Shown one piece after another: positions 1-64,000 of a stretch of DNA of 64,000 nucleotides. The notes beneath the pieces are model-generated. The model ran no database searches, had not been told where the DNA came from, and saw nothing but the letters and a program-made list of their open reading frames with translations. The DNA is from a virus (taxonomy: Duplodnaviria > Heunggongvirae > Uroviricota > Caudoviricetes). The stretch lies in the IMG/VR virus record IMGVR_UViG_3300005076_000001, positions 23,361 through 87,360 of that record; one strand, written 5' to 3'. The position numbers were made by a program, and so were the translations under genes. Every line of letters begins with the position of its first letter. Position 1 is the stretch's first letter.

Positions 1-3
1 GAC

Positions 4-540
4 TTGGCCTTTGGTTTGCCTAGTGAGGTTAATAGGAATCCCGATTACTCCGCCTCGTGTCTTATGGGACGAGGTAAATCAGGTAAGTATTATATCGCAC
101 ATGCTGAGAAGTTTCGAGGACTTGTTCACGATGTAACTCAAAAAATCATCAAGACGGCACACGAAGACGGTGATGACGTTGCTCTGCAAATCCCAAAAGA
201 CCCCGGTGGCGGTGGTAGATACATGCATGATGATATGAAACGTCGTCTGGCAGAGGAAGGGGTTTACGCGCACACAGAGGTTATCTCTGGGTGGAGTAGT
301 AAGGTACAGCGTTATATGCCTTTCTGTGCGATGGTGGATTTGGGTATGGTGCATGTTGTTCGTGGCAGTTGGAATGATGACTGGTTACAGGAGAATTTAC
401 ATTTCACAGGTGATAGGAATAAGAAGGATGACTTGTGTGACTGCACTGCATCTGCATTTAAGTTTCTCTCTAAACGTGCGACATTGCCAGTTTTTGAATT
501 CGCAGATATGAGTAGAGCATCAAATATTCCATCTCTGTAA
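4..540 (+). CDS. terminase large subunit, C-terminal nuclease domain (5' end cut by window edge)
   Basis: ORF open to window start; terminase-type C-terminal motifs (KDPGGGG, DDLCDCTASAF); sits immediately upstream of portal gene. Confidence 0.55.
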   Translation: MAFGLPSEVNRNPDYSASCLMGRGKSGKYYIAHAEKFRGLVHDVTQKIIKTAHEDGDDVALQIPKDPGGGGRYMHDDMKRRLAEEGVYAHTEVISGWSSKVQRYMPFCAMVDLGMVHVVRGSWNDDWLQENLHFTGDRNKKDDLCDCTASAFKFLSKRATLPVFEFADMSRASNIPSL

Positions 541-559
541 TGTTTTACATTACACCCTA

Positions 560-587
560 TTGACATTAATACATTTCATGTTATAAT
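560..587 (+). promoter_or_regulatory. sigma70-type promoter TTGACA-N16-TGtTATAAT upstream of portal
   Basis: -35 TTGACA 560-565; extended -10 TGtTATAAT 579-587; same architecture as promoters at 9490 and 14243. Confidence 0.45.
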
Positions 588-604
588 GTTATTATTAAGC
601 AATG

Positions 605-636
605 GAAGAAGCACTTAAAAATAAGTGCTCCTCTTC
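605..636 (+). promoter_or_regulatory. 5' UTR hairpin before portal RBS
   Basis: GCACTTA/TAAGTGC 7-bp stem plus GAAGA/TCTTC extension, AAAA loop, directly upstream of AAGGAGAA RBS. Confidence 0.3.
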
Positions 637-651
637 TTACAAGGAGAACAA

Positions 652-2118
652 ATGGCTGAATTAAATGAAGCCGCTCTTTCTCCCGACGACAATGTAATTC
701 CCCGAATTCGATTTTCAGATGTTGGTGTATTAGGGCTTAAAATTGCAGGTGATAGTGTTGTTGAGGAAGCTAGTCGTAAAATGCGCTTCCCTGAATTCTA
801 TCGCATTGTAGATGAAATGAAAAAAGATGCCACAATTGCAACAGGCACTAATTTCATTCGCACAATGATTAGCGATGCTGAATGGCACGTTAAATGCAAC
901 CCTAATTATTCTGATAAAGCTAAAGAGCGTTCTAAATTCCTCATGCAATGCATGAACGATATGGAACATTCTTGGGCTTCATTCATTTCGGAAGTTACAT
1001 CCTATCATGAATATGGATATGCAATCCATGAGAAAGCATTCCGCTATCGTCTTAAGCGAAACGGTAGTAAATATAATGATGGGCTTGTCGGATTAAAGAG
1101 CCTCAACCCTAGAGCACAATCCACCATCATCAAACATCATTTTGATGAGACAGGTAGTAAGCTTGTAGCTGTTACACAATCTACAGCCAACTCCTCTACC
1201 AACCTTCTTAGCGATAAGCTTAAAGAGAGTGAAATTAAGATTCCTCGTGAACGCTTTCTTCTCTTTACATGCGACAGCCGACTAAACAACCCTCTTGGCA
1301 ATTCTCCTCTCAAATCCATCTATCTAGCTTGGCAAACACGTCGCTCTATTGAAGAGCAAGAGCTTGTTGCCTTGGCTCGTGATTTGAATGGTATTCCGTA
1401 TGTTTCTGTGCCTGCTGCCATTATGTCAGATAATGCTTCTGACGGACAGAAAGCACAATACGAATATGCTAAGAATATGGCTCGTAACCTGCACGCAAAT
1501 AGGCAAGCAGGTATTGTGTTCCCTTCTGACGTTGATGAACAAACGAAGACAAAATACTTCGATATTAAATTGTTGTCAACAGAAAGTGGAAGTACATACG
1601 ACGTAAACAAAATTATTGAGCGTATCAATAACCAAATTCTAACAGCTCTTTCTGCTGACGTTCTCACAATTGGTCAATCTGGTACAGGTTCTTTTAGCCT
1701 TGCAGATAGCAAAGTGAGTTTGACAGAGTTTGCAATTCGTCATCGTCTGAAAGAAATTAAAGACGTTCTCAACCATGACCTCATTCCTGCTTTGTGGAGA
1801 ATGAACGGTTGGGATATGGACGAATTGCCAGAGTTTGATTTTGAAATGCCGGACACCATCACATTGTCTGAATGGGCTAAGGCTGTACAACAGCTTGCTG
1901 CTACATCTAACATTGAGCGTACACGTTCCTTCTTCAACATGGTGAACAAGAAACTTGGTTTGCCTCTTGAAGCCGATGACAAGGAAGTTGATTGGGAAAC
2001 GGTGGTAGTGGATATGGCCTCACGTTCTGGCGATGGTATGGCTGCTGGTATGAATAGTGGAACATCTTCTGGTGCTTCCACTTCTGACAACAGTTCCACC
2101 AACCTAGACAAAGCTTAA
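652..2118 (+). CDS. portal protein
   Basis: ~490 aa ORF between terminase and prohead protease; ATG 652 preceded by AAGGAGAA (ORF track extends upstream to 625). Confidence 0.65.
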   Translation: MAELNEAALSPDDNVIPRIRFSDVGVLGLKIAGDSVVEEASRKMRFPEFYRIVDEMKKDATIATGTNFIRTMISDAEWHVKCNPNYSDKAKERSKFLMQCMNDMEHSWASFISEVTSYHEYGYAIHEKAFRYRLKRNGSKYNDGLVGLKSLNPRAQSTIIKHHFDETGSKLVAVTQSTANSSTNLLSDKLKESEIKIPRERFLLFTCDSRLNNPLGNSPLKSIYLAWQTRRSIEEQELVALARDLNGIPYVSVPAAIMSDNASDGQKAQYEYAKNMARNLHANRQAGIVFPSDVDEQTKTKYFDIKLLSTESGSTYDVNKIIERINNQILTALSADVLTIGQSGTGSFSLADSKVSLTEFAIRHRLKEIKDVLNHDLIPALWRMNGWDMDELPEFDFEMPDTITLSEWAKAVQQLAATSNIERTRSFFNMVNKKLGLPLEADDKEVDWETVVVDMASRSGDGMAAGMNSGTSSGASTSDNSSTNLDKA

Positions 2119-2135
2119 AAGAGAAAAGGAATAGA

Positions 2136-3476
2136 ATGGCACACGAAGCATTCCGAGTAATGCAGAGTTTGTACGACACGCCTCATCTCATCTCTCAAAC
2201 CAGCCTTAATGCGATTGTCTCATATCTTGAAGATCGTGGCAACGGTGTTAGGGCTGAATCTGACGAAGAATCTCCTCGTTCCACATACGGCTACAACCCA
2301 GACACACAGATTGGTATGTTGTCTATTTCTGGTGCTCTGACAAACAAAACTACAGGCATGGAAATGATGTGTGGTGGTGTTAGCTACCAATCACTTGAAG
2401 AGCAAGCTGAAGAGTTGCTTGAAGCTGGTGCTAAGACACTTGTGCAGATGGTTGATAGCGGTGGTGGCGAAGCTTACGGTTGTTTCCAAACAGCCAATCG
2501 TATCCGAGAGATGGCAGATGAATATGGCGCTTCCATCATCAGTTATGTAGATGGGACAGCAGCCTCTGCTGCTTATGGCCTTATTGCCAAGAGTGACAAA
2601 ATCATTCTTAACCCAGATGCAGGTGTTGGAAGTATTGGTGTTGTTATCAAACTGCAAAACGTAGCTAAAGCAAAAGAACAGGCCGGTATTCAAGAGAGTT
2701 TTGTTTACGCTGGTGCTAACAAAATCCCGTATGCAGAAGACGGCTCCTATCGTAAAGAGTTTATTGCTGATTTGCAAGCTCGTGTAGACAAGATGTATGA
2801 ATCCTTTGCTACTCATGTTGCAGAAGGTCGCTCTCTGTCTCTGGAAGCCGTTAAAGCAACAGAAGCAAAAATGTTTATGGCTGATGAAGCTATTTCCCTT
2901 GGCCTAGCAGATGAAGTGATGACTACACACCAGTTTGCTAACGCCCTTGCCGACATGGCGAGTAATGTTAAACAAGAAAGGAAGTCAACAATGTTTGACA
3001 AAATTCTAGGCAAGGCTAAGGCAGAAGATGCTGGCGTCGTAGCCGAACTGGAGGCAAAACTCACCCAGATGGGCGAACAATTCGCTCAAATGGAAGAGCA
3101 ATTTGCTCTGGCAAAACAATCTCTGGAAGCTCATGTAGCTGACGCTGTTGCTCGTGCAGAACAAGCAGAAGCTGTGCTGAAAGCAAAAGAAGAAGCTGAA
3201 CAAGCTAAAGCACAGGCTGCTGAAGAAGCCCGTCTGAGTGCTCGTAAAGAAAAGCTCTCTGCTGCCGTAGGCGATGAGAAAGCTGTTGAAATGTTTGAAG
3301 CTCTGAAGGCCCTGCCGGATGCTGCTTTTGACAGTGTTGTTGATTCTATGTCGGCTGCTGTTGACCAGAAAAACGCACAAATGGATGAAATTGGCTTCAC
3401 TGTAGAACAAGCCTCTACCACACCTGATGTACCACACTTCTCTCAATATCTGAAAATTAAGAAAGAGGATAAGTAA
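2136..3476 (+). CDS. prohead serine protease (S49/ClpP-like) fused to Ala/Glu/Lys-rich coiled-coil scaffold domain
   Basis: Protease core YVDGTAASAAYGLIAKSD...GVGSIGVV resembles S49/ClpP active-site region; C-terminal 150 aa low-complexity AEAK coiled coil typical of scaffolds; lambda C/Nu3 position. Confidence 0.65.
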   Translation: MAHEAFRVMQSLYDTPHLISQTSLNAIVSYLEDRGNGVRAESDEESPRSTYGYNPDTQIGMLSISGALTNKTTGMEMMCGGVSYQSLEEQAEELLEAGAKTLVQMVDSGGGEAYGCFQTANRIREMADEYGASIISYVDGTAASAAYGLIAKSDKIILNPDAGVGSIGVVIKLQNVAKAKEQAGIQESFVYAGANKIPYAEDGSYRKEFIADLQARVDKMYESFATHVAEGRSLSLEAVKATEAKMFMADEAISLGLADEVMTTHQFANALADMASNVKQERKSTMFDKILGKAKAEDAGVVAELEAKLTQMGEQFAQMEEQFALAKQSLEAHVADAVARAEQAEAVLKAKEEAEQAKAQAAEEARLSARKEKLSAAVGDEKAVEMFEALKALPDAAFDSVVDSMSAAVDQKNAQMDEIGFTVEQASTTPDVPHFSQYLKIKKEDK

Positions 3477-3478
3477 TT

Positions 3479-3877
3479 ATGACTAAACTCGCTACTCGTG
3501 GCGCTAAACTGACTGGCGTTCTGGCATGGGAATTTGAGCCGGAGGTTGGCTACAGCCGCTCCACCGCTACCGTAACTGTTGAAGCAGGTATGGACGTAGG
3601 TGCTGTGGTTGTTCTGGCATCTGGTAAATACAAATGGGTTGCTGCTGCTGATGTTGCAACTCTGGCTGCCGATGTTCGCGTTGTTATTGACCCGACCATC
3701 ACCGACGTAGGCACTGGCGATAAGTCGCTGACCCTGCTGGGTAACGAACTGGCTGTTGCTCCTGCAATGGTTACTCGTGCTGGTCTGAAATTCAAAGACG
3801 CTCTGTCTGCCGGTCAAATCGACACTGTTATCACTAAACTGAACGCAAAAGGCATTCGTGCCGTAGCACGAGTGTAA
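3479..3877 (+). CDS. head decoration protein (lambda gpD-like)
   Basis: 132 aa between scaffold and major capsid gene; VLAWEFE...GAVVVLASG similar to gpD core; highly-expressed-gene codon usage. Confidence 0.5.
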   Translation: MTKLATRGAKLTGVLAWEFEPEVGYSRSTATVTVEAGMDVGAVVVLASGKYKWVAAADVATLAADVRVVIDPTITDVGTGDKSLTLLGNELAVAPAMVTRAGLKFKDALSAGQIDTVITKLNAKGIRAVARV

Positions 3878-4611
3878 TGTCCCGTAGTATTGTCTATTGG
3901 GCGCATCTTCCACAGCACACCGATATAACAAAAGAAGGCTATGTTGGTGTGTCTAGGAAGAACCTCTCTAAAAGAGAGCAACAACACAGGCGAGTCTCTG
4001 TAAAAGGCAATAATGTCTTCCATAAAGCCATTAGAAAATACAGAGAAGATATAGTCTTTGATGTTGTTGTCATTGCCTCTTTTGATATTTGCTTGAAGAT
4101 CGAAGCTGCATTACGTCCTGATATTTTCATAGGTTGGAATATGGCAAAGGGAGGCGGTTCTTCTCTACAACCTGTCAACAAGGCACCGTTAAGTCCTGAG
4201 ACAAAGAAGAAAATCTCCGAAGATCACAAAGCAAACGCACAGTTTTATGCCGACCAAGCAAGGCGTGTTCACACAGGAAGAAAACGGAGTGACGAAACTA
4301 AGAGGAAAATTTCATCCTCTTTGACTGGACGCACTTTGAGCGATAACACCAGAAAACTTATATCTGAGAACCGCACACCTCCTAAGAAATGGGAGCACCC
4401 TAACTCTGATATAAAGATGTGGGCTGTTGCCGATGAGCTGTTTGCTTTATGGGTAAACAATGACAAGTGCGGGAGGCAAAGGCTTGCAGAACTCTTCGGA
4501 GTCGGTAAGTACGCAGTTACAGCTATTCAAAAGTGCTTTAGAGAGGGATGGAACCCCTTAGATGATTCCGACTGGCAACACTTCAAATCAAATTACAAGG
4601 AAATAAAATGA
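3877..4611 (+). CDS. GIY-YIG homing endonuclease with three NUMOD3 repeats and C-terminal HTH
   Basis: N-terminal IVYWAHL...GYVGVS...R...H...N GIY-YIG motifs; NUMOD3-like TKKKISEDHK, TKRKISSSLTGR, TRKLISENR; start and stop overlap flanking capsid-module genes; AGA/AGG/ATA codon usage unlike neighbours. Confidence 0.8.
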   Translation: MSRSIVYWAHLPQHTDITKEGYVGVSRKNLSKREQQHRRVSVKGNNVFHKAIRKYREDIVFDVVVIASFDICLKIEAALRPDIFIGWNMAKGGGSSLQPVNKAPLSPETKKKISEDHKANAQFYADQARRVHTGRKRSDETKRKISSSLTGRTLSDNTRKLISENRTPPKKWEHPNSDIKMWAVADELFALWVNNDKCGRQRLAELFGVGKYAVTAIQKCFREGWNPLDDSDWQHFKSNYKEIK

Positions 4612-5648
4612 ATATTCGCTCCTACCTCAACTCTTTTAAAACTGACGAATTTACCGATCAAATCAACCGCGTTGAAAACCAATATGGTTACATCAACTCG
4701 CGTGACTACTTCGGCAATCTGCGTTCCACTGGCTCCACCTCTATTGTTTTCGATGTAAACAAGCACAATATCACCCTGCTGCCGCAAGTGAATCGTGGCG
4801 ATCATTCGTTTACTGACGGTAAAGAACGTGATGTTGAAACTTTCGCTCTGAAACTGGCCTACTTCAAACACCATGATCGTCTGACTAACGAAGACATTCA
4901 AGATTGGCGTCAGCCTGGTAGCATGGATGAAGAAACCTACGCTCGTGCATTTGCTGAAAAAGTAACTGACATGCGTATGGCTGCTGACCAGACCCGTGAA
5001 TACATGAAACTGCAAGCTTTCAAGGGCGTGTTCAAAACCCCTGATGGTAAAGTTGTTGCTGATATGTTCAACGAGTTCGGCGTTACTCAGAAAACTGTAG
5101 ACTTCGCTCTGGGTACTGCTTCCACTAACGTAGACAGCAAAATCCAAGAACTGAAACGCTATATCGCTTCCAACATCAAGCAAGGTGGTAGCATCAACGG
5201 TGTTGAAGTGCTGGTTGACCCATCCTTCTACGACAAGCTGATTTCCCATCCGAACATCAAAGCTGCTTACCAATACTACCTGAACTCTGGTGCTCAACGT
5301 CTGCGTGACGACCTGTCGCAATACATGAGCTGGGGTGTAATGGACTTCTTTGAGCATCGTGGTGTTCGCTTTATCTCCTACGACTCCACCTTCAACCTGC
5401 CGAACGGCACCACTGAAGTTGGTATTGCTACCGATAACGGTCATGCCTACGGTCTGGGTACTCGTGACCTGTTCCGTCAGTATGCTGGCCCATCCAACAA
5501 ACTGTCTGCTGCTAACCAACCTGGTCAAGAGATGTTTGTTCGCACCTATCTGGATGAGCGTGATGAGTATGTAGATTTCGAGCTGGAAATGGCTCCGCTG
5601 TACTTCTGCACCCAACCTGCTTCTCTAGTGAAATTGACAACAAACTAA
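4608..5648 (+). CDS. major capsid protein (lambda gpE-like, HK97 fold)
   Basis: 346 aa; position after decoration gene; lambda E-like length and sequence character; strongly biased codon usage. Confidence 0.75.
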   Translation: MNIRSYLNSFKTDEFTDQINRVENQYGYINSRDYFGNLRSTGSTSIVFDVNKHNITLLPQVNRGDHSFTDGKERDVETFALKLAYFKHHDRLTNEDIQDWRQPGSMDEETYARAFAEKVTDMRMAADQTREYMKLQAFKGVFKTPDGKVVADMFNEFGVTQKTVDFALGTASTNVDSKIQELKRYIASNIKQGGSINGVEVLVDPSFYDKLISHPNIKAAYQYYLNSGAQRLRDDLSQYMSWGVMDFFEHRGVRFISYDSTFNLPNGTTEVGIATDNGHAYGLGTRDLFRQYAGPSNKLSAANQPGQEMFVRTYLDERDEYVDFELEMAPLYFCTQPASLVKLTTN

Positions 5649-5747
5649 GCAATAAAACAACAAGCAGCCTGTGTTCGCATGGGTTGCTGTTTTCTGCTAC
5701 AAAATGTCTCTTCTTCTTTCGAGGAGATATTCTATAGGAGAATTTAC

Positions 5748-6170
5748 ATGGCTTTAGATTTTACAAAAGCCGTTGACAGAGTGAGGTTGAAGGTTGGCGA
5801 TACCAATGAGCTTCAAATCTTCCCTGACACTCTTTATCAGGCTGTTCTAGATAAGAACAATGCTGACGAAGCTGCAACGGCACTTGAAATGGCTCAATAT
5901 ATTCTTGGGTATATTAGTCAACATGGCTTCAGGGAACGTAGTGGAGCTTATGAAGTTTATGGGCGCGAGTGGCTGCAAAGCTACATGGATTTCCTTAAAA
6001 CATTCCTCTTGTCTAGTGGTACAGCTGCTGCTTTGAATGCCAAGATTTACGCTGGTGGTATTAGTATTTCTGACATGGAACAGAATGACCTAAACCCAGA
6101 TAACAACATTGTCCCAACAACAGATTTTGATGAAATGTTTGAGACGTATAATGGCAATCTTCGTTTCTAA
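5748..6170 (+). CDS. head completion / head-tail adaptor candidate
   Basis: 141 aa ORF from ATG 5748 with AGGAGAA RBS, directly downstream of capsid gene. Confidence 0.35.
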   Translation: MALDFTKAVDRVRLKVGDTNELQIFPDTLYQAVLDKNNADEAATALEMAQYILGYISQHGFRERSGAYEVYGREWLQSYMDFLKTFLLSSGTAAALNAKIYAGGISISDMEQNDLNPDNNIVPTTDFDEMFETYNGNLRF

Positions 6171-6618
6171 AGTTAAAATCGACACAAAGGGTTTGGATAA
6201 GCTTGTAAAGCGTGTTGAAGAAATCAAGAAAGCACAGCTTGATGTTGGTTATTTTGATGACATTCATCAAGCCTCTGGCCTTCCTGTTGCAGCCATTGCA
6301 GCAATGAACAATGAGGGTGTTCCAGAGAACAGTACACCTGCTCGTCCATTCGTAACAGAATCTCTCATTATGTCGTTTGAAAATAAAGCAGCAATGCGTC
6401 CTGTACGTTCTTTGCTTGACATTAAGATTCCTCTGAAGCTTACGTTGAGCCGTATTGGTGGACAAGCTGTAGAGCTTTTCAAATGGAACATTTACAATGG
6501 TGCATGGGTTGATAACGCTCCATACACTATTAGCTTGAAAGGCGTCAACTCTCCTCTTGTTGATACGGGAGAAATGGCTGACCTAACACTTTATCGCATT
6601 ACAACCCCATTTGCCTAA
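6151..6618 (+). CDS. structural hypothetical protein (neck/head-tail joining candidate)
   Basis: ATG 6151 overlaps previous stop by 20 nt; operon context. Confidence 0.35.
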   Translation: MAIFVSKVKIDTKGLDKLVKRVEEIKKAQLDVGYFDDIHQASGLPVAAIAAMNNEGVPENSTPARPFVTESLIMSFENKAAMRPVRSLLDIKIPLKLTLSRIGGQAVELFKWNIYNGAWVDNAPYTISLKGVNSPLVDTGEMADLTLYRITTPFA

Positions 6619-6636
6619 AGGCAGAAAGGAAATAAA

Positions 6637-6996
6637 ATGTCCTCTGCTCTTTTCCGTCTTGTTGGGTATGTTGATGTTACATTAAAGCGAAGAGGATTGC
6701 CTACAATTGTAAAAGGTAAGCCTGTTCCTGCAACAGCTACAGATGTTCCGATTAAAGCAAACATTCAACCTGTTGGATATGCAGAGCTAATGCAGCTTCC
6801 TGAAGGTGATAGAAGTAAACAGCTTATCATGCTTATGTCCACATTTGAAATTCGTGACATGAAAGAAGGAAGCTGGGAAGCTGATGAGTTTGAGTGGGAA
6901 GGTGATATGTATGTTGTTCTGAAAAGTCGTCATTATTCGATGCGTGTACGTAACCATTATCAAGCTATTTGTGCTAGAAAGCAAATGGTGAAATAA
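6637..6996 (+). CDS. structural hypothetical protein
   Basis: 119 aa ORF with RBS AAAGGAAA; structural operon. Confidence 0.35.
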   Translation: MSSALFRLVGYVDVTLKRRGLPTIVKGKPVPATATDVPIKANIQPVGYAELMQLPEGDRSKQLIMLMSTFEIRDMKEGSWEADEFEWEGDMYVVLKSRHYSMRVRNHYQAICARKQMVK

Positions 6997-7538
6997 TGAG
7001 CACAGCTTACACAACACTTGAAGACAAGCTGTATGACGCTTTGTATGTTGCAATGGGTAACAATGCGTCCATCCCAATCATTTACGCAAACAGAAACATT
7101 CCAGAGCCAGCAGGAACACACATTGCCATTCGTTCCATCCATCGTAATCCAATGGGGAGAGCACAAAAGTCTTCTCGTGTAGACACAGACGGTAATCTTG
7201 TCAGTGTACAGCATTACGAGTGGTATGTGCAGTTCACAGTTGTTGGTGATGACAGTGGTAATGTCAGTATGGATTTAGCCTCCATCTTCGACAGTGAAGA
7301 AGGGTTGTATCAGTTTGCAAAACAAGGATTATCCTACCTTCGTCGTTCACATATTCGTGATGTTCCAAAAAGCAGGGAAGATGGAAGTTATGTCCTTGCC
7401 TGCAACCAAGATGTTTTCTTCGGAATTGCTCTAGAGATTAAGACAGCTTCGCCTTCAATTAATTACATCAACTACACATCCTCGTATCCATCTTCACAAC
7501 AAGGCGGAAGTACATGGTTGCCATCCACCCCTCCGTAA
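6996..7538 (+). CDS. structural hypothetical protein (tail terminator/neck candidate)
   Basis: 180 aa, ATGA overlap with previous gene; immediately precedes sheath. Confidence 0.35.
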   Translation: MSTAYTTLEDKLYDALYVAMGNNASIPIIYANRNIPEPAGTHIAIRSIHRNPMGRAQKSSRVDTDGNLVSVQHYEWYVQFTVVGDDSGNVSMDLASIFDSEEGLYQFAKQGLSYLRRSHIRDVPKSREDGSYVLACNQDVFFGIALEIKTASPSINYINYTSSYPSSQQGGSTWLPSTPP

Positions 7539-7551
7539 CAAAGGAAATTAA

Positions 7552-8841
7552 ATGAGTAAGGTTTCGGATTTTATCAATATTCAAATTAGCCGTCAAACAC
7601 AATCTGTTTCTCGTGCTAGTTTCTCTGTGCCGATGTATCTGGCTGAACATGCTGGCTTTGCAGATCGTGCTCGCACATTCTCTAGCCTTGACGGTGTAGC
7701 AGAACTGTTTGACAGTGCTTCTCCTGTGTACAAAGCTGCTGAGAAGATGTTTGGTCAAGAGCTTGTTCCACAATCCATTATTATTGGTCGTAAAGCTGTT
7801 GCTGGTGGCACTATCAGTGTGTCTAGTGTTCTAGCCTCCTACACCTACAAACTCACTGTGAATGGTCAAACCATCACCTTCACATCTGATAGCACCCCTA
7901 CTGCAACTGAAATTGTTACTGGCCTGAAAGCTGCTTTCGATGCTGCTACTCCTGCTATTGTTGGTGTAACAGCCACCATCTCTGGCACTACTCTTGTTCT
8001 AGCTGCTTCCGGTGATTGGAGCGTTAAAGCTGGCACCAATCTGTCTCTGGTGTACGATGCATCCACTGAAACTTGGGTTGACGCCCTGAATGCTGTAGCT
8101 GCTGTTAATAGCAATTGGTATGTCTTTGCTGCTAACACTCACGCTAAAGCCGATCAGCTTGCGCTGGCTGCTGCAATTGAAGCACGCAAACAACTCTACT
8201 TCACTTCGACTGCCGATAGCACAGCTAAAGCCACTACCGTAACAGACGTAGGTCAAGCCCTGAAAGACCTCGGCTATGATCGTACACTGGTTATGTGGTC
8301 TGCTGTTGCTGCCACAGAAGAGCCTGAAGTTGCTGTTATGGCTAAGTTTAGTCAATACACCCCCGGCTCTGCAACCCTGATGTACAAGCAATTTGCTGGC
8401 GTCACTGTACAAGCTTTGACCGACAACGAAGTGGCTAACCTGAAAGCTAAGAACTACAACGTATACGAAACTGTTGGTGGCGTAGCGATGTTCTCTGATG
8501 GCGTCATGGCAAGTGGGGAATTTTGTGACACCATGTTCGTCAGTGACTGGTGCGAAGCGCGTATCCGCGAACGTGTATTCTTCAAGCTGGTGAATCTGTT
8601 GAAGCTTGGTTATACACGCGCTGGTGCTGCCATCATCGAGAATGAAATTCGTGCTGTGTTCACAGAAGGTGTTAGCTCTGGTGCATTTAGTCCTGATGTT
8701 CCTGCCATTATCTCCGTACCTGACCCTGTAACCGTTGACCCCAACCTGCGTGCTCAACGTAAACTGGAAGGTATTACGTTTGAATTCCGCCTTGGAAGTG
8801 CGGTGCATCGTGTTGGGATTAAAGGAATTTTGACCGTTTAA
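7552..8841 (+). CDS. tail sheath protein candidate
   Basis: 429 aa protein followed by 174 aa tube-like protein, chaperones, tape measure and Mu-type baseplate genes. Confidence 0.5.
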   Translation: MSKVSDFINIQISRQTQSVSRASFSVPMYLAEHAGFADRARTFSSLDGVAELFDSASPVYKAAEKMFGQELVPQSIIIGRKAVAGGTISVSSVLASYTYKLTVNGQTITFTSDSTPTATEIVTGLKAAFDAATPAIVGVTATISGTTLVLAASGDWSVKAGTNLSLVYDASTETWVDALNAVAAVNSNWYVFAANTHAKADQLALAAAIEARKQLYFTSTADSTAKATTVTDVGQALKDLGYDRTLVMWSAVAATEEPEVAVMAKFSQYTPGSATLMYKQFAGVTVQALTDNEVANLKAKNYNVYETVGGVAMFSDGVMASGEFCDTMFVSDWCEARIRERVFFKLVNLLKLGYTRAGAAIIENEIRAVFTEGVSSGAFSPDVPAIISVPDPVTVDPNLRAQRKLEGITFEFRLGSAVHRVGIKGILTV

Positions 8842-8853
8842 TAGGAGAATAGT

Positions 8854-9378
8854 ATGGCAACTCAAACACTGGCTACATTGGCCCCTGAGGATATTAAGGT
8901 AGTGGTTTCAACCGACACTTTCACCCACATCATCTCTGGTTATTCCGAAGATGCTATGGTGAGTATTGCTCGTAATAGTCCTACTTTTGAGATTTTTGTC
9001 TCGGCTGACAATCAACCGACTCGTGTTTACAAGAGCAACACTTCTGCCACTGTAACACTGACACTGAATCAAACTTCCGTGTCTAACGATGTTCTGTCTC
9101 AGCTTTACATCAACGACAAGAACAGCCGTAACAGCACTGGTTTGTTCCAGATTCAAATCTTGGATATGTCCGGTCGCAGCCGTTACACCTCTGGTCAAGC
9201 CTTCATCGCTGTTGTTCCTGACAGTGCATTTTCCAACTCGATTCAAACCCGTGATTGGCAAATCTTCTGCAACGACATGGAAACAATCATCGGTGGTAAT
9301 GCTCTGATTGGTGATGATGATGCTAACACACTGGCAACGCTTGGTGCAACTGTAGAAGCTAAATGGCGTAGCAACTAA
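8854..9378 (+). CDS. tail tube protein candidate
   Basis: 174 aa, directly after sheath candidate, followed by strong terminator. Confidence 0.5.
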   Translation: MATQTLATLAPEDIKVVVSTDTFTHIISGYSEDAMVSIARNSPTFEIFVSADNQPTRVYKSNTSATVTLTLNQTSVSNDVLSQLYINDKNSRNSTGLFQIQILDMSGRSRYTSGQAFIAVVPDSAFSNSIQTRDWQIFCNDMETIIGGNALIGDDDANTLATLGATVEAKWRSN

Positions 9379-9400
9379 CGTTTGAATAAATCAAACAGGG

Positions 9401-9430
9401 AGGGACATACAGAAATGTATGTCTCTTTTT
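9401..9430 (+). terminator. rho-independent terminator after tube gene
   Basis: AGGGACATACA-gaaa-TGTATGTCTCT stem-loop followed by TTTTCTTTT; same hairpin family as 45225 and 58421. Confidence 0.6.
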
Positions 9431-9489
9431 CTTTTATATTGTAAACACGTTCACACATGTTTGTGCTGTTGAGAAGAGCACATTTGCTC

Positions 9490-9517
9490 TTGACTTTAAG
9501 CGTGTTTATGCTATAAT
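9490..9517 (+). promoter_or_regulatory. sigma70 promoter TTGACT-N16-TGcTATAAT
   Basis: -35 9490-9495; extended -10 9509-9517; 22 nt upstream of ATG 9540. Confidence 0.55.
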
Positions 9518-9539
9518 TGAAATATAAGAAAGGGAATAC

Positions 9540-10016
9540 ATGGTTTACACATATTCCGCAGAAGACGTTGTTGTTCTTATTGGTGGCATGGCTGTAGAAG
9601 GAATTGACACATCTTCCTTCGTTACTGTAACAGCTTCGCAACCTGTATTTAAGACAAAACGCTCTGCTTCCGGCACTATCTCCCGCACTCTCGTAAAGAA
9701 TCAACAATACACTCTCAAGCTACGTCTTGTTCAAACATCTGAATTCAACGATAAATTGTGGATGTTGCTGACAACAGATCGCTATCTTGGCGATGCTATT
9801 TTCCCTCTGTTCATTAAAGACTTCTCTTCTGGTACAGCACTGATTGCAGGTCAAGCTTGGATTTGTGACTTCCCAGAGATTGTCTATTCTGATGGTGTGG
9901 AAATTCGTGAGTGGACAATTGACTTCACATCTGAATCCATCGCTATTTCTGGTGGTACAGATGGCGAGAGCTTCCTTGAAACAGCAATTAAATTGTTCTC
10001 GTCTGGAGTGATTTGA
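9540..10016 (+). CDS. tail protein, unknown role
   Basis: 158 aa, RBS AAGAAAGGGAA; between tube and chaperone genes. Confidence 0.4.
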   Translation: MVYTYSAEDVVVLIGGMAVEGIDTSSFVTVTASQPVFKTKRSASGTISRTLVKNQQYTLKLRLVQTSEFNDKLWMLLTTDRYLGDAIFPLFIKDFSSGTALIAGQAWICDFPEIVYSDGVEIREWTIDFTSESIAISGGTDGESFLETAIKLFSSGVI

Positions 10017-10654
10017 TGAATCTAGACTTAGTTAAAACGTACACACCAGAGAATGTTCAGCTAATTGTTGCAACATCAGATGGAACAAATACACTGTTCA
10101 CTGAATACATTACAGGTTGGAATAGTATCAAAGTGAAGCGAGACAATCAAGTGTTTCGCAAGATTAAAGGTATTCGTGGGACAGCTACACGTTCTCGTAC
10201 ATTTGATAGAAGCTTCTCCATTGAGGTGGGCATTGACCAAAACAGCAAAAGCAATCTTGTTCTAACATCTTTGTTGCGTCTTGATGGTAATGGTGTGCTT
10301 GAAGCTCCTTTGGCTATTCTTCTATCTGACGGTGTAACAGATAATACGTCTATCAGCGATTACGGCAACTTTCAAACACTGACAGGGCAAGAGTTTCCAG
10401 CTAAAGCAGGCACAACCGTTGCAAGCTACAAATGCTATTTGTCTGGCTTTCCTGAAGTGGAATATACAGACGAAGCTGTAGAACGTGTGTGGACATTTGA
10501 ATGTATTGATGCTTCTGAGTACATTGTGGGACGTGGTGCAAGCCTTCGTCAATCTTTGCTTGATGCTGCATCTCCTGTCCTTGATGGGTTGATTTCTCAA
10601 GCATCTAGTGTGGTGAGTAGCAGCTTACCATCTATCACCAAAATTTTCAATTAA
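10013..10654 (+). CDS. tail protein, unknown role
   Basis: 213 aa, ATGA overlap with previous gene. Confidence 0.4.
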   Translation: MMNLDLVKTYTPENVQLIVATSDGTNTLFTEYITGWNSIKVKRDNQVFRKIKGIRGTATRSRTFDRSFSIEVGIDQNSKSNLVLTSLLRLDGNGVLEAPLAILLSDGVTDNTSISDYGNFQTLTGQEFPAKAGTTVASYKCYLSGFPEVEYTDEAVERVWTFECIDASEYIVGRGASLRQSLLDAASPVLDGLISQASSVVSSSLPSITKIFN

Positions 10655-10675
10655 CAAATAAATAAGGAGAGCCTT

Positions 10676-11089
10676 ATGGCACTAACACAAAAAGAAGTAG
10701 AAATTAACGGCAGTAATTATCTGATTACATCGTTCGCTGGCATGAAAGGCTTCAACTACCTGAAACGTCTCACCAAACTTATTGGCCCTGCCCTGATGGC
10801 AGCTAATGGCGAAGGGGATGTTCTGGAAGGTAAGAGTCCAATGCAAGTGGCTGTAGAGGCTCTTGTAGATGCAACAGACAAAGTGGAAGTGGAACAACTC
10901 ATTCTTGATTTGCTGTCCAGTACATCTGTCAACGGCATTATGATCGATGCTAAGAAGTTTGACGATGTGTTTGCTGCCAACTACGGTGCTCTGTTCAAAA
11001 TTCTATTTGAAGTGTTGAAACACAATTACGGAAATTTTATGGAGGCCATTACTACCGTAGACATGCAACAAGTAATGGCAGGCAATTAA
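10676..11089 (+). CDS. tail assembly chaperone (gpG-like)
   Basis: 137 aa immediately upstream of tape measure; carries slippery site near 3' end. Confidence 0.55.
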   Translation: MALTQKEVEINGSNYLITSFAGMKGFNYLKRLTKLIGPALMAANGEGDVLEGKSPMQVAVEALVDATDKVEVEQLILDLLSSTSVNGIMIDAKKFDDVFAANYGALFKILFEVLKHNYGNFMEAITTVDMQQVMAGN

Positions 11090-11298
11090 GTAGAGTTGAA
11101 AAGGAGATACAAGACAAGCTCTCTGTTGATATGATTGTTTTTACCATATGTACAGCAGAACAGCCTCTTGCCCGTCTCTGGGAGTTAGAAACAATTTATT
11201 CTGTTGATGATGTTCTCATTCTTTACGAGATGATGCAAGCTAAATCTGCACTCATTGATGAGGCAAGGAAAGAACAAGAAAGACAGAACAACACGTGA
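10676..11298 (+). CDS. tail assembly chaperone GT-like fusion via programmed -1 frameshift at A_AAT_TTT (11032-11038)
   Basis: -1 frame open from 11011 to TGA 11296-11298, 87 codons beyond heptamer AAATTTT in X_XXY_YYZ register; no start codon in the extension; lies in 260 bp 'gap' before tape measure. Confidence 0.5.
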
Positions 11299-11305
11299 GA
11301 ATGTA

Positions 11306-11335
11306 GCCCTTGCCTTTGTGCAGGGGCTTTTCTTC
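11306..11335 (+). terminator. hairpin plus T-tract between chaperone and tape measure (partial terminator/attenuator)
   Basis: GCCCTTGC-ctttgt-GCAGGGGC followed by TTTTCTTC. Confidence 0.3.
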
Positions 11336-11351
11336 ATAACAAGGAAAATGT

Positions 11352-13508
11352 ATGGCTGAAAAAATTGCCGAGTATTTTGGGGCGTTAGGGTTTCAAGTTA
11401 ATGATAAAGGGCTAAAGGAATTTATCAAACAGCTTGACAATGTAGCCAAGAAAATGCAAGCTGTAACAAAGCTGGCTGTCGCAAGCAGTGGTGCAAGTGG
11501 TATGTCTCTCGGAATGCAGAAGCTAGCAACAGATGCAAAGAAAGCTGCTGACGGTGTAGAGAAGGCTACAACACGTATTACACGCAGTCGAGCGAAGCTT
11601 GGGTTGGTTGGTAAGAAGGCAACAGACATTCCGGCTACAGGAAGTTTGGCAAGCTTTCGTAGTAGAGTGTTGCTACTAAACCAACAAGCAAAGGAAGATG
11701 GTGCTGCAAAAGCTACGCTTGATCGTCTCACGAAGATGAAAGAGATGGCAGAGCAACGAGATGCGCTACGCCTACAACGTCGTCAAGAACGGATGGGAAG
11801 TGAAGATGAACGTCGCTATCAAAACCGCGTCTCTCGCACATATGCTCCCCGCACCTCACGTCTTGACCTCTACCAGAAAGACCTTGCACGTACACAGATG
11901 ATGTACAATGCAGCCCTTGCTGCTGGTGATGGTGGTGCTAAACGATATGCTGAAGCCATTAAGAAGCTACGAAGTGAAATCACATCCCTTAACAGGCAGA
12001 CAATGTTTGGTAAGATGGGTCTGAAAGGTGTTGGTGGATTTGGCTTAGGTGGTTTGGGTAGTGCTCTTGTTCCAATGTTAGGTATGGCTGCTGCTGGCGG
12101 TGCTGCTGGTTTGGGATATTCTGCTGTTGCCCTTAATCAGCAACTTGTAGAGAAGCAAAACATCAACGCACAGTTTGAAGGGTTGTATGGTGGTGCTTCG
12201 CAAGGTAAAGCTGGGTATGGCAGATTCAAGGATTATGCAAACCAGCGTGGTGTTCGTGCAGGCGATGTAGCACAAGATTATCTTGGCTTTATGTACTCTG
12301 CTAAAACCAACCTTGGTCTTGAGGGTGGTGAAAAGATTTTCCAGCAGTTTACAGATTTCGCTCGTGTACGTGGTACAAGTGGTGAACGCTACAAACGTGC
12401 ATTGGCTGCCCTCTCACAAATGGTGTCGAAAAACAGAATCTACTCTGAAGAATTGACACAACAGTTGTCTGAGCATTTGTTTGGTAGTAAAGAGATTTTT
12501 GCAGAAACCATCACGGGTAAAAAAGGCGGTGATGCCATGCAAGAATTGATGAAACAAATGAAATCGGACAAAGGTGTTACAACTTCTGATTGGTTGCCAA
12601 AAGTTACAGAGAAGATGCAGGAGCTTGCAAAAGAGTCCGGTGTTCTCGATAAGATGAGTAATAACCTAGATGCAACTCTGGCACGCCTTAATAACCGCTG
12701 GGGGGATTTCATCGGTAAGATAGAGGAAGTAGGTGTTGCAGATGCAATGGGGCGATTCATTGAAATGCTCACAGGCAAACTGGACATTCTTGAAGACTTC
12801 ATTGTAGAGAATAAAGATTCCATCATCAAACTGATGGATGCTTTCACAAGCTTTGTGGACTTCATTACCTCTAAAGAGTTTGTACTTATTGGTTTGACAG
12901 CAACCTTCACAGCCCTTGGTGCCGCAATTAAAACTAATGCTGTTTGGATGGGTATCCTCACTGGTCCAGCAACACTTGCAGGCTTTGGCAGTTTGATTAA
13001 GGCCATGTGGAGCTTGGCAGCCGCACAAGCTGTAGCGTTTGCTCCTTGGTTATGGCTTGGTACAATGATTGCTGTAACACTCCTCGTTCTTGAAGACTTC
13101 TATTATTGGGTGAATGGTAAACCTAGTTTGATGGGTGAGCTATTTGGCGATGCCGACGACATGTTCAAAGGTCTCGACCAGTTCTTTGATGACATGAAGA
13201 AGAAGTGGGATGAGGTTACGGCAGAAATGACCAAGATGTGGGAGAAATTTAAAACCACTGTAAGTAAGCCTTTTAACTGGCTCGGTAAGAAATGGGACGA
13301 TGTTTCTAAAGGTGCTGGTGAGATGATGAACGATATGGGTATTCGCACAAGCATTGTTGCAAATGCTCCCATGGTTACAGGGCAGCAGACCAAGCCTGCA
13401 CCGACATATCAACTTAATGGTGTAACTATTAATGCAAATGACCCAATGGCGTTAGGTAGAGCCTTACAGCAAGAAACTTCTAAATATTCTATTGGGGTTC
13501 CGCGATGA
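11352..13508 (+). CDS. tail tape measure protein
   Basis: 718 aa, coiled-coil N-terminus, Gly-rich and hydrophobic C-terminal segments, downstream of frameshifted chaperones. Confidence 0.75.
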   Translation: MAEKIAEYFGALGFQVNDKGLKEFIKQLDNVAKKMQAVTKLAVASSGASGMSLGMQKLATDAKKAADGVEKATTRITRSRAKLGLVGKKATDIPATGSLASFRSRVLLLNQQAKEDGAAKATLDRLTKMKEMAEQRDALRLQRRQERMGSEDERRYQNRVSRTYAPRTSRLDLYQKDLARTQMMYNAALAAGDGGAKRYAEAIKKLRSEITSLNRQTMFGKMGLKGVGGFGLGGLGSALVPMLGMAAAGGAAGLGYSAVALNQQLVEKQNINAQFEGLYGGASQGKAGYGRFKDYANQRGVRAGDVAQDYLGFMYSAKTNLGLEGGEKIFQQFTDFARVRGTSGERYKRALAALSQMVSKNRIYSEELTQQLSEHLFGSKEIFAETITGKKGGDAMQELMKQMKSDKGVTTSDWLPKVTEKMQELAKESGVLDKMSNNLDATLARLNNRWGDFIGKIEEVGVADAMGRFIEMLTGKLDILEDFIVENKDSIIKLMDAFTSFVDFITSKEFVLIGLTATFTALGAAIKTNAVWMGILTGPATLAGFGSLIKAMWSLAAAQAVAFAPWLWLGTMIAVTLLVLEDFYYWVNGKPSLMGELFGDADDMFKGLDQFFDDMKKKWDEVTAEMTKMWEKFKTTVSKPFNWLGKKWDDVSKGAGEMMNDMGIRTSIVANAPMVTGQQTKPAPTYQLNGVTINANDPMALGRALQQETSKYSIGVPR

Positions 13509-14224
13509 TTAGTATCCAAAGGCCAAACAAAGACCTTGTCCACCTATCTGTTATTACGTCTTATGGATTGAGTTATAGTAATTCTGTAACAGCACATCCT
13601 GTTGAGAACGGCAGTAAAATATCTGACCACGTTCAGTCCGAAAACCTGAAAGTAAGTTTGAATGGTGTGGTTGTAGATACAGACATTTTCTCTGGTACAA
13701 ATGTTGTCTCTGAACCTGCCATTCTTTCTCAGAACGATGCGTTTACTGTTGTTGCATCGACAGGTAGTAATGTAAAGCTTGGTGGCGATGTTGTCAAAAA
13801 GGCTTTACTTGACGCACGTAACAATAAAGAACTTTGTACCATCATTGATGGCGAGGTAGGTATTACAGGCCGTGCAACAGGTAAGGTGAAAAACGTGTAC
13901 AACAATTGCGTCATTACATCTCTGTCTTTTTCCGAAGGTGTAGATAGTGGCGATGGTGTTGAAGTGAGCTTAACGTTTGAGCAAATTAAACTTGTCACTC
14001 TGCGTGAAGTTGTTGTAAATGTCCCGCCTCAAAAGCAAACAGAGGGTAAAGGCACAACAGGCGGTAACAAGGGAAACACAAAGGACGGAAAAGCAACAAC
14101 CAACACACCCGCACAAAACACAAAACCAAATGAGAAAGGTAAAGCAGAAGGTAGTATTTTGCGAAAAGGTGTTGATAAAGCTCGCGGAACACTTACTGGT
14201 ATTTTAGAGAACGTATTCGGTTGA
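13505..14224 (+). CDS. tail/baseplate protein (Mu gp43-position), low-complexity Lys/Thr/Gly-rich C-terminus
   Basis: 239 aa, ATGA overlap with tape measure. Confidence 0.4.
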   Translation: MISIQRPNKDLVHLSVITSYGLSYSNSVTAHPVENGSKISDHVQSENLKVSLNGVVVDTDIFSGTNVVSEPAILSQNDAFTVVASTGSNVKLGGDVVKKALLDARNNKELCTIIDGEVGITGRATGKVKNVYNNCVITSLSFSEGVDSGDGVEVSLTFEQIKLVTLREVVVNVPPQKQTEGKGTTGGNKGNTKDGKATTNTPAQNTKPNEKGKAEGSILRKGVDKARGTLTGILENVFG

Positions 14225-14242
14225 TACAGTAAGGTGTACTTA

Positions 14243-14270
14243 TTGACTTTACCGATTTATATGGTATAAT
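14243..14270 (+). promoter_or_regulatory. sigma70 promoter TTGACT-N16-TGgTATAAT
   Basis: -35 14243-14248; extended -10 14262-14270. Confidence 0.55.
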
Positions 14271-14326
14271 GTAATAAACAAAGAGAAAGAGGGTTGTTCA
14301 TTCGGCCTTCTTTCTTAGGAGATTTT

Positions 14327-14695
14327 ATGAGTTATTCTTCTTTGCTCGAAGTAGATAGCAGCGAGTTATCTATTCTTGAGCTTCCGCTTTATAGTGATTT
14401 GTCTTATTCTTATTCAACAACATTAGAACAAAAGACATTCACACTCATCATCACATGGAGTACATTTAGCGAGAGTTGGAATTTCTCTCTGAATGATGAA
14501 GACGACGAACCTCTACTAACCAATCAAGCGTTAGTGTGTAGCTTCCCGATTGACCTTCCAATTGCCTCTGGGCTGGAAGGTTATTTGTTGTTAGAACCTA
14601 TTTCCTCCAATTCAAAAGGAAAATGGGATACATTGAAATGGGATTTGTCTTCTAATTATTCTCTCTATTTTGTAACAAAAACAAGCCTTCTGTAA
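14327..14695 (+). CDS. hypothetical Ser/Leu-rich protein in baseplate module
   Basis: ATG 14327 with AGGAGA RBS (track ORF starts 14294); lower GC than neighbours. Confidence 0.35.
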   Translation: MSYSSLLEVDSSELSILELPLYSDLSYSYSTTLEQKTFTLIITWSTFSESWNFSLNDEDDEPLLTNQALVCSFPIDLPIASGLEGYLLLEPISSNSKGKWDTLKWDLSSNYSLYFVTKTSLL

Positions 14696-14704
14696 GGAGA
14701 ATAT

Positions 14705-15733
14705 ATGGCTGAGAATACAACAGAAATTAAGCCACCAGAAGCTACAAGTATTGTCGGCTATGGAGATTATTCTCCTCTTGATAAGACACAATATCAGTTC
14801 ATACGTGTGTATGAGCTTATTATTGGTGATGGCAAAACAAAGAAAGGCTTTTCCATTGCTGATTTGGAAGTGAGCTTTTCCATCAAGAAGTCGGCAAATA
14901 ACAAAGACGCACAAAACACAGCAGATATTTCAATCACAAATTTGTCTGAAGAAACATTAGCTATTCTTGAGAAAGACTATCCTGTTGTCTCTTTGAAAGT
15001 TGGCTATTTGAAAACAGGATTGAAAGAATTGTTCTCCGGTGAAGTGTATGACATGGAGACAAAACGGAATGGCACAGGCAGAGTAACAACACTTAAATGT
15101 ACACCGTTTCAAAGTAAGCTCTCTTTCAATTATGTTTCCGATTTTGTTGCTGCTGGCAACACTGTCGGTAGTGCAATTGAAAAGCTCAGACAAAGTGTTG
15201 ATGGTTTGGCTAAAGGTATTTATCGCTCTGACAAGCTCAACCTAACACTTCCATTCGGTATGCCTATTGCCGGTAGTGCAATGCAAGAGTTGCAACGCAT
15301 TTGCAATGCTTATCTGCTTGAGTATCGTCTAGACAATGGTGCATTGTATATCAGTGACATTGACGGTACAAGCGATAGCAGCGTAAAGAAAGCTCCTGTG
15401 CTTTCTTATACAACAGGTTTGCTTGCTGGCCCTTACAAATCCACAGGACGCATTAAACGTGGCAAGCTTGACCCCCTACGTAAAGAAGGTCTGACAGTTA
15501 AGGCACTTCTAAATCCGACTGTACAAGCTGGTTGGGCTGTTGTGCTAGAAGGTACAGGTGATACAGACGGCACATATAAAGTAGAAGAAGTGACATTCAA
15601 TGGCTCATATCGCGGCTCTGATTGGACAATGGATATTCTTCTTATGACTACGAATGAGTTTGCCAAGATGCGTGCTGAAGATGCAAGGAAAGCTGATAAG
15701 AAGAACAAGAATAAGAAAGAGGAGACGAAATAA
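14705..15733 (+). CDS. baseplate hub protein (Mu gp44 / P2 gpD-like)
   Basis: 342 aa preceding gpV/W/J-like genes; gene order matches Mu/P2 baseplate cluster. Confidence 0.5.
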   Translation: MAENTTEIKPPEATSIVGYGDYSPLDKTQYQFIRVYELIIGDGKTKKGFSIADLEVSFSIKKSANNKDAQNTADISITNLSEETLAILEKDYPVVSLKVGYLKTGLKELFSGEVYDMETKRNGTGRVTTLKCTPFQSKLSFNYVSDFVAAGNTVGSAIEKLRQSVDGLAKGIYRSDKLNLTLPFGMPIAGSAMQELQRICNAYLLEYRLDNGALYISDIDGTSDSSVKKAPVLSYTTGLLAGPYKSTGRIKRGKLDPLRKEGLTVKALLNPTVQAGWAVVLEGTGDTDGTYKVEEVTFNGSYRGSDWTMDILLMTTNEFAKMRAEDARKADKKNKNKKEETK

Positions 15734-16395
15734 TGTCAGCATTTGATGATGCTTTCGAGTGGCTAATGTCCACGACATACACAGCAATGCCAGCTACAGT
15801 TGTTAAGTATGACTTTGACAATCAAATGGTAGATGTAAAGCCAGATATTGGTGTTGTAAAAGAGAATGGTGGTTTGATAGAACGTCCAACAATTGCCGGC
15901 ATTCCGATTTGCTTCCCTTGTTCTACAACATCTGCAATTACATTCCCTCTTCCTGTTGGTAGCAAAGTGCTGGTGGTTTGGAGTATGCGCGGAACAGACA
16001 ATTGGAAACAGAATGGTAGCTCTATTCCTCCAGACTATCGCATGAATGATATTCGCGATGGGTTTGCTATTCCTGCGCCATATCCAATGAATCAAGCCAA
16101 AACAAAATATGGACAATCTCCTGATGATTTGGTGTTGATTCATAACATTGGTGGAAGCCAAACAGAGCTTCATTTGAAAGCCTCTGGTGATATTGTAGCA
16201 AACACACCAACAAAGTTTCAAATCAATTGCAACCAGTTAGAAATTAATGCTGCTTCCACACAAATCAATTCCCCTGTGACAACGAACAGTAGTGTGACAG
16301 CTACAGGCGACGTTGTTGGTGCAGGAATTAGTTTGAGCACACACGTTCATGGTGGCGTTATTGTTGGTGGTAGCAATACAAGTGGGCCTCAATAA
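15733..16395 (+). CDS. baseplate spike protein (gpV / Mu gp45-like)
   Basis: 220 aa; N-terminal MSAFDD...ATVV KYDFDNQMVDVKPD OB-like region typical of gpV; ATGA overlaps. Confidence 0.6.
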   Translation: MSAFDDAFEWLMSTTYTAMPATVVKYDFDNQMVDVKPDIGVVKENGGLIERPTIAGIPICFPCSTTSAITFPLPVGSKVLVVWSMRGTDNWKQNGSSIPPDYRMNDIRDGFAIPAPYPMNQAKTKYGQSPDDLVLIHNIGGSQTELHLKASGDIVANTPTKFQINCNQLEINAASTQINSPVTTNSSVTATGDVVGAGISLSTHVHGGVIVGGSNTSGPQ

Positions 16396-16763
16396 TGGAT
16401 ATTCTCCTTAACGGTGATACAAAAGATGCTGTGTTTCTGAATGGGCAATGTCCTGTTACAGACGAGGCACGGCAATCTACAGCACAACGTCTAACAATTA
16501 AGCTGCGTACATTTGAAGGTGAATGGTTTTTAGACGAGGAATATGGCATTCCTTACATTGGAAAAATTATGGGGCGTGGACGTAAGAAAAGCTCCATCGA
16601 CACAATCTTCCAGCAAGCTATTTTGGAAGAGCCTTATGTTGCTTCCATTGCTTCATTCGCCTCTGATATTGACGCAGCAACACGGACATACTCTGCTGTG
16701 TTCACAACCATTACAAACATGGGTGAAACAACAGAACCAATAACAATTAACTTAGGACTCTAA
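16395..16763 (+). CDS. baseplate wedge protein (gpW / Mu gp46-like)
   Basis: 122 aa between V-like and J-like genes. Confidence 0.5.
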   Translation: MDILLNGDTKDAVFLNGQCPVTDEARQSTAQRLTIKLRTFEGEWFLDEEYGIPYIGKIMGRGRKKSSIDTIFQQAILEEPYVASIASFASDIDAATRTYSAVFTTITNMGETTEPITINLGL

Positions 16764-16764
16764 T

Positions 16765-18210
16765 ATGGCAGGACTTACTGATACAGGTTTTGAAGCATTA
16801 GGGCTTGCCGATGTATTGGAACAGAACAAAGCGTCTGCTGTGTCTTTGTTCCAAGATTTGGTGCCAGAAGGCGAGGTTGTTGATACAACAGATAGTAGTT
16901 TGTTAGGCAGGCTAATAGCTCTTGTCTCTCCTTACCAAGTGGATTTGTGGCAAGCCAACCTCTCTGTATTTCAATCATTCGACCCTGAACAAGCCTATGG
17001 TGTTGCTCTTGACAACATTGTTGCTCTTGCAGGACTTACACGCTTTGCAGCTAAGGCAACAACAGCACAATGCTTGTTTGAGATTGCTCCACTTGTTGTT
17101 CTATCTCCAGCATATCAAGTTAGCAGCTCGAGCACAGGGTACAAGTTTCAACTAACAGAAACTATCACGTATTCGCTAGATGGTGCTTCCTCTCTCACTG
17201 TCACTGTACCAACTGTTGCTAACAGCACCACCTACTCTGTTGCTTACAAAAGTAGTAACACATCTGATACACCAACTGTTCGCAGCTTTACATCTGATGG
17301 CTCTGCAACACAGGACGAAGTGTTAAATGGTATTGTAGCTGCTTTTGCTTCAGATGTAGCTTTTACGGCTACACGTAATGGCACGTCTGTTGTCATTAAG
17401 AGCAACGACCCTCTGCTACGTCGTGATTTCACGCTAACAAACGTAGCTGCGTCTTTTGCTGTACGTGTTGCCACAGTGGAGTGTACACAGAAAGGCGTTA
17501 TCGAGCAAGCTGTAAATACAATTGACACAATCGACACACCTGTCATTGGCTGGAATGGTGTCTCCAATCCTGTGCAAGCTGTTGTTGGTAATGATTTGGA
17601 GACAGATGAAGAGCTGCGTTTGCGCTTCAAACAAAACAAAGCGCGTACATCTACCGGCACTGTAACAGCGCTCTATTCTGCCTTGACGGCATTGGACAGT
17701 GTGAAAGAAGTGAAGGTTGTGGAGAATTTTACCAGCACGACAGATGCTAATGGTTTGCCGCTGAAATCATTCATGTGTGTTGTTGATGGGGGCAACAGCT
17801 CTGATATTGCTAATGCTATCTGGCAAAAGAAACCAGCAGGTATTCAACCCTATGGTAACACAACAGTGAATGTAATTGATAGCCAAGGGTTTGGTCATGA
17901 CATTTCATTTCAACGTGTTGCCGATAAGAATGTTTATGTTGCTGTCAATATTACTACGTACACTGGTGCTCCCCCTACAGCTGTGGAAGATGTGAAGGCA
18001 GCTATTGTTGCCTATCTTGAGGGCTTGAAAATTGGCGACGATGTTGTTTATTCTCGCCTCTATACACCAATCAACTCTGTTGCAGGTGTTCAAGTGAACA
18101 ATTTGTTTATTGGGACAAGTGCAAGTCCGACAGGCACAAGTAATATTGTTGTAGGTTTGACAGAGAAAGCAAACACACAAACATCCTTCATCACTGTAAC
18201 AACTTCGTAA
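16765..18210 (+). CDS. baseplate J-like protein (Mu gp47-like)
   Basis: 481 aa; size, position and sequence character of Baseplate_J family. Confidence 0.65.
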   Translation: MAGLTDTGFEALGLADVLEQNKASAVSLFQDLVPEGEVVDTTDSSLLGRLIALVSPYQVDLWQANLSVFQSFDPEQAYGVALDNIVALAGLTRFAAKATTAQCLFEIAPLVVLSPAYQVSSSSTGYKFQLTETITYSLDGASSLTVTVPTVANSTTYSVAYKSSNTSDTPTVRSFTSDGSATQDEVLNGIVAAFASDVAFTATRNGTSVVIKSNDPLLRRDFTLTNVAASFAVRVATVECTQKGVIEQAVNTIDTIDTPVIGWNGVSNPVQAVVGNDLETDEELRLRFKQNKARTSTGTVTALYSALTALDSVKEVKVVENFTSTTDANGLPLKSFMCVVDGGNSSDIANAIWQKKPAGIQPYGNTTVNVIDSQGFGHDISFQRVADKNVYVAVNITTYTGAPPTAVEDVKAAIVAYLEGLKIGDDVVYSRLYTPINSVAGVQVNNLFIGTSASPTGTSNIVVGLTEKANTQTSFITVTTS

Positions 18211-18219
18211 GGAGAGAAT

Positions 18220-18936
18220 ATGGCGCTCAATCCTTTTAATGAAGTTGATTATTATGTAGAGGCACAAACAAGGTATACAGACGCCTTCAAAGATAAGCCG
18301 ATCTTTGATAAATATCTTCGCTTGATGTTAAATGGATTTCTACCTATTCAGGAAGCAACAAAACAACTTATGCAATTGCGTAGCTTGGATGTTGCCACAG
18401 GAAAGAACCTAGACATTATCGGAGATATTGTAGGTCAAGAACGTATTCTTGTCGATACAGGTTTGTATATCTATTTTGGCATGAATGAGGATGCCACAGC
18501 AGGTGAGCTTGGTACTGCGTCAGACAGCAGCAAAGGTTATCCTTTGTTCTCCATAACAAACGAGTCAACATCTGATTATCGTTATATTGACGATGCAACT
18601 TACCGTCTATTTATCCGAAGTAAGATATTGAAGAACATATCTGGAATTAGTCCAGAGGAGATTATTGAGTTCTTCAACTTCTTGTTCCAAACAGAACAAA
18701 CTCTTCTTGTAGAGGAGTATCCCGCAAAATGTACAATAAGGATTGGCAAAATCTTGTCTTTCCAAGAAGAGCAATTCTTGGCTTATTCTGTATTGAATGG
18801 TGGGTACACAGATAGATTGTTCCCGAAACCAGCCGGAGTGCAGTTTGACTTTGAACAGGCATTGTCTCCATTCTTGTTATTTGATGGCACTGTTGCATAC
18901 AACGGCTCACAAACATACGATGCAGTGAAAGATTAA
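18220..18936 (+). CDS. tail protein (Mu gp48 / P2 gpI-like)
   Basis: 238 aa directly after J-like gene. Confidence 0.45.
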   Translation: MALNPFNEVDYYVEAQTRYTDAFKDKPIFDKYLRLMLNGFLPIQEATKQLMQLRSLDVATGKNLDIIGDIVGQERILVDTGLYIYFGMNEDATAGELGTASDSSKGYPLFSITNESTSDYRYIDDATYRLFIRSKILKNISGISPEEIIEFFNFLFQTEQTLLVEEYPAKCTIRIGKILSFQEEQFLAYSVLNGGYTDRLFPKPAGVQFDFEQALSPFLLFDGTVAYNGSQTYDAVKD

Positions 18937-18945
18937 AGGAATAAT

Positions 18946-19560
18946 ATGGCAGAAATTAACAAACCTTCTCTCGGTGTAGCTTGGGCAGAGAGTGGTAGTA
19001 AAGTGGAACCAAGTGATACAAAGAAGAACACAGGTTGGGTGGTCGAGAAGCCTCCTTATGAAGTGTGGAACTTTATTGAACATCGTCAAGATAAGATGCT
19101 TCAACATATTAACCAACACGGTATTGTTGTGTGGGACACCACAACAGAGTATATTGCTAATAAAAGTTTTGTGCAAGGTTCGGACGGTGTTCTTTACAAG
19201 TGTAAGGTTACAAACGTCAATCAAAATCCTGTTTTAGACACTTCCTTTAGTTATTGGGAGAAGCTCCTTGGTAGGTATGTAGCAGGTACAAATGGTTTCA
19301 ATATCAACGCGAACGGGATTATTGAGCAGTGGGGAAGAGGTTCTTACTCTGGAAATTCAGACGGAACAATAGATGTTTTTTTTAACATCCCATTCCCAAA
19401 TGACTGTTTTAACGTTGTATTGTCTCCCGGAGCGTTTATCGCAGATTCAACATTTGGGGCTGATACCATAGATAACATAAAGTTTAAACTCGGTTATCAC
19501 AAAGCTTCTGGAGGGTCTGTAGTGAATATTGGATACTATTGGCGCGCGATTGGGCATTAG
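18946..19560 (+). CDS. short tail fibre protein
   Basis: 204 aa after baseplate genes; Asn/Gly-rich beta-rich C-terminus. Confidence 0.45.
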   Translation: MAEINKPSLGVAWAESGSKVEPSDTKKNTGWVVEKPPYEVWNFIEHRQDKMLQHINQHGIVVWDTTTEYIANKSFVQGSDGVLYKCKVTNVNQNPVLDTSFSYWEKLLGRYVAGTNGFNINANGIIEQWGRGSYSGNSDGTIDVFFNIPFPNDCFNVVLSPGAFIADSTFGADTIDNIKFKLGYHKASGGSVVNIGYYWRAIGH

Positions 19561-19998
19561 ATGGAGACACTGTTATCGTTCATATTTTCAGCCGAGGGCT
19601 TTGACGGCGTAACTAAAATAGGTGGTGTCTCTGTCCTTCTTCTGTTCATCATCATTTACCTTGTTGTAATGATGAAAGAGAAACTATTTGAAACAGGCGT
19701 AAGACAGAATGTTGTTGAGATGCTACTTAAACAAATAGAAGATGTGAAGAAGGATTTTGAGAACGAACGGGATAAACTAGAAGAAGCATATAAGGAACGT
19801 AATGAAGCTATTTCAGAAGTGAAGAAATGGCAAAGCCTTGCACAACGTCTTGAACGAGATGTTGATGAAATGCGAGAAGAGATAAAGCAAAGCTCTATGT
19901 TCATTCGTTCACTTCTAAATAATATTCATAAATTTACACAAGAGCATCCAGATAAAGCACAATATTTAGATGTTCCTGATTTCCCAGATAAGGACTAA
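19561..19998 (+). CDS. membrane-anchored coiled-coil protein (unknown; inserted in fibre module)
   Basis: N-terminal TM segment VSVLLLFIIIYLVVMM then charged coiled coil; low GC. Confidence 0.4.
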   Translation: METLLSFIFSAEGFDGVTKIGGVSVLLLFIIIYLVVMMKEKLFETGVRQNVVEMLLKQIEDVKKDFENERDKLEEAYKERNEAISEVKKWQSLAQRLERDVDEMREEIKQSSMFIRSLLNNIHKFTQEHPDKAQYLDVPDFPDKD

Positions 19999-20001
19999 TA
20001 A

Positions 20002-21987
20002 ATGGCAAATCTTACACCAACAGCAATTTGGGGTGATGTGTTTCAGATCGAAAAAAACACACCTGTTCTTGGTGGCGCAGGAGGTGTTGCGAACCGGCAG
20101 GCACAAGAACTAGCGAATAGGACACAGTTTCTTTACGAGAATATGGGGGAGGAATTTGCCCCTACCTACGCAGCCCTCCGTGCGTATAACGGCAGTGCCA
20201 CTCGGATGCAGGTTGGGGGCCGCACTAACTATTTTGACGGCGCAGGCGGTATTGTTGTTCGTACTGGTAGCCAGCCTGACAACGACGGCACTGTGTGGGT
20301 AGATGCGCTTGGCCGCAGCTGGGAGCGTCAATTTAGTGGTCCGGTAGATATTCGTTGGTGGGGCGCAAAAGGCGGGAACTATAATTCTTCCCCGGCATTG
20401 CAGGCTGCATACAATTACCTTGTATCTACAGGAAACGGTGGAACCATTCTAGTCCCACCTGCACCTGATGGCTATCGATTGGATACCCCACTTAACTTCA
20501 CTGACGCGTGGGTTCCAATTACTATTAAGGGGATGTCTGGGACAAATATCCCAAGCAATCGACCGAATAACTTCCCCTATGGTTCGCTGTTCTGGGCAAA
20601 CACTGGCGGGGTGTGTATTGATATTGCAGGCCGATGCAATTTTGGTTTGGAAGATATTGTTATCGACACGTTCGATACTACAAAATGCCCTACCCCATCC
20701 AGAATTGGTGTGCTTGGCGCTCGTACTACTACGAGCCAAGATAACCAAAACCACCACTTTAAAAACGTGGCGATTTTCATGAAGTCACAACGCCCCAGCG
20801 CCCCGTCCATCGCGCACTATGCTTATGGTACAGAGCTTGGGTATTACGAGAACTGCTGGTACTTTGCCGACCTTCCGGCAGCGTACTGCTTGGCTAACGT
20901 ACTCGGCGTAACGTCTCCACACCGCACACTTGTGGCAAGCGGCGTTTCCGCTACTGCGAACACCGGTAATGGCTGCCGTTTTGTGACAGTTTCCCCCTCT
21001 GACCCTGCCATCTGGTTTGACGGAACTTACGACAACAGCTTTAAGCAGTCATACTTCTACAATGAAAGTGGCGTATTCACCAATCGCCCCGCGCTGCTTC
21101 TAACTGGCAATAACCACAGTTTGTCGGTTGATACTTTCCAGTGCGAAGAGTTTGCAAACGTCTTTGAGCAGTATGGCTCTTTGTTCAACTCCAAGATTAA
21201 GGGGTTTGTTACAAGCACTAGCTACGCAACAGCAGCTAGCGAAATTGGTCGTTTCACTGGCGCGGCGATTACTGTTGATAACAATTTCGAGATTGAAACA
21301 GGCGGAATTGGCGTAGCTTATGAAGCGTACAAAGGCACCACTGCGGCAAGTTCTGTTTTTGCTAACAACAAGTTCAAGTTAAACCAAACTGGCGGATTTA
21401 ATGTATCTTTTGGTGCTAGCAGTAATGTCGGAAATTTGCACTTTGACAAATGGACGGATGACGTGTCCGTGTTGTTGGGTGGGCTAACCAACTCGACAAA
21501 CATCACTGTAAACGGCAAACAAAAAACAATTGGTGCTGTGAATGTTTCTGAGGGGTTTGTTTTCAAGTATGAAGCCAAGCCAAATAGCACGGCCAACTCA
21601 ATTTTGTCTTTTACCGTTCCAAATGGCGATATTGCATATTGTTATTTTGTTGATTACGTTATTAACTCCAGCGCAAAAGAAGCAGTTAAAACTGGCAGAG
21701 TTCAAGTTTCTGTCGCCAGAAAAACTGACCAAGCCATGGTGCTTACCGCTGAGAAATTGCATGAAAACACACTTCAAGCAGCCGGATCAGAAAGCATAAG
21801 CACTACCTTTTCGGTGTCAGGTATTTTTGATCCTGCAACTGGTACGCAGTATGCTTTTCTAACGTGCAACGCCAACTCTTCTGCTGGTGGAACATCCTAT
21901 ATTCGTGGTAGTGTTAAATCGCTAGGCGCAAGCCTACTAAACTCTCCAATTTACGGAAATCAAAATATAATCATTGGAACGGTATAG
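20002..21987 (+). CDS. tailspike / tail fibre with pectate-lyase-like right-handed beta-helix (probable depolymerase)
   Basis: 661 aa; conserved fibre N-terminal anchor; WWGAKGGNYNSSPALQAAYNYL...GGTILVPP pectate_lyase_3-like; body ~55% GC vs ~42% genome. Confidence 0.6.
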   Translation: MANLTPTAIWGDVFQIEKNTPVLGGAGGVANRQAQELANRTQFLYENMGEEFAPTYAALRAYNGSATRMQVGGRTNYFDGAGGIVVRTGSQPDNDGTVWVDALGRSWERQFSGPVDIRWWGAKGGNYNSSPALQAAYNYLVSTGNGGTILVPPAPDGYRLDTPLNFTDAWVPITIKGMSGTNIPSNRPNNFPYGSLFWANTGGVCIDIAGRCNFGLEDIVIDTFDTTKCPTPSRIGVLGARTTTSQDNQNHHFKNVAIFMKSQRPSAPSIAHYAYGTELGYYENCWYFADLPAAYCLANVLGVTSPHRTLVASGVSATANTGNGCRFVTVSPSDPAIWFDGTYDNSFKQSYFYNESGVFTNRPALLLTGNNHSLSVDTFQCEEFANVFEQYGSLFNSKIKGFVTSTSYATAASEIGRFTGAAITVDNNFEIETGGIGVAYEAYKGTTAASSVFANNKFKLNQTGGFNVSFGASSNVGNLHFDKWTDDVSVLLGGLTNSTNITVNGKQKTIGAVNVSEGFVFKYEAKPNSTANSILSFTVPNGDIAYCYFVDYVINSSAKEAVKTGRVQVSVARKTDQAMVLTAEKLHENTLQAAGSESISTTFSVSGIFDPATGTQYAFLTCNANSSAGGTSYIRGSVKSLGASLLNSPIYGNQNIIIGTV

Positions 21988-22010
21988 ACCTAGTATAAGA
22001 GAATAAAATT

Positions 22011-22448
22011 ATGACTCAAGTTAAAAAACAATTTATAATTTCCGAACGTTCTAACAGTGCTTTGAAAGGCGTTGATAAACGTCTGCAAGATGTTGTTGCA
22101 TTGGCAATTAAATACACAACAGAAGATTTCTTTGTCAATGAAGGATTGCGCAGCCTAGAACGGCAGCGCCTGCTTGTCAAGCAAGGAGCTTCTAAAACAA
22201 TGAACAGCAAGCACATTACAGGTCATGCTGTTGACCTTATTCCTGTTGCTGTCAAAGGTGTTATTCCTTGGAACGACACAAAGAAATTTGATGCAATCGG
22301 TAAGGCAATGATGAAGGCAGCAGCAGAGCTTGGTGTTAAAATTCGTTGGGGCAAGGATTGGAATGGGAACGGAATTGCGGATGAGAAGTTTGTAGATAGT
22401 CCTCATTTTGAATTGCTTGATACAGCATCTTTTGTGAAAGGTTTCTAA
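22011..22448 (+). CDS. endolysin, L-alanyl-D-glutamate peptidase (peptidase M15 family)
   Basis: SKHITGHAVDL...DSPHFEL Zn-binding H-x6-D...H signature of M15/VanY-type phage endolysins. Confidence 0.8.
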   Translation: MTQVKKQFIISERSNSALKGVDKRLQDVVALAIKYTTEDFFVNEGLRSLERQRLLVKQGASKTMNSKHITGHAVDLIPVAVKGVIPWNDTKKFDAIGKAMMKAAAELGVKIRWGKDWNGNGIADEKFVDSPHFELLDTASFVKGF

Positions 22449-22639
22449 TGGAAAAGCTTAAACAATTGAAAGCATATGTGCTTGACTTGCTTGCAGAAGC
22501 TTCTACATGGCGTTCCCTGATGTTCTTTGCTACTTTGGCTACAGGGCATCAAATGGATTGGCCTGAAGAGCAGCAGTTGTTTGTTGCTACGTCAGCAGCA
22601 TACGCTATCGGGTTGATGTTCAAGGACAAGACAAAATGA
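22448..22639 (+). CDS. putative holin
   Basis: 63 aa, two hydrophobic segments, charged C-terminus, between endolysin and spanins. Confidence 0.4.
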   Translation: MEKLKQLKAYVLDLLAEASTWRSLMFFATLATGHQMDWPEEQQLFVATSAAYAIGLMFKDKTK

Positions 22640-22971
22640 ACAAAGTGGCGGAACTTGTCTACAAGCTTGTTCCCGCTCTTCTCATTGTTATTTCTGTATT
22701 CGCTTCTGGCTGGTTTGTACGTGGCTGGAGCGATGCAGAGGACAGGTTGAAAGAAGAGAAGGCAATTGCAGAGCAACGTATTGCAATTGAGAAGCTTGCT
22801 AACAGTACATTGCTTGAACTTAAAGATACATTGTCTGACATTAAGGCTCAAGGGATTAAAGAGCGCACCATCGTTCAGAAAGAGACACAGAAGCCTGTGT
22901 ACAGCCAACAATGCTTTGAACAGAGCGGTGTAGATATTGTCAACCAAATGGCTAAAGGGAACAAGCAATGA
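22636..22971 (+). CDS. i-spanin (Rz-like)
   Basis: N-terminal TM, periplasmic coiled coil; precedes lipoprotein gene. Confidence 0.55.
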   Translation: MNKVAELVYKLVPALLIVISVFASGWFVRGWSDAEDRLKEEKAIAEQRIAIEKLANSTLLELKDTLSDIKAQGIKERTIVQKETQKPVYSQQCFEQSGVDIVNQMAKGNKQ

Positions 22972-23246
22972 AACACATTCTAATTGCATTGTCCGTTGTT
23001 CTTTTGTCTGCTTGCTCTACAACGAAGGTGGTTTTGCCTGCTGAAACATTCAAGCCGGAGCTTACACAAATGTGTTCCCCTGTCTTGGCTGAAATGAAAG
23101 GGGTGGATGGCAAAGCTGTTTTCGTAACATTGCAGGCTTGGCATGAAGAATACAGACGTTGTGAAGCATTGAACAACAGCAAAGCCTCTTACATGCTCAA
23201 GCTACAAGAGCTTGTAAAGAAGCAGAATAGTTTGATTACATTCTAA
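22968..23246 (+). CDS. o-spanin (Rz1-like outer-membrane lipoprotein)
   Basis: Signal peptide with lipobox LSAC; 92 aa; follows i-spanin. Confidence 0.6.
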   Translation: MKHILIALSVVLLSACSTTKVVLPAETFKPELTQMCSPVLAEMKGVDGKAVFVTLQAWHEEYRRCEALNNSKASYMLKLQELVKKQNSLITF

Positions 23247-23251
23247 AACAG

Positions 23252-23277
23252 AAAGCCCTCCAATTAAGGAGGGCTTT
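23252..23277. terminator. bidirectional rho-independent terminator at convergence of + late and - early blocks
   Basis: AAAGCCCTCC-aattaa-GGAGGGCTTT 10-bp stem flanked by A-tract and T-tract. Confidence 0.7.
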
Positions 23278-23294
23278 ATTCTATTGCTTAAATT

Positions 23295-23483
23295 TTAGGC
23301 AAACAAGCCAAGAATGCTACCGAGAGGGGCAAGAACAATACCTGCTGCTCGTGCAATCTGGAGTGTATCAAACAGAGGCAAGGCTTGAACAAATGCAACG
23401 ATGTTCATAATCCAACCAACAAAAGCCGCAATCCAGAGACCCACCACAACCAAACCAAAACCAGCACCAAACAGTTCTTTCAT
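23295..23483 (-). CDS. small membrane protein (2 TM)
   Basis: 62 aa hydrophobic ORF with RBS. Confidence 0.35.
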   Translation of the reverse strand: MKELFGAGFGLVVVGLWIAAFVGWIMNIVAFVQALPLFDTLQIARAAGIVLAPLGSILGLFA

Positions 23484-23497
23484 TTTATTCTCCTTTC

Positions 23498-23776
23498 TTA
23501 CAGATTAGCCAGCTCGGCAGCTTCGTCCATCAGAGCCTTCTGTTCTGTAGCTTGTTGTTTAGCGTACAGAGCAAGAGATTTCTTCAGAGCTTTAATTTGA
23601 CCTTTGTGTTCCTTTCGGCACCAACCGAGGCCATCAATCAAGCTATCAACATCGTCTTTCTGCATTTGCTTGATGTTGTCAATGTCTCGTGCGTTCTTGG
23701 CATATTCGGCACGAGTTGCCTTGTACAGCTCCACTTGATGTGCATTCATGGAAATAGTGAAGTTCAGTTCGTTCAT
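23498..23776 (-). CDS. hypothetical protein
   Basis: 92 aa ORF, operon context downstream of nrdA. Confidence 0.35.
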   Translation of the reverse strand: MNELNFTISMNAHQVELYKATRAEYAKNARDIDNIKQMQKDDVDSLIDGLGWCRKEHKGQIKALKKSLALYAKQQATEQKALMDEAAELANL

Positions 23777-23790
23777 TTGATTCTCCTTAA

Positions 23791-23985
23791 TTAGAATTTA
23801 GAAATACGTTGTTGCAGAATGATAAAGTATTCAGACATTTTAATCAACTGTTTTTGAAGTAGTACGTAATCTTCAATACCAATACTGTCTGCAACAAAAT
23901 CAGGGTTGGTGTAAAGATACTTGTGAAGTTTACTGATTTTCTCGCCAAGCTCGTCTTTCTCTTCTATGACTTCCCAGTTTTGCAT
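23791..23985 (-). CDS. hypothetical protein
   Basis: 64 aa ORF with AAAGGAGAAGAAA RBS. Confidence 0.35.
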   Translation of the reverse strand: MQNWEVIEEKDELGEKISKLHKYLYTNPDFVADSIGIEDYVLLQKQLIKMSEYFIILQQRISKF

Positions 23986-24072
23986 TTTCTTCTCCTTTAA
24001 ATGGAGGCTACGCAGCGTAGCCCCTTCATGTGTTACATATTAAGTTGTTTCAGCCAGTGTGTCAACAACTGT

Positions 24073-25794
24073 TTATTGGCAAGCCAAACATTCACCACTA
24101 CTGCTACTTACAACACCACGACTACTGTAGATGTAGTAGAGAGAAAGAATGTCTTCGTTCTCAAAAGCCTCTTGATGCACTTCAGCAATCAACTCTTCAC
24201 TTGCATTACCAGCAAAGTAGAGGTTGAGCGACTGACCTTGACAAATACGTCGTTGACGTGCTGCTGCCATACGGATAATTGCTTTCTGGTCAATTTCAAA
24301 TGCTGTCTTGAACACAAGCTTCTCTTCGGGTGTCAGCCAATCAACGTGTTGTACACTGCCCTGACCAGTCACAGTATCGCTGATACACTTCTCTACGTCA
24401 AGCCCTTTCTTCTTAATTAGTTCAAGAAGAACAGGATTGATACGATCTACTTCCCCTGCTGCCGTGAGTTGTGTAAAGCTCATCGCCATATCAGGGCCAA
24501 TACCTTCACTAATACCACCGTAAATCAATGCTGTGCTCTTTGTTGGAGCAATAGCAGTACGATGAGTGAAACGTACACCATACCCTTCACACCACTCAGG
24601 TTCGCCAAGAACAGAAGCAAGCCACTTAGAAGCTTCCAGCGATTGCTTATCAATGTGCGCAGCAATTTGGTTAGAAAGCATGTGTGCCTCAAAACCCTCA
24701 AACGGCAACATCTTCTTCTGGAACAGAGTGTGCAAACCACCTTGACCCAGACCAATTGCCCGACCTTTCACGGTGGAAGCAACAGCTTTCTCAAGACCTG
24801 CAATCTTGCTGCCTTTCTCGATAAAGTCACTTACAACACAATCGAGGAACACAGTGGCAACAAAAACAGCATCAGTATCTTTCCATTCGTCCCATTTACT
24901 GTCATTCATCCAAGAAAGCACACAAGTATATGTCAAATCTTTCGAAGAATGCAGCATAATTTCCGAGCAAAGCTGGCTTGCCTTGACATAAAGTTGCTTG
25001 TCTACGTACATTTGTGGGCGTTGTCGATTAACTTTATCCACAAACATGAAGTAGCCACGACCAAACACCATCTTCAGTTTCAGGGCTTTCTTGAACCGGC
25101 GATGTGCTTCCTTGTCTCCGTTGTTTAGTTTATCAACAAACTTGTCCTTGACAATCCAACCAACATTTCGACCATCAGGCTCTTTCTCGATAACACCCAC
25201 GAGTTCGTCAAAGTCACCGTGCTCAATGTCAACGTAACCAGCCCAGCCACCTCGACGGTTACTGCCTTGGCTCACGTCCACCATATCCTGCACAAAGTGT
25301 TCGTAGACAGGCACCAAACCTGCTGCTGTGCCGCCACGAGAGATAGGGCTACCACGAGGACGAATATCACTCAAATCAGTGGCTGTACCGAAACCTTCCT
25401 TGGTGAGCATAGCAACTTCACGATAAGCATCATAGAAGCCCAGCACACTGTCGTCAATAACACTACCTGCACAAGAGACAGAACAACCACGCTCTGTACC
25501 CATGTTGGCGAGAACAGGTGTACTACCAGCCATCCAGCCTTTCCACATAATCTCAAAGAATGCAGATTCCCATGTACGACCTACAGGCCAGTTTTCAGGA
25601 TAGGCTTTAGGGGCATGTTTTGCTGCTGTCTTTGCAATACGCTCAAATTGCTCACGAACATTGGTTGCTTGATAGAGGTATTTATTCTTGAACATCTGCC
25701 AGCCTGCTGTTGCCATCCAATCAGGAATTAGCCCTTCTTGCTGCAACATCTTACGTTCCATGCTCAGTGCTTCATACGCATTCACTACTGTCAT
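24073..25794 (-). CDS. nrdA: ribonucleotide reductase class I large subunit (no ATP cone)
   Basis: 573 aa; active-site region NMGTERGCSVSC; C-terminal redox-active Cys pair in ...GECLACQ; start overlaps nrdB stop. Confidence 0.8.
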   Translation of the reverse strand: MTVVNAYEALSMERKMLQQEGLIPDWMATAGWQMFKNKYLYQATNVREQFERIAKTAAKHAPKAYPENWPVGRTWESAFFEIMWKGWMAGSTPVLANMGTERGCSVSCAGSVIDDSVLGFYDAYREVAMLTKEGFGTATDLSDIRPRGSPISRGGTAAGLVPVYEHFVQDMVDVSQGSNRRGGWAGYVDIEHGDFDELVGVIEKEPDGRNVGWIVKDKFVDKLNNGDKEAHRRFKKALKLKMVFGRGYFMFVDKVNRQRPQMYVDKQLYVKASQLCSEIMLHSSKDLTYTCVLSWMNDSKWDEWKDTDAVFVATVFLDCVVSDFIEKGSKIAGLEKAVASTVKGRAIGLGQGGLHTLFQKKMLPFEGFEAHMLSNQIAAHIDKQSLEASKWLASVLGEPEWCEGYGVRFTHRTAIAPTKSTALIYGGISEGIGPDMAMSFTQLTAAGEVDRINPVLLELIKKKGLDVEKCISDTVTGQGSVQHVDWLTPEEKLVFKTAFEIDQKAIIRMAAARQRRICQGQSLNLYFAGNASEELIAEVHQEAFENEDILSLYYIYSSRGVVSSSSGECLACQ

Positions 25795-26807
25795 TAATTC
25801 GCCCCTTTCTTAGTTTTCCACACAAACCCATCTTCATTCCAGCCACGTTGATATTCACGACCAACGCCAGAAGTAAAGAAGTCAATCATCTGAATCTTTT
25901 GCACACCACTGTAAAACCATTTGGCAATCGGATTATCACCCACAGGGAACATCGCGTCAATGCCCAAATCAGCGAGACAGATGTTCAACCGGCTACGAGC
26001 AAACTCTTTCAACTGATGTGCGTTAATACCTCGTGGGTCGCCTTTGGCACAAAGCATTTCACAAATACGCTCTTCATGCTCCAACACACTGATTGCTGCT
26101 TGCTTAATCTTTTGTTGAATCTCCGCCACTTCTTCTTGGGAAAGTTGAAGCTCTTGCAGTGCAATGTTGTAAAGCAATGCACCAGCTGTTTGGTGCAAAC
26201 CTTCATCAATGGCAGATTGATTAATCCCACGTACAGTGTTGCTAATTAGGTTGTTACCGTTGCTTTGGAAGTTCTTAAACAAGGCAAAGCTACTGAACAG
26301 TACAGCACCTTCCACAAGAGAGAATACAGCCAAGTCAACCAAATCATCAGAGCTATTTACAATCTCATCCAAGAACTCCATACGAGCTTTTAACACAGGG
26401 TCTTCGATGTAACTCTCGTAAAAGCTGTCTACGTTCAGACCAAGTACTTGATTGAGCTTATCATAAAAAACTGCATGTATGCCCTCTTCAACCATGCCAA
26501 ACACTGCGCACAATCGCTGCACTTCAGGGCGCGGGAACATCTTACGAACACGGCCATTCCAGTGTTCACCACCAACAAACAGCTCGTATTTTACAAATAA
26601 CTTCAGAGCCGTCGATACAGCATGTTTCTCTGCCTCTGTCATATTCACCAGAAGGTCTTGCTTGTCTTTCTCTACATCCATCTCTGTTGCTGTCCAAAAG
26701 CAATCCACAAGCTGCTTATCAGCAAGCTCTACAATCTGTGGATAGTAGGTTACGTAGCTTTCTGTTGGTGTAAAAATGCGAGAATTGTATTTTCGAGTCA
26801 TATTCAT
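25794..26807 (-). CDS. nrdB: ribonucleotide reductase small subunit
   Basis: 337 aa ferritin-like di-iron protein immediately upstream of nrdA. Confidence 0.8.
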   Translation of the reverse strand: MNMTRKYNSRIFTPTESYVTYYPQIVELADKQLVDCFWTATEMDVEKDKQDLLVNMTEAEKHAVSTALKLFVKYELFVGGEHWNGRVRKMFPRPEVQRLCAVFGMVEEGIHAVFYDKLNQVLGLNVDSFYESYIEDPVLKARMEFLDEIVNSSDDLVDLAVFSLVEGAVLFSSFALFKNFQSNGNNLISNTVRGINQSAIDEGLHQTAGALLYNIALQELQLSQEEVAEIQQKIKQAAISVLEHEERICEMLCAKGDPRGINAHQLKEFARSRLNICLADLGIDAMFPVGDNPIAKWFYSGVQKIQMIDFFTSGVGREYQRGWNEDGFVWKTKKGAN

Positions 26808-26813
26808 CCTTTA

Positions 26814-27344
26814 TTAAATGTGTTCACAAACAACATCACCTTCACCAATACCACGAATATCTTTCACAACACGCGTCATGGCATTGATGAGCTGTTCAAC
26901 CTGTACACTATCTTTTTCCCATTCAGGGTTGGAAGATTTACGACGTGCAGCATTGCTAAATGTCTTACGTGCAAACTCTTGCAAATCCCTATCCCCAATA
27001 CCTTCTTGGCTTGCTCTAATCATATCGCTACGTAGTTCATCATCTTTCTGGCTGTTAATACGAGCTTCCATTGAAGCATACCTACTGTTCAACCAACCAA
27101 TATCTGTTCGCTCATAACCTGTAACAGAAAAATCCATCACAGCCTCTCCATCTAAATTACGATGTTTATTGAATTGATACTCCACCTCACGATTTAGATT
27201 AATGCCGAGCTCATGCAAGAAAGGGCGTAGCTCTTCATCTGTTTCTTTAGAGATGAATTGCTCTTGTGTCATCTCTTTAAAGCGTGGAATTTTAACAATA
27301 TCTGTGTAGCTTACACGCTTAATACCAATTGTACGAAATGTCAT
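26814..27344 (-). CDS. hypothetical protein
   Basis: 176 aa ORF, operon context. Confidence 0.35.
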   Translation of the reverse strand: MTFRTIGIKRVSYTDIVKIPRFKEMTQEQFISKETDEELRPFLHELGINLNREVEYQFNKHRNLDGEAVMDFSVTGYERTDIGWLNSRYASMEARINSQKDDELRSDMIRASQEGIGDRDLQEFARKTFSNAARRKSSNPEWEKDSVQVEQLINAMTRVVKDIRGIGEGDVVCEHI

Positions 27345-27601
27345 TCCATTTCCTCCATATTTTTCTTAGCTTTTCCAAGTATTTCTTTCCATTCTTCTTG
27401 ACCACTGCCTTCACTGTTCTCAAGAATATATTTTGTTACACTGTCATAAGCTAGCTGTTGTAACAGAAAAGAATATTCTTGTGGAGCATCAAAGCAACGC
27501 TCTTCAATTGTGTACACAACATTCTCGACATTGTCTCCAATAACAAATTTGAAATAAGTGTTAATGGAATGCCCTTGCTCTTTTCGATATAGTGTTTGCA
27601 T
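27341..27601 (-). CDS. hypothetical protein
   Basis: 86 aa ORF. Confidence 0.3.
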   Translation of the reverse strand: MQTLYRKEQGHSINTYFKFVIGDNVENVVYTIEERCFDAPQEYSFLLQQLAYDSVTKYILENSEGSGQEEWKEILGKAKKNMEEME

Positions 27602-28531
27602 TTATTTCTCCTCGTTAGGTAGAAACTCATTCAGTGTAACAGAAACAAAATTGTAAGGCTTGAGGAGCTTGTTGTCGCTCTTGCGTTTCACCACCCACAC
27701 ATCATACACCTCATTGTATTGCTTGTAAACATCTTCTCCCTTGTTTTTATACATCTCTACTGTCTTATCAGCTTCATCTTCTGTGTCGTGGTATTTTGTG
27801 TCATTGTTAGCTGCAACGGCAGACAGGCCACCAAGAACATCATACCCCAACACTTCAGCTTTTGCAATAAGGCCAAGAGATGTGACGAGAACATCATCAA
27901 TACCATCCAGCAGCCCAAGCTTGTCTAGCTCTGTACGCCACTCATAGAAAGTACCATCAGCGTCTTCCCACGTTGTTACCATTGCATCATACGTTTCTTT
28001 AAGCTCTTCATTCACCCGTTCCAGCTGATTCAACAAACTTCCATACGACTGTGGATTGCCAATAATTGCATTAAAGCGTTCAATAGCTCGGAAAGCAAGA
28101 ATCAGCTGCTCTTCACGACGTGTAATTGGAATGTTGCTCAAAGCCATAGATGTGTCCTTTTTGCTGTTGTTAAAGAATCTGTTGATAAGTTCAACATCAG
28201 GATGGTCAAGAGTGGTGAGTTGGTAATCTGTACTGAGGTCTACAATATACCCAACACCACCTTGTTTCACAAACTCATCCCAAACTTTTTGTTCTAGAAC
28301 ATACTTTCCAACATACGCTTCACGAGCATAACCCTTCCAAACACAAACAAGATTGTCTGGTAGATAATCATACTCAAAATCACTCAGTTCCTTTTGTACT
28401 TTGTGGAACAATTCTTTATATTCCTCAGATGCTACGTAAATGATAGCAGCACCTTTATATGGCAGCAATGACATTATTTCTTCTCCTTCATTTAATAAAG
28501 CGTTTTTCACCGTATGTCTGGCCTTTTTCAA
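27602..28531 (-). CDS. hypothetical protein with MazG-like NTP pyrophosphohydrolase-like C-terminal half
   Basis: C-terminal region LERVNEELKETYDAMV...EWRTELDKLGLLDGIDDVL...LGLIAKAEVLG resembles MazG E-x2-E...D motifs. Confidence 0.3.
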   Translation of the reverse strand: MKKARHTVKNALLNEGEEIMSLLPYKGAAIIYVASEEYKELFHKVQKELSDFEYDYLPDNLVCVWKGYAREAYVGKYVLEQKVWDEFVKQGGVGYIVDLSTDYQLTTLDHPDVELINRFFNNSKKDTSMALSNIPITRREEQLILAFRAIERFNAIIGNPQSYGSLLNQLERVNEELKETYDAMVTTWEDADGTFYEWRTELDKLGLLDGIDDVLVTSLGLIAKAEVLGYDVLGGLSAVAANNDTKYHDTEDEADKTVEMYKNKGEDVYKQYNEVYDVWVVKRKSDNKLLKPYNFVSVTLNEFLPNEEK

Positions 28532-28727
28532 TCAACGTGTTTGCGTCTTCTTTACTCACGAAGAAAACATCGCCATTGAAAATCTCTTTACCAACAATAG
28601 CCTCCACGACAACTTGAGGAACGAAATAGCCGTAGCTGTAGTCGTTAGCGATAAACACACGTACAGTGTTGTTCCAACCAGAAGGCATAACCCCTTCTGT
28701 AACACTGATTCTAACTTTGTTTTCCAT
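28488..28727 (-). CDS. hypothetical protein
   Basis: 79 aa ORF downstream of promoter at 28763-28791. Confidence 0.3.
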   Translation of the reverse strand: MENKVRISVTEGVMPSGWNNTVRVFIANDYSYGYFVPQVVVEAIVGKEIFNGDVFFVSKEDANTLIEKGQTYGEKRFIK

Positions 28728-28762
28728 TGGTTTCTCCTTAATTTCCCAACTGACGAATATAC

Positions 28763-28791
28763 ATTATATCATGCACATTACGTCTTGTCTA
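28763..28791 (-). promoter_or_regulatory. sigma70-like promoter TAGACA-N17-TATAAT (minus strand)
   Basis: read on minus strand: TAGACA (plus 28786-28791) N17 TATAAT (plus 28763-28768). Confidence 0.4.
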
Positions 28792-28873
28792 CAATTATTT
28801 CAGAACAATGTGTTTGCAATAAAGAACAACACAATAAGTATAGTAATGTACACGGCAATGCTTTGGAATACGT

Positions 28874-29056
28874 TCATTTCATTTCACCTTTAATGTCGTG
28901 AGCAAAGATTTCCAAGTCTTTAATCACGTAATGATTGCCACCACGACTGCCATCTACCCATACACCTTCTCGTGCAACCTGAAAGCCAACACGTTTAAGG
29001 ATTACGTCCATAACAGCACGTTCAAATTCTTCTTGTGTCTCAAATACAATAGCCAC
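28874..29056 (-). CDS. hypothetical protein
   Basis: Track ORF starts at GTG 29086 inside a terminator hairpin; in-frame GTG near 29056 with AAAGGAGAGA RBS is more plausible. Confidence 0.25.
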   Translation of the reverse strand: MAIVFETQEEFERAVMDVILKRVGFQVAREGVWVDGSRGGNHYVIKDLEIFAHDIKGEMK

Positions 29057-29089
29057 TTCATCTCTCCTTTTGTTAACAGAAAGCACCTC

Positions 29090-29110
29090 CCGTGATTGGG
29101 AGGCACATTT
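29090..29110 (-). terminator. minus-strand terminator after exonuclease gene
   Basis: minus-strand GCCTCCC-aatcac-GGGAGGTGC then TTTCTGTT. Confidence 0.4.
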
Positions 29111-29114
29111 CTCA

Positions 29115-30029
29115 TCAGATTACATTCAACATTGTAACAGACATTTCCTGCTTTGTTCTAACATTTTTACGTGTGCGAGAATATTTCCCACAACATTTAC
29201 ATTGCATTGTCTCAAATGAGGACAAGGCTGTGTGTGAGAGCTTATCGACATGCTTCAGATCAGATGAGCCACACACGACACAACGAACAACAGAATCATT
29301 ATAGTATAGGGAAGCGTTAGGTGCAAACTTATCGTAAGGACGAAGCTTCTTATACACTTCCTCAAGGACAAGAATGTCTTGGACATTATACTCTTCCATC
29401 TCAGCCCATGCTTCTTCATCCATCTGCATAACACGCTTCCACAGAGAGAAGCCAGAATGTTTCATCTTCTGTTCTGTCAAGCCCAGATAAGCAGCAATGG
29501 AATCAAGAGAGTTAGAAGGAAAGCGGAAATTCTGCTTTGCAATCTTCAACGTATCCACCACTTTATGAGGAGCGAAAGGTGTCATGCCATGATACAACAT
29601 GCGTGTAGCAATCGTCGGCATATCGAACTTCACGGCATTGTGCGCAATCACAACCTGAGCACTATCAATAAGCTCTTTCATCTCCTTCACAATGTCATAG
29701 TCATTCTCTGGCTCTTTGACACGAGAGAAAATAATACTATCCTCACCTAACCATTTAGCTGCATAGCACAGAATGTACCCTTCCTTCTCTACATTCTCTT
29801 GTCCAATATTAGCCTTCCATCTGCGGAATGTATAAGCTAAGAATGGTGCTGTCTCAATGTCAATAATGAGAATGCGTGGAGCTTGTGACACAGATTGCGT
29901 ATTGCTTTGCTTTCGATGACTTCTAAGCATATCAGACACTGTACTCTTGCTAACACCAAGACGACGCCCAATCTCACGCCAAGAAATCCCTTGCTTGTCT
30001 AGCTCAATTGCTTGTTGTTTCCAATTCAT
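29115..30029 (-). CDS. DnaQ-like (DEDDh) 3'-5' exonuclease with N-terminal HTH and C-terminal Zn-ribbon
   Basis: HTH ISWREIGRRLGVSKSTVSDML; Exo I ILIIDIETAPF, Exo II VIAHNAVKFD, Exo III YNVQDILVLEEVY; C-terminal CVVCGS...CKCCGK. Confidence 0.55.
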   Translation of the reverse strand: MNWKQQAIELDKQGISWREIGRRLGVSKSTVSDMLRSHRKQSNTQSVSQAPRILIIDIETAPFLAYTFRRWKANIGQENVEKEGYILCYAAKWLGEDSIIFSRVKEPENDYDIVKEMKELIDSAQVVIAHNAVKFDMPTIATRMLYHGMTPFAPHKVVDTLKIAKQNFRFPSNSLDSIAAYLGLTEQKMKHSGFSLWKRVMQMDEEAWAEMEEYNVQDILVLEEVYKKLRPYDKFAPNASLYYNDSVVRCVVCGSSDLKHVDKLSHTALSSFETMQCKCCGKYSRTRKNVRTKQEMSVTMLNVI

Positions 30030-30214
30030 TCAAGTGTCTCCATAACGGTGCGAGAATATACTTTCACAAGACCTAAATTCTGCGCCTCTTTAAAAGTGTA
30101 CGAGGTGTTTTCGTGAATTGCCTCCTCCAAGTCTGCAACAGCCAACTCATAAGTTGCATAGATGTTGTTGTTAATACCTAAATCCCACTCTGCCCAGATA
30201 GTGTACACTTTCAT
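30026..30214 (-). CDS. hypothetical protein
   Basis: 62 aa ORF, ATGA overlap with downstream gene. Confidence 0.3.
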   Translation of the reverse strand: MKVYTIWAEWDLGINNNIYATYELAVADLEEAIHENTSYTFKEAQNLGLVKVYSRTVMETLE

Positions 30215-30231
30215 TCATAATCCTCCTCTGC

Positions 30232-30380
30232 TGCGTTAGCGTGATAACCACATTCCCAGCCATCCCAGTAGGCAATGAGTGCTATGACAGTAGCTTCTGT
30301 CTCGTTAGCTTCAAGCCATCTATTAGCCTCGTCAACAGAAATTCCAACACGTCTTGCAAAGTCAATAACGTCCAGTTTCA
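30232..30380 (-). CDS. small HTH protein (Xis/AlpA-like fold candidate)
   Basis: 49 aa ORF not in track: MKLDVIDFARRVGISVDEANRWLEAN...; ATGA overlap with upstream ORF. Confidence 0.25.
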
Positions 30381-30746
30381 TTGTTTATTCTCCAGCATGT
30401 CAGGGTATTTCTTCATAAGCTCTTTCAGCTTCTTACGCTCTTTCTCCTCCTCTTTACGTTTCTTCTCTTGCTCTTTCCCTACACGAGCTTTCCATTCGTC
30501 TTCTGGCTCATCAACAAAACCAACAAGAACAAGCTCATAACCAGAAGGAAGAATGCGCCACTCAACGTCTCTACCAAACACTTCAATACTGCTACCTCCC
30601 TCCCACCATTCCTCCTTACAAGCCTCCAATGTTTTTGTAAGAGCTTTTTGTAGTTCATCCACACTGTAGGTATCACTGTAGCAGCTTTCGTCGTAAGTGC
30701 CGTGTGCAATGGTGCTACTTCCTACATAAATCTTCTTACGTTCCAT
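30378..30746 (-). CDS. hypothetical protein with Lys/Glu-rich C-terminus
   Basis: 122 aa ORF. Confidence 0.3.
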   Translation of the reverse strand: MERKKIYVGSSTIAHGTYDESCYSDTYSVDELQKALTKTLEACKEEWWEGGSSIEVFGRDVEWRILPSGYELVLVGFVDEPEDEWKARVGKEQEKKRKEEEKERKKLKELMKKYPDMLENKQ

Positions 30747-30942
30747 TATTCGTCTCCTTGATAGTTTTTACTCTGTTGTTCCATCGGTGGATTGCACGGT
30801 TAATCGTTCCACATTCCTTCGTCAGTGTGTGATTATTGCCACACCAGACGCGATACATTCCACGAAAATCCCAATCAATGACAATGGCCTTTGCTCCGCA
30901 CCAGCAATCCTCTATCTCTGGGACAATCACTTTACTCATCAC
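30736..30942 (-). CDS. hypothetical Cys/Trp-rich small protein
   Basis: 68 aa ORF. Confidence 0.3.
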   Translation of the reverse strand: MMSKVIVPEIEDCWCGAKAIVIDWDFRGMYRVWCGNNHTLTKECGTINRAIHRWNNRVKTIKETNNGT

Positions 30943-31526
30943 ATTGTCTCCTTGAGGTAGGTGATTTGTTGTTGAGCTTTCTTAATTGTTTCTTCCAGCT
31001 GCTCAATTTGTTTACGACGTTCACGTTGTTCTTCACTCTCTTCTTGCCAGATAGGCGTTGCGTCGTAGTTGAAATTTGATGTAATGTCTGCACCACCACG
31101 TTCTTTTTCCCAAATCTTCACTGCGCGATAGTGTGTGTCTCCTTCCAAAATATTATACAGAACATTGGAGTGGTAGGTAGACCACACATTTGCCTCAAAA
31201 TAAACAGCGCACACCTCACCCTCAAAATCTAGAAACACACCGCGCTTCCCATTAGCCATTTCAAAACGATTGAAGGGTTTAATGTATTGTTCTACGTCTT
31301 TCATTCTCTTCTCCTCTTTCAATCTAAAAGAATTAATGTACCACTCTTCCTTCTGGTCTACAAAAGGCCACCTAGAAGGGTCTTCTACACGTACTACAAC
31401 TCCGACGAACAAGTCTTTACGTGATTCAACATCTCCCAATACGAGAACATCGAAACTATTCCCGATGACCTCCTGCGCCATGCGGCCGCCAACCCAAGTA
31501 ACAATATCACCTTTCTTAAACATCAT
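30939..31526 (-). CDS. hypothetical protein (N-terminal MFKKGD domain shared with ORF 44304..44744)
   Basis: 195 aa ORF; MMFKKGDIVTWV N-terminus matches MFKKGDVVVF of 44304..44744. Confidence 0.35.
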   Translation of the reverse strand: MMFKKGDIVTWVGGRMAQEVIGNSFDVLVLGDVESRKDLFVGVVVRVEDPSRWPFVDQKEEWYINSFRLKEEKRMKDVEQYIKPFNRFEMANGKRGVFLDFEGEVCAVYFEANVWSTYHSNVLYNILEGDTHYRAVKIWEKERGGADITSNFNYDATPIWQEESEEQRERRKQIEQLEETIKKAQQQITYLKETM

Positions 31527-31543
31527 TCTCTCCTTTACAACAG

Positions 31544-32101
31544 TTAATCTCTAGACAATATATCTCTCAACAGCTTCCTACGCTTTGCTTCACTATTGAT
31601 AGCAACACCAGTATACCCTTTTTCTTGAAGGTAGGCAAGCACCTTTGCCTTGTTTTTTAACATGTCAATAATGGTTGCCTCAGTCTTAGCTTCCTCAAAG
31701 GACACACCAAGACGCTGCCCAAGACTTACAATTCTGTGACACCCCTTGCATAAAATCCTCAAATCACTATCAGCAACCACTAAAAGCTTTTCTACACAAG
31801 ATCGTACATCATCCAGAGATGTAAGGGAAGCTGTTTCTTCAAGGATGTGGTCAACTTCCACTTCGTTCTGCTTAAAAACTTGCTGGCAAATCTCACATTT
31901 GTACGCGTTAACAAAAGGGAAACGTTTCATTGAACGTGGGTTTGTGTTTGGAACACGCATTGCCCTCTTCTTCAAATGCTTTAGACGTACAGGGGATTTA
32001 GACCACCCTTTCCTAATAATCCCCTTAATCCACGAGAAGAAGGCAGAACGTGTCTTCCAAACATCTTGGTTTTCTGCAACGATGAGGTCGATTTTATCCA
32101 T
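31544..32101 (-). CDS. HNH endonuclease
   Basis: CEICQQ...VEVDHI...CKGCHR HNH Zn-finger nuclease signature; ATG 32101 with GAGAAGG RBS. Confidence 0.55.
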   Translation of the reverse strand: MDKIDLIVAENQDVWKTRSAFFSWIKGIIRKGWSKSPVRLKHLKKRAMRVPNTNPRSMKRFPFVNAYKCEICQQVFKQNEVEVDHILEETASLTSLDDVRSCVEKLLVVADSDLRILCKGCHRIVSLGQRLGVSFEEAKTEATIIDMLKNKAKVLAYLQEKGYTGVAINSEAKRRKLLRDILSRD

Positions 32102-33080
32102 ACAACACCTTCTCATACGCTTCACTGAACGTCACTGCATCATCTTCCCAGCGACGCATACGTGCCATATCCCACATTTCAGAGGCAACATATTTCCAAT
32201 CAATCACAATATCATCTCCTCGCCAACCTTGAATTGTTTTTGGCTCTGGGTAGAGTGTTTTGAATATTTGCTCGATTGCAACAAACGCTTCTTTATCATT
32301 CTGCAAGCCACGCAGAATGTCATAAGCCTTCACATCACCCCATTTTACATCAGAGAAGCAACTGGCATTATAATTGTCACTCGTATCTCCGCTACACATT
32401 TGAAAATAGAAGAACAAACGTCCAATACCCCTCACCTTACCCTTACTATCTCGCCACAATTTACCAAACCAATTGCAATTACGAATACCAAGTTCAGGAT
32501 AGTTTGGATTGAACAAGAAGATTGGGCAACCGTTATAATCCTTGTCAACCCCGATCACAACATGGTCTTTCTTCTTGTACGCTTCAATTACACACCAATC
32601 GTCAGCCTCAAGAGAGGTGCATTCAATCGGTTTATATTTAGCCTGCAAATATTGTGTTACATCATCCAAGTATAGAGGTTTTAGCAGGTCAGCACGTTGC
32701 CCTTTGTATTTCAATAGTGTGCTACGTTCTACACGAAAACTATCACCTTTACCAATGAAAGAGACATAGTTGTCAGCGTTAATAGCTTTCAAGCCACCTT
32801 CAAACATCATTTTGGCTGTGTGTAAAACATTCTCGATTGGTTCTGGTGTTTGCACATCAATGATTTCAAAATCGTCTGCAACAAACGGTGATGTACGTCC
32901 TTTGTTAAGCTCTCCAAGCCAACCACCATCTTTGTTCTTGCCACGACCCCAAAACTCTGTCCTGTTTGCAAAAGGGTGTTCTCTACCACTTTGTTTGTGA
33001 ATAGCAACGATGGAGCGTTTCTCTCCCACACCTGCTGCTGCATACTTGATAAAATCTAAATCGACAATAGCTGTTGTCAT
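32094..33080 (-). CDS. 5'-3' exonuclease / flap endonuclease (FEN, T5 D15 / T4 RNase H-like)
   Basis: N-terminal MTTAIVDLDFIKYAAAG; EADDWCVIEAY; VIGVDKDYNGC motifs of PIN-like 5' nucleases; start ATG 33080 with AGGAGAACC RBS. Confidence 0.7.
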   Translation of the reverse strand: MTTAIVDLDFIKYAAAGVGEKRSIVAIHKQSGREHPFANRTEFWGRGKNKDGGWLGELNKGRTSPFVADDFEIIDVQTPEPIENVLHTAKMMFEGGLKAINADNYVSFIGKGDSFRVERSTLLKYKGQRADLLKPLYLDDVTQYLQAKYKPIECTSLEADDWCVIEAYKKKDHVVIGVDKDYNGCPIFLFNPNYPELGIRNCNWFGKLWRDSKGKVRGIGRLFFYFQMCSGDTSDNYNASCFSDVKWGDVKAYDILRGLQNDKEAFVAIEQIFKTLYPEPKTIQGWRGDDIVIDWKYVASEMWDMARMRRWEDDAVTFSEAYEKVLYG

Positions 33081-33640
33081 AGGTTCTCCTTTAGGAAATC
33101 TCGCAAAGCTTGCAATTCCTCTTCGTAATAAAGATTGAATGTAGGGATGTTGTTTTTCTTTGCTAACATGTAAGCTGTGTTTGTGCCACCAGAAACACCT
33201 TCGCCATCTTTCTTTGGCTTTGCATAGCACACAAGAAAATCACTCTTGCTTGTCAAACTACTGCCCAGCACTTGAAACACATTACGTGTATGTAGACGTT
33301 TAGCACCTTGGCTGCAACGCTCCCAAGCTGGGTGAATCTGTGCCACAATACCTTCTGCTGTCTCTACAATGTTCTTGTTTGTCACCAACACATCGTAGCT
33401 GTTAGATAAATGTGGGTTTGAAAACTTAGCCCACGGGATGTAGATTTCTGCAAGCTCTTTCTGGAATACGCCAGATTGTTTTGCAAAAGCCTCTACACCA
33501 AGCTGGAAGGCTTCGTCTGCACCACCAGCTTTGCCAGAACGAAGCACAACGCCTTTACTAGCCAGATAGAAAGCAATGTCTTTCATCTTGTCTAAAATGT
33601 ACTCTGGTGTCTCTCTACTACCAATTCCTGTGTAAATCAT
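33077..33640 (-). CDS. DprA/Smf-like Rossmann-fold (SLOG-type) protein
   Basis: GIGSRETPEYILDKMKDIAFYLASKGVVLRSGKAGGADEAFQLGV matches DprA GSR...GxxVVSGxAxGxDxAAHxGAL core. Confidence 0.45.
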   Translation of the reverse strand: MIYTGIGSRETPEYILDKMKDIAFYLASKGVVLRSGKAGGADEAFQLGVEAFAKQSGVFQKELAEIYIPWAKFSNPHLSNSYDVLVTNKNIVETAEGIVAQIHPAWERCSQGAKRLHTRNVFQVLGSSLTSKSDFLVCYAKPKKDGEGVSGGTNTAYMLAKKNNIPTFNLYYEEELQALRDFLKENL

Positions 33641-33960
33641 TCTTCCTTCGCCTCCCAATAAGCATCAACATCAAACTTATTGTTCTTGTCAAACACCACT
33701 GTCACACGACCACCACAACCATCATAGCAATTCTTGAAAATAATGTAGCTTTCTGTTTCTACAGGTGTACCATGATGCTCGACACCATATGTGTTTCCAT
33801 TTCCGTTGACCAAGTCTTCTTTGTTGTTGTCTGTGTTCCAGTGGACAGCACTGGAAACTGAATACCACAAACAGTCTGTCAAATCGTCAATGTCAGGTGT
33901 GATGAATTTGCTCAGTAAGGTGGCTGCTGCCAGCATTTCTTTAACGTCGTTGTCAGTCAT
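33637..33960 (-). CDS. hypothetical protein
   Basis: 107 aa ORF. Confidence 0.3.
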   Translation of the reverse strand: MTDNDVKEMLAAATLLSKFITPDIDDLTDCLWYSVSSAVHWNTDNNKEDLVNGNGNTYGVEHHGTPVETESYIIFKNCYDGCGGRVTVVFDKNNKFDVDAYWEAKEE

Positions 33961-34585
33961 TTTGTTGCTCCTCTTTCACTTCATACTCCATCAGTGCCTT
34001 ATAAACCCGTGGGTCAACTCTGCCCTTGTAGTGCTCAGCAACAAGCTTCACATACTTTTCCTTTTCTATTTTAAAGAAAGCAAAAGCAGCTTCAGGTGTT
34101 GTGAACTCCTTGTAAACTGTACTCAGGTTCATCGCACCTCTGCGGATTGTTGCAGAATAACGTTCGCCTCTTGACGTGAGTGCAACACCAGTCGGCAACC
34201 CTTTAGTGCATTTCCTGTTCACTTGCAGCAAATTGTTTATAGCAACAGGTACAAAGACACATGTCTCTGGGGAGTATGCTTTACCATTACCGTTAGCCAA
34301 AACATCTTTGTCTAGGTGAAACATCTTTCCGTTATCGTCTAAGGAACAGTATCCAATCTGAGTTTGGCACCACTCCACAAAAGACTGAAAATCGGTAAAG
34401 AGATTAAGAGTCCCTTCATAATAACTCACTTTCGAGTCACTACCAACTGTTCTCCTACGTACACTATAGAATAGTGCAGCAGCGTGCGTTGTTACTTTTA
34501 CATAGGGTTCAGGGTTAAATGCTTTTACCCACAAACCATTCACTTTAAAATCTGGAACATTCTTTCTTGTTATGTATCTGCTCAT
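33953..34585 (-). CDS. HNH-type homing endonuclease with C-terminal AP2 DNA-binding domain
   Basis: FQSFVEW...HLDKDVLANGNGKAYSPETCVFVPVAINN nuclease-like region then AP2-like GVALTSRGERYSATIRRGAMNLSTVYKEFTTPEAAFAFF; paralogous to 45258..46568 and 59761..60342. Confidence 0.5.
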   Translation of the reverse strand: MSRYITRKNVPDFKVNGLWVKAFNPEPYVKVTTHAAALFYSVRRRTVGSDSKVSYYEGTLNLFTDFQSFVEWCQTQIGYCSLDDNGKMFHLDKDVLANGNGKAYSPETCVFVPVAINNLLQVNRKCTKGLPTGVALTSRGERYSATIRRGAMNLSTVYKEFTTPEAAFAFFKIEKEKYVKLVAEHYKGRVDPRVYKALMEYEVKEEQQND

Positions 34586-34595
34586 ATCTTACCCT

Positions 34596-34627
34596 TATAA
34601 ATAAAAACCCCACCCCGAAGGGCAGGG
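34596..34627 (-). terminator. minus-strand rho-independent terminator after SSB-like gene
   Basis: minus-strand GCCCTGCCC-UUCG-GGGTGGGG tetraloop hairpin followed by TTTTTATTT. Confidence 0.55.
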
Positions 34628-34642
34628 CTGATTTAAGCCAGA

Positions 34643-35719
34643 TCACATCCAGTGAATGCTCATTTTGTTTTGCAAACCCAGCGGGGCAAACGGAATATCC
34701 GACTCCAGATCAGCCAAAGGGGTGGCAACTTTCTGTTGCACTTCCTTCTTAACAACTGGAGGAGCAACGTCTTCTACACCATCCTCACCAAGCAGAGTAA
34801 AGATTTCTTGAAGCTCTTTGTTACCTGCAATAGCCTTGGCAGACAGCTCTTTAGCTTTCTCAATCAGTGCTGCTTCATCCATACGTTGCTGAATTGCTTT
34901 TTGCATTTCAGAGCCAGCATAATCTTCAGCCAGAACAATCTTACGCAGGTCAGCCTGACGAATCAGATCAAACTTGCAGCTACCACCGAGTTCTTCTTTT
35001 GGCTCCAGCAGGTCAGTGTCGGTGAAGCTGATTGCCTTCGGAGGAACCAGAGGAGCCGGAGGATTCATGCCTTTCATCAGAGGAACAGGAGATTTCAGAG
35101 AGACATTGTGATAGGTTTTACCATCACTCTTACCAACACTCTCCTTCACTTCCACGTTCATCATAAATGGCTTCCCAAGCAGCAAACCAACATTGTTCAG
35201 GTTTGGGTTGTTGAAGTCAGCAGCAAAAATCACATCCTTAACCAGTTGACCATCTTTGGTTTTGGTTACAGCAGCCAGCTTTGCCCACATAGAAGCAGGG
35301 GCCAGAGTCCAAGGCTTACCTTTGATATAATTGCCTTGGGTATCTCGCGGTGCGACCTCTACGTAGTTGAGACCTTCAGAGATAGCGTAGCCAACTTTGT
35401 GCAGCGGCAGACGAATGTTCTTAACACCAATGTCGTTGCCGTAGTCATGTGTCTGGTCTAGAAGGTCAACATAGGCAGCAATCTTCCGTTCTAAGCCTTT
35501 GTCGCCTTCTTTCGGAATCAAGATTTTCTTGCTACCATCTTCATTCAGTTCTACAACACCTTTACTGTCTTTGGCAAACTTAGGCTGTTTGCGATGCTTA
35601 CCCAGATAAACAAGCAGGCTGACAGCAACAGCATTCAAACCATCTTCAGGAATTACAGGAACGAATTCCTTCTGCTCAGTGTTGTTGGAGGTAGTGCTTA
35701 CTTTACGTTCGTTAAACAT
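34643..35719 (-). CDS. putative ssDNA-binding protein (highly expressed early protein)
   Basis: 358 aa from ATG 35719 with AAAGGAAA RBS; basic N-terminus MFNERKVST; C-terminal acidic tail with DIPF motif; optimal codon usage; own promoter and terminator. Confidence 0.35.
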   Translation of the reverse strand: MFNERKVSTTSNNTEQKEFVPVIPEDGLNAVAVSLLVYLGKHRKQPKFAKDSKGVVELNEDGSKKILIPKEGDKGLERKIAAYVDLLDQTHDYGNDIGVKNIRLPLHKVGYAISEGLNYVEVAPRDTQGNYIKGKPWTLAPASMWAKLAAVTKTKDGQLVKDVIFAADFNNPNLNNVGLLLGKPFMMNVEVKESVGKSDGKTYHNVSLKSPVPLMKGMNPPAPLVPPKAISFTDTDLLEPKEELGGSCKFDLIRQADLRKIVLAEDYAGSEMQKAIQQRMDEAALIEKAKELSAKAIAGNKELQEIFTLLGEDGVEDVAPPVVKKEVQQKVATPLADLESDIPFAPLGLQNKMSIHWM

Positions 35720-35798
35720 ATTGGTATTTCCTTTCATTTAAAATTAAACAATGTGCTTCCACACATTTCTTCGTAGCTGTGTATATCACTACAAAAAC

Positions 35799-35837
35799 AT
35801 TGTCTCACAGATTTGAGAATTTGTCAAGCAATTATTG
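35799..35837 (-). promoter_or_regulatory. early promoter TTGACAAAT-N-TCTGTG family (minus strand) plus GCAATAATTGC palindrome
   Basis: minus-strand TTGACA (plus 35822-35827) N17 GACAAT; shares TTGACAAAT...TCTGTG with promoters at 41063 and 41966. Confidence 0.45.
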
Positions 35838-36614
35838 CATAATCATGTTGCCCTTGAAATCAGAAGGGACAATAAAAACTTTATTCTGACTCTTTGCCAA
35901 CTCCTTCATCACATCCAGCTGTTTATCTGCCAGCAGTTTACTATCCAAAGATTGAGAACGCACACGCAGAGTTTCCGCTTCGACTTTAGCCACTTCCAGT
36001 TCATTCTGAGCTTGCTTCTTACGGTTTTCAGAGGCAGCTACAGCACGAATACTATCTTCTACAGTTGCATCAGTGAGAATGTTGGTGATGTTCACACGCT
36101 CAACGATGATGGTGCCTTTGTCACTCTTGTCAAACTCTTTCTGCAAACTCTCTTTAATGAAAGCTTCCATTTCAGTGCGTTTGTCATTCAACTGCATACT
36201 CGGCACTTTAGCTACAGCTTCGTTAGCAGCAGAGCGAGCCACCTGTTCCACCAAGTTGTACGCTGGATAGCTGATGCTAGTCTCAGCGTCGTAGGCTGTC
36301 GAATTGCTGTATTTCACCACCAAATCAGCAACAGAGGCAGGGTTTACAGCGTAGTAAATGGTTACATCGAAGTCTTGCAGACGTAGGTTGTCGGCTGCTT
36401 TCGGCTTCAGATCAGCCAGTGTAACAGGGATTTGTTTCACAGTGTATTTGCGAACATCCGATGTAACAGAGGTGTAGAACCCTTGTTGTAGTTCTTGTTG
36501 CTCCACTTCACCGCTGAAGGTGGTGCGAACACCAACTTGACCAGTTTCCACAGAGCCACATGCAGCCAGAGACATTGCCACAACAACAGACATTACGATA
36601 GATTTGATTTTCAT
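35832..36614 (-). CDS. SPFH/Band-7 (flotillin/HflC-like) domain lipoprotein
   Basis: Signal peptide MKIKSIVMSVVVAMSLAAC with lipobox; SPFH-like core DFDVTIYYAVNPASVADLVVKY...; C-terminal coiled coil; strong RBS AAGGAGAGAAG. Confidence 0.65.
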   Translation of the reverse strand: MKIKSIVMSVVVAMSLAACGSVETGQVGVRTTFSGEVEQQELQQGFYTSVTSDVRKYTVKQIPVTLADLKPKAADNLRLQDFDVTIYYAVNPASVADLVVKYSNSTAYDAETSISYPAYNLVEQVARSAANEAVAKVPSMQLNDKRTEMEAFIKESLQKEFDKSDKGTIIVERVNITNILTDATVEDSIRAVAASENRKKQAQNELEVAKVEAETLRVRSQSLDSKLLADKQLDVMKELAKSQNKVFIVPSDFKGNMIMQ

Positions 36615-36624
36615 ACTTCTCTCC

Positions 36625-36813
36625 TTAATTAAAATTACCAACAAAAGACAACACAGCACAAACTACAGCACCTATAGCAAGAAGTAGAGAGATGGACAAC
36701 CCTTTCTTCCCAATTTCAATTTTCTCCCTCAAGCTTGTCTTGCGTAGAACATCATAACAGATGTACACAAGAACACAAGACATAAAGTAAAGAATAAGTG
36801 TTTTTGCAATCAT
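36625..36813 (-). CDS. small 2-TM membrane protein (NfeD-like partner candidate of SPFH gene)
   Basis: 62 aa, two hydrophobic helices; immediately upstream, same strand as SPFH gene. Confidence 0.4.
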   Translation of the reverse strand: MIAKTLILYFMSCVLVYICYDVLRKTSLREKIEIGKKGLSISLLLAIGAVVCAVLSFVGNFN

Positions 36814-36848
36814 TCCAGCCTTTCAGAAATAGATGTGTGTAAACGCGG

Positions 36849-37082
36849 CTATTTCAGCCAGCCCAGCTCAATTGCTTTGTTCAGGGCTTTGATGAGGTTT
36901 TGGGCCTGTTCAATAGAACGTACTCGGACACATTCATCTTGATCGTCCCAGATTGCAACATCACCAAACTCATTGCCCAGCTTAAAAGCAACACTGAAAC
37001 CTGCGTCATCCACCGTCTCAGCAAACACAATCTCAGTGATGGATTCTTCCACATCGTTACGAACATCAAATACAGCCATCAC
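36849..37082 (-). CDS. small acidic protein
   Basis: 77 aa, Asp/Glu-rich. Confidence 0.3.
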   Translation of the reverse strand: MMAVFDVRNDVEESITEIVFAETVDDAGFSVAFKLGNEFGDVAIWDDQDECVRVRSIEQAQNLIKALNKAIELGWLK

Positions 37083-37242
37083 TCTTCTCCTTTCTCAAAC
37101 AGTTTAACAGCCTTCTTCAAATCCTTGAGTGTAAATTGACCAATCCCACGAACAGGTTCGTCAGCTTTTACAACAACACTCTCCTTTTCAGGCTGGTCTG
37201 GGTCAAAAACAATCACTTCGCCACCACACACTTGAATTGTAA

Positions 37243-37815
37243 TCATATTTCTTCTCCTTTGTTAACAACATTCCCGAACACATTTATGAGTTCACTCTCA
37301 GCCCCATACAACATAACAGCAACATTCTTATCCTGCTCAAACATTGTTGCTATGTCTTCATTATCTCCCAATCCCCACTCTTTGTCAAGAGAATTTAGAA
37401 GCTTTTCCACTTGCCCAAGCTCCATACGAAGCTGTTTGGCGTTGTAAGAAGCATAACCCATCTCGTACACATAGTCAAGCAGATTGCTTGCATTGACACG
37501 CATAATGACAGTGAAAATGTCCTTCATGCCAACAAGAATGCCTTTTGGGAATTTCTTGTTCTTTACACGGAAATTGATAGGGAGGGCAATATCTAAAGTT
37601 GCCCTGTCCGTCCGTGTGTGGTTTTGCTTCTTAACAATAGCTGCTGTGCAGGCCACAACCACTTTCTGCCATGTTTCAGGAAGAATAGGAGAAAGACGTG
37701 AGTCTATGTATTTAGAAAAACGCCCAACCCCTATTGCATCCTTAGCTTTCTTGTACATCTGTTCCGCTGAGGAACAGCCCTCGAAGAAGGATGTTCCCTG
37801 CCGGTAGTATTCCAT
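37243..37815 (-). CDS. hypothetical protein
   Basis: Track ORF extends to 37917 but that overlaps DNA pol exon 2; internal ATG 37815 has GAGAGGGA RBS. Confidence 0.35.
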   Translation of the reverse strand: MEYYRQGTSFFEGCSSAEQMYKKAKDAIGVGRFSKYIDSRLSPILPETWQKVVVACTAAIVKKQNHTRTDRATLDIALPINFRVKNKKFPKGILVGMKDIFTVIMRVNASNLLDYVYEMGYASYNAKQLRMELGQVEKLLNSLDKEWGLGDNEDIATMFEQDKNVAVMLYGAESELINVFGNVVNKGEEI

Positions 37816-37898
37816 CAATGTCAAATCCCTCTCGCTGGGACGAATGAGAGAGGGGCTTTTCCTAATGCGTTTCTTTTTCCTCACGTCCTTTCTCCATA

Positions 37899-38051
37899 TT
37901 AGTGAACTGAAAACCAAGATTTCCCAATCTTGCCTTCGCCAGCCAAAGGCATTGCTGTCTTCAGCACCTCACCGGCACGCACAAAACCTTGCTCTGCCAT
38001 CTGGCGGATTTCTTCTGCAATCTCAGGACGACACTCAAAACTATATTCATC
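37899..38051 (-). CDS. DNA polymerase exon 2 (C-terminal 50 aa incl. D-E of motif C)
   Basis: minus-strand reading DEYSFECRPEIAEEIRQMAEQGFVRAGEVLKTAMPLAGEGKIGKSWFSVH* aligns to family A pol C-terminus (T7 ...HDEIQVGCRTEEIAQ...EGKMGPNWAICH). Confidence 0.7.
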   Translation of the reverse strand, partial: DEYSFECRPEIAEEIRQMAEQGFVRAGEVLKTAMPLAGEGKIGKSWFSVH

Positions 38052-38277
38052 CAATCTGTTATGTGGTTCGTTACACCACCTTGCATCCCTGCAAGTGTCG
38101 GACTATATCACCATCTCTCACGAGATGCCCCCCGTTTCGAGAGCACTTGCTCCCTACGCCTTTCGGCTAGTCTCTAGGCTTTCAGCTTTCGCTGTTTAGC
38201 ACGGTAAGTTAGCTGTTCTAGCTTTCTCCGTTTAGAGGGGTTTTCAATACGCATCACTGCGCAAGGCCACAATGTCT
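38052..38277 (-). other. group I self-splicing intron (226 nt, no ORF) in DNA polymerase gene
   Basis: 5' exon ends in U (..UACUACCAU); intron starts AGACAUUGUGG (IGS GUGG pairs CCAU giving U.G); R-like GAGACUAG (plus 38167-38174) and S-like GAUAUAGUCC (plus 38100-38109) P7 elements; terminal G; splicing restores HDE motif. Confidence 0.7.
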
Positions 38278-40995
38278 ATGGTAGTAGATTACGCGTTTAA
38301 CTTCGTAACCTTTATAAATATAGTAAGGTCGCCCCTTATCGTCAATGTACATCTCGCCCAACCATGTATCCATGAAACAACAAGCAAGGTCACAAGCAAT
38401 AGCACCACCAGACTGCATGATGATATTAATCAGGCTGTGTTTACTGCGTGTGTTCAGCAACCGTCCATCAATAGCAGGCAGGTGTTTCTTCTTGCCCTTG
38501 GTTTCCCAATACTTCTCCACATTCTCCTTCAGAGCCTTCAGCGCAGGGTTTGAGTCCCAGAACGCATCGTACAGTCGCTTACCTTCTGCCTCCGGCTTAC
38601 CAAGCGTTGTGGCCAGTTTCTTAGGTGAAGAACCATACAACACTGCGTAGCCACCGCTTTTTGCTTTGTTACGCCAAGGTTTGAAACGCGGGTCATCCTT
38701 GTTAAAGTCCACAGCCTTGTAGTCAAAGCCTTTCGTCTCTTCTGGGAAGAAGCTGCATGCCACTTTACTGTGAACATCACCCTCAAGCAACTCTTTTGCG
38801 TATGCACCGTTGTCGTACTTGTGCGTATTACCTGTAATGGTGATGGTGTTGCCCTGCTTCATGACCCAACTACCATGTTTTGTCTTTGGGCACCACACTT
38901 CCTCTGTGCCATAGTAAGATACTGCCATACGCTGCATGGTCACAAAACCTTTCCTGTTCACAGTGACAGTGTTATGTTTACAGCGTACATATTCTCTTGT
39001 AGCAACCGTCAGCATAGCGTCTGTAGCAAGGTACGTGGCGGTCAGGGCGGCATCAAAGTGCTTGCCTTCATTCTGAGAGAATCTCCACCGACCATCCGGA
39101 TTTCCAGCACAAACCTTGTGTGCATTTTCTCCTTCAAAATGACCATCTGCTACCAAGAAACCCTCCAACCACCTTTGCGTTTCTGCCAGTGATTGTTGAC
39201 AGATTCGTTCAGTCCAGTCAATAGAATACTTACCTTTTGCAAACTGCATGTCACAACCGCTGTAGTCGAGTGTTGGTGCATTTACAATAATGTTACAACA
39301 TGTATTCAAGTCTTTTGTCTCAACAACTCTGTCCTCGTAAGTTCGTTTTTGCGTGTTTCTGTATTTTACAAACCACCTGTGGTTGGCAGTTGCTCGTACA
39401 GAAAAATGCGAGTTGCTAATAGTATATGTTTCGGCATCAGAGAACTTGTGCTTGCTTTCTAGTGGTGTCCACTCTTTCTTTTTAGTCTCTGGGTTATATG
39501 CAAGTATATCTTCACCAATGACAAGCTCATTAAAAAACTTCCAACCTGTACGGGTTAGTGCTTGTGCCGACATTGGGACGCAATAATGGCCTGTAATGCG
39601 TTGTTCCAAACCACTGCTGTCAGAGGCTGCAATAACGAAGCCATCTTCAGCACAAAACAAACGCCTAAACTCTTCACCATACACACTACCGACACGAGGC
39701 ACGTTGCAAATTTCACTATGCGCTTGACGATGTGTGTTGGTAATTTTTGTGCTCTTAGGGTTTAGTCGTCCATCCCAATCAAGACGCCACACACCCAACC
39801 AACCCTCAAGCACAGAGAGACGATTACGCAAAGACAGAAAGCGAACAACGTCTTTAGCCAACTCACCTTCAAGAATTTCAAGATTAGGACACAGCTTGCC
39901 CATCTCCTGTAGCTTCGGTGATGTTTGGATAACATCTTTTGTACGCTCGTCTCTGACAGCTTTGCCTTTTGCGTCCTTCTTAATGTTCCAGAAAGTAGGC
40001 ACCCAACCATGCTCTTCTTGTAGCCAAGTTTTCAGATCGTCTTGGTGTTTAAGTTCCATTGGAAGCATAACGTCAAGAACAAGGTTGCCAACAACTTTAT
40101 ACTGCTTACCGTAAAACTCAACAACACCTGTGCTCACCTCTTTACCGTTATGCTTTGCAATAAAGTTTTGCATATGGTGTGAGTAAGAGCCGTCTTTCTT
40201 GTAAGGGTTTTTAGGAAGTGTGTATTCCTTTTCTTCACCTTTGTTCGGACTGCGTGGTGGCAGCTTAGGCTCAACCTTCTCCTTGAGTTCTTCAATCTCT
40301 TTCTCAAGGCGTTCTTTCACCTCAAGAGCAAGCTTCTTGTCAAAAGCATGACCCGTAAACTCTTGTGCTTTCATGAGGAAGAAGCTTTTCTGCCCCATGC
40401 GATAGCTAGGGTGAACCCACGCATCACCGTACATGTCAACAGCCTTACGCCATAGATCGAAGAACACAACAATGTTTGCGTCAACGTCTTGGTCACAATA
40501 CTCTTCCATCAACGGGTGATAGAAAGAAAACTCATGTCCTTTTGTTTCATTGCCAACCATCACACCAATGTCTACGAGGCGCTGGCGATAGTCGATCTTG
40601 TGACTACCAGCTTTGCGCGACAAAGCATCCAAACTGTGTGACTCAAGATCAGGTTCAAGGTACATGGATAGGTAGAGTGTGTCCCAAAACACCACCTCAA
40701 TACCTGCCAGCGTGTCTTTGCCTTTTTTGCCGACGCGAGGTTGTAGGTCGAAATGCTTCCACAACACCCACACATCATAGCCCAAGATATTGTGGCCTAC
40801 GATCAGCGGTTTATCAAACTGAGACAAAAAGTCTACAACGGCTTGTCTCACTTCCTCTTTTGTCATCTGGAACGGACGAAGGCTCAGTATCTTACTGCCA
40901 TCTGCTGTCTTCCAACGCATATACCACACTTGCTTTGATTGCAAATAGAGGTTGTCTGCCTCAATGTCAAATACAATGATGTTACTCCTGTCCAT
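38278..40995 (-). CDS. DNA polymerase, family A (T7 gp5-like) exon 1, with 3'-5' exo domain and an in-frame intein
   Basis: Exo I NIIVFDIEADN, Exo II HNILGYD; motif A DSSGLEQRI; motif B RNKAKSGGYAVLYG; start ATG 40995 with AGGAGAAAG RBS; ORF reads through into intron to TGA 38254. Confidence 0.85.
38827..39582 (-). mobile_element. intein (252 aa) with LAGLIDADG-type motif inserted after pol motif A
   Basis: Begins Cys right after ...EQRITGHY; block B TANHRWF; LEGFLVADGHFEG; ends ...ITITGN followed by Thr; flanks align contiguously to T7 gp5 (AHFMARFDNGEYAHEILNGDIHTK vs GHY/THKYDNGAYAKELLEGDVHSK). Confidence 0.75.
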
Positions 40996-41024
40996 ACTTT
41001 CTCCTCTGTAAACACTCACAAGAA

Positions 41025-41047
41025 GGGACAGCACTATCGCCTGTCCC
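41025..41047 (-). promoter_or_regulatory. 5' UTR hairpin of DNA polymerase mRNA
   Basis: GGGACAG-9nt-CTGTCCC perfect stem between promoter and RBS. Confidence 0.35.
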
Positions 41048-41062
41048 TTTCAATCAGTAGTC

Positions 41063-41091
41063 ACATTACCACAGAAACGTCTATTTGTCAA
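41063..41091 (-). promoter_or_regulatory. early promoter TTGACAAATAGAC...TCTGTGG-TAATGT (minus strand) for DNA polymerase
   Basis: minus-strand TTGACA (plus 41086-41091) N17 TAATGT (plus 41063-41068). Confidence 0.5.
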
Positions 41092-41095
41092 GCTG

Positions 41096-41338
41096 TCAAA
41101 GGGTTGTCCACCAATCTGGAACATAACCCATTGCCACGTCCTTCTTACCTTCTTGTTTGCAGTTTGGACACTCTTTCAACTTAACGTCACCACTTAGCGA
41201 CCACTGATGGTTACAAATCTTACAACGACAATACGTTTGCATCCACAACTGCTTGATAGATACACTACTGTCTTCCGCTGTGAATTTAATCATGTTTTGT
41301 TTCTCCTTTACGATATTTCTCCGTGAACTCATCAACAC
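41096..41338 (-). CDS. Zn-ribbon protein
   Basis: CRCKICNH...CPNCK paired Cys motifs. Confidence 0.3.
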   Translation of the reverse strand: MLMSSRRNIVKEKQNMIKFTAEDSSVSIKQLWMQTYCRCKICNHQWSLSGDVKLKECPNCKQEGKKDVAMGYVPDWWTTL

Positions 41339-41624
41339 TCTTTTTCAACTCAGACATGTTCCGCTTGTGTGCATGATAGCGACGTTCACTATCCTTCTCT
41401 GCCTCTTCTTTCGTAGCAAACAAGAAACGCTCTTCAATTGTGTCAAAATAATTATCAATGTGCGTAAACACTTTAACAACGTAATGCACATGCTCAGAAA
41501 CATCGTTATCAAAGAATGGCGTTACGACAACAACGTCATAGGCTTCTTGGGGTTTGCTAGGCCACAGCTTCATAGCATCTGCTGTACGCCACAGAACATC
41601 ACCTGCTTTGTATTTCGGGTTCAT
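41286..41624 (-). CDS. hypothetical protein (copy B1 of duplicated cassette)
   Basis: 112 aa; paralog of 41983..42360 (PKYKAGDVLWRT, YIDNYF, ERFLFATKEEAEKDSERRYHAHKR). Confidence 0.4.
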   Translation of the reverse strand: MNPKYKAGDVLWRTADAMKLWPSKPQEAYDVVVVTPFFDNDVSEHVHYVVKVFTHIDNYFDTIEERFLFATKEEAEKDSERRYHAHKRNMSELKKSVDEFTEKYRKGETKHD

Positions 41625-41887
41625 ACTTCATCTCCAATAATACCTTCTGGCAAAAGTTGTTCTGTGAACACCAACACTGTTGGTTCTTCTTCCATAAACG
41701 GAACAGCAACGTGCTCCTCTTCAAACACAGCAAGCTGTTCCATCATGTCCTCTTTCTTCCCAAAAATAGCTTCCCAGCCTTTAGCATATTTCTCTTGACC
41801 AGAAGCTTTTGTCTTAATCAAATCCACTGTGCTGTCATCCAGCAATCCTGTGGTCTCAATATCAAAACACCATGCTCCCTTGTCCAT
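41621..41887 (-). CDS. hypothetical protein (copy A1 of duplicated cassette)
   Basis: start ATG 41887 with AAAGGAGAACAG RBS; paralog of 42344..42604 (DLIKTKASGQEKYAKGWEAIFGKK). Confidence 0.4.
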   Translation of the reverse strand: MDKGAWCFDIETTGLLDDSTVDLIKTKASGQEKYAKGWEAIFGKKEDMMEQLAVFEEEHVAVPFMEEEPTVLVFTEQLLPEGIIGDEV

Positions 41888-41965
41888 CTGTTCTCCTTTT
41901 GTAACATTGTTTGCAACGAGGGGCGTGTGACGAACGCAGGGAGCCACACACCCTTCCAAACAACT

Positions 41966-41993
41966 AATGTAACACAGAATGTCTATTTGTCAA
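41966..41993 (-). promoter_or_regulatory. early promoter TTGACAAATAGAC...TCTGTG-TACATT (minus strand)
   Basis: near-identical to pol promoter; minus-strand TTGACA (plus 41988-41993) N16 TACATT. Confidence 0.45.
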
Positions 41994-42360
41994 GAACGGT
42001 ACGTGCTTGTGCAGCCTTTGCTGCAAGCTCTTGCCCACGCTTCTTAGCTTCAGCCAACACACGCTTGTGTGCATGGTAACGCTTCTCACTATCTTTAACA
42101 GCTTCTTCTGCTGTCTCAAACAGACAACGCTCTGGGACAATGCAGAAATAATTGTCAATGTAAGTGTAGACAGTGCAAACATACCACACTTGGCTGTCAA
42201 CATCATGCTTGTCAAGAACAGCTGTCACTTGAACGTCATACGCTTCTTTAGCAGGCTTCTCTCCAACTTTCCACCAAATGTTTTCTGCGTCGCTTGTACG
42301 CCAAACAATTTTACCAATGTTGTATTTTGGGACAATAACTTTATCATTGTTCATTTTCAA
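41983..42360 (-). CDS. hypothetical protein (copy B2)
   Basis: 125 aa paralog of B1. Confidence 0.4.
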   Translation of the reverse strand: MKMNNDKVIVPKYNIGKIVWRTSDAENIWWKVGEKPAKEAYDVQVTAVLDKHDVDSQVWYVCTVYTYIDNYFCIVPERCLFETAEEAVKDSEKRYHAHKRVLAEAKKRGQELAAKAAQARTVLDK

Positions 42361-42604
42361 TCATCCCTTGTGGCAACAAGCCTTCTACAAACTCTTGCAC
42401 ATACGGAACACACTCAACATCGCCCTCCGGTGTTTCAAGAATAAAACGAGCGTCTTTGGAAGAAATGGTTTGTTCCTCTTGTTTCTTCCCAAAAATACGT
42501 TCCCAATTATCTGCATATGCTTTCTGAGAAGAAGCTTTGCTTTTAATCAAATCCCCTGTTACATCGTTTACAGATGTTTTGAATTTCTCTACATCTTTAG
42601 CCAT
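42344..42604 (-). CDS. hypothetical protein (copy A2)
   Basis: 86 aa paralog of A1. Confidence 0.4.
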   Translation of the reverse strand: MAKDVEKFKTSVNDVTGDLIKSKASSQKAYADNWERIFGKKQEEQTISSKDARFILETPEGDVECVPYVQEFVEGLLPQGMIENEQ

Positions 42605-42616
42605 GTTCTTTCTCCT

Positions 42617-43627
42617 TTACGCGTCTTTGTTCTTCAACAGATATGCGTTGCTAATTGCTTTAAAGCTGAAATCACTTGTCAGATGTTTGAACACCAACCC
42701 TTCACGCTTAACACCCTTGTTCATACCTTCGCCTTCGGCCATTTCCAAGAGTTGTTTTACGTCATGTACAAGAACGTATTTGGCGTTAAACACAGGTACA
42801 TGAGGAATACCAAGTTGCTTGCACAAAGCAGCACGCTCCTCTGGAAGCAAATACTGGCGCTTATCAATGTCGTAAACATCGTAAACAAACATGCACAGCT
42901 TGTCAACCTTCTCCCAATTACCTTGAATGTTTGTGTTCAGCATCTCACCTTGGATTGCAAGTTGACGCCCTGTGGAACGGATTTTCTCGTGCAAATTCTC
43001 TTGTTTAGCAATAATCCAGAATGCACTATCACCCTCTTGCAAATCTAGATTGCGACTGCACACACCTTCACGCCAAACATTATCTTCATTCACACTGTAC
43101 ACAGTGATGGAACTTCCGTCAAGTTTCAACGTAACCTCAAATTCTTCACCTTGCATTTGCTCGATAATACGGGACAAATTTTGAACACGTTCTTGGTCTG
43201 TCTTAGGGATGAATGATGGGAAATTCCCTCGTGCCAAACCTGCAAGCTGTGGAGAAATCGGTTTGTCCCACTTCTTGATACCCAGAATCTCGGCGACATC
43301 TGCGCCTTCTTCAAATACATAATCAGCGAAATCTAGAATACTCATTGGTAGCAATAATCCTTGGCTGACAACACCTCGCAGTTTCTTGGTGCGCAGACGA
43401 GCACCTTCTACACCTTCAAACTCTTTACCCTCAAACAAGAAAGAAGCAAGCTCTTTTGGCATCCAAGAATCAATCTCAAAATACACAGCCAAATCGCCTG
43501 CTTTAAACTCTCCCTTCTTAATTACGACATTCCAACCGCCAACGATAGCACACTCAATTGCATCAGCGTCTTTGATAGGTACAACGTCATCAATACGGCG
43601 TACAGTGGCAAGTTTGCGTTCACTCAT
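42617..43627 (-). CDS. ATP-dependent RNA ligase-like nucleotidyltransferase (N-terminal OB-like domain + KxDG NTase)
   Basis: Motif I EVTLKLDGSSITVY (K-x-D-G) resembling T4 Rnl1 KEDGSL; ~150 aa N-terminal domain as in DraRnl-type ligases; separate from the DNA ligase at 58932. Confidence 0.5.
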   Translation of the reverse strand: MSERKLATVRRIDDVVPIKDADAIECAIVGGWNVVIKKGEFKAGDLAVYFEIDSWMPKELASFLFEGKEFEGVEGARLRTKKLRGVVSQGLLLPMSILDFADYVFEEGADVAEILGIKKWDKPISPQLAGLARGNFPSFIPKTDQERVQNLSRIIEQMQGEEFEVTLKLDGSSITVYSVNEDNVWREGVCSRNLDLQEGDSAFWIIAKQENLHEKIRSTGRQLAIQGEMLNTNIQGNWEKVDKLCMFVYDVYDIDKRQYLLPEERAALCKQLGIPHVPVFNAKYVLVHDVKQLLEMAEGEGMNKGVKREGLVFKHLTSDFSFKAISNAYLLKNKDA

Positions 43628-43628
43628 T

Positions 43629-44021
43629 TCATTCTCCTTTACTTAAAATATAAACATCAGCTTGTGCCAACGAACACAAAGCTTCTTCCTTAATATGCAT
43701 ATATTGCATTGTATACAGCTTCATTGCATTACACAAGAACGAAGACATGCGAGAGCAAGCTTGGTGTATTTCTTCTTCGTTATTTCCGTTCAATGCCTCT
43801 ACAATGCGAAAACATTGTACAACAGACTCTGTTGGAATGTCAACAGATGGGTTGTCACTTGTTACATGCCTCAGCTCAAAGAACATCTTAGAAGCTGTCT
43901 TTCGTACAAACACAATCCGGAAAGAACATCCATTTAACACAATCCCTATGTCATTTGGAACATTGTGTGCTAATGAACACAACAACATTTTCAATAACTT
44001 TTCTGGAGAGCTTGTTTTCAT
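43629..44021 (-). CDS. hypothetical protein
   Basis: 130 aa ORF. Confidence 0.3.
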   Translation of the reverse strand: MKTSSPEKLLKMLLCSLAHNVPNDIGIVLNGCSFRIVFVRKTASKMFFELRHVTSDNPSVDIPTESVVQCFRIVEALNGNNEEEIHQACSRMSSFLCNAMKLYTMQYMHIKEEALCSLAQADVYILSKGE

Positions 44022-44335
44022 GACGCATATTCCGAAGGAATGTTCCCTTTCAATTGGTTGATGATAGCGGAAATATCTATCGGCTTTTCCAACAACACCT
44101 CACCCTCAGAGGCATACGCGGCTTTCAAAACAGCCTCATGCACAGCTTCCGCCACAGTTTGCAGGGCTTCGTCAGTGTATAGCTGACGTACTTCGTAACC
44201 GAATTCCTTGATAAGATGTGGGTCTGGTGCAGTAAGCCACCGCGAAACATCTCCGTTATGATTCCTTCGGAACTGGTGATGTGCTGGCTCAATTTTGTTC
44301 ATATTAATTCTCCTTACGCAAAATACGTTCTGCAA
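44018..44335 (-). CDS. hypothetical protein
   Basis: 105 aa ORF. Confidence 0.3.
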   Translation of the reverse strand: MQNVFCVRRINMNKIEPAHHQFRRNHNGDVSRWLTAPDPHLIKEFGYEVRQLYTDEALQTVAEAVHEAVLKAAYASEGEVLLEKPIDISAIINQLKGNIPSEYAS

Positions 44336-44744
44336 TATCTCTATTCACAGGGCAATCGAATGCTGTCCAATACAAAGCGTTACGCTCTGCTTCGATGAGA
44401 CGTTGTTTAAGTTGTTCGTTTTCTTGTTGAAGCTGCAAAACAACATCATCCATCAGGTCGTGGTAGCCTCTGTTTTTCAGACGAAGAAAACCTCCCCACA
44501 CCGTTACATCCTTTTCTTCGTAAAAATCAATGATGACAAAATTCCCTGTTGTACCTTTCACAATGAAGGTGGAATCCAGATCACTAATGTACCAACCATA
44601 CCAATCTCCTCGTGTGGCAAGTACATTTTTCTTATGCTCCTCTGTGAACACAACCACATCACCTTTCTTAAACATTCTCTTTCTCCTCTTTGTTAGTAGC
44701 TTGCTGCAACACCCCAAAACAACGAACAACGTCAGCATAGCCAA
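44304..44744 (-). CDS. hypothetical protein (MFKKGD N-terminal domain; probable start at 44672)
   Basis: internal MFKKGDVVVF matches N-terminus of 30939..31526. Confidence 0.3.
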   Translation of the reverse strand: MAMLTLFVVLGCCSKLLTKRRKRMFKKGDVVVFTEEHKKNVLATRGDWYGWYISDLDSTFIVKGTTGNFVIIDFYEEKDVTVWGGFLRLKNRGYHDLMDDVVLQLQQENEQLKQRLIEAERNALYWTAFDCPVNRDIAERILRKEN

Positions 44745-44868
44745 TACTCTTCAAATGTGCAAGCAATTTCTTGCGTTGTGTTGTAATGTGTCGTTGTGTT
44801 GTAACATCCCCGTCTTCTACAATGAGACGTGCATTATTTTCCAATTGTACGTGCCATATCAGCTTCAT
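44668..44868 (-). CDS. hypothetical protein
   Basis: 66 aa ORF. Confidence 0.25.
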   Translation of the reverse strand: MKLIWHVQLENNARLIVEDGDVTTQRHITTQRKKLLAHLKSIGYADVVRCFGVLQQATNKEEKENV

Positions 44869-45050
44869 TTCAAAAACACCTCACGGGCCAGTTTGAAAAA
44901 GAACTCTTGTGCATCTCTTTCTTCCTCACACATATCTCCTTTATGAACAATCTCCCCACAAGGCGTTTTAATGTCGTAGCTACCTGTGTTGTGATTATAC
45001 CACATTTCAAAACCCATAGCACGTACAATGTCAGATGCTTCTAGTTTCAT
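44865..45050 (-). CDS. hypothetical protein
   Basis: 61 aa ORF. Confidence 0.25.
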   Translation of the reverse strand: MKLEASDIVRAMGFEMWYNHNTGSYDIKTPCGEIVHKGDMCEEERDAQEFFFKLAREVFLK

Positions 45051-45224
45051 TTAGTTTCTCCAATGTTAAACAGTTTCATAAGGCTTCGTTGTACAACGTC
45101 AAAGACATTATACACGAATGTTGCGTACATGTGCAAGAGGGACATTTACTCTCCTTCCGTTCTGTTGATGTGCTCAATATAGAGGATGGGTGGAGGAATG
45201 TCAAGCACAATTTGCAAAAGAAAA

Positions 45225-45248
45225 AGAGCATACAGAAATGTATGCTCT
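45225..45248 (-). terminator. minus-strand terminator (conserved AGAGCATACA hairpin family)
   Basis: AGAGCATACA-gaaa-TGTATGCTCT; on minus strand followed by TTTTTCTTTT; 10 nt downstream of HEG stop. Confidence 0.6.
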
Positions 45249-45257
45249 TGAAGGTTG

Positions 45258-46568
45258 TTACACACGTTCCTTTACAGAGTAGCTCATCAGTGCGTGATAC
45301 GCAGCGGGAATGATATGCTCTTTCCATTTCTCAGCAAGACGTCTGGCATAAGCTTCTTTGCAACCACAATATGCTTCATGGGCTTCCTCTTGAGTTGGGA
45401 AGAATCCAAGGTATTCCCTACCTTTCTCTGTGTTGCAACGAGCAATGTACCCAACTGTCTCATTAGGTGTTTTAGGCTCAATGATGTGTACACCACGCAA
45501 GAACTTGGAGTCGCTCGGCTCGATGAGGAACTTGTTAACTTCTGATGGTAGGAAACAACAGCCTTCTGGCCCGTACACTTTGTTGTTAGGAATCAACAGG
45601 TCTTTGTCAAGTTCAAACTTAGGTAGTTGCCAGTTTGGTTGTGCCAAACCCCATTCAGCGAAGTTATGAAAATTCCACCACCTTTGGTCTACCTCTTTAT
45701 CCTCATAGCTTCTACCTGTTGGTTTTTGCAACTCAAACTCATTGTAACAGCGACTGAACATCCTTACCCAATAACCGTACATCCGCTCTGGTGCATGTTC
45801 ACCACGCTTGCTGCCGCGAGGAACAAACCTGCCAACACCAAAGAAACCTCTACCCTCTACAGACGGCTGCGTTGGTGGTTTAATACCGCCACTCAAAATA
45901 TTAGCAGAAGCATTCCAAGACTCGCTACCATCTTGCCATCGAATGAGAACGTCATGTGGCCCTTCGTAGCCAATAACTTCGCCTTCCCAACCGCTATTTG
46001 TTTTGAACTTTTGCCCAATACGGACAGCGCCTGTCGGATGCCTTACATTACCTTCTTTTAGGTTGTTCCAAGAAGTAACAACTTCACTTCCATCCTCAAA
46101 GGCAACTAGAATCTTTGTGGCGTTTACAAACTGTTTAACCACAACACTCCCGTAGTTGTTCGTAGAGAATACAGTACCAATCTCCGGTTTGCTCTTGGTT
46201 GGATGGCGATTGTGCCCTTGTCGAAGAACTGCAATGTTGGTAGTATGCTCCGTTCCATCGCTCAACCACTTAACACGCATCTCGGAGTTTTTCAATACTT
46301 CCACAATCTCAACAACATCACCGTCATGGCAAGGGAATTGTTGCCCAACGTAAGGCTTACCGAACGTAGGATGAAGTGGGCGCTGTTGTTTAATATAAGT
46401 GCCGGTGGTTGTCACAATAGCCCCGTCAAGGTCGAAACGAACGTCAATGTCCTTTCTTCCTCGGTATGCAACAATCTCAACTTCAAGCCCCTGTTTGTTT
46501 GTATAGCGATAGCCTACAAAATAGGCACCTTTCCTACTACCCATATACCCTCCCAATAAATAAGCCAA
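45258..46568 (-). CDS. HNH-type homing endonuclease with four N-terminal ~50 aa tandem repeats and C-terminal AP2 domain
   Basis: Repeats ending in (R/L)HP; nuclease-like WWNFHNFAEW...LDKDLLIPNNKVYGPEGCCFLPSEVN; AP2-like GREYLGFFPTQEEAHEAY; paralog of 33953..34585. Confidence 0.5.
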   Translation of the reverse strand: MAYLLGGYMGSRKGAYFVGYRYTNKQGLEVEIVAYRGRKDIDVRFDLDGAIVTTTGTYIKQQRPLHPTFGKPYVGQQFPCHDGDVVEIVEVLKNSEMRVKWLSDGTEHTTNIAVLRQGHNRHPTKSKPEIGTVFSTNNYGSVVVKQFVNATKILVAFEDGSEVVTSWNNLKEGNVRHPTGAVRIGQKFKTNSGWEGEVIGYEGPHDVLIRWQDGSESWNASANILSGGIKPPTQPSVEGRGFFGVGRFVPRGSKRGEHAPERMYGYWVRMFSRCYNEFELQKPTGRSYEDKEVDQRWWNFHNFAEWGLAQPNWQLPKFELDKDLLIPNNKVYGPEGCCFLPSEVNKFLIEPSDSKFLRGVHIIEPKTPNETVGYIARCNTEKGREYLGFFPTQEEAHEAYCGCKEAYARRLAEKWKEHIIPAAYHALMSYSVKERV

Positions 46569-46592
46569 CCCGAAGGTTGGCCTTTAGCTTGA

Positions 46593-48347
46593 TTAAAATG
46601 AAACGTCCTGCTTACCCACCCAATCATCGAAGTCGTGCAATGAGTGGGTTTGTCCATCATAGAACAGTTTTCCACACTCACCTGTTGTACCTGCTCCGCG
46701 ATTCTTAGGCATGAAGAGGTTTGTAGTGTTGCGAATTATAGGGTCTTCGTTCATCTTGTCTCGACTTGCAATGATAATCCATGCAGCGGATTTAACAAGC
46801 GTACTACTACCCTGAACACCGCTCTCTGTGCCAACACCACCTTGACTACCATCCTTCTCACCCGTACCAACCTTACGTTGATGGGCAATCAGTATAAAGC
46901 TTACAGGATAGTTTGTCACCATACCCTTCATCCACATCATAAGCTGTGCTTGTTCGTCCACAGTGAGCATATCGAAGCTGTCAGAAATGGTGTCCCATAC
47001 GATGATTTGACAATCACATTGAATGATGAGCTGTTCAATGCGTTGCTTCATAATGTCGATGTGGCAGTCACGATCATCAATTACAAACCAACGATCTGCG
47101 CCGTCTGGTGTACGGAACAGTTCATTAGCCTTCTCAATTACCCACTCTTGTTCAAGAAGCTCAACCTTCTCTTCTTTAGTAAGAGCACCAAGTTTTACAC
47201 CGATATGGCGAGATAACACAAGCTCAGAATACTGGCCCAAGTTCTGTTCCATTGAAATGACGCCAACTTTCAGTTGACCGTTCATTAGCCAATGGTAACA
47301 GCACTCATTGACAATAGTTGATTTTGCTGCACCTGTAAATGCAGAAATCAGGCCAATCGTTCCCAGTGCTGGGCCACCTGCTGTCATGCTGTTAAACTTC
47401 TTCATGAAGGGCGGAAACTCAATACGTGGTGCATGTGCTTCTTTGATAACAGCATCAAGAAAACTACTACTACCTGCAATCCCTTGCGGTACATAAGGTT
47501 TTGCCTTCAAAAACGCATTCAGAAAATGGCGAGAACGATCTTGAATAAGCATCTCGTTAGCGTCTTTAAGGTCAATGTGCATAACGTACATCTTCCCTTT
47601 GGGCAGAACATCTACAAGCTTCTTGACAGCATCTTGACCAGCCTTATCGTTATCATAACAAACAATAATTTGCTCGAAACGATTTAGCCACTCGTAGTGG
47701 TGTTTCAATTGCTTAAAGCTGGCTGTCTCGCCCACAACAGCACTGACGATAGGTGTTGGCTCATACTCGCTGTCTGGCTTGTTAAGCATTGCATACGCAG
47801 ACATTGCATCAACTTCACCAGCGGTGATGAGAATCTTCTTGCTGTTGCTGTTACGGAATTTGTGCTGACCAAACAAATCACTCTCACTGCCCATGCTGCC
47901 AACTGTGTAGAATGTTTTTGGAAGCTGCCTTACTTTAAAGCCCGTCAGAACACCATCTTTGAAGATTGGATAGTATTGCTCAGTTGGCTCACCTGTGGTT
48001 GTGTCAATCTTATGGCGAACGTAAAACGGTGTGTACGCCCAATCAGGAATGCCACGTACTTTGTAGCCTTGTGGTGTGGTGTACCCTTTAATCTTCTCAA
48101 TCTCTTCTTTAGTTAGTGGTTCCTTGCTGCTCACCTCTTCCTCCATTTCATCAGTCCAGTCAAAAACACCAAGCCCACGTCTCTCTAATTCATCGTCGGA
48201 CAACACAGAGAAGCCGCAGCTGAAACAATGACCGCCAAGCCCCTCGCCATAGAAATAAAAGTTATCCCCAGAATGATCTTGGTTGTTCTCACGGCAGCGC
48301 GGGCATGGGTTTTTACCGATTTTAAAATCAACCGCGTAGTGGTTCAC
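46593..48347 (-). CDS. primase-helicase (T7 gp4-like)
   Basis: N-terminal Zn ribbon CPRC...CFSC; TOPRIM-like ITAGEVDAMSAY; Walker A AFTGAAKST; 584 aa. Confidence 0.8.
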   Translation of the reverse strand: MNHYAVDFKIGKNPCPRCRENNQDHSGDNFYFYGEGLGGHCFSCGFSVLSDDELERRGLGVFDWTDEMEEEVSSKEPLTKEEIEKIKGYTTPQGYKVRGIPDWAYTPFYVRHKIDTTTGEPTEQYYPIFKDGVLTGFKVRQLPKTFYTVGSMGSESDLFGQHKFRNSNSKKILITAGEVDAMSAYAMLNKPDSEYEPTPIVSAVVGETASFKQLKHHYEWLNRFEQIIVCYDNDKAGQDAVKKLVDVLPKGKMYVMHIDLKDANEMLIQDRSRHFLNAFLKAKPYVPQGIAGSSSFLDAVIKEAHAPRIEFPPFMKKFNSMTAGGPALGTIGLISAFTGAAKSTIVNECCYHWLMNGQLKVGVISMEQNLGQYSELVLSRHIGVKLGALTKEEKVELLEQEWVIEKANELFRTPDGADRWFVIDDRDCHIDIMKQRIEQLIIQCDCQIIVWDTISDSFDMLTVDEQAQLMMWMKGMVTNYPVSFILIAHQRKVGTGEKDGSQGGVGTESGVQGSSTLVKSAAWIIIASRDKMNEDPIIRNTTNLFMPKNRGAGTTGECGKLFYDGQTHSLHDFDDWVGKQDVSF

Positions 48348-48349
48348 TG

Positions 48350-48691
48350 CTATCGCTCCCCAAGACGAATCAACTCAACAAAATCTTTAGGAAGCTCAAT
48401 CTTTGCCGGTTCATAAACAGAATCCAATGCAACCATAATTGCTTCTTGACGCTTCACAATTTTAGCAACACGACGCAGCTTAACAATTTCAGCCAGAATG
48501 CGTTTATCCTCTTTCTGTTGTTTTGCAAGAGCAACAACGTCTGGATGGTTTGGCGGAAGGCCATCCCGAACGTGATTGTAGATAGTCCTACCAAACATGT
48601 CTTCATAGGCGTATGCCCGGTTTGTTAGCTTACTAAACTCTTTCAAACGCTTTGCAATACGCGATTGCAGAATGGAAATAACGTCTTTCAT
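48350..48691 (-). CDS. hypothetical protein
   Basis: 113 aa ORF upstream of primase-helicase. Confidence 0.3.
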   Translation of the reverse strand: MKDVISILQSRIAKRLKEFSKLTNRAYAYEDMFGRTIYNHVRDGLPPNHPDVVALAKQQKEDKRILAEIVKLRRVAKIVKRQEAIMVALDSVYEPAKIELPKDFVELIRLGER

Positions 48692-48909
48692 TTAATGTCC
48701 TCCAGCAGCTTGATAACAGCGTCTCGGTTGTCGAGTAGGAACTGTGCAATACTGCCGTGGTTGTCTATATCTTCCATAGTATCCAGAGCACTAAGACCCT
48801 GTTTCAAAGTGTTGTACTTCAGCATCATGTCATTGGCACGTTCAGACTTCAAAGTTGCGACAATGTTTTCTGCCTCTTCCAGTTGTTTTTGTTTCTCTTC
48901 ATTCCACAT
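48688..48909 (-). CDS. hypothetical protein
   Basis: 73 aa ORF. Confidence 0.3.
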   Translation of the reverse strand: MWNEEKQKQLEEAENIVATLKSERANDMMLKYNTLKQGLSALDTMEDIDNHGSIAQFLLDNRDAVIKLLEDIK

Positions 48910-48921
48910 TATTTCTTCTCC

Positions 48922-49158
48922 TTAAAGTTTACGAACACGCATTTGCACATTGAGAGGGGAAGCTGGTGCAATTTCAATGATGTGACAAGCACCACAGTTA
49001 GGGCACATTTCAACTTGCTCATTAATGTCTTTTGCAACCTCTGTTGGAACAGATTCGATAGAGAAGTTGCTACAATAACATTCTCCCGCCTTGCTCTGCC
49101 ATTCTAGCAGATTACCACACTCACTGCAACGATCTGTAACACTGTCGTACATACCCAT
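48922..49158 (-). CDS. Zn-ribbon protein
   Basis: CSECG...CPNCGAC. Confidence 0.3.
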   Translation of the reverse strand: MGMYDSVTDRCSECGNLLEWQSKAGECYCSNFSIESVPTEVAKDINEQVEMCPNCGACHIIEIAPASPLNVQMRVRKL

Positions 49159-49529
49159 TATTTCTTCTCCTGTTTGTCTTTAGTTTGTTCATCAAGCCAT
49201 TTCTCCACAACAGCTACACTCTTCGAAGCAAGACGCTGTGCTGTCTCGCTTTTAACAGCTTCCGTAATACCAACACCTGCTGCAATGAGCATAGCATCTT
49301 CTTTGGAAGGAATGAAAGGTTTTGTTGCAGATGTTAGGATGAACACTGTTGCAAAAACAGGCATCCACTTCTTAGCAAGAGCCTTCTCTTCAACCTCGAG
49401 GTCACTTGACACAATCCGCAAGAAACCTAGTGCCAAGAAAAGCGCACCAGCCAACCCTTGCACCCAAGACAATGTTTGAATCAGCGTGTCAAGCCGTGTA
49501 ATCCAATACAAAATCCACAACGATTCCAT
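49158..49529 (-). CDS. membrane protein (holin-like candidate)
   Basis: 123 aa with 3-4 hydrophobic segments and charged C-terminus; directly downstream of secreted cell-wall hydrolase. Confidence 0.35.
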   Translation of the reverse strand: MESLWILYWITRLDTLIQTLSWVQGLAGALFLALGFLRIVSSDLEVEEKALAKKWMPVFATVFILTSATKPFIPSKEDAMLIAAGVGITEAVKSETAQRLASKSVAVVEKWLDEQTKDKQEKK

Positions 49530-50048
49530 TTATTTCTCCATTCGTTTGTAAAACACATGTCCAGATTCAACATACATCCTTTTCATCTTACTTGCCCATG
49601 TTGGACGTACATTCTTGGCATGAAAGAACGTAATGTTGCTGTAATTGCTTTGTCTATTATGCATTGCTCTTCCAAGAATGTCAAGCACAATTTGTATGTT
49701 CTCCTCGTACATTGCATTCTTCGTAAAGCTATACCCTGCTTTGTAGAAGGAAAATTGTGCCTTCTCTCTTAGAATGTCACAAACATGTTTATTCTTCTCT
49801 ATTGCCCTGTTAAGAATGACAACAGCAATTTTCTCCCTGTCTTGTTTGCTCTCTAGCTGCCCTTCAGAGAACAAGGCAGAGGAGAGACAAGCCACACTCC
49901 CCCTCTGTGTCATTGCATGAACATAAGCGTTGTTTGCATTTGCATTAGAAGCAAAGAACATCAGCAAAGACAAAGCAACAATGTAATATAAAACAATACG
50001 AATTATTCTTCTCCTTTTCTTACCAAGTAGTTTGCATGTGTAATCCAA
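49530..50048 (-). CDS. cell-wall hydrolase, SleB/CwlJ (Hydrolase_2) family, with N-terminal signal/SAR-like segment
   Basis: GSVACLSSALFSEGQLESKQDREKIAVVILNRAIEKNKHVCDILREKAQFSF matches Hydrolase_2 core (AVA.VILNR...QFS); N-terminal KKRRRIIRIVLYYIVALSLLMFFASNANA. Confidence 0.6.
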   Translation of the reverse strand: MDYTCKLLGKKRRRIIRIVLYYIVALSLLMFFASNANANNAYVHAMTQRGSVACLSSALFSEGQLESKQDREKIAVVILNRAIEKNKHVCDILREKAQFSFYKAGYSFTKNAMYEENIQIVLDILGRAMHNRQSNYSNITFFHAKNVRPTWASKMKRMYVESGHVFYKRMEK

Positions 50049-50323
50049 CCTAGTTGTGTCTCATTTGAAGACAGTGAGCATGTTTTGGCTTTTGCCAATG
50101 CAGAACGATATTGACGTTCAACATGATCTGTATAGGAGACTAGATGACAGCCCTGTATTGTAACATTCCCTGCTGCTCGGTCATGAAGAGATTGATGTAA
50201 AGCCTCTACAGAATTATCATTTGTCGGACAAACAACCTGTGCATCATAAATAGCCACGCTTTGCAATACAGCATCACTTGCAATAAAGACAGTGCCACCA
50301 CGGATAGTTACCTTACCTGACAT
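50003..50323 (-). CDS. hypothetical protein
   Basis: 106 aa ORF overlapping hydrolase start. Confidence 0.3.
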   Translation of the reverse strand: MSGKVTIRGGTVFIASDAVLQSVAIYDAQVVCPTNDNSVEALHQSLHDRAAGNVTIQGCHLVSYTDHVERQYRSALAKAKTCSLSSNETQLGWITHANYLVRKGEE

Positions 50324-50647
50324 TATTCTTCTCCTTTATACATCTGTTGTACATACATTTCATTCTCAACATTCTCTTCCTCTTGCTCTGCCTCTAAAAC
50401 AATTGTTTCAAATGCGTCATAAGCTAGAAGGCTGTTAATGCTCCCTTGTTTGTGTTTTGGAAGGAACATATGTTCATTCATTATTCTAAACTCTCCAAAT
50501 TACCGTTTTTCATGTTGTAAACAAGCGTGTCTACGTAGTCTCTATCAAAGCCGGGCATTGCAGGAAGCTGTACATCCGCTGGAATAGCGTCGATATACTC
50601 CAAAGCCCATTGCAGAGCTTCCAAGAGATTAGCTGTATTTTCGTCCA

Positions 50648-50878
50648 TCAGTCGAAGTCCTCCACAAAAGCATTCTCAAGCAAATACTCTTTCACAATGT
50701 CATAATACATTTGTTCCAGAGAACGCTTGTCTGGCAAACAAACATCAGAAGGAGCAGGGCAAATGTTTGTCCCCTGAAACACAGCGTCAGCTGTATATAT
50801 TTCAATATCTCCTTCGTAGAATTCATAGCAAATGATGATAGCGGTGCGTTCATCGTACAGCCGGTGCATGTTAGACAT
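50648..50878 (-). CDS. hypothetical protein
   Basis: 76 aa ORF. Confidence 0.3.
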   Translation of the reverse strand: MSNMHRLYDERTAIIICYEFYEGDIEIYTADAVFQGTNICPAPSDVCLPDKRSLEQMYYDIVKEYLLENAFVEDFD

Positions 50879-51077
50879 GTTGCTTTTCCTTCACAAGAGT
50901 TGTTTGTGTGCTAAAGCTGTTCTGCACATGAAGGACAGAATAACGTGTTTTGTGTTTCAATGCAAGAGCTTTTGCTTCTTTCTCTGCTGATTCTTTGTTG
51001 GAATGCAACACACCATTATGTGTCAACATACGGAATGCCCCACCATCTACAATTTCTAGCTTTGCTACAATGTACAT
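50871..51077 (-). CDS. hypothetical protein
   Basis: 68 aa ORF. Confidence 0.3.
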   Translation of the reverse strand: MYIVAKLEIVDGGAFRMLTHNGVLHSNKESAEKEAKALALKHKTRYSVLHVQNSFSTQTTLVKEKQHV

Positions 51078-51511
51078 TATTTGTTCTCCTTAGATTTCTT
51101 AGCACGTTCTTCTTCACGTTTCTTCTTGAAAGCCAATGTTGCTTCAACATCAATACCACCGTGAGCGTCAAGAACAGCTCGCACAACATCTACAGGTACA
51201 TAGCCATACACTGTATCTGTTGGTTGTTCAGGTTGTTCTGCATATTCCATCCATTCATCTGCCTTGAACGAAGGGAAGCCAATCTCGTACTTGAAATACG
51301 GCGTGTCGTAACGAGAAAGCTCATCCAAGAACATGTTCTCACGAGGGGAGCAATACGCATACTCGTTAGCCTGAACACTTACGCTCTCACCATCAACAAG
51401 AATAATGCGTGTACGTCGGCAAGGAATGTTCTCATCCACTTGCATTGTGCTGTAGTTGAAAGCAAAATCTGCTACAAAACGTGCATCTCTGAAGAATTCG
51501 TTAATATCCAT
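51077..51511 (-). CDS. hypothetical protein
   Basis: 144 aa ORF. Confidence 0.35.
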   Translation of the reverse strand: MDINEFFRDARFVADFAFNYSTMQVDENIPCRRTRIILVDGESVSVQANEYAYCSPRENMFLDELSRYDTPYFKYEIGFPSFKADEWMEYAEQPEQPTDTVYGYVPVDVVRAVLDAHGGIDVEATLAFKKKREEERAKKSKENK

Positions 51512-51527
51512 TTGTATATCCTTTCGT

Positions 51528-51728
51528 TCAGTTACGGTCTACAGAAATTTCAAGCAATGTGATGATGTGCTCAAAAGAATCAATAGAGCCTTCAAAATAC
51601 ATGCGTTCTTCTTCGCAGTCTGCCTCTTTGAGGTCTCGCTGAAGGTTTTGCAGTTCATCTTTCAGGTTGCTAATCAGTTGTTGAATTTCTGCTTTCATGT
51701 TTGTTCTCCTAAGAAATAATGTAAACAA
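51528..51728 (-). CDS. hypothetical protein
   Basis: 66 aa ORF. Confidence 0.3.
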   Translation of the reverse strand: MFTLFLRRTNMKAEIQQLISNLKDELQNLQRDLKEADCEEERMYFEGSIDSFEHIITLLEISVDRN

Positions 51729-51841
51729 TTTTGTTGCTGAACATTGGTTTGTACAGCTTCATTGTACGTGGGCTAGAAGCCTTTGTAAAGCGTTTGTTTG
51801 TTACAGGGCGTATGTCCATGTATGCTTTTGTATATGTCATT

Positions 51842-52234
51842 TTACATACCATCAGGACGTGGCGTATAACTAGTTTTCCAGTCTACACCATTTGTATCGA
51901 TGTTAAAAGCTGTGGCGTACACCCATTCACCAGCATAACAACCATTGTGCAAGTCCAAAACTGGTGTTTTCTTGTAGAAATATACGTCGCCATACTTATC
52001 CATCGCAGCTCCAACAATGCTCTTACCCACCCACTCCCACGGAATGATGAGCTGTTTTTGCTTTGTGCGGTAAACAGCAGAAAAGTGAACAGCCAAAGTG
52101 TCAGCTTCTTCCCACACTTCGTAGTGACTGTGGTAGCTCTCAACATTTCCTTTTTGTTTTGCTTCAATAATCACCAGTTGCTCTTCCTTTGCCATGTCAC
52201 GGAATGCCAGCTTTTGTTCGTTCAATACAGTCAT
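51842..52234 (-). CDS. hypothetical protein
   Basis: 130 aa ORF. Confidence 0.35.
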   Translation of the reverse strand: MTVLNEQKLAFRDMAKEEQLVIIEAKQKGNVESYHSHYEVWEEADTLAVHFSAVYRTKQKQLIIPWEWVGKSIVGAAMDKYGDVYFYKKTPVLDLHNGCYAGEWVYATAFNIDTNGVDWKTSYTPRPDGM

Positions 52235-52247
52235 TTGTTATCTCCTT

Positions 52248-52450
52248 TTATGCACAATAACGTGGGAAATCGCTATTTTTCGTAGACAACACCACCTTAG
52301 CCATCTCTGCCAACTTCTTACTCTTGCTTTGGGCTACAAGACGAATGAAATCTTCGTAGAGCTGGTCTTCCATTCCGTGTGCAGCTTCGTAGTCGCCAGC
52401 ACATTCGTTAATGTCGTTTACACGTTTTTGAATTTGTTCCAATGTCATTT
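52248..52450 (-). CDS. hypothetical protein (likely start MTLEQIQ...)
   Basis: track ORF 52248..52625; upstream part is low-complexity. Confidence 0.3.
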
Positions 52451-52634
52451 CTATTTTTCCTTGTTTAGTGTTCTGTTGTCTATTTCTTGGCACACACGTT
52501 CGATACAATTCTGTCGGTTTGTGTGACAGTACCAACTTGTTTTGCAACTGCATTTGCCGCAGCAAAGCACGCCTCTTTCGTCTCAAAAGTAGTAGTAAAA
52601 GAAGTTGCACCACTGTATGTAGCAATCACTGTAA

Positions 52635-52820
52635 TCAAAATCCACATTTCTTTTCTCCTTTAGGTTTTAACTGTATGCCGCCCTCGACACAACGTATGTC
52701 AAATATAGCATTGATGTTCTTGCTTGTCAACTCTTTTACGTATTCTTCTGCCTCTTCCTTTGTATCTCTGTAGCCACACAACATTGTCTTAGGCAGACGT
52801 TGGCAGATGATGTATTTCAT
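52635..52820 (-). CDS. first gene of leftward early operon, hypothetical
   Basis: 61 aa, RBS ACAGGAGAACACCC; directly downstream of promoter/operator. Confidence 0.35.
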   Translation of the reverse strand: MKYIICQRLPKTMLCGYRDTKEEAEEYVKELTSKNINAIFDIRCVEGGIQLKPKGEKKCGF

Positions 52821-52840
52821 TGGGTGTTCTCCTGTTGTTT

Positions 52841-52895
52841 GTTAACATGTCCACGTACTCGTACACATGTTAACTTGCTTGTGAGGGTGTGTCAA
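52841..52895 (-). promoter_or_regulatory. leftward early promoter TTGACA-N17-TAACAT overlapped by perfect 10-bp inverted repeat operator
   Basis: minus-strand TTGACA (plus 52890-52895), TAACAT (plus 52867-52872); IR GTTAACATGT(52841-52850)-N14-ACATGTTAAC(52865-52874) covers -10 to +20. Confidence 0.5.
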
Positions 52896-53233
52896 GCAAA
52901 TTCTTCATGTGCAGATTGTCTCTAAGTTTGTGACAGATTTCTGCTACGCCCTCTTGACAAAACAGCATTCTTGTGAGACACTATGCTTAGTTGGACGTTT
53001 GGCCTACGTACAGGCACTGCCAAATTTTAGGGGGAAGGAAGCACAGACATGTGTTTGCTTCGGCAGTAGGTGTTGTCAGGAACCTCAGAGAATACGCTCA
53101 AGGAACAGGACACACGCTCTCTTTTCTTCATGGAATCTATAAAAATTCTATGGGGGATTAGGGGGTAGTGTGTCTGAATTTCCTAGAGAATATATCTATA
53201 ACATACTAACATACTAAGATACAGGAGATAGAA

Positions 53234-53920
53234 GTGATAAGTTGTAACGTATACATACTAACAGACAAGACAAACAAAGCAGTAAAGATAGGGATAACAA
53301 AGAAACATCCAGATGTACGTATCTCTACTATCAACAAAGAAGCAACGAAGTACAAGTTTGTTCTTCATAAGTTTGAAACAATGTCCACACCAAAGGCAAG
53401 GTGGGTAGAGAACAAGTTGCTTGATGCATTAGAGAAGATGGGTGGCGCTTGGGTTGAAGATGATGATTTTGGTGGTGTAACGGAAGTTGCTACACTTGAT
53501 GTAACCAATGTTGTGTTTGATGCTTGTGTCTCGTATCTAGACAATCTTCTCCTCACTCTGGCAGAACAAGAGTTCAAAGAACGAAGTTACACAGAACTAG
53601 AAAATGACAGCAGTGTTCTCAAAATTCCTCTGAATCTTCTTGGTGCAAAATACCTGCACAACCTTTTCACAGATGCTAAAATTCAACTAGACCTTACACA
53701 CAAGGTTTTGCTGTGCTTGCTAAAGGACGATGGTAACGTAGACCAATCCACACTTGCAGATGTTTGTGGGGTTAGCAGACACTCTGTTTTGCGTGCAATT
53801 TCTATGCTGTCCTCTTGTGGCATTGTCGAGGTTGTTAAGGTGCGAGCAAGCAATGGAGCCGTGTACAACAACTATGTGGTGCATGAAATTGATGGTGTAG
53901 CATTTGTAGCATACAAATAA
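53234..53920 (+). CDS. T5orf172 (GIY-YIG-like) domain + winged-helix DNA-binding protein
   Basis: GTG start with CAGGAGATAGAA RBS; N-terminal VYILTDKTNKAVKIGITKK; C-terminal wHTH LLKDDGNVDQSTLADVCGVSRHSVLRAISML. Confidence 0.45.
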   Translation: MISCNVYILTDKTNKAVKIGITKKHPDVRISTINKEATKYKFVLHKFETMSTPKARWVENKLLDALEKMGGAWVEDDDFGGVTEVATLDVTNVVFDACVSYLDNLLLTLAEQEFKERSYTELENDSSVLKIPLNLLGAKYLHNLFTDAKIQLDLTHKVLLCLLKDDGNVDQSTLADVCGVSRHSVLRAISMLSSCGIVEVVKVRASNGAVYNNYVVHEIDGVAFVAYK

Positions 53921-53933
53921 ATCCATTCTAGCC

Positions 53934-53962
53934 TTGACATGCCCTCTTCGGAGGGCTATTAT
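53934..53962 (+). promoter_or_regulatory. promoter TTGACA-N17-TATTAT with GCCCTC-TTCG-GAGGGC hairpin in spacer
   Basis: -35 53934-53939; -10 53957-53962; hairpin 53941-53956 may also terminate upstream gene. Confidence 0.35.
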
Positions 53963-53998
53963 CCGTATATAGACACTGACAACGTAAGGAGAAACCAA

Positions 53999-54637
53999 AT
54001 GAAATCTATCAACTTAGCCAACCTGAAAGAACAACGCTTTAACAAGCTGCAAGAAAGCCTCTGGCTCGATTACGAATCCTTAACCAAAGCAGGTGCAATT
54101 ATTGCTGGCGGCAGCTTGCGCACACTGATTGACAAAGAAGATGAAGTGTGCGACATTGATCTTTTCTTCAAAGATGAGGAAAGTATTGCTAACACTAAGA
54201 AATTGCTTGAAGACAACGAATACGTTTGTGTGTTCCAATGTCCTCTTGGCTACCTTTCCACTTATTACAAGTTCAGTGAGAAGATTGTTGGTGAACGCTT
54301 TGACGGAAGCCCTGAATACGAAGTGGTGAGTAAGGTGCAACTGATTACACGAGACTTGTATATTGATCTGGAACATGTTGTTTCGTCTTTTGATCTGATG
54401 CCATGTTGTGTTGCAATGGATGATGAACGTATTGTGTTTGCTGATAAATGGGTGAAGAGTGTCAAGAAGAAAATGCTCTACTTGAACAACCTTACCTACC
54501 CTGTTGCTACATTGAATCGAATTGACAAATACAAGCGCAAAGGCTACTATGCCAGTGAAGCATTTTATGTAAACATTATCACAACAATTCAGAGCAGCAG
54601 CTTTGACGGTGACAGAATGTCCTTGTACATCGACTGA
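53999..54637 (+). CDS. nucleotidyltransferase-fold protein (pol beta superfamily, minimal NTase)
   Basis: AGGSLRTLIDKEDEVCDIDLFF matches hG[GS]-x9-13-DhD NTase signature; ATG 53999 with AAGGAGAAACC RBS. Confidence 0.5.
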   Translation: MKSINLANLKEQRFNKLQESLWLDYESLTKAGAIIAGGSLRTLIDKEDEVCDIDLFFKDEESIANTKKLLEDNEYVCVFQCPLGYLSTYYKFSEKIVGERFDGSPEYEVVSKVQLITRDLYIDLEHVVSSFDLMPCCVAMDDERIVFADKWVKSVKKKMLYLNNLTYPVATLNRIDKYKRKGYYASEAFYVNIITTIQSSSFDGDRMSLYID

Positions 54638-54648
54638 GGAGAAATCAA

Positions 54649-54855
54649 ATGAATCATCCACCAATCACAAAAGACTATTTCCACATTGGCTTTGCAGAGA
54701 GTGATGTTGTTCTTGTCACGTTAGCTGATGGACAAAAGACAAAGGCACAATGGGTAGTGAATTACGAAATGGGGACAGGTGTTGTTAGTTGCGGTTGGAT
54801 GCATGAGTGTGGGCTACCGCTTAACAATGTTGTTTCTTGGGAGGAAAGTAAATGA
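54649..54855 (+). CDS. hypothetical protein
   Basis: 68 aa ORF. Confidence 0.3.
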   Translation: MNHPPITKDYFHIGFAESDVVLVTLADGQKTKAQWVVNYEMGTGVVSCGWMHECGLPLNNVVSWEESK

Positions 54856-55235
54856 ACACATTTGTCATAAACAAGAACAACATTGATGAAATATTTGGCA
54901 TGTGCTGTCTGTTCATCTCTCACCACGAAAAGAAGCTTGAACGTCTGAAGCATCAAAGCAACAGCCTGTCTAACATCAGCTTACGTTTCTGGCGTGTTCG
55001 TCTGGATTGTTGGAGCGGTAAGACACGAAACATTGCAACAGTAATGGAGAATGAGTTGTGTCAGTGGATGAAAGATAATGACAAGCTTTACAACCACCTC
55101 ATTGATGCTTTTCGCCTTGCAGAGAATGTTGTGTCTCTGTATTGCAAAGGGTATGAAGAATTTGAAGAAATACACGTAAACAGTGTTGACATGGAAATGG
55201 TGGTGTCGTATGCTTACAAACATGGAAATGAATGA
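54852..55235 (+). CDS. hypothetical protein
   Basis: 127 aa ORF. Confidence 0.3.
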   Translation: MNTFVINKNNIDEIFGMCCLFISHHEKKLERLKHQSNSLSNISLRFWRVRLDCWSGKTRNIATVMENELCQWMKDNDKLYNHLIDAFRLAENVVSLYCKGYEEFEEIHVNSVDMEMVVSYAYKHGNE

Positions 55236-55247
55236 AGGAGAAACAAA

Positions 55248-55466
55248 ATGCTAATTGACGAAACAAACTGGAAACAAGAGCTTGCAAAGCTGAAAGCAAA
55301 ACGTATTCTGATTGTAGAAGAAAAGAAGACACTACTCAGTACACCAGAGAAACAATGGGAACATGGTGTAAATCAAGTATATTGGCGTCAACTTCAGATA
55401 GAAGAACTTGACATTTCTATTGAAACAATAGAGAATGTGTTTGTACATAAACGCTGTTATATTTAG
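55248..55466 (+). CDS. hypothetical protein
   Basis: 72 aa ORF with GGAGAAAC RBS. Confidence 0.3.
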   Translation: MLIDETNWKQELAKLKAKRILIVEEKKTLLSTPEKQWEHGVNQVYWRQLQIEELDISIETIENVFVHKRCYI

Positions 55467-55477
55467 GAGAGAATAAA

Positions 55478-55912
55478 ATGAATGCAAGAGATATTGCTTG
55501 GGAATACCACAATGGTCAGATGTATGGAAACGCAAGCTACATACTGGGTCATGTTTGCGACGTTGTTGATAGGGTTGCTGGGGTAGGAAACCACCTACAT
55601 GTAGCCATTGCCTACCTTCACGACACTATCGAAGATACCTCACTGACGTTGGAAAAGCTACGCAATCTCCTGAAAGAGGACGAAAGCGATAGTGAGTATG
55701 TAGATGCAGTGGTGGATGCCGTTGACGCCTTGACAAAACGTGAAGGGGAAGATTATACTGCGTATATGTCCCGTGTAATGGAAAACAAACATGCGGCTTT
55801 TGTAAAATATTACGACAGTGAATCCAACATGTATGCTTGCATTCATGACGGCGATAATAGACGAGCACAGAAATATCTGAAGAACATGTGTATGTTGAGA
55901 GATTTTGTTTAA
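55478..55912 (+). CDS. HD-domain small alarmone hydrolase (RelA/SpoT-hydrolase / Mesh1-like)
   Basis: EYHNGQ...ILGHVCDV...VAIAYLHDTIEDT...AVDALTK matches (p)ppGpp hydrolase HD motif (H..GQ...H...ALLHDvvEDT). Confidence 0.65.
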   Translation: MNARDIAWEYHNGQMYGNASYILGHVCDVVDRVAGVGNHLHVAIAYLHDTIEDTSLTLEKLRNLLKEDESDSEYVDAVVDAVDALTKREGEDYTAYMSRVMENKHAAFVKYYDSESNMYACIHDGDNRRAQKYLKNMCMLRDFV

Positions 55913-56067
55913 GGGGGCAAGCGTGGACATTGACAAGCGTGAGCGAGATGCTAAAATCTTGACAGGTGGTTTTGTTTGCATGGTGGCATTAGGTTTTGTT
56001 GTATTTATTGCCACTGTACTACTTGTACCTCTTCTATTCTGGCTAGCAAATTAAAGGAGACGATAAC

Positions 56068-56361
56068 ATGAACAAGCAATTTAAAGAGTTTGCTGATATT
56101 GTAAAGACCTACGCACAACCAACTAAGGAGAAGCCCATGAACACACAATCTAGTGACAAACCATTTGTCGGAGCATTCTTTGTCATTTCTTGTGTTGGAG
56201 AGAATGAAGAACGCATTAGCCAATTCTTCTCTCACAAAGAGATGGCTCGTGCATTCATTGAAAGCTGTGACGTTGTAGAGAATGAAATGTTGTACATTGA
56301 TGTTGTAAGAGATGAAGAACATAAGCAATTCTTGCTTGACAACATTGAGAAGATAAAGTAA
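56068..56361 (+). CDS. hypothetical protein
   Basis: 97 aa ORF with AAAGGAGACG RBS. Confidence 0.3.
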   Translation: MNKQFKEFADIVKTYAQPTKEKPMNTQSSDKPFVGAFFVISCVGENEERISQFFSHKEMARAFIESCDVVENEMLYIDVVRDEEHKQFLLDNIEKIK

Positions 56362-56395
56362 TATACAAACACATTGAACGTAGGGAGAGAAAGAA

Positions 56396-57097
56396 ATGAA
56401 ACAACAGAAATTCTTTGTTGGTGATAAAATAGAAAGAACAGACAACTTTATGCAGGAGTTTGGTGGCGAACGTGGTGTTGCTTACACTGTAAAACATGTT
56501 AGTGCCGACGGGTGGTTTATTGTGGTTACGGATGGTTATTCTGTATCAGGAAACCGTTATCCTGAATACTACACCCTCGTAGAACGTGCATGGCAAGAGA
56601 ATGACGGCACACAAGGAGCTGACGAAGACACGTACATTGAAGTCTTGTTCAATGACGCAACAACGCCGTCTATTGTTACAGTTGAGAAAGAGTGGTGGGA
56701 AAATACGAAGGGTATGGTGAAGTGGCGTATTGCCGATGAGTATGAAAACCCAAAAGAGTTTTTTGAGCAGGAACAATCGGCAAATTCTGTGTGTCCACCA
56801 GAAGCACAGCCTCCGGTGTGTGCCATTCCCCCTGCACATGTTGCTCTTGGGGAAGAGCTTGTTGCTGTTGACGTGCAAAAGAAAAACAAATACACTCGTG
56901 AAATCAAGCCGAATGTGTTTGTTGATGTGTATGATGTTCTTCGTGCTTTTAATGTAACAGACCCTTGTCTGAGCCACTTGGCGAAAAAGGCACTTGCAGC
57001 AGGGCAACGTCATCATAAAGACCGCCTGACAGACTTGCAAGACATTAAGGCTAGTATTGAACGTGCAATTGAAATGCACATTGAATGGGAGAAGTGA
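56396..57097 (+). CDS. hypothetical protein
   Basis: 233 aa ORF. Confidence 0.35.
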   Translation: MKQQKFFVGDKIERTDNFMQEFGGERGVAYTVKHVSADGWFIVVTDGYSVSGNRYPEYYTLVERAWQENDGTQGADEDTYIEVLFNDATTPSIVTVEKEWWENTKGMVKWRIADEYENPKEFFEQEQSANSVCPPEAQPPVCAIPPAHVALGEELVAVDVQKKNKYTREIKPNVFVDVYDVLRAFNVTDPCLSHLAKKALAAGQRHHKDRLTDLQDIKASIERAIEMHIEWEK

Positions 57098-57098
57098 A

Positions 57099-57380
57099 AT
57101 GAACACACTTATTTCACAGCTAGAGTACATGGCTTGGAAGCTTACATGGGCTGACAGCAAATGGAAATGTAACATGACAGGTGTAGAATTTACGCTCCCT
57201 ACGGAAGTGAGGAAGGGTGATTTCTACGAATTCGGTAAGAGTTATGTTGATGTTGGAACAGAAAGCTATTCACGTTTTGGAGGTAGTCCTGTTCTTGTAG
57301 AAGCTCCGCACAGGCAGCTTGCTGAAACAATTCGAGAATATGTTGAACAACTGAAAGGAAAGAAAGATGACAACACTTGA
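57099..57380 (+). CDS. hypothetical protein
   Basis: ATG 57099 with GGGAGAAG RBS (track starts 57057). Confidence 0.3.
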   Translation: MNTLISQLEYMAWKLTWADSKWKCNMTGVEFTLPTEVRKGDFYEFGKSYVDVGTESYSRFGGSPVLVEAPHRQLAETIREYVEQLKGKKDDNT

Positions 57381-57672
57381 AGATTTGAAGAAAAAGCTGG
57401 AAGAGGCACAGAGTAATGTCGCTTCTCTTGAGAAAGAGATTGCTTCTAAAACACCACATTTTTGTGGGAAGTTTGACTTCTTGTATCTACTGCCACACCG
57501 CGCTGAGATTGTGCGTCGTTGGTGTGAGAAACATCAACTGCCTTATTCTATTGATGGGGTTTCAGCTTATGGGTTTGCTGGAGGTTATATCAGCATGGAC
57601 GTTTATGTAGATGGCGCTTTTACGTCAGCCCGTCTTCGTGATTTGGCAGATAAGATGGAGGAGAATGTATGA
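57367..57672 (+). CDS. hypothetical protein
   Basis: 101 aa ORF. Confidence 0.3.
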   Translation: MTTLEDLKKKLEEAQSNVASLEKEIASKTPHFCGKFDFLYLLPHRAEIVRRWCEKHQLPYSIDGVSAYGFAGGYISMDVYVDGAFTSARLRDLADKMEENV

Positions 57673-58409
57673 CACAACGTACCGAACAAATTAAAGTGGA
57701 GTTCATTGACAAGATGGGCAGTGACAAGCGCATTTGTAACGCTGCTCGCGTTTCATTTGCCAAGTGGGATGATACTGAAGAAATCACTGAGGCAGATAAG
57801 GGATTGCTTCGTTATCTTGCTACAGGTTTGCCAAAAGCTGAACGTGACGATTGGGAGAAACGTGCAAAAGCACACACTCATTTCACACCTTTCTGCCATG
57901 CAACACTATCTGTTCGTGTAACTGTTCCTATCTTCGTTGCACGACAATTGCACAAACATGTAATCGGTTTGGTGATTAACGAAGAGTCTCGTCGTTACAT
58001 TACAAACGATGTTAAGCTTTTTATTCCAGATGTTGTGCATAAAGCCCCAGCACATGCAAAGCAAGGTGCAAGTGATGAAGAGCACACTGCTATTGTAGTG
58101 AAAGAGGCTAAGTTTGGAGGTGATGATCTGACAGCAAAACAGCTTATTGAACAGCAAACAAATGCTGCTGTCGATGTGTACGAGGCTCTGCTAGACGCAG
58201 GAGTTGCACCAGAAGAAGCACGTATGGTATTGCCTTTGAATACAATGGTGACGTGGATTTGGACAGGCTCTCTTCTGGCTTTCAACCGTGTTTATCAACA
58301 ACGTATTGACAGCCATGCACAGAAGACAGGTACGCAAGAGTTTGCCGAGAAGCTTGGTACAATTCTCTATGAATACTTTCCGCATAGTATGGAAGCACTA
58401 AACAATTAG
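57669..58409 (+). CDS. thyX: flavin-dependent thymidylate synthase
   Basis: 246 aa; ThyX signature HKHVIGLVINEESRRY (RHR-x7-S-x-RY type); C-terminal MVTWIWTGSLLAFNR. Confidence 0.75.
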   Translation: MTQRTEQIKVEFIDKMGSDKRICNAARVSFAKWDDTEEITEADKGLLRYLATGLPKAERDDWEKRAKAHTHFTPFCHATLSVRVTVPIFVARQLHKHVIGLVINEESRRYITNDVKLFIPDVVHKAPAHAKQGASDEEHTAIVVKEAKFGGDDLTAKQLIEQQTNAAVDVYEALLDAGVAPEEARMVLPLNTMVTWIWTGSLLAFNRVYQQRIDSHAQKTGTQEFAEKLGTILYEYFPHSMEALNN

Positions 58410-58420
58410 AAACACACATG

Positions 58421-58450
58421 AGAGCATACATTTCTGTATGCTCTTTTTGT
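58421..58450 (+). terminator. rho-independent terminator (AGAGCATACA hairpin family)
   Basis: AGAGCATACA-tttc-TGTATGCTCT then TTTTTGTTTTTG. Confidence 0.65.
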
Positions 58451-58458
58451 TTTTGTGC

Positions 58459-58487
58459 TTGACAACATGCTTGCTGTGGATTATATT
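58459..58487 (+). promoter_or_regulatory. sigma70 promoter TTGACA-N17-TATATT
   Basis: -35 58459-58464; -10 58482-58487. Confidence 0.5.
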
Positions 58488-58519
58488 AGCTACATCAACA
58501 ACGAAGCAGGAGAAAGAAC

Positions 58520-58765
58520 ATGAAACAATTTCCGTACGCACAGCAAATCATTTGGGAGAATGATGTTGAGCAAATTGAATGGGAAGAGCAGTATGGGAAG
58601 TGCTGGAAATCGACTCTTTACGTTGCCAAAACCCATAACACGAAAGACGTTGTTGTAGGCGGGTTCTCCAGCAGGAATACAATTGGGGATGAGATTTTAG
58701 TGTTCATGACACCTAACGGTAGACAGCTTGAAGTAAGTAAACTCTTGTGCTGGGCAAAGCTATGA
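58520..58765 (+). CDS. hypothetical protein
   Basis: 81 aa ORF. Confidence 0.3.
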   Translation: MKQFPYAQQIIWENDVEQIEWEEQYGKCWKSTLYVAKTHNTKDVVVGGFSSRNTIGDEILVFMTPNGRQLEVSKLLCWAKL

Positions 58766-58932
58766 CAAGTGGCTACTATTTCATTAAGCTAGCTACAAAC
58801 GTAGCCCTTCCAATGTACGTCATATGTCTTGACGAACGCATGTATATTTGGCAGAATGGGAAACAACAATGGCTGCAATTGAAGAAAGAGCAAATAATGG
58901 GTGAACGTCTTACGTATGAGGGAGATAAGTAA
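58747..58932 (+). CDS. hypothetical protein
   Basis: 61 aa ORF. Confidence 0.25.
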   Translation: MLGKAMTSGYYFIKLATNVALPMYVICLDERMYIWQNGKQQWLQLKKEQIMGERLTYEGDK

Positions 58933-59768
58933 TGCTATACAACATCCTCAAACAACTTCAAGAAACACCGAGTACAAACGATAAGCTTTCTATTTTGAAA
59001 GCAAACAAAGACAATGAGACATTGAAAGAATACATGCGTCTTGTTTGTTGCCCTTCTGTCTCGTTTTATATTACAGCAAAGACGTTTCCTGTTGTATCTA
59101 AGATAGGGACACATACATTCCAGTCTCTCATGAATGCTGGGTATTCTCTTGGTACAAAAGAACTTTCTCAACGTCATGTTACAGGACAGGCAGCAAAGAA
59201 TTTTATTGTTGCTACAATGGAAGACCTTGATGAAGAGCACCAACAACTGTACAAAATGCTTCTTCTCAAGGACATTCGTGCGAAAGTGGGGGCAACACTT
59301 GTGAATAAGGTGTGGCCTAATTTGTGTGTCTCTGTTCCATATCAACGCTGCTCTCTTCCAGATGAAAAGACATTGGAGAAGTTTAAGAATGGAGAACAGT
59401 TCTTTGTTCAACTTAAATACGATAGTTCTTTTGCATATGCGTTCAAGTCTCCACGTGAATTTGCCCTTATTACAAGGGCCGGGTCACGATACCCCAAAGA
59501 AATTGCAAGTATCATTACAGAAGACATTCCAGAGAACTACGTGTTGATGGGTGAGTTAGAGGTTGTTTACAAAGGGGAAGTCCTTTCTAGAAAAGATGGC
59601 TGTGGGGTGCTAAATAGCTTGTTGAACGGAGGGCCGTTACCTTCTGGTTGTGGGCTTCAATTAACTGCGTGGGATGTTGTCAGTGTTGAAGAATTTTCAA
59701 AAAGTAAGAGTGACAAACCGTACTGGGAAAGACTCAACCTGCTGAGGGGGATGTTCACGAATGAGTGA
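58932..59768 (+). CDS. ATP-dependent DNA ligase (T4 gp30-like), N-terminal fragment (through motif IIIa)
   Basis: MLYNILKQLQETPSTNDKLSILKANKDNETLKEYMRL ~ T4 ligase N-terminus; VNKVWPNL; motif I region QLKYDSSF; LITRAGSRY; ends where T4 ligase continues. Confidence 0.7.
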   Translation: MLYNILKQLQETPSTNDKLSILKANKDNETLKEYMRLVCCPSVSFYITAKTFPVVSKIGTHTFQSLMNAGYSLGTKELSQRHVTGQAAKNFIVATMEDLDEEHQQLYKMLLLKDIRAKVGATLVNKVWPNLCVSVPYQRCSLPDEKTLEKFKNGEQFFVQLKYDSSFAYAFKSPREFALITRAGSRYPKEIASIITEDIPENYVLMGELEVVYKGEVLSRKDGCGVLNSLLNGGPLPSGCGLQLTAWDVVSVEEFSKSKSDKPYWERLNLLRGMFTNE

Positions 59769-60342
59769 TAATTTACACTGGGAAGATTATTTCTACTACG
59801 ACGAAACAAGTCCTAGTTGTCTAAGGTGGAAAGTTTCTGTGTACAGTGGATGTGGGTTAAAAACACAGAATGTCAGAGAAAACCAAGAAATCCAGCATAA
59901 AGATCGTGAAGGGTATTTTGTTGTTGGGTTGATGAAGAGGAGACATAAAGTACATAGAATAATCTATGAGATGTTCTACGGAGAAATCCCAGAGGGCATG
60001 GTGATAGACCACGTAGATAGAGACAAAGAAAACAACAAGATTGAGAATCTGCGCGCAGTTTCATGCAAAGTTAATTCCAGAAATACTAAAAGATACTCCT
60101 CCAACACGTCTGGGGTGACAGGGGTTAGTTTGCAAACCTCTTATAAGTCTTCAGGAAATTACACAGCGTATGTTGCAAATTGGACAGATTTAGAAGGAGT
60201 AAAACACGGAAAGTCATTTTCCATCCTTAAATATGGGGAAGAATTGGCATTGAAATTGGCCGAGGAGTATAGACGCAGTAAGATTGCGGAGCTTAATGCG
60301 CAAGGAGCTGGGTACAATGACACACATGGGGATGTGCTATGA
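59761..60342 (+). CDS. HNH_3 homing endonuclease with AP2 domain, inserted between ligase halves
   Basis: IDHVDRDKENNKIENLRAVSCKVNSRN HNH_3 motif; AP2-like GVTGVSLQTSYKSSGNYTAYVANW...ELALKLAEEYRR; own SD GAGGGGGA; ATG overlaps ligase-N stop. Confidence 0.75.
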   Translation: MSDNLHWEDYFYYDETSPSCLRWKVSVYSGCGLKTQNVRENQEIQHKDREGYFVVGLMKRRHKVHRIIYEMFYGEIPEGMVIDHVDRDKENNKIENLRAVSCKVNSRNTKRYSSNTSGVTGVSLQTSYKSSGNYTAYVANWTDLEGVKHGKSFSILKYGEELALKLAEEYRRSKIAELNAQGAGYNDTHGDVL

Positions 60343-60839
60343 AAAATATTAAACTCGCAGAAACACACACAGTTACGTCACTGGAGGGTGCTTTTGAGAT
60401 CTATTCCAGATATGTTGAGCAAGGTTATGAGGGTGTGATTATTAAGACAAAAGATTTTTTGTGGAGTTCGTCTACAAGTAAGGAATGTCTCAAGCTGAAA
60501 GTGGAAGCAGAGATTGACTTGATTTGGACAGACAGTGTGGAAGGCAAGGGGAAAGCTGCCGGAATGCTTGGTGCTATGTGCTTGCAAAGCTCTTGTGGAC
60601 GTGTTAAAGTGGATTGTGGCACTGGCTATACAGATGCACAGCGTAAACAGCTTTGGGAAGAACGTAGCAGCCTGCATGGCTCTGTTGTGACGGTGAAAGC
60701 CAACGACCTCGTCTCGAAGGAAGGCAGCAATGTGTTGTCTCTATTCCTACCTGTGTTCATTGAGCTACGTGAGAAGCAAGAGGCAGACAGCTTGGAACGT
60801 ATTGAGCAAATTTTCAATGCTGCTAAACATATTGCTTGA
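60339..60839 (+). CDS. ATP-dependent DNA ligase C-terminal fragment (motifs IV, V and OB domain)
   Basis: EGVIIK (motif IV), CLKLK (motif V), GKGKAAGMLGAM...LFLPVFIELRE aligns with T4 ligase C-terminus; own SD GGGGA; ATGA overlap with HEG stop. Confidence 0.7.
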   Translation: MKNIKLAETHTVTSLEGAFEIYSRYVEQGYEGVIIKTKDFLWSSSTSKECLKLKVEAEIDLIWTDSVEGKGKAAGMLGAMCLQSSCGRVKVDCGTGYTDAQRKQLWEERSSLHGSVVTVKANDLVSKEGSNVLSLFLPVFIELREKQEADSLERIEQIFNAAKHIA

Positions 60840-60899
60840 CACACATTCCTACACAAGCTAATATACAGACATACAAACAATGTAACGAAAGGAAGAGAA

Positions 60900-61040
60900 A
60901 TGAAAGACATTCTGCTTCAGATTGAACAACTGGAAGATGAAGTGATTGTGTGGCAAGAACGCGGCAATGTAACGCTTGCTCGTAAGTTCAAGGAGCAACT
61001 GATTGCTTTGCGTAAACAAGTGTTGAAAGGGGAAGAATGA
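60900..61040 (+). CDS. small hypothetical protein (46 aa)
   Basis: ORF with AAAGGAAGAGAA RBS, not in track (<60 aa). Confidence 0.25.
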   Translation: MKDILLQIEQLEDEVIVWQERGNVTLARKFKEQLIALRKQVLKGEE

Positions 61041-61390
61041 TGCCTCTGACAACACAAGATTTTCTGTATAAAGGGTACAAGAAATTCAAGTCTGTACTTA
61101 ACAATGCTGATTTTGGTTTGCAACGCGTTGTGCGTGATGAGGAAGGGAATAAGAAATACTTCCTAACCGTGTATGCATACGACTTCAGCACATCACAACA
61201 TCAAGCACTAGCACAGCGAGGGATTGTGTTCTCTTACGAGGTGTGTTTGTATACGGAAGATTTTGCACAAGAAGATGGTTACACTACGTTCCATGTAACA
61301 GGTAGTGTTGAAGACATTGAAACATTTGAAAAGTGGATTGAACACATGTACAATAAGCTGAATTGCGTTATTGATGTTCATAACAACTAA
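61037..61390 (+). CDS. hypothetical protein
   Basis: 117 aa ORF, ATGA overlap. Confidence 0.3.
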   Translation: MMPLTTQDFLYKGYKKFKSVLNNADFGLQRVVRDEEGNKKYFLTVYAYDFSTSQHQALAQRGIVFSYEVCLYTEDFAQEDGYTTFHVTGSVEDIETFEKWIEHMYNKLNCVIDVHNN

Positions 61391-61462
61391 GCCGTAAAAA
61401 CAATAGGGGTATATATGTACATATATACATTTGTTTGCCCCTGTTTTATTTAAGGAGAGAAC

Positions 61463-61627
61463 ATGCTATCATTGTTCATACTATCGTGCTTGTGCCTGTT
61501 GTGTGGACTGCTTGTCTCTCGTCTAGGAGATGACAGCAAGAGTGTTCCATTGGCTCTGCTAGGTTTTGCAGCCCTCATTGTAGGGTTTACAGGTGTGATG
61601 GTGTCGTTAGGGTATGTTGCTGTTTAA
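61463..61627 (+). CDS. small membrane protein (54 aa)
   Basis: hydrophobic ORF with TAAGGAGAGAAC RBS, not in track. Confidence 0.3.
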   Translation: MLSLFILSCLCLLCGLLVSRLGDDSKSVPLALLGFAALIVGFTGVMVSLGYVAV

Positions 61628-61639
61628 AGGAGAAAGAGA

Positions 61640-62350
61640 ATGAATAAAATTGAAGTGTTTGAATGTCCTACGTGCAACACGCTGCATCGCACAGAGAAAG
61701 GTGTGCAAGGGTGCATGAAGCTGCACAAAAAGGCAGAAGATAAGCGTGCTGAAGCTCTTGAGCAGAAAAAGCTAGAACAAGAAATCCGCAACATTCCAGC
61801 ACGAGAGGCAGAAAGCTTGGAGCAATTTCTTGACATGGTGTTGGAGCTACAACATAAGGTGCCACACCTTGTTGAAGAAGGGCATGTTACAGCTTACAAA
61901 ATCACTCGCAACCCTTGGCGCTGGGGTGTTGGTGAAGTGGGGCTGGATGTTACGTTTTGGTATAAGAACAAGAAAAGAACTGGTTGGTTTTCCCCGTCAA
62001 CAGTGATGGATTTCTTCGTTGGTTTTAGAACAGGTAGTGGAAGTGGTAACGGAGAAGATGAAATGTCTCTCCAATGTTATTTCGACATTTCTGTTATTGA
62101 TAAAATGCGAGATAAAATCCAAAAAGAATTGGAGAATAAAGAAGAGCTTTCTGCATTTATTCAGCATGTGCAAGAAGAGAATAACAAAGCATTTTATAAT
62201 AGCCCACATATTGTCGAATTAACTACAAAGATTAAAGCGTTAAATACAGAGCTAAATAGGCTTCGTAATGAACTATTTACTGTTCCGACAGAGAATAAAA
62301 TAAACGAGGAGCGGTTGAAATATACGTGGCAATATATTGATGCCCTTTAA
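61640..62350 (+). CDS. hypothetical protein with N-terminal Zn ribbon and coiled coil
   Basis: CPTCNTLH...GCMKLH then KAEDKRAEALEQKKLEQE. Confidence 0.35.
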   Translation: MNKIEVFECPTCNTLHRTEKGVQGCMKLHKKAEDKRAEALEQKKLEQEIRNIPAREAESLEQFLDMVLELQHKVPHLVEEGHVTAYKITRNPWRWGVGEVGLDVTFWYKNKKRTGWFSPSTVMDFFVGFRTGSGSGNGEDEMSLQCYFDISVIDKMRDKIQKELENKEELSAFIQHVQEENNKAFYNSPHIVELTTKIKALNTELNRLRNELFTVPTENKINEERLKYTWQYIDAL

Positions 62351-62774
62351 CTTGTTTTAAAAACCATCCCCGCCTAATTAAGCCCCGCCTTATTTAGGCT
62401 GGGGCATTTCTTATTATGTGAGCGCCAGCACACAACCCTACAACTGACGTATGTTCTACGAACGTGCAGACATTTCCCTAGAAATCGAGGACATTTGTTT
62501 CTAACACTCTTGGAAAGCTATTTACCAAACTACTCAAGGAGTTTATTATACGAGGGCTTTGGAATGGTATTTGTGTTTAAATGGGAGAGGAATCGAGGAA
62601 TAAATTCTGGTGAAGTCTTAAAATGCTTTTCGTAAATAGACAGAGAAATGTAAAACTACTCGACCGACGTGTTTATACAAAATGCTGACGCTGGTTTTGC
62701 TTTTTCGCGCCAGTTCCGTCGTGATTTCTTCCTATAAAACCTTGGAATGGTTTTTGCATTTTTATATAGGCGTA

Positions 62775-62894
62775 AAACATTTATACAATATGCTGACGCA
62801 TATATTGTCTTTTAACAATATGTCGAAACATAGAATATCAACAGACAATATATCGGCGTATATAATGAACAAAGACAATATGTCTAAATACATT
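62775..62894. repeat. iteron array: four direct repeats of ACAATAT(G/A)T... with exact 30-bp period, plus 20-bp direct repeat TTTATACAAnATGCTGACGC
   Basis: ACAATA cores at 62775, 62805, 62835, 62865; second copy of TTTATACAA..ATGCTGACGC at 62664 and 62771; AT-rich, noncoding. Confidence 0.6.
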
Positions 62895-63240
62895 ATATTT
62901 ATATGTAAAATGAATTAGCCCGTGGGCGCTGGCTTTTTAAACCAGTTGCAATCTATTAATAAACATTCCCTTGTTAATTTTACGAAAACGACAGGCACCA
63001 GCCGTCCTGCTCGATTGACTAGCTTCTTCGCGGAGTATACAGGAAATCAGAGAAAAGGCAAGCGGAATATTGAACAGGACGTTAGACAAGAAAGGAATAT
63101 AAAACGGCGTTTTTATGCTTACAAGAATATCGCGCAGCCTTGCCGTCCACCCCGGCAAACTGGCCTTCGAATCAGTAGGAACATTATAAAACAAAAAGAC
63201 AGGACAATGCAAGCCATATCCTACAAACGACAGGCAAAAT

Positions 63241-63268
63241 AAAAGCCCCTTGCGGGGCTTGTTTTGTT
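63241..63268. terminator. bidirectional rho-independent terminator
   Basis: AAAAGCCCC-ttgc-GGGGCTT then GTTTTGTT; A-tract on other side. Confidence 0.65.
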
Positions 63269-63273
63269 CATAT

Positions 63274-63717
63274 TCACAGCCACCAAGGGGCGCGGGCTTC
63301 TACTACTTCTTTCACGCAACCGACGCTAACCCAGATATTAGCACCTTCATGTTGCACACAAACCGTTTCAGGGTCGTATTGATTGAAACGCGCATTGTAT
63401 CCGCCAGCGTCATAATCAACGACAAGCAGCGGCGTTTTGTTTGGCGCTTTACGGCTACGTTGCAATACTACGGTGCAACCAATCAGTTTACTGCCGTAAA
63501 CCTTGGTTTCGTTGGCTTGCCACCAATCGGCAGCTGCCTGTTTTTCTTCTTGTGTAGCATTTACGCGCGCATCATCAAATCGACCATTGTCGTATGCACT
63601 GGCCACGCAGTCCATGTATACCTCTTCGCCATTCCACATAATGGCAAACGTGCGCGCGCCGTCGTTGTCGTTGTAAGTGTGGTCTACTGCTACGCAAACA
63701 GGGGCTTGGGTTTTCAT
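63274..63717 (-). CDS. hypothetical protein encoded by GC-rich moron
   Basis: 147 aa; ~52% GC vs ~42% flanks; own promoter and terminator. Confidence 0.45.
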   Translation of the reverse strand: MKTQAPVCVAVDHTYNDNDGARTFAIMWNGEEVYMDCVASAYDNGRFDDARVNATQEEKQAAADWWQANETKVYGSKLIGCTVVLQRSRKAPNKTPLLVVDYDAGGYNARFNQYDPETVCVQHEGANIWVSVGCVKEVVEARAPWWL

Positions 63718-63745
63718 GATGTTGGCCTTTCGTGCCGTGTTGATA

Positions 63746-63773
63746 AGATAGGTTGATTATAGCAAAGCCGTGT
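63746..63773 (-). promoter_or_regulatory. promoter TTGCAA-N16-TATAAT (minus strand) for moron gene
   Basis: minus-strand TTGCAA (plus 63768-63773), TATAAT (plus 63746-63751); RBS GAAAGG. Confidence 0.5.
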
Positions 63774-63910
63774 AACATTGCAAGCGTTATTTTCACCTTG
63801 TTACAAAATAACAGGCAGCGGTGCCGTGCACCCCCAGCCATGCTGATCGAACCATTAAGGACAGTATACAAAAGAAAAGCAGCAAGCGCAAATTGTTTTT
63901 CGTGGCGTGC

Positions 63911-64000
63911 CTGGTAGCCTTCGGCTTTGCCTTAGCCTGGGCTTCGCCCTGGTAGCCTTCGGCTTTGCCTTAGCCTGGGCTTCGCCCTGGTAGCCTTCGG
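63911..64000. repeat. tandem 38-bp direct repeat (>=2.4 copies, truncated by window end), GC-rich with small hairpins
   Basis: unit CTGGTAGCCTTCGGCTTTGCCTTAGCCTGGGCTTCGCC at 63911-63948, 63949-63986, partial 63987-64000; internal AGCC-TTC-GGCT and AGCC-TG-GGCT mini-hairpins. Confidence 0.6.

Follow-up and report, generated by a model that had tools for sequence, protein, structure and literature searches.

The 64,000-nucleotide stretch of phage DNA analysed here (the window) carries on its minus strand, among replication genes, a reading frame for a cell wall hydrolase (49530–50048) followed directly by one for a membrane protein (49158–49529), and the locus raises the question of what a second muralytic enzyme contributes to a phage that also encodes a late lysis cassette on the opposite strand. 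The initial annotation had described both reading frames, which are indeed present, and had suggested either a SAR endolysin with a pinholin partner or a role in entry or exclusion, regarding two muralytic systems in one lytic phage as unusual. In the late cassette that it had listed alongside, the M15 endolysin and both the inner- and outer-membrane spanin components are recognised, but the 63-residue product named as holin is weakly hydrophobic and has no family match, and is kept here as a candidate. Positions of all features are given in Table 1.

Table 1. Features of the hydrolase locus, its transcription unit and the late lysis cassette, by position in the window.
Feature	Position	Strand	Basis
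Hydrolase CDS, signal peptide followed by a SleB/CwlJ-type (Hydrolase_2) catalytic domain	49530..50003	minus	Pfam, PHROG, AF2, Foldseek, homologue starts
Signal peptide, 23 codons, (M)RIVLYYIVALSLLMFFASNANA, predicted signal-peptidase-I cut before NNAYVH	49935..50003	minus	composition, hydrophobicity, conserved -3/-1
Glu47 codon (Glu62 in 172-aa numbering), predicted catalytic Glu	49863..49865	minus	invariant in A3
Cys39 codon (partner Cys75, 49779-49781)	49887..49889	minus	invariant columns in A3
Shine-Dalgarno AAGGAG, 7 nt 5' of ATT	50011..50016	minus	context like neighbouring gene starts
Membrane protein, 123 aa, phrog_3878 (function unknown)	49158..49529	minus	PHROG profile, 19 homologues
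Sigma-70-like promoter match TTGACA-17-TAACAT, ahead of first minus-block gene	52867..52895	minus	consensus scan
Second sigma-70-like match, TTGACA-17-TATATT with TG	52702-52730	minus	consensus scan
First downstream terminator-like hairpin, just 3' of primase/helicase gene	46562..46583	minus	scan
Late lysis cassette, strand opposite the hydrolase	22011..23246	plus	profiles, lipobox
M15 endolysin, no signal	22011-22448	plus	phrog_465 1.6e-48; Peptidase_M15_4 PF13539 1e-9
Candidate holin, 63 aa	22448-22639	plus	putative; no family match
Rz-like i-spanin	22636-22971	plus	phrog_1152 2.5e-17
Lipoprotein o-spanin	22968-23246	plus	phrog_2425/812/456 and lipobox LLSAC

A SleB-type hydrolase and its predicted export signal

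The hydrolase has 172 residues when counted from a TTG codon at 50048 and 157 codons when counted from an ATT at 50003–50001, the TTG adding 15 residues; the shorter numbering is used below. With the Pfam family Hydrolase_2 (PF07486), whose gathering cut-off is 27 bits, it scores 40.1 bits (E=5.9e-10) over profile positions 2–100 of 100, and it also matches the 'endolysin' family phrog_938 (6e-16), which supports a second peptidoglycan hydrolase of this family outside the late cassette. An AlphaFold2 model of the protein (pLDDT 91.3) was compared to PDB structures using Foldseek, and significant matches were confined to two SleB catalytic domains, 4FET and 4F55 (probability 1.00, rmsd 2.6–2.7 Å, target-normalised TM 0.71–0.79); at E<=1e-3, 34 viral structure models share the fold. 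A profile of 53 sequences (A3) searched against PDB sequences likewise reaches 4f55 (8e-16). Armadillo-repeat matches returned by a narrower profile (A1) were discarded as spurious, having arisen via the signal and N-terminal region.

Glu47 is invariant in the 53-sequence alignment and aligns with the Glu of the AVYGE motif in 4FET and 4F55, which by chain-length arithmetic would be the catalytic Glu151/Glu157 reported in Jing 2012 and Li 2012. The two invariant cysteines, Cys39 and Cys75, probably form a disulfide in the periplasm; the pair marks out the family's periplasmic and phage branch and is missing from Bacillus SleB, where M/L and S stand in its place. Homology and the structural model strongly support a SleB-type peptidoglycan lytic transglycosylase of small size with a single domain, the lytic-transglycosylase chemistry being assumed from Bacillus SleB. 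Some papers name phage SleB-like proteins amidases (e.g. PMC7344957).

The initial annotation had read the hydrophobic N-terminal segment as either a Sec signal or SAR-like, and it is the former that is predicted. There is a single such segment (19-residue Kyte-Doolittle maximum 2.36), and the N-terminus, MRIVLYYIVALSLLMFFASNANA followed by NN, reads as a cleavable Sec signal whose n-h-c layout, assigned heuristically from composition and homologues, is MR, then the core IVLYYIVALSLLMFFAS, then NANA, with a signal-peptidase-I site (ANA before NN) directly after the core. The core has a mean Kyte-Doolittle value of 2.32 and is 24% Gly/Ala/Ser/Thr, compared with 55–65% for P1 Lyz and R21 in their SAR domains. 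All of the hydrolase homologues keep the -3/-1 pattern A/V/C-x-A/S (the tripeptides before NN are ANA, VHA, AQA, AHS, CSA and ARS) as the core sequence drifts, and hydrophobic N-termini occur in 120 of the 149 representatives of the family. Such strong hydrophobicity, the scarcity of Gly/Ala/Ser and the conserved cleavage site that follows mean that the segment is not a SAR anchor, and the SAR-endolysin proposal is not sustained. A precursor with a 23-residue Sec signal that signal peptidase I would remove by cleavage behind Ala-Asn-Ala is thus strongly supported by prediction, and equally so a mature form (134 aa, ~15.6 kDa, pI 9.7, all predicted) that would be a soluble basic periplasmic protein in a Gram-negative host.

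Purifying selection acts on both the hydrolase and membrane protein genes, with dN/dS of 0.15 and 0.26 respectively against a 90%-identical relative (L005); within the hydrolase the value is 0.54 for the signal and 0.08 for the mature part. Searched as DNA, the region matched none of 50,697 phage genomes, and profile scans of IMG/VR with A1 and with A2, the membrane protein alignment, found two loci each. Scanning GTDB genomes with A1 returned none, and as such there is no bacterial or prophage source and no clue to the host. NCBIfam has nothing for either protein and PADLOC nothing meaningful.

Translation start, transcription unit and the adjacent membrane gene

The true start of the hydrolase is more likely to be the ATT at 50003–50001 than the TTG at 50048, judging by sequence context. 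The ATT lies behind a perfect Shine-Dalgarno sequence in a context ('aaaaggagaagaata ATT') essentially identical to 'taaaggagaagaata ATG' at 50323 and resembling those of neighbouring starts, and it overlaps the TAA stop of an upstream 106-residue reading frame (TAATT); no comparable Shine-Dalgarno sequence is present ahead of the in-frame TTG. Initiation at AUU is known in bacteria (infC) but is weak. The three closest homologues are also 157 residues long and have TTG at the position homologous to the ATT, and more distant relatives (L008, L001) start with ATG or GTG. Two contigs bear the ATT, and since these are identical across 4.4 kb they do not demonstrate its long-term upkeep. A weak AUU behind a perfect Shine-Dalgarno sequence here, and UUG in the three nearest relatives, suggest that a low dose of the hydrolase is wanted, a suggestion made by the start codons alone. 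The ATT/TTG start also leads standard gene callers to mis-call or miss the gene, and the JGI call at this position is a truncated 143-residue product with an internal ATG start; the locus thereby offers a lesson for annotation as well as a hint of low dosage for an exported wall-cutting enzyme. The 106-residue upstream frame has no significant similarity to the upstream reading frames of Vequintavirinae and is unconserved even in close relatives, and a conserved three-gene module common with Vequintavirinae (upstream beta-rich reading frame, hydrolase and membrane reading frame) was considered and rejected.

A consensus scan, which is blind to phage-specific middle or late promoters, found 24 sigma-70-like matches in the region where 15 +/- 3.5 are expected by chance, and with such mild enrichment the matches taken alone are weak evidence. 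One sigma-70-like site lies inside the hydrolase reading frame (49684–49656), at a near-chance frequency of such matches. The minus strand has no terminator-like site in the scan between the hydrolase and ~46.58 kb, and the intervening genes overlap or are directly contiguous (TAATT, TAAATG, TAATG), an arrangement suggesting that the hydrolase, membrane protein and primase/helicase genes belong to one transcription unit. With promoter matches at 52.7–52.9 kb and no terminator before 46.58 kb, the hydrolase is probably made in early or mid infection and not with the late cassette, a timing read from gene neighbourhood and consensus promoter matches.

The membrane protein gene begins one base past the hydrolase stop codon, and its product matches phrog_3878 over almost its entire length (E=3.3e-18, residues 1–122, profile positions 1–124 of 129). 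It was initially described as multi-TM; it does adjoin the hydrolase, but has two transmembrane helices and a long C-terminal helix (AF2 helices 2–40, 46–72 and 76–121, low confidence, pLDDT 68.8). Among 19 homologues (alignment A2) the N-terminus (MExFWxLYWITRLD) is conserved and strongly so the C-terminal helix (PSKEDAxxIAAGVGITEAVKSETAQRLASKSV..WLD.Q), which is followed by a charged tail (KDKQEKK), and the transmembrane helices and their connecting loop are variable. Generic holin-like features are present (123 residues, two transmembrane helices, charged C-terminus) and are not diagnostic; no holin family is matched in Pfam (only YLATT, E=0.2), NCBIfam, PHROGs (phrog_3878 only) or PADLOC.

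Linkage of the two genes is inconsistent. The membrane gene is adjacent to the hydrolase gene or one gene away in six related lineages (window/L006, L005, L012, L008, L002 and L007), but two others (L001, L021) have the hydrolase with no neighbouring membrane gene, and in L020 another gene follows the hydrolase. Conversely, two cultured phages, Alteromonas phage PT11-V22 and Citrobacter phage CVT22, encode the membrane protein with no Hydrolase_2 gene in the early regions examined, and both are absent among tblastn matches of the hydrolase. These two were reached with a divergent membrane-protein relative, which gave weak matches that the A2 profile confirmed; tblastn with the membrane protein of the window found nothing at 1e-3. 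From gene order and profile matches, the membrane protein reads as a syntenic neighbour of the hydrolase and not an obligate partner. With facultative linkage and no holin family, the pinholin suggested in the initial annotation is not supported.

Proposed role and competing readings

We favour, with modest confidence, a periplasmic SleB-type lytic transglycosylase supplied at low level from the early operon and assisting the late M15/spanin cassette; the statement that the hydrolase is a holin-independent accessory muralytic enzyme, taken by itself, is made tentatively, as nearly balanced. The enzyme would be translated from a tightly packed, coupled minus-strand replication block, upstream of the primase/helicase gene, and would be in place in the periplasm beforehand, in sub-lytic amounts, with the host still mending its wall. 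The late holin would then collapse the membrane potential, allowing the cytoplasmic M15 peptidase and the spanins to act, and with the hydrolase cutting glycan strands and the M15 enzyme cutting peptide stems, the sacculus may be destroyed faster or more completely. An accessory role is supported by the complete signal-less M15 endolysin and two-component spanin cassette at 22011–23246, and by the similar combination of an M15-type endolysin with a distant signal-peptide SleB-like hydrolase in Pectobacterium phage CB7 (Certrevirus), where the M15-type protein is a peptidase/endolysin (PMC7344957), and in Salmonella phages (PMC11180984). Counting against this reading, early production of an enzyme that is exported and cuts the wall should endanger the infected cell, the more distant relatives start with ATG or GTG, and the ATT could be a simple recent loss of the start codon.

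A periplasmic function early in infection, in which the sacculus is remodelled or nicked and the enzyme takes no part in final lysis, is unlikely, though with a real chance of being right. Possible purposes are hindrance of superinfecting phages, altered cell growth or shape, and release of anhydro-muropeptides, and the membrane protein could then act in superinfection exclusion in the manner of T4 Imm/Sp. The position of the hydrolase in an early/replication operon, distant from the lysis cassette and on the other strand, fits such a function, as do a replication-gene placement in Vequintavirinae and Ab1-TPeters, the occurrence of the membrane protein family in early regions of PT11-V22 and CVT22, and a Zymomonas SleB homologue that remodels rather than lyses (bioRxiv 10.64898/2026.07.21.739787). 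However, no homology to a known exclusion or defence protein is found (PADLOC: none), experiments on phage homologues indicate lysis or toxicity, and there is no known way for a soluble transglycosylase to shut out a second phage; nothing in the analysis speaks for exclusion in particular. A more specific proposal, that an under-translated (AUU/UUG, coupled), early, Sec-secreted transglycosylase and the phrog_3878 protein form a module for pre-lysis wall priming or superinfection exclusion, is improbable. If true, it would mean a second, holin-independent envelope programme starting long before the late M15/spanin cassette, and the recurrent signal-bearing SleB-like genes in replication operons of unrelated large lytic phages would reflect an undescribed early function.

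Distinctly unlikely is an independent second lysis module, with the hydrolase a true endolysin and the membrane protein its dedicated holin, antiholin or releasing factor, an endolysin and dedicated membrane partner having been proposed for CB7_83/CB7_82 (PMC7344957). Small size, two transmembrane helices, a charged C-terminal tail and closeness to the hydrolase gene in six related lineages are as this would predict, the SleB-like genes of ChuuTotoro and CB7 likewise have a small two-TM reading frame behind them, and the late cassette has a holin that is a candidate only. Nonetheless, export via a cleavable Sec signal requires no holin and the membrane protein matches no holin family; the conservation of its N-terminus and C-terminal helix, with variable transmembrane helices and loop, gives no hint of contact with an enzyme in the periplasm. 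Its absence beside the hydrolase in L001 and L021, the different gene following in L020 and its presence without the hydrolase in the early regions examined of PT11-V22 and CVT22 tell further against a module, and because the relatives are all one syntenic clade the adjacency may be simple inheritance.

It is also quite improbable that the hydrolase is barely expressed or silent, a decaying accessory gene whose start has changed from ATG/TTG to ATT. The homologous start is indeed none of ATG, GTG or TTG, the JGI call is truncated, the exact protein was not found in a collection of 5.8 billion proteins, and the change may be recent given contigs identical over 4.4 kb. Against this, the reading frame is intact and under strong purifying selection relative to L005, the Shine-Dalgarno sequence is perfect with the TAATT overlap favouring coupled re-initiation, the in-frame TTG at 50048 would still yield a signal-bearing product, and the closest relatives are already on a weak TTG.

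The two remaining proposals have little to recommend them. A SAR endolysin and pinholin pair is very improbable, for while a hydrophobic segment on a muralytic enzyme is followed here by a small two-TM protein, the segment has the composition and signal-peptidase site of a cleaved signal, and the 123-residue neighbour has a long conserved soluble helix and the facultative linkage noted above. A virion-associated entry lysin digesting the wall during DNA injection is scarcely credible: other phages do have Hydrolase_2 domains embedded in large virion or DarB-like proteins (POI1126, PBC5; structure matches >=1000 aa), but the hydrolase is free-standing with 157 residues and a cleavable Sec signal, is encoded in the replication and not the structural block, and as a secreted protein could not be packaged in the cytoplasm, and the PA5oct SleB-domain protein was not found in virions.

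Comparison with known systems

SleB-type hydrolases with a signal peptide occur commonly among phages of Gram-negative bacteria, and their coexistence with M15 endolysins is already known, so the view that two muralytic systems in one lytic phage are unusual does not hold, given CB7, the Salmonella phages and the viral fold matches. With a second enzyme of the same kind known from several lytic phage groups, the finding is real but ordinary. Of wider note is that secreted SleB-type enzymes lie repeatedly among replication and not lysis genes, as seen in the present phage, Vequintavirinae and an Acinetobacter phage; the homologues of SSBI34, ChuuTotoro, Av-05 and Ab1-TPeters are among genes for RNA ligase, helicase, exonuclease and dCTP deaminase. 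Being small (15.6 kDa in its predicted mature, basic form) and predicted to export itself, the enzyme may also be a lead for enzybiotics.

The Bacillus SleB/CwlJ proteins (4FET, 4F55) share the catalytic-domain fold and the Glu in an AVYGE-like motif at ~18% identity, but the phage hydrolase has neither an N-terminal peptidoglycan-binding domain nor a YpeB partner. Its substrate must be ordinary Gram-negative peptidoglycan, in contrast to the muramic-delta-lactam cortex cut by the Bacillus enzymes. Like it, the SAR endolysins P1 Lyz and phage 21 R21 are muralytic enzymes that begin with a hydrophobic segment, and they are exported without a holin, as is predicted for it, but it has neither of the SAR hallmarks, a weakly hydrophobic Gly/Ala-rich uncleaved anchor and a pinholin partner. 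Lys44 of Oenococcus phage fOg44 is Sec-exported with a cleavable signal and is holin-independent, its activity being thought to be restrained until the membrane is de-energised. The phage hydrolase is alike in its predicted Sec export with a cleavable signal, but Lys44 belongs to another catalytic family, acts in a Gram-positive host and is the only endolysin of fOg44, inside its lysis cassette, whereas the enzyme here is a second one located outside.

Closer in gene context are CB7_83, CR3_087 and the proteins of SSBI34, ChuuTotoro, Av-05 and GAP31 (Vequintavirinae/Certrevirus), which combine a signal peptide (for example MKKRITAILLACTLSLSTAPALA, cut before KESA, in a Vequintavirinae homologue) with a SleB-like domain at ~26–29% identity to the hydrolase. 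Their genes similarly lie among nucleic-acid-metabolism genes outside the lysis cassette, and in CB7 the SleB-like protein accompanies an M15 (T5-type) peptidase in one genome; signal-bearing CB7_83 is toxic when expressed (PMC7344957). The small two-TM reading frame that sometimes lies 3' of the SleB-like gene (ChuuTotoro, CB7) encodes 65–80 residues compared with 123 here, the genomes are 120–150 kb compared with ~87 kb here, and the upstream reading frames are non-homologous.

The nearest functional counterpart is Cwh of Aeromonas phage ASG01 (of the pAh6-C gp31 type), in which a 23-residue signal peptide likewise precedes a Hydrolase_2 domain, and which lyses E. coli without any holin (PMC10975977). 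Mutation of its residues C34, E42, N60, R61, C72 or S82 abolishes or reduces lysis, C34A abolishing it and C72A and Ala at E42 reducing it (PMC10975977), and all six are identical in the hydrolase (C39, E47, N65, R66, C75 and S85). pAh6-C gp31 is longer (184 aa compared with 157 aa), its C-terminal half does not align to the family profile, and it is not among the tblastn matches of the hydrolase at E<=1e-3. By analogy with Cwh, the hydrolase would be expected to reach the wall without a holin. Cwh is the sole lysis protein identified by its authors in a Chaseviridae genome, whereas the phage described here adds to such an enzyme a full M15/spanin cassette.

The SleB-type hydrolase and its predicted export signal

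Two abutting minus-strand ORFs occupy positions 49158-50048. The product of the upstream ORF matches the whole profile of PF07486 Hydrolase_2 (40.1 bits against a gathering score of 27, E=5.9e-10), described as 'Cell Wall Hydrolase', SleB/CwlJ (Pfam), as well as PHROG 938 'endolysin' (6e-16). A search of 1.84 billion cluster representatives with a profile built from ten close homologues gave 3,780 relatives with E<=1e-3. The AlphaFold2 model (pLDDT 91.3; input, the broad 53-sequence family alignment A3) superimposes on the PDB SleB catalytic domains 4FET/4F55 with an rmsd of 2.6-2.7 A and a target-normalised TM of 0.71-0.79, and 34 models in a viral structure library match the fold at E<=1e-3, the named ones being 'cell wall hydrolase SleB' of phages such as GAP31, pf16, PhiW-14, Goslar and SU10. 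Used as a profile, A3 reaches the SleB sequence 4f55 directly (8e-16) and aligns the invariant Glu47 (157-aa numbering) to the glutamate of the SleB motif AVYGE. By chain arithmetic we take this glutamate to be SleB Glu151/Glu157, presumably the catalytic residue; 2012 studies by Jing and colleagues and by Li and colleagues reportedly assign it that role. One single glutamate is essential in SleB (PMC12331253, PMC11148199). Five columns of the family alignment are invariant (C39, E47, R66, C75 and Q83), whereas Bacillus SleB has neither cysteine. The initial annotation had proposed a second SleB/CwlJ-family wall hydrolase outside the late cassette and named the lack of a Hydrolase_2 HMM match as refuting it; such a match was obtained, and identity as a SleB-type enzyme is highly likely. 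Compared with L005, a relative of 90% identity, the mature part is strongly constrained (dN/dS 0.08); the enzyme is therefore very probably active.

The N-terminus is hydrophobic in all hydrolase homologues and changes freely in sequence (dN/dS 0.54 over the first 23 codons against L005); it is closed in every case by a small-x-small motif (ANA, VHA, AQA, AHS, CSA and ARS are seen) directly ahead of a conserved NN(A/S/Q)YV. Such a segment occurs in 120 of the 149 best family representatives, and Vequintavirinae SleB-like proteins also begin with one. The export signal proposed earlier thus finds good support as a predicted cleavable signal peptide, with a predicted mature protein of 134 aa, 15.6 kDa and pI 9.7.

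SAR domains of P1 Lyz and R21 contain 55-65% Gly/Ala/Ser/Thr. The hydrolase core, IVLYYIVALSLLMFFAS, contains 24% (mean Kyte-Doolittle 2.32), and this composition together with the conserved small-x-small site makes a SAR domain very unlikely. The suggested SAR-endolysin/pinholin pair falls with it, the downstream membrane protein belonging to no Pfam, NCBIfam or PADLOC family.

Start codon and genomic setting

Features of the window discussed in the text
Feature	Positions	Strand	Remarks
Structural and lysis block	1-23246	plus	
M15 endolysin	22011-22448	plus	Peptidase_M15_4, signal-less; phrog_465, 1.6e-48
63-aa ORF in holin position	22448-22639	plus	weakly hydrophobic
i-spanin	22636-22971	plus	Rz-like
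o-spanin	22968-23246	plus	lipoprotein, lipobox LLSAC
Block with DNA polymerase and primase/helicase	23295-52820	minus	
62-aa ORF	23295-23483	minus	phrog_6006 (function unknown), very hydrophobic
DNA polymerase I	38254-41034	minus	
78-aa ORF	48922-49158	minus	two CxxC pairs
Membrane protein	49158-49529	minus	123 aa; start one base past hydrolase stop
Hydrolase	49530-50048	minus	172 aa when read from TTG; the upstream one of the two ORFs
Sigma-70-like match	52730-52702	minus	consensus scan
Sigma-70-like match	52895-52867	minus	consensus scan
Further block	from 53234	plus	

The three closest homologues (L005, L020 and L021; 76-90% identity) all start at TTG (L005:367, L020:680, L021:222), within the conserved sequence acataaca TTG cgt att gtt. 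The window has ATT at the homologous position (50001-50003, minus) and no canonical start there. A perfect AAGGAG lies 7 nt ahead of this ATT, which overlaps the TAA stop of the upstream ORF (TAATT), and its context, aaaaggagaagaata ATT, is almost the same as taaaggagaagaata ATG one gene upstream; ATG starts 13 of the 16 genes of this minus-strand block. The ATT recurs in L006, an independent 6.6-kb JGI contig that matches the window exactly for 4.4 kb and then diverges, and on which the JGI gene caller truncated the hydrolase to 143 aa. The exact protein was not found in a collection of 5.8 billion proteins; automated gene calling cuts the gene short or overlooks it. Translation may start at AUU, a weak but known initiator, or at an in-frame TTG (50048) that is poorly placed, and either start gives a signal-bearing precursor; possibly the hydrolase is hardly made. 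Selection for low dosage is only a suggestion, because the farther relatives L008 and L001 use ATG and GTG.

The gene lies about 2.8 kb into the minus-strand block, where genes are packed stop-to-start. The promoter scan is only mildly enriched (24 matches, 15 +/- 3.5 by chance), and the first terminator-like hairpin found downstream is at 46583-46562, past the primase/helicase gene. Given the upstream sigma-70-like sites, the lack of a hairpin until 46583 and the tight packing, early or middle expression is likely. A near-consensus sigma-70-like match (TTGACA-17-CATAAT, 11/12; 49656-49684, minus), of a kind found here near chance frequency, is located within the hydrolase ORF, ahead of the membrane-protein gene, and could uncouple the transcription of the two genes.

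L006 equals the window base for base from 50824 down to about 46347, where complete divergence marks a mosaic junction (L006:4478) in ORF 45258-46568, directly downstream of the primase/helicase gene. A 1.5-kb region searched at the DNA level has no relatives in a set of 50,697 phage records. The genome of the source phage measures about 87 kb (P0010 contig); its DNA polymerase I is closest to that of Pseudomonas phage vB_PsaM_M1 (47% identity, 89-kb genome), followed by phi92/rV5-like phages (about 32%).

The membrane protein and the late cassette

The membrane protein matches only phrog_3878, of unknown function (3e-18), with no significant Pfam match (best YLATT, E=0.2). Its 19 homologues share an invariant N-terminus (M..W.LYWITR.D) and a highly conserved C-terminal helix with a charged tail (PSKEDA..IAAGVGITEAVKSETAQRLASKSV..WLD.Q); the two TM helices and loop vary freely. 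The AF2 model, of moderate confidence (pLDDT 68.8), consists of three helices. The gene adjoins the hydrolase in the window and L006, L005, L012 and L008, and lies one gene away in L002 and L007; in L001 and L021 a homologue of the window's 113-aa ORF comes directly next instead, and in L020 a different gene follows. Since all hydrolase-bearing relatives form one syntenic clade (primase identity 39-88%), adjacency can be inherited gene order. Of the partnership proposed earlier the adjacent gene stands, and with linkage varying among relatives the membrane protein counts as a neighbour of the hydrolase rather than as an established partner.

The 78-aa ORF, zinc-ribbon-like with weak Pfam Zn_ribbon matches, overlaps the membrane-gene stop (ATGA-type coupling) and is otherwise found in the identical contig L006 alone. 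L002 carries a different Cys-rich ORF (159 aa) between hydrolase and membrane gene and, after primase/helicase, an HNH_3/AP2 homing-endonuclease-like ORF (L002:9552-10223); just past it, tblastn picks up a short stretch of the primase C-terminus (residues 547-584) a second time, which suggests that endonuclease insertion may have duplicated or split the primase gene end.

The M15 endolysin and spanins of the late cassette hold; its annotated holin is a candidate only, as the 63-aa ORF has no family match and no strongly hydrophobic 19-mer. The true holin could instead be the convergent 62-aa ORF just past the o-spanin, or this ORF could encode an additional membrane lysis factor.

Proposed role and known phage systems

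As the most likely mechanism, we propose that the hydrolase would be a SleB-type transglycosylase, made at low level from the replication operon, Sec-exported and processed by signal peptidase, and would assist the late M15/spanin cassette independently of a holin. The accessory-lysis role is tentative. Its main rivals begin with an early periplasmic role outside lysis, with which the likely early or middle expression would also be consistent. An independent lysis module of hydrolase and membrane protein would fit their adjacency, but the membrane gene is absent beside the hydrolase in L001 and L021, and the membrane-protein profile A2 picks up the family in the early regions covered for two phages, at 8e-13 in Alteromonas phage PT11-V22, where it directly precedes primase-helicase, and at 1e-11 in Citrobacter phage CVT22. 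These loci have no Hydrolase_2 ORF, and both phages are missing from the hydrolase tblastn matches. The freely variable loop, periplasmic if N-in, gives no hint that it touches a periplasmic enzyme. A near-silent gene that has lost its start codon would suit the ATT, which is nevertheless preceded by AAGGAG. An entry-lysin reading was rejected.

When the hydrolase is mapped onto gp31 of Aeromonas phage pAh6-C, the residue numbering agrees with that of ASG01 Cwh, and Cwh C34, E42, N60, R61, C72 and S82 correspond to the identical C39, E47, N65, R66, C75 and S85 of the hydrolase. Cwh, with a predicted 23-aa signal peptide, lyses E. coli without accessory protein; C34A abolishes lysis, substitutions at the other five residues reduce it, and C34 is part of a disulfide according to the authors (PMC10975977). 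The initial annotation considered two muralytic systems unusual, but Pectobacterium phage CB7 encodes both a T5-type M15 peptidase (CB7_190) and CB7_83, a SleB-like protein with a predicted signal peptide that is toxic when expressed and is overlapped by the two-TM ORF CB7_82, a proposed class II holin (PMC7344957). The same pairing occurs in Salmonella phages, with a Peptidase_M15C endolysin adjoining a holin and a distant SleB-domain ORF (PMC11180984).

The placement seen in the window recurs elsewhere. In three Vequintavirinae (Salmonella phage SSBI34, Serratia phage ChuuTotoro and Escherichia phage Av-05) the signal-bearing SleB-like gene lies between RNA ligase and helicase or rIIA, and in Acinetobacter phage Ab1-TPeters a signal-less version lies between exonuclease and dCTP deaminase. 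Just upstream of the SleB-like gene in Vequintavirinae (L018:987-1340, L019:983-1324) is a conserved ORF of about 115 aa (40% identity between ChuuTotoro and Av-05), made of 'GDV/GNV' repeats and with a bactofilin- or beta-helix-like look; the ORF upstream of the hydrolase in the window shows no homology to it. The pairing of M15 with a distant SleB protein being documented, the hydrolase is a new representative of a known class, and a fairly divergent one, with <=35% identity to any cultured-phage protein.

Follow-up and report, generated by a model that had tools for sequence, protein, structure and literature searches.

A perfect inverted repeat on the conserved leftward early promoter of an uncultured myovirus: at best a young repressor site, quite possibly functionless

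Promoter-occluding operators with dyad symmetry are known from lac O1 and its repressor LacI, from the LexA boxes, and from OR and OL of the lambdoid phages, and QacR IR1 is a long palindrome at the start site that is bound by two dimers. The sharpening of quasi-palindromes by slippage or template switching is likewise a known mutational process. Published work regards T5orf172 genes as homing endonucleases that sit at recombination boundaries and can exchange their DNA-binding modules (PMC10448857); I-TevI is an autorepressor, and the T5orf172-related CapR is a promoter-binding repressor (PMC8096241). The operator of HpaR, a member of the MarR family, consists of TTAA-N4-TTAA pairs (PMC7180172).

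Here we consider a perfect inverted repeat in the window, by which we mean the whole 64-kb stretch of DNA that was analysed. The window represents most of the ~87-kb genome of an uncultured myovirus with distant kinship to Felix-O1/PAK_P1-type phages (its portal is ~41% and its primase/helicase ~43% identical to those of Pseudomonas phages); a DNA similarity search against cultured phages returned no match, near or distant. The repeat is situated in the strand-switch region (Table 1), a site of divergent transcription that coincides with the minimum of the cumulative GC skew, the skew here simply tracking gene orientation. As in the lac O1, LexA, lambdoid and QacR operators, the dyad symmetry lies across the -10 and +1 of a sigma-70 promoter, here the leftward early promoter P_L, and the 34-bp length of the repeat resembles that of sites occupied by paired dimers. 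Unlike the classic operators, however, the site stands alone, it has not been conserved together with its promoter, and its binder is a candidate only. Judging from sequence comparison, we consider the repeat to be at best a young repressor site, and quite possibly without function.

Table 1. Features of the window, with the homologous promoters of alignment A1 in coding-strand orientation
Feature	Position	Strand or direction	Details
Structural genes	up to ~22.5 kb	rightward	
Long leftward block	24-52.8 kb	leftward	includes DNA polymerase and primase/helicase
Strand-switch region	52.82-53.23 kb		holds the repeat and the promoters
Rightward gene block	from 53.2 kb	rightward	
First leftward gene with its RBS	52635-52833	minus	61 aa; RBS AGGAGA 52833-52828, ATG at 52820
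Left arm of the repeat	52841-52850		GTTAACATGT; would be ~+11 to +20 of the leftward mRNA, read ACAUGUUAAC
Spacer between the 10-bp arms			CCACGTACTCGTAC; 14 nt
12-bp insertion	52855-52866	minus	GTGTACGAGTAC; MAFFT placement, ambiguous by ~2 nt
Right arm of the repeat	52865-52874		ACATGTTAAC; includes the -10 hexamer TAACAT (52872-52867, minus strand)
P_L	52867-52895	minus	TTGACA 52895-52890, 17-nt spacer, TAACAT 52872-52867
P_R, divergent promoter	52954-52982	plus	TTGACA, 17-nt spacer ending TTGTGA, GACACT (extended -10 type)
First rightward gene	53234-53920	plus	228 aa; N-terminal T5orf172 (GIY-YIG-type) and C-terminal winged helix; candidate binder or homing endonuclease, taken as context of the repeat
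Other perfect repeat	23252		bidirectional terminator
Other perfect repeat	44481		intragenic
Other perfect repeats	45225 and 58421		two identical terminator hairpins
Other perfect repeat	61409		terminator
A1, window/L015			GCTTGACA-CACCCTCACAAGCAAGT-TAACAT-GTGTACGAGTAC-GTGGACATGTTAAC-AAACAACAGGAG
A1, L027			...AAGC-TAACAT-GTGTACATGTAAAC...
A1, L020			...AAGC-TAACAT-CTGGACATGTAAAC...
A1, L018			...AACC-TATCAT-GTGGATATGTAAAC...
A1, L021/L022			...AACC-TATCAT-GTGGGCATGTAAAC...

The perfect 10-bp inverted repeat that a sequence-only reading of this DNA had reported is present with exactly the sequence and position given for it, and its placement from the -10 to about +20 of the promoter is also as described: with a start that we infer at about 52860, the arms span approximately -14 to -5 and +11 to +20. 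The symmetry goes beyond that description, however, for it runs on into the 14-nt 'spacer'. In its extended form the repeat is a 34-bp quasi-palindrome (52841-52874) whose arms, at 52841-52855 and 52860-52874, are paired at 13 of 15 positions around a 4-nt centre; as single-stranded DNA it is predicted to form a hairpin of -12.2 kcal/mol (z = -5.4).

The hexamers of P_L agree with the sigma-70 consensus (TTGACA/TATAAT) at 10 of 12 positions and are separated by a distance within the usual 16-18 nt. About ten strong promoters of the form GC-TTGACA-17-TAnnAT, P_L among them, make up a family in the window, and no repeat lies on any of the others. The place of P_L at the head of the leftward operon, where the strands switch, bears out the proposal that it feeds this operon, and on the minus strand no promoter-like site was found further upstream within ~1.7 kb. 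The right arm, because it is the -10 hexamer of the predicted P_L, would remain untranscribed, and the predicted leftward leader is unstructured (-3.4 kcal/mol, z = +1.8). A better promoter match (TTGACA-17-TATATT with an upstream TG, 11/12) is found inside the 61-aa gene at 52730-52702 on the minus strand; it is also retained in L018, where it is coding.

Five homologous metagenomic loci were found via homologues of the 61-aa first leftward protein (P0005-P0011) and the contigs encoding these, and their promoters were aligned with that of the window and of L015, an identical contig (MAFFT alignment A1; Table 1). The -35 hexamer is invariant in this alignment, the spacing is 17 nt throughout, and the -10 is TAACAT or TATCAT; with these elements and the leader and RBS all kept in L027, L020, L018 and L021/L022, the earlier promoter call holds. 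The dyad is absent from all of these homologous promoters. In the place of the left arm the relatives have ACATGTAAAC, ATATGTAAAC or GCATGTAAAC, and in that of the right arm GCTAACAT(G/C)T or CCTATCATGT. The 12-bp block, which on the plus strand is the tandem pair CGTACT CGTACA, occurs only in window/L015 and is missing from L027, L020, L018, L021 and L022; likewise, only window/L015 carries GTTAAC at both outer ends, where the relatives have GTAAAC at one end and either GCTAAC or CCTATC at the opposite end. The repeat is completed by two substitutions (GCTAAC to GTTAAC and GTAAAC to GTTAAC), and the palindrome is thus limited to this lineage because it was created by the 12-bp insertion together with these two changes. 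The relatives possess a partial symmetry at the promoter (5-8 of 10 positions, with a 2-bp spacer), because the self-complementary ACATGT occurs twice. That the arm differences run in a symmetrising direction does not constitute independent evidence, since perfection was the criterion by which the site was chosen. In more distant relatives the promoter is TTGACA-17-TATTGT (L002 and L007) or TTGACA-17-GATGAT (L016) and bears no repeat, and a search of IMG/VR with the conserved-promoter pattern gave no match. A cysteine-rich gene of ~101-102 aa (L018 3896-4204, L020 2580-2888, L002 6515-6820) is the first leftward gene in these three genomes, where it separates P_L from the homologue of the 61-aa gene; the window and L016 are without it.

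The exact arm-spacer pattern was obtained in none of 100 shuffles, but a fairer test of chance counts all perfect repeats with arms of 10 bp or more and spacers of up to 30 nt; the 64 kb contain six of these, where 2.5 +/- 1.6 are expected. As the other five are four terminators and one intragenic repeat, the repeat at P_L is the sole non-terminator intergenic perfect repeat in the window. Further copies of the arms (with at most one mismatch) number 7 in the 64 kb against 7.1 expected, with no others at promoters, and a half-site regulon or a set of auxiliary operators was rejected on this chance-level frequency of arm copies in the window. Also rejected as a signal was the clustering of TAACAT in the control region, where four copies occur in 365 bp; these are not independent, because they consist of the two repeat arms and one tandem repeat. 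The exact dyad has four matches in 596 Gb of genomes, none of them phage-related, against ~2.7 expected by our own estimate. Its earlier description as a classic repressor operator is sound as regards geometry, but not as regards an established operator, the dyad being absent from every homologous promoter recovered and having no second site in the window.

The composition of the genome provides a background against which the repeat can be viewed. Palindromes are avoided: the median observed/expected ratio is 0.18 for palindromic hexamers and 0.85 for other hexamers, 13 of the 64 palindromic hexamers are absent from the window, and GATC occurs at 0.18 of expectation, which suggests heavy restriction pressure by the host. 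The words from which the repeat is built (ACATGT, GTAC, ACGT and CATG) are among the few palindromic words not avoided. The GTTAAC (HpaI) sites in the arms had been thought worthy of attention, and they are unusual in that this word is depleted ~3-fold and has two of its six window copies here, but no link to function was found.

On the other side of the strand switch, P_R is conserved in L016, L018, L020, L021 and L027. The 228-aa protein encoded by the first rightward gene has only three homologues among 5.8 billion proteins and, by tblastn, no match in cultured phages; a PDB sequence search produced weak wHTH matches only (CodY and ArsR, E 0.03 or worse), and the AlphaFold model has a pLDDT of 47. 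This T5orf172-wHTH gene is present in the window, L016 and L017 and absent from L002, L018, L020 and L021. In L018, L020 and L021 a gene of 438-440 aa takes its place after P_R, and the gene that follows is 93% identical to window 53999-54637; presence/absence polymorphism of an endonuclease-like gene among close relatives is a property of homing endonuclease genes. In a comparison with L017, nucleotide divergence is ~4% over codons 1-140, mostly synonymous, whereas over the winged-helix codons 141-200 it is 36%, both synonymous and non-synonymous. Such a pattern implies a swap of the winged-helix module by recombination, and the comparison indicates that the window's module is the product of a lineage-specific swap; the gene has the appearance of a free-standing homing endonuclease whose specificity has been exchanged.

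The locus thus shares with other T5orf172 genes (PMC10448857) the exchange of the DNA-binding domain as a module, and with I-TevI and CapR (PMC8096241) the proximity of a GIY-YIG/T5orf172-type gene to a promoter with a candidate site. It differs in the DNA-binding domain, a C-terminal winged helix in the window protein but zinc fingers in CapR and the ICP1 genes, and in that I-TevI represses its own promoter, whereas the candidate site in the window is on the divergent promoter. The L016 homologue is 64% identical to the 228-aa protein and does not come with the window's repeat; L016 has an L017-type module, and a different perfect palindrome, TGTAAAATATTTTACA, lies 7 bp upstream of its P_R -35. 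No perfect repeats exist in the control regions of L002, L018, L020 and L021, all without the gene, and the control region of L027 has imperfect repeats only (the rightward genes there are outside the comparison). It is suggestive that perfect palindromes in the P_L/P_R control region appear to accompany the wHTH gene, in two genomes (the window and L016). The sequence-only reading had named this wHTH product as a candidate binder: a winged helix is indeed present, but the T5orf172 architecture has been treated in the literature as homing-endonuclease-like (PMC10448857), and the L016 homologue occurs without the repeat. Its other candidate, at 30232-30380, can be dismissed, the containing ORF (30211-30381) having no detectable DNA-binding domain. 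An HTH-exonuclease (29115-30029) is a further putative binder.

We favour, with slightly less than even confidence, the interpretation that the repeat is a neutral, insertion-derived palindrome on a genuine promoter. The working element would be P_L itself, a host sigma-70-type early promoter that would fire leftward from about 52860 into the 61-aa gene and the replication-gene operon. The ancestral stretch from the -10 to the RBS would already have contained two ACATGT, the first of which overlapped the -10 while the second lay in the leader, and a 12-bp tandem-type insertion with two substitutions would have converted it into the perfect 10-bp repeat (13/15 in the extended form). We infer no dedicated binding protein; the effect would be a 5' leader 12 nt longer and an altered initial transcribed sequence. 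Such a history resembles quasi-palindrome sharpening, in that the imperfect palindrome of the relatives became perfect and longer via a self-complementary insertion and point changes, but as there are changes in both arms, one template-switch event does not account for them. The neutral interpretation is favoured by a promoter that is kept without the palindrome, by the repeat-free promoters of the more distant relatives and of the same family in the window, by the lack of a second arm copy beyond chance, by the ~2.5 perfect repeats of this size that chance alone would give per window, by building words that the genome does not avoid and by the chance-level number of exact dyads in the 596 Gb. 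It is less comfortable with the position of the only non-terminator intergenic perfect repeat, exactly on the P_L -10 to +20, with a palindrome-avoiding genome that tolerates a 34-bp palindrome including two of the six GTTAAC sites, and with the restriction of perfect control-region palindromes to the window and L016, together with the swapped winged-helix module. These latter observations would fit a young pair of regulator and site.

One form of such a pair, possible but rather doubtful on present comparisons, is a young promoter-occluding operator, on which a dimer or a pair of dimers bound to the -10 to +20 dyad would block the binding or escape of RNA polymerase; as binder one may think of the T5orf172-wHTH protein, with repression as a moonlighting function, but also of a different early phage protein or of a host factor. 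Dyad symmetry and position suit an operator, as does the singular status of the repeat among intergenic sequences of a genome that avoids palindromes. The adjoining gene encodes a winged helix whose recognition module is 36% diverged from L017 against 4% in the rest of the gene; L016, with the other module type, bears its own palindrome beside P_R, the gene-less L002, L018, L020 and L021 have no perfect control-region repeat, and there are precedents in I-TevI autorepression and in promoter repression by CapR (PMC8096241). Yet the repeat is not kept in any homologous promoter, it is one site with no auxiliary copies, and its association with the wHTH gene amounts to two genomes. Moreover, the centres of the 10-bp arms are separated by 24 bp, an unusual distance for one dimer, the 228-aa protein has a structure model too poor for use, and if the T5orf172 nuclease is active, a high-affinity site in its own genome would be hazardous. 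It is unlikely that the palindrome and the T5orf172-wHTH gene form a young specificity pair in which the winged helix, newly acquired by recombination, would recognise the P_L dyad; the protein may then be a moonlighting repressor of the divergent early operon, or a homing endonuclease that targets the uninterrupted promoter of rival phages and for which the insertion serves as the carrier's immunity mark. Considered by itself, the idea that the insertion is a polymorphism giving self-immunity at the target site of the neighbouring homing-endonuclease-like gene seems improbable. The T5orf172-wHTH protein would cut the uninterrupted P_L of gene-less phages, of the type TAACATGT-GG-ACATGTAAAC, and the insertion would split the carrier's site. 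The polymorphism of the gene, with the 438-440-aa gene in its slot in L018, L020 and L021, agrees with this, as does the fact that the only large difference in the conserved promoter, ~390 bp from the gene, separates carrier from non-carriers, and T5orf172 genes are described as modular homing endonucleases at recombination boundaries (PMC10448857). Against it, this promoter type has one carrier genotype only, L016 is also a carrier and has a quite different P_L, and the non-carrier L020 has exactly the same -35 and spacer, which would belong to the supposed co-conversion tract.

Two further alternatives invoke folding of the nucleic acid itself. A DNA-structure element, that is, a cruciform or single-strand hairpin for replication initiation or promoter melting, is slightly less probable still: the 13/15 arms and 4-nt loop give the predicted stability mentioned above, and the location at the GC-skew minimum and divergent transcription site would be apt, but the skew follows gene orientation, the structure is absent from relatives that must replicate alike, and its shortness and AT-richness do not favour stable extrusion. 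Very improbable indeed is a hairpin of the leftward mRNA that would serve as leader structure, processing site or intrinsic terminator. It could fold if both arms were transcribed, but the right arm is the -10 and no upstream promoter-like site lies within ~1.7 kb; the leader is predicted to be unstructured, there is no T-run, the terminator scan found none, and Rfam offered nothing relevant, whether searched at the gathering threshold or with permissive E-values. A terminator or leader hairpin was rejected on the missing T-run, the identity of the right arm with the -10 and the leader z of +1.8.

A resemblance to the operators of HpaR was also considered. The repeat can be read as two 12/14 copies of a GTTAACATGTTAAC box 20 bp apart, and in the Pseudomonas hpaR-hpaG intergenic region (L026), one of the four matches of the exact dyad in the 596 Gb, two GTTAACATGTTAAC boxes stand 20 bp apart at a promoter, matching the published HpaR site (PMC7180172). 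The boxes of the window, however, are TTAA-CATG-TCCA and TACA-CATG-TTAA. Membership among HpaR/MarR operators was rejected, because each window box keeps only one TTAA half; in addition, no MarR-family gene scores above threshold in the window (MarR and MarR_2 reach 13.7 and 15.9 bits in the 228-aa protein, far below the cut-offs of 24.6 and 27). Pairs of GTTAACATGTTAAC, a 14-bp palindrome, occur 20-21 bp apart in three G+C-rich settings that are unrelated to one another: upstream of a terminase-like pair of phage genes (L001 1623-1656, the single and unrelated match of the exact dyad in IMG/VR), after a purD-like gene in an archaeal MAG (L023 4153-4187), and in L026 (2629-2662), where they are probably HpaR operators.

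If the dyad is bound, it would represent a site for regulation or immunity that has arisen recently in a virulent lineage of Felix-O1/PAK_P1-like phages, beside a modular T5orf172 nuclease gene, and a small, tractable case of mobile nuclease genes interacting with core phage promoters; if the specificity pair is true, a selfish nuclease gene would be rewiring or exploiting the conserved early promoter of its phage. If instead the palindrome is neutral, as we tentatively prefer, then a perfect 10-bp repeat on a promoter is insufficient for calling an operator, and it is the comparison of five homologous promoters that shows one indel to have made the repeat.

Several other features of the window deserve mention. 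Just upstream of the T5orf172-wHTH gene are short tandem repeats that look like iterons (53198-53221, plus strand; TAACATAC TAACATAC TAAGATAC); L017 has one unit fewer than the window, and L016 has, at 495-560, ~2.5 copies of a 20-bp unit with CTAACATC. Downstream of P_R there is a strongly structured, untranslated leader of 250 nt (52984-53233, plus strand) with an RNA MFE of -79.8 kcal/mol (z = -5.3), in which a long hairpin contains a pyrimidine run paired with GGGGG-N3-GGGGG. Its motifs recur in L002 (6100-6425, minus strand), where the first gene is a different one, in L016 (325-644) and in L017 (1-179). The leader has no match in Rfam; it may have a regulatory role or represent a non-coding RNA of the phage.

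The second rightward gene (53939-54637, plus strand, with a likely true start at 53999) encodes a protein 93% identical to one of L018; the L018 homologue is assigned to PF26128 (Gad2) in the collection's precomputed annotation, and our own Pfam scan gave no match. A promoter-like TTGACA-17-TATTAT (53934-53962) is found just upstream of this gene, with the hairpin GCCCTC-TTCG-GAGGGC in its spacer. A repeated terminator-promoter cassette is present on opposite strands at 45140-45275 (minus) and 58395-58525 (plus), consisting of a hairpin, AGAGCATACA-TTTC-TGTATGCTCT, with a T-run, followed directly by the promoter TTGTGC-TTGACA-17-TATATT and then by ACATCAACA. Finally, a gene for an HNH and AP2-domain endonuclease (59761-60342) lies between the ORFs 58932-59768 and 60339-60839 on the plus strand, which by eye resemble two halves of one gene, possibly a putative ligase.

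Follow-up and report, generated by a model that had tools for sequence, protein, structure and literature searches.

Two groups of phage-encoded proteins are the closest described relatives of the enzymes encoded at the locus analysed here: Gad2 of Bacillus phage SPbetaL7, and the small alarmone hydrolases (SAHs). Knock-out of Gad2 renders SPbetaL7 sensitive to Gabija, and an AF2 model of the protein contains a nucleotidyltransferase (NTase) domain (bioRxiv 10.1101/2023.05.01.538930). For the Gad2 family, no target other than Gabija, a DNA-targeting system, has so far been demonstrated (bioRxiv 10.1101/2023.05.01.538930; PMC12904381), and how Gad2 acts had still not been established in 2026 (PMC12904381). 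Among the SAHs, Aph1 (adenosine 3'-pyrophosphohydrolase 1, PDB 7SMG), encoded by a Bacteroides caccae prophage, carries a signature of six residues (D24, R96, D116, R119, K133 and Y134), of which D24, D116 and R119 are reported to set its (p)ppApp specificity; (p)ppGpp is not a substrate of the enzyme (PMC10083569). The SAHs of phages PVP-SE1 (PbcSpo) and SSU5 (PaSpo) neutralised five toxSAS toxins, all of those tested, in co-expression assays (PMC7229694). tRNA that has been pyrophosphorylated at its CCA end is also restored by SAHs.

The window, that is, the whole stretch of 64,000 nucleotides that was analysed, encodes a portal, capsid and tape measure protein, ribonucleotide reductase, DNA polymerase A, a primase-helicase, an RNA ligase (42617-43627) and ThyX (57669-58409, located by Pfam scan). 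The six ORFs claimed by the original prediction between positions 53234 and 55912 were all present at the coordinates given, on the + strand. The best reading of the locus is one of three separate, singly swappable accessory genes, encoding a likely homing nuclease, a short Gad2 relative and a small alarmone hydrolase. As a whole, the region fairly probably opens a rightward early/accessory block of a virulent tailed phage, built as a mosaic of independent cassettes and not as one system. No tRNA genes were found in the window by a tRNA scan, a near-identity DNA search with positions 53000-58500 against 50,697 phage records returned no match, and an Rfam scan of 52000-58600 gave a snoRNA match at chance level only (E 0.099).

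ORF1, promoter-like sites and small ORFs

The first gene (ORF1, 53234-53920, + strand, 228 aa) starts with GTG at 53234 and is preceded by an AGGAGA ribosome-binding site (RBS). It had been described as a T5orf172 domain fused to a winged helix, and both parts were recovered above the Pfam gathering scores: T5orf172 at residues 6-69 (27.9 bits against a cut-off of 20, E 3.5e-6) and the winged helix HTH_24 at residues 152-199 (23.2 bits against 21.9, E 5.2e-5). The protein also matched phrog_681 ('endonuclease', E 1.1e-9) in PHROG. A GIY-YIG-superfamily nuclease domain would here be joined to a DNA-binding winged helix, which is the layout of a free-standing homing endonuclease, and ORF1 resembles GIY-YIG enzymes of the I-TevI / Seg type and T5orf172 proteins both in this order (N-terminal GIY-YIG-superfamily domain, C-terminal HTH) and in a presence that varies between close relatives. 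Unlike these, it has no detectable homologue in phage isolates, a tblastn search against the 50,697 phage records having given no match. In the closest relative (L006) the corresponding slot is filled by an unrelated 438-aa gene, and homology restarts only at the promoter-like site described below. ORF1 thus probably encodes a nuclease or DNA-binding protein similar to free-standing homing endonucleases, and its slot is a replaceable one.

Directly 5' of the Gad2-like gene lies a sigma-70-like site (53934-53962, + strand, TTGACA-17-TATTAT) with 11 of 12 consensus matches, the spacer of which carries a hairpin (GCCCTC-TTCG-GAGGGC) that is kept in L006. A site of the same type is present 58-65 nt 5' of the Gad2-like start in three to four relatives, including L006, L007 and L001. 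Promoter calls were made from consensus matches alone. The pattern TTGACA-N(16-18)-TAnnnT occurs 12 times on the + strand of the window, and 6 of these sites lie between 53.9 and 56.4 kb. The Gad2-like gene may therefore be transcribed from a conserved promoter-like site of its own.

Between the two enzyme genes are three small ORFs on the + strand, for which the PADLOC and NCBIfam scans gave nothing significant, as was also the case for the NTase and the HD protein. The first (orf68, 54649-54855, 68 aa, RBS GAGGAGAAATCAAATG) had no match in Pfam or PHROG either, and family scans thus leave it as a small protein without an assigned function; it is variably present, with a 90% identical homologue in L011, which derives from the same metagenome, and none in L006. 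The second (orf127, 54852-55235, 127 aa), likewise without a significant match in Pfam or PHROG, is kept in relatives, with homologues in L006 and L011 (62%) and L013 (47%). The third (orf72, 55248-55466, 72 aa, RBS AAGGAGAAACAAAATG) is kept in L006, L011 and L013 (49-54%), in relatives with as well as without the HD gene. A putative further gene (orf49, 55905-56054, + strand, with a possible alternative start at GTG ~55922) contains the hydrophobic stretch GGFVCMVALGFVVFIATVLLVPLLFWLAN and could possibly encode a single-pass small membrane protein specific to the source genome; it had no homologue in L011, L012 or L006, where a homologue of orf97 lies directly 3' of the HD gene or orf72.

Gad2-like nucleotidyltransferase

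The second gene (ORF2, + strand) was listed as 53939-54637 (232 aa). Its start is most likely the ATG at 53999 (53999-54637, 212 aa) and not that at 53939, since all 24 of 24 homologues (193-223 aa) begin there and a strong RBS (AAGGAGAAACCAAATG) precedes position 53999; the ATG at 53939 falls within the conserved promoter-like element. ORF2 had been called a pol-beta-type minimal NTase from its GS...DxD motif (AGGSLRTLIDKEDEVCDIDLFF). The fold and the motif were borne out: the AF2 model (pLDDT 92.4) shows an NTase fold of the Pol-beta type, and residues G37, G38, R41, D52, D54 and D132 do not vary among 20 homologues. The label of a minimal NTase did not hold when checked by HMM, as neither NTP_transf_2 nor the minimal-NTase models matched; no family was reported at E <= 0.1 by the Pfam and NCBIfam scans, a PDB sequence search returned chance-level matches only, and the match to phrog_1614 ('nucleotidyltransferase') was weak (E 1.5e-5).

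In a precomputed annotation, PF26128 (named 'Gad2') was assigned to the protein P0006, which is 100% identical to ORF2, and to 24 of 24 homologues. The local Pfam copy was silent on ORF2, and membership in PF26128 therefore draws on this annotation together with our own profile comparison; no literature was found on the identifier PF26128. In the comparison, the annotated SPbetaL7 Gad2 was represented by a Goe14 protein of 91.9% identity to it, and hhalign aligned ORF2 residues 15-192 with Gad2 8-171 (probability 98.2%, E 3.4e-14), placing the catalytic motif of ORF2 on the AGGT...DVD...FDF of Gad2. On this evidence from profiles, ORF2 is a short Gad2-family NTase, equal to the N-terminal catalytic half of Gad2. 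Other phages frequently encode short forms of this kind (~200 aa). Gad2 residues 200-397 had no match among the ORFs of the window, and the small ORFs, considered as candidates for the missing C-terminal half, were rejected for lack of similarity. The product of ORF2 would be made early and would transfer a nucleotide onto a protein, nucleic-acid or small-molecule target, by which a host defence may be disabled.

In its predicted fold, ORF2 is similar to the head domain of the class II CCA-adding enzymes, which were the best Foldseek matches of the model (E ~3e-6, TMq 0.57-0.59); giant-virus 'tRNA nucleotidyltransferase/poly(A) polymerase' proteins were also matched. Together with the location of a Gad2-like gene beside the tRNA gene array of PVP-SE1, the ability of SAHs to de-pyrophosphorylate tRNA and the presence of the phage RNA ligase, this could be taken to mean that ORF2 repairs or tails tRNA 3' ends, as one component of a loose set of tRNA-repair enzymes that counters defences aimed at tRNA. 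With class II CCA-adding enzymes and poly(A) polymerases (PDB 3H39, 3WFQ), ORF2 shares motif A (GGxxR...DxD) and the fold of the head domain, but it has neither motif B (RRD) nor motif D (EDxxR), lacks the body and tail domains that bind tRNA, is about half as long (212 aa against ~400; the matches have 350-450 aa) and is only 11-16% identical. The window moreover carries no tRNA genes, the Gad2-like gene is not linked to the SAH gene, and activity against a DNA-targeting system is the only phenotype demonstrated for the family. A role in tRNA repair is accordingly judged very improbable, and a function related to that of Gad2 is the preferred interpretation.

HD-domain hydrolase

The HD protein (ORF6, 55478-55912, + strand, 144 aa) had been assigned from a (p)ppGpp-hydrolase signature (H..GQ...H...AIAYLHDTIEDT), and the assignment was upheld by the presence of the signature, by a match to phrog_990 in PHROG (E 4.7e-29) and by the SAH fold. 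It scored 15.5 bits (E 0.015) against Pfam HD_4 (PF13328), for which the gathering cut-off is 27.2, so the HMM check by itself fell short, and PF13328 is present on many homologues of the protein. Its best PDB sequence match was 7smg ('(p)ppApp hydrolase', E 2.9e-7), which was also the top Foldseek match of the AF2 model (pLDDT 96.9; TM 0.78, 31% identity, rmsd ~2.5 A), with MESH1, PaSAH and Rel/SpoT ranking next; the best 40 PDB matches in Foldseek were all SAH or Rel/SpoT hydrolase domains. Residues H11, H25, H48-D49, E52-D53, D113 and N117 are invariant across 77 homologues and align with the catalytic residues H19, H33, H53-D54, E57-D58, D110 and N114 of Aph1. By sequence and predicted structure, the protein is a single-domain SAH of the RelA/SpoT-type HD superfamily, in a minimal Aph1-like form with intact catalytic residues.

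The signature D24/R96/D116/R119/K133/Y134 of Aph1 corresponds to Y16/R99/Y119/I122/K132/Y133 in the HD protein, so that three of the six residues are kept, while the three that are near the base in Aph1 (D24, D116 and R119) are all changed. Tyrosine occupies the D24 position in 166 of 227 relatives of the protein, and the full D/D/R triad was found in 41 of the 227. Since the base-specifying residues of Aph1 are missing, more than one substrate is possible. The enzyme would remove a 3'-pyrophosphate, with (p)ppApp or (p)ppGpp and/or tRNA pyrophosphorylated at the CCA end as candidate substrates, and such an activity may relieve toxSAS-type abortive infection or a shutdown by the stringent response.

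Instead of countering a defence, the hydrolase might serve host takeover by degrading host (p)ppGpp and so keeping transcription, translation and nucleotide synthesis going. This role has been proposed for phage SAHs in phage genome papers (PMC12846349), and it fits a catalytically intact member of the RelA/SpoT hydrolase superfamily whose gene shares a block with genes of nucleotide metabolism (ThyX, ribonucleotide reductase). However, the closest characterised enzyme, Aph1, is inactive on (p)ppGpp (PMC10083569), the guanine-contacting R43/R44/S45 of TtRel are replaced by Y16/G17/N18, and a close relative does without the gene, as would be expected of an accessory role more than of one in core takeover. 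We regard takeover as unlikely, while giving it some weight. Immunity to a (p)ppApp-synthetase toxin of the phage's own, as provided by Aph1 against the MuF-fused Apk2, is extremely unlikely. Aph1 is phage-encoded and is the closest structural relative, but the gene 3' of the portal encodes an S49 protease with no MuF toxin fusion, the RSH-synthetase motif E[IVLFM]Q[IVLM]R[TS] occurred in no frame of the 64-kb window, which covers all but about 23 kb of a contig of presumably 87 kb (a crude test), and the D24/D116/R119 triad is missing; immunity to a phage-borne toxin was rejected on the first two of these grounds. Counter-defence directed at the host remains the reading favoured for the hydrolase.

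Among the minimal SAHs, the HD protein could also be placed in a large branch of 'Tyr-type' enzymes, mostly of metagenomic or phage origin, in which D24, D116 and R119 of Aph1 are replaced. Members of this branch may act on something other than the substrates so far assigned to this form, such as tRNA that toxSAS of the CapRel/FaRel2 type have pyrophosphorylated at the 3' end, and the adjoining short Gad2 NTase might act on nucleic-acid 3' ends too. We hold this extension to be a long shot; if true, a Tyr-type SAH and a short Gad2 NTase would make up a tRNA-end rescue toolkit, which would give a hint at the mechanism of Gad2.

Linkage in relatives and comparison with known systems

A functional unit of NTase, small ORFs and HD protein had been implied, in an arrangement taken not to be a described system. 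As one module, the NTase would modify or make a nucleotide for the HD enzyme, or the two would jointly counter nucleotide-signalling immunity. The adjacency of the genes on one strand, their tight packing and similar RBSs, and the fact that both enzymes act on nucleotides are in line with this, but the pattern in relatives is not. L006, despite a 93% identical Gad2-like protein, lacks the HD gene (at a clean indel junction) as well as orf68 and the T5orf172 gene. L011, L012 and L013 do carry the HD gene, which is missing also from L001 and L008-L010. No Gad2-like gene was found within 6 kb of the HD gene in 80 IMG/VR loci seeded on the latter (0/80), and no HD gene near the Gad2-like gene in 12 loci seeded on that gene (0/12, a small sample with several truncated loci). 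Both genes occur in Vibrio phages vB_CoeS_P1 and VPMCC14, but tens of kb apart. Separate promoter-like sites are also apparent, and neither PADLOC matches nor matches related to signalling were obtained. We give the one-module explanation very little credence. The NTase-HD arrangement is not conserved, the HD gene behaves as an insertion/deletion cassette, and the proposed new system amounts to known genes, each mobile on its own, that happen to be neighbours.

Of the broader idea of counter-defence, part is retained: it is reasonable for an NTase homologous to the validated anti-Gabija protein Gad2 and for an SAH, a class with stand-alone phage members that are reported to neutralise toxSAS toxins (PMC7229694), whereas no tie to CBASS, Thoeris or signalling by cyclic nucleotides was seen for the cluster (0 PADLOC matches for either enzyme). 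In L008-L010, a Lar restriction-alleviation gene, another counter-defence gene, occupies the same slot directly 3' of the Gad2-like gene. The locus appears to mark, in a phage lineage that is uncultivated, a small accessory region of the anti-defence type, and a 212-aa, catalytic-domain-only relative of Gad2 with its own conserved early promoter-like site could be a minimal model for Gad2 action. The main value of the analysis is that the claimed new system is resolved into neighbouring known genes, both the Gad2 and the SAH family being already in the literature; current concepts are unchanged.

Compared with Gad2 of SPbetaL7 (PF26128), ORF2 shares the NTase domain with its GG...DxD...D and TYPVA-type motifs, and both are encoded by accessory genes of phages, at variable loci, but ORF2 is only 26% identical and has 212 aa against 400, with the C-terminal half missing and not encoded nearby. 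The HD protein resembles Aph1 as a single-domain minimal SAH (~145 aa) in which all HD catalytic residues are common to the two, and with R96, K133 and Y134 retained; its gene, unlike that of Aph1, adjoins neither a toxin nor a Tis1-like immunity gene. With PbcSpo of PVP-SE1 and PaSpo of SSU5, which are encoded by lytic phages, it shares the form of a single HD-domain RSH hydrolase, although there is no similarity at the BLAST level and Salmonella phages account for 0 of the 49 tblastn matches of the HD protein.

Gene content and setting of the cluster

The window derives from a tailed-phage genome, in which the portal, S49 protease, major head protein and tape measure genes are located on the plus strand, and the ribonucleotide reductase, DNA polymerase A, primase-helicase, HNH endonuclease and RNA ligase genes on the minus strand. 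A near-identity search of positions 53000-58500 against 50,697 phage records revealed no isolate phage close at the DNA level, and the top match of the DNA polymerase (47% identity) was to a Pseudomonas phage. Just upstream of a ThyX gene, at 53234-55912 on the plus strand, six ORFs follow one another closely, with lengths of 228, 232 (as listed), 68, 127, 72 and 144 amino acids: a T5orf172-wHTH gene, a nucleotidyltransferase (NTase) gene related to Gabija anti-defence protein 2 (Gad2), three small ORFs (orf68, orf127 and orf72) and an HD-domain gene. The Shine-Dalgarno sequence AGGAGA precedes both the GTG at 53234 and the ATG at 55478, and a ribosome-binding site (RBS) repeat, AAGGAGAAAC(C/A)AAATG, occurs at 53986, 54636 and 55235. 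Five of the six (all except the T5orf172-wHTH gene) had homologues in metagenomic relatives, so most are conserved genes and not ORFs arising by chance.

The first gene (53234-53920, plus strand) encodes a T5orf172 domain (residues 6-69) and a winged-helix HTH_24 domain (residues 152-199), both above the Pfam cut-offs, and matched a PHROG annotated as endonuclease (E 1.1e-9). No relative was detectable in the 50,697 phage records, nor any homologue in the fetched metagenomic loci. Its layout, in which a GIY-YIG-superfamily nuclease domain precedes a DNA-binding HTH, appears to be that of free-standing homing endonucleases; the gene is probably a selfish homing-type nuclease cassette. Its start is preceded by 413 bp between divergent gene blocks (52821-53233), with no ORF of at least 60 amino acids and no Rfam match; this stretch contains a short inverted repeat (52841-52874) and, just 5' of the T5orf172 start, ACATACTAA(C/G)A direct repeats. 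Selfish nucleases appear to be frequent in this lineage. The HNH endonuclease gene of the window (45258-46568, minus strand) adjoins the primase-helicase gene, and a related contig (L001, 4135-6792) encodes a DnaB-type helicase with an intein (Hom_end_hint / LAGLIDADG matches).

Other genes of the window were also recorded. The RNA ligase gene (42617-43627, minus strand; phrog_968, E 2e-98), which lies among the replication genes and may give the phage RNA or tRNA repair capacity, adjoins a 130-amino-acid ORF (43629-44021) without a Pfam match. The replication-side block also encodes an SPFH/Band 7 domain protein (35832-36659, minus strand; Pfam E 3.7e-18), an unusual phage cargo. Downstream of the HD gene, orf233 (56396-57097, plus strand) has a C-terminal domain of about 75 residues matching several PHROGs that have no assigned function (phrog_2452, E 4e-30); this domain is kept in relatives, including three (L008-L010) where the N-terminal part differs, which gives the protein a modular appearance.

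Linkage and promoter-like sites

The original prediction implied one system made up of the NTase, small ORFs and HD gene. The evidence speaks against this: when every fetched locus was scanned, as six-frame ORFs, with HMMs of both families, no Gad2-like gene was present in any of the 80 IMG/VR loci that had been seeded on the HD gene (up to 6 kb either side), nor an HD gene in any of the 12 that had been seeded on the Gad2-like gene. In Vibrio phages vB_CoeS_P1 and VPMCC14, where both genes are present, they lie tens of kilobases apart. A joint NTase-HD module is contradicted by these linkage data, and also by the closest relative (L006), whose Gad2-like protein is 93% identical to that of the window. 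There, an unrelated 438-amino-acid gene is followed by the Gad2-like gene, a 46-amino-acid ORF and homologues of orf127, orf72, orf97 and orf233, with no T5orf172 gene, orf68 or HD gene. A locus from the same metagenome (L011) contains orf68, an extra 71-amino-acid gene and an HD gene (93% identical), and the HD gene is present in two further loci (L012 and L013). In DNA alignment, the window and L006 were nearly identical until the orf72 stop, from which L006 continues straight into the orf97 core; the window carries about 670 bp more, made up of the HD gene, orf49 and additional N-terminal sequence of orf97. In distant relatives (Gad2-like proteins 60-67% identical), other genes occupy the space before ThyX. 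A Lar restriction-alleviation gene lies directly 3' of the Gad2-like gene in L008-L010 (for example, L008 1912-2121), and in another relative (L007, 4873-7183) genes for NAPRTase and PRPP synthetase are found immediately beyond the divergent region. With such counter-defence-type genes nearby, the Gad2-like locus fits an anti-defence hot spot.

Upstream of the Gad2-like gene, a promoter-like site (TTGACA-17-TATTAT, 53934-53962; a consensus match only) lies at much the same distance, 58-65 nt before the start, in the window as in L006, L007 and L001. Homology between the window and L006 starts exactly at this site, which identifies the upstream gene as a replaceable cassette. The spacer holds a perfect GC-rich hairpin (GCCCTC-TTCG-GAGGGC), kept together with the site in L006 despite differing upstream genes; this could be a terminator overlapping a promoter, or a regulatory element. 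Six of the 12 plus-strand matches to TTGACA-N(16-18)-TAnnnT in the whole 64 kb fall within 53.9-56.4 kb (53934, 54522, 55186, 55730, 55930 and 56336), several of them 30-110 nt 5' of ORF starts. The region contained 21 promoter-like sites, all consensus matches only, compared to 11.7 +/- 3.6 in shuffles. This clustering suggests several short early transcription units, and the region would be an early accessory block built as a mosaic of three independent cassettes, with the Gad2-like NTase as its conserved member.

The Gad2-like nucleotidyltransferase

The NTase gene most likely starts at ATG 53999, encoding 212 amino acids, because all 24 database homologues (193-223 amino acids) start at this position, a strong RBS lies ahead of it at 53986, and the upstream ATG 53939 falls within the promoter-like site. 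Local Pfam, NCBIfam and PADLOC scans returned nothing for the protein. The precomputed domain PF26128 (named 'Gad2') was present on every homologue, including a 100% identical protein of an 87,360-bp JGI contig. The window NTase matched a 397-amino-acid protein of the SPbeta-like phage Goe14, which shares 91.9% identity with the Gad2 annotated in SPbetaL6 and SPbetaL7; a profile of the window family aligned with the Goe14 protein (probability 98.2%, E 3.4e-14; window residues 15-192 to Gad2 residues 8-171), and the motifs GG...DxD...FD and TYPVA...KY are common to both. Gad2 is a 400-amino-acid protein of Bacillus phage SPbetaL7, with a nucleotidyltransferase domain in its AlphaFold model, and SPbetaL7 without it is Gabija-sensitive (bioRxiv 10.1101/2023.05.01.538930); a 2026 review still lists its mechanism as unknown (PMC12904381). 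The window protein lacks the C-terminal half of Gad2, which is absent from every neighbouring ORF too. Matches restricted to the NTase part (the first ~196 Gad2 residues) are frequent among other phages, such as those of the PVP-SE1-like, GAP32-like and CBB-like kinds. Streptococcus thermophilus phages were matched as well.

In fold, the AF2 model (pLDDT 92.4) was similar to the head of class II CCA-adding enzymes (E ~3e-6, TMq 0.57-0.59). Further resemblance was to phage proteins that are uncharacterised and to giant-virus proteins named 'tRNA nucleotidyltransferase/poly(A) polymerase'. Identity as a CCA-adding enzyme was rejected by motif: the head folds are alike, but the RRD and EDxxR motifs of these enzymes are absent and the protein is half their length. 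A role in tRNA-end repair draws on this fold and on the Gad2-like gene of Salmonella phage PVP-SE1 adjoining a tRNA array, but the NTase lacks both CCA-enzyme motifs and tRNA-binding domains. In PVP-SE1, the Gad2-like region (L015 11281-12697; record 61280-62696) is annotated as a pair of neighbouring hypothetical genes, gp78 and gp79, and directly adjoins the large tRNA gene array. Homology to Gad2 makes an early counter-defence role most likely for the NTase, in which it would transfer a nucleotide to a target; the one target system demonstrated for the family is Gabija.

The small alarmone hydrolase and comparison with known systems

The HD gene (55478-55912, plus strand) encodes a single-domain RelA/SpoT-type HD hydrolase, as judged by its phrog_990 match (E 4.7e-29), fold and catalytic residues, all of which were invariant in the homologue alignment; Pfam HD_4 alone gave 15.5 bits, below the 27.2 threshold. 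A profile search yielded 1,376 relatives (E <= 1e-5), the best 120 of which were mostly 135-170 amino acids long, many with PF13328, and an exhaustive search yielded 3,401 clusters (50% identity; E <= 0.001). The AF2 model (pLDDT 96.9) was closest to Aph1 (PDB 7SMG; TM 0.78, 31% identity), a (p)ppApp hydrolase of a Bacteroides caccae prophage (PMC10083569), followed by MESH1, a Pseudomonas small alarmone hydrolase (SAH), RelH and Rel/SpoT hydrolase domains. Aph1 has a six-residue signature (D24, R96, D116, R119, K133 and Y134), with D24 and R119 shown to determine adenine specificity (PMC10083569). Three of these residues are retained in the window protein (as R99, K132 and Y133), whereas its base-proximal positions are Y16, Y119 and I122. 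The D/D/R triad occurred together in 41 of 227 relatives, and tyrosine at the first position in 166, placing the protein, by sequence, in a large Tyr-type SAH branch. With catalytic residues kept and base-proximal residues changed, the protein is SAH-like in predicted action and Aph1-like in look, but does not pass as an enzyme of Aph1-type specificity and allows no prediction of its substrate. The same conclusion was drawn for the SAH of another phage (PMC12846349).

The SAH would most likely remove the 3'-pyrophosphate from (p)ppApp or (p)ppGpp and/or tRNA CCA ends. Some SAHs restore FaRel2-pyrophosphorylated tRNA. Five of five tested toxSAS toxins are neutralised by the stand-alone SAHs that phages PVP-SE1 and SSU5 encode (PMC7229694), PVP-SE1 thus reportedly having such an SAH besides its Gad2-like region. 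That the enzyme is instead a ppGpp hydrolase for host takeover is plausible but less likely, and immunity to a phage-borne (p)ppApp synthetase is opposed by the 64-kb window, in which neither a MuF fusion nor a synthetase motif was found.

We infer every activity of the NTase, SAH and T5orf172-wHTH protein. Pfam cut-offs, models and catalytic residues bore out the domains originally named (T5orf172 with wHTH, NTase and HD hydrolase); HD_4 fell short and local Pfam missed the NTase, for which 'minimal nucleotidyltransferase' was the wrong family. The counter-defence theme is partly supported by the literature on Gad2 and phage SAHs; no connection with CBASS, Thoeris or cyclic-nucleotide immunity was seen. 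Instead of an undescribed system, both enzymes represent described families, Gad2/PF26128 and phage SAHs. Mildly new are the apparent place of this SAH within a large Tyr-type branch and a Gad2 relative comprising the catalytic domain only, with its own conserved promoter-like site.
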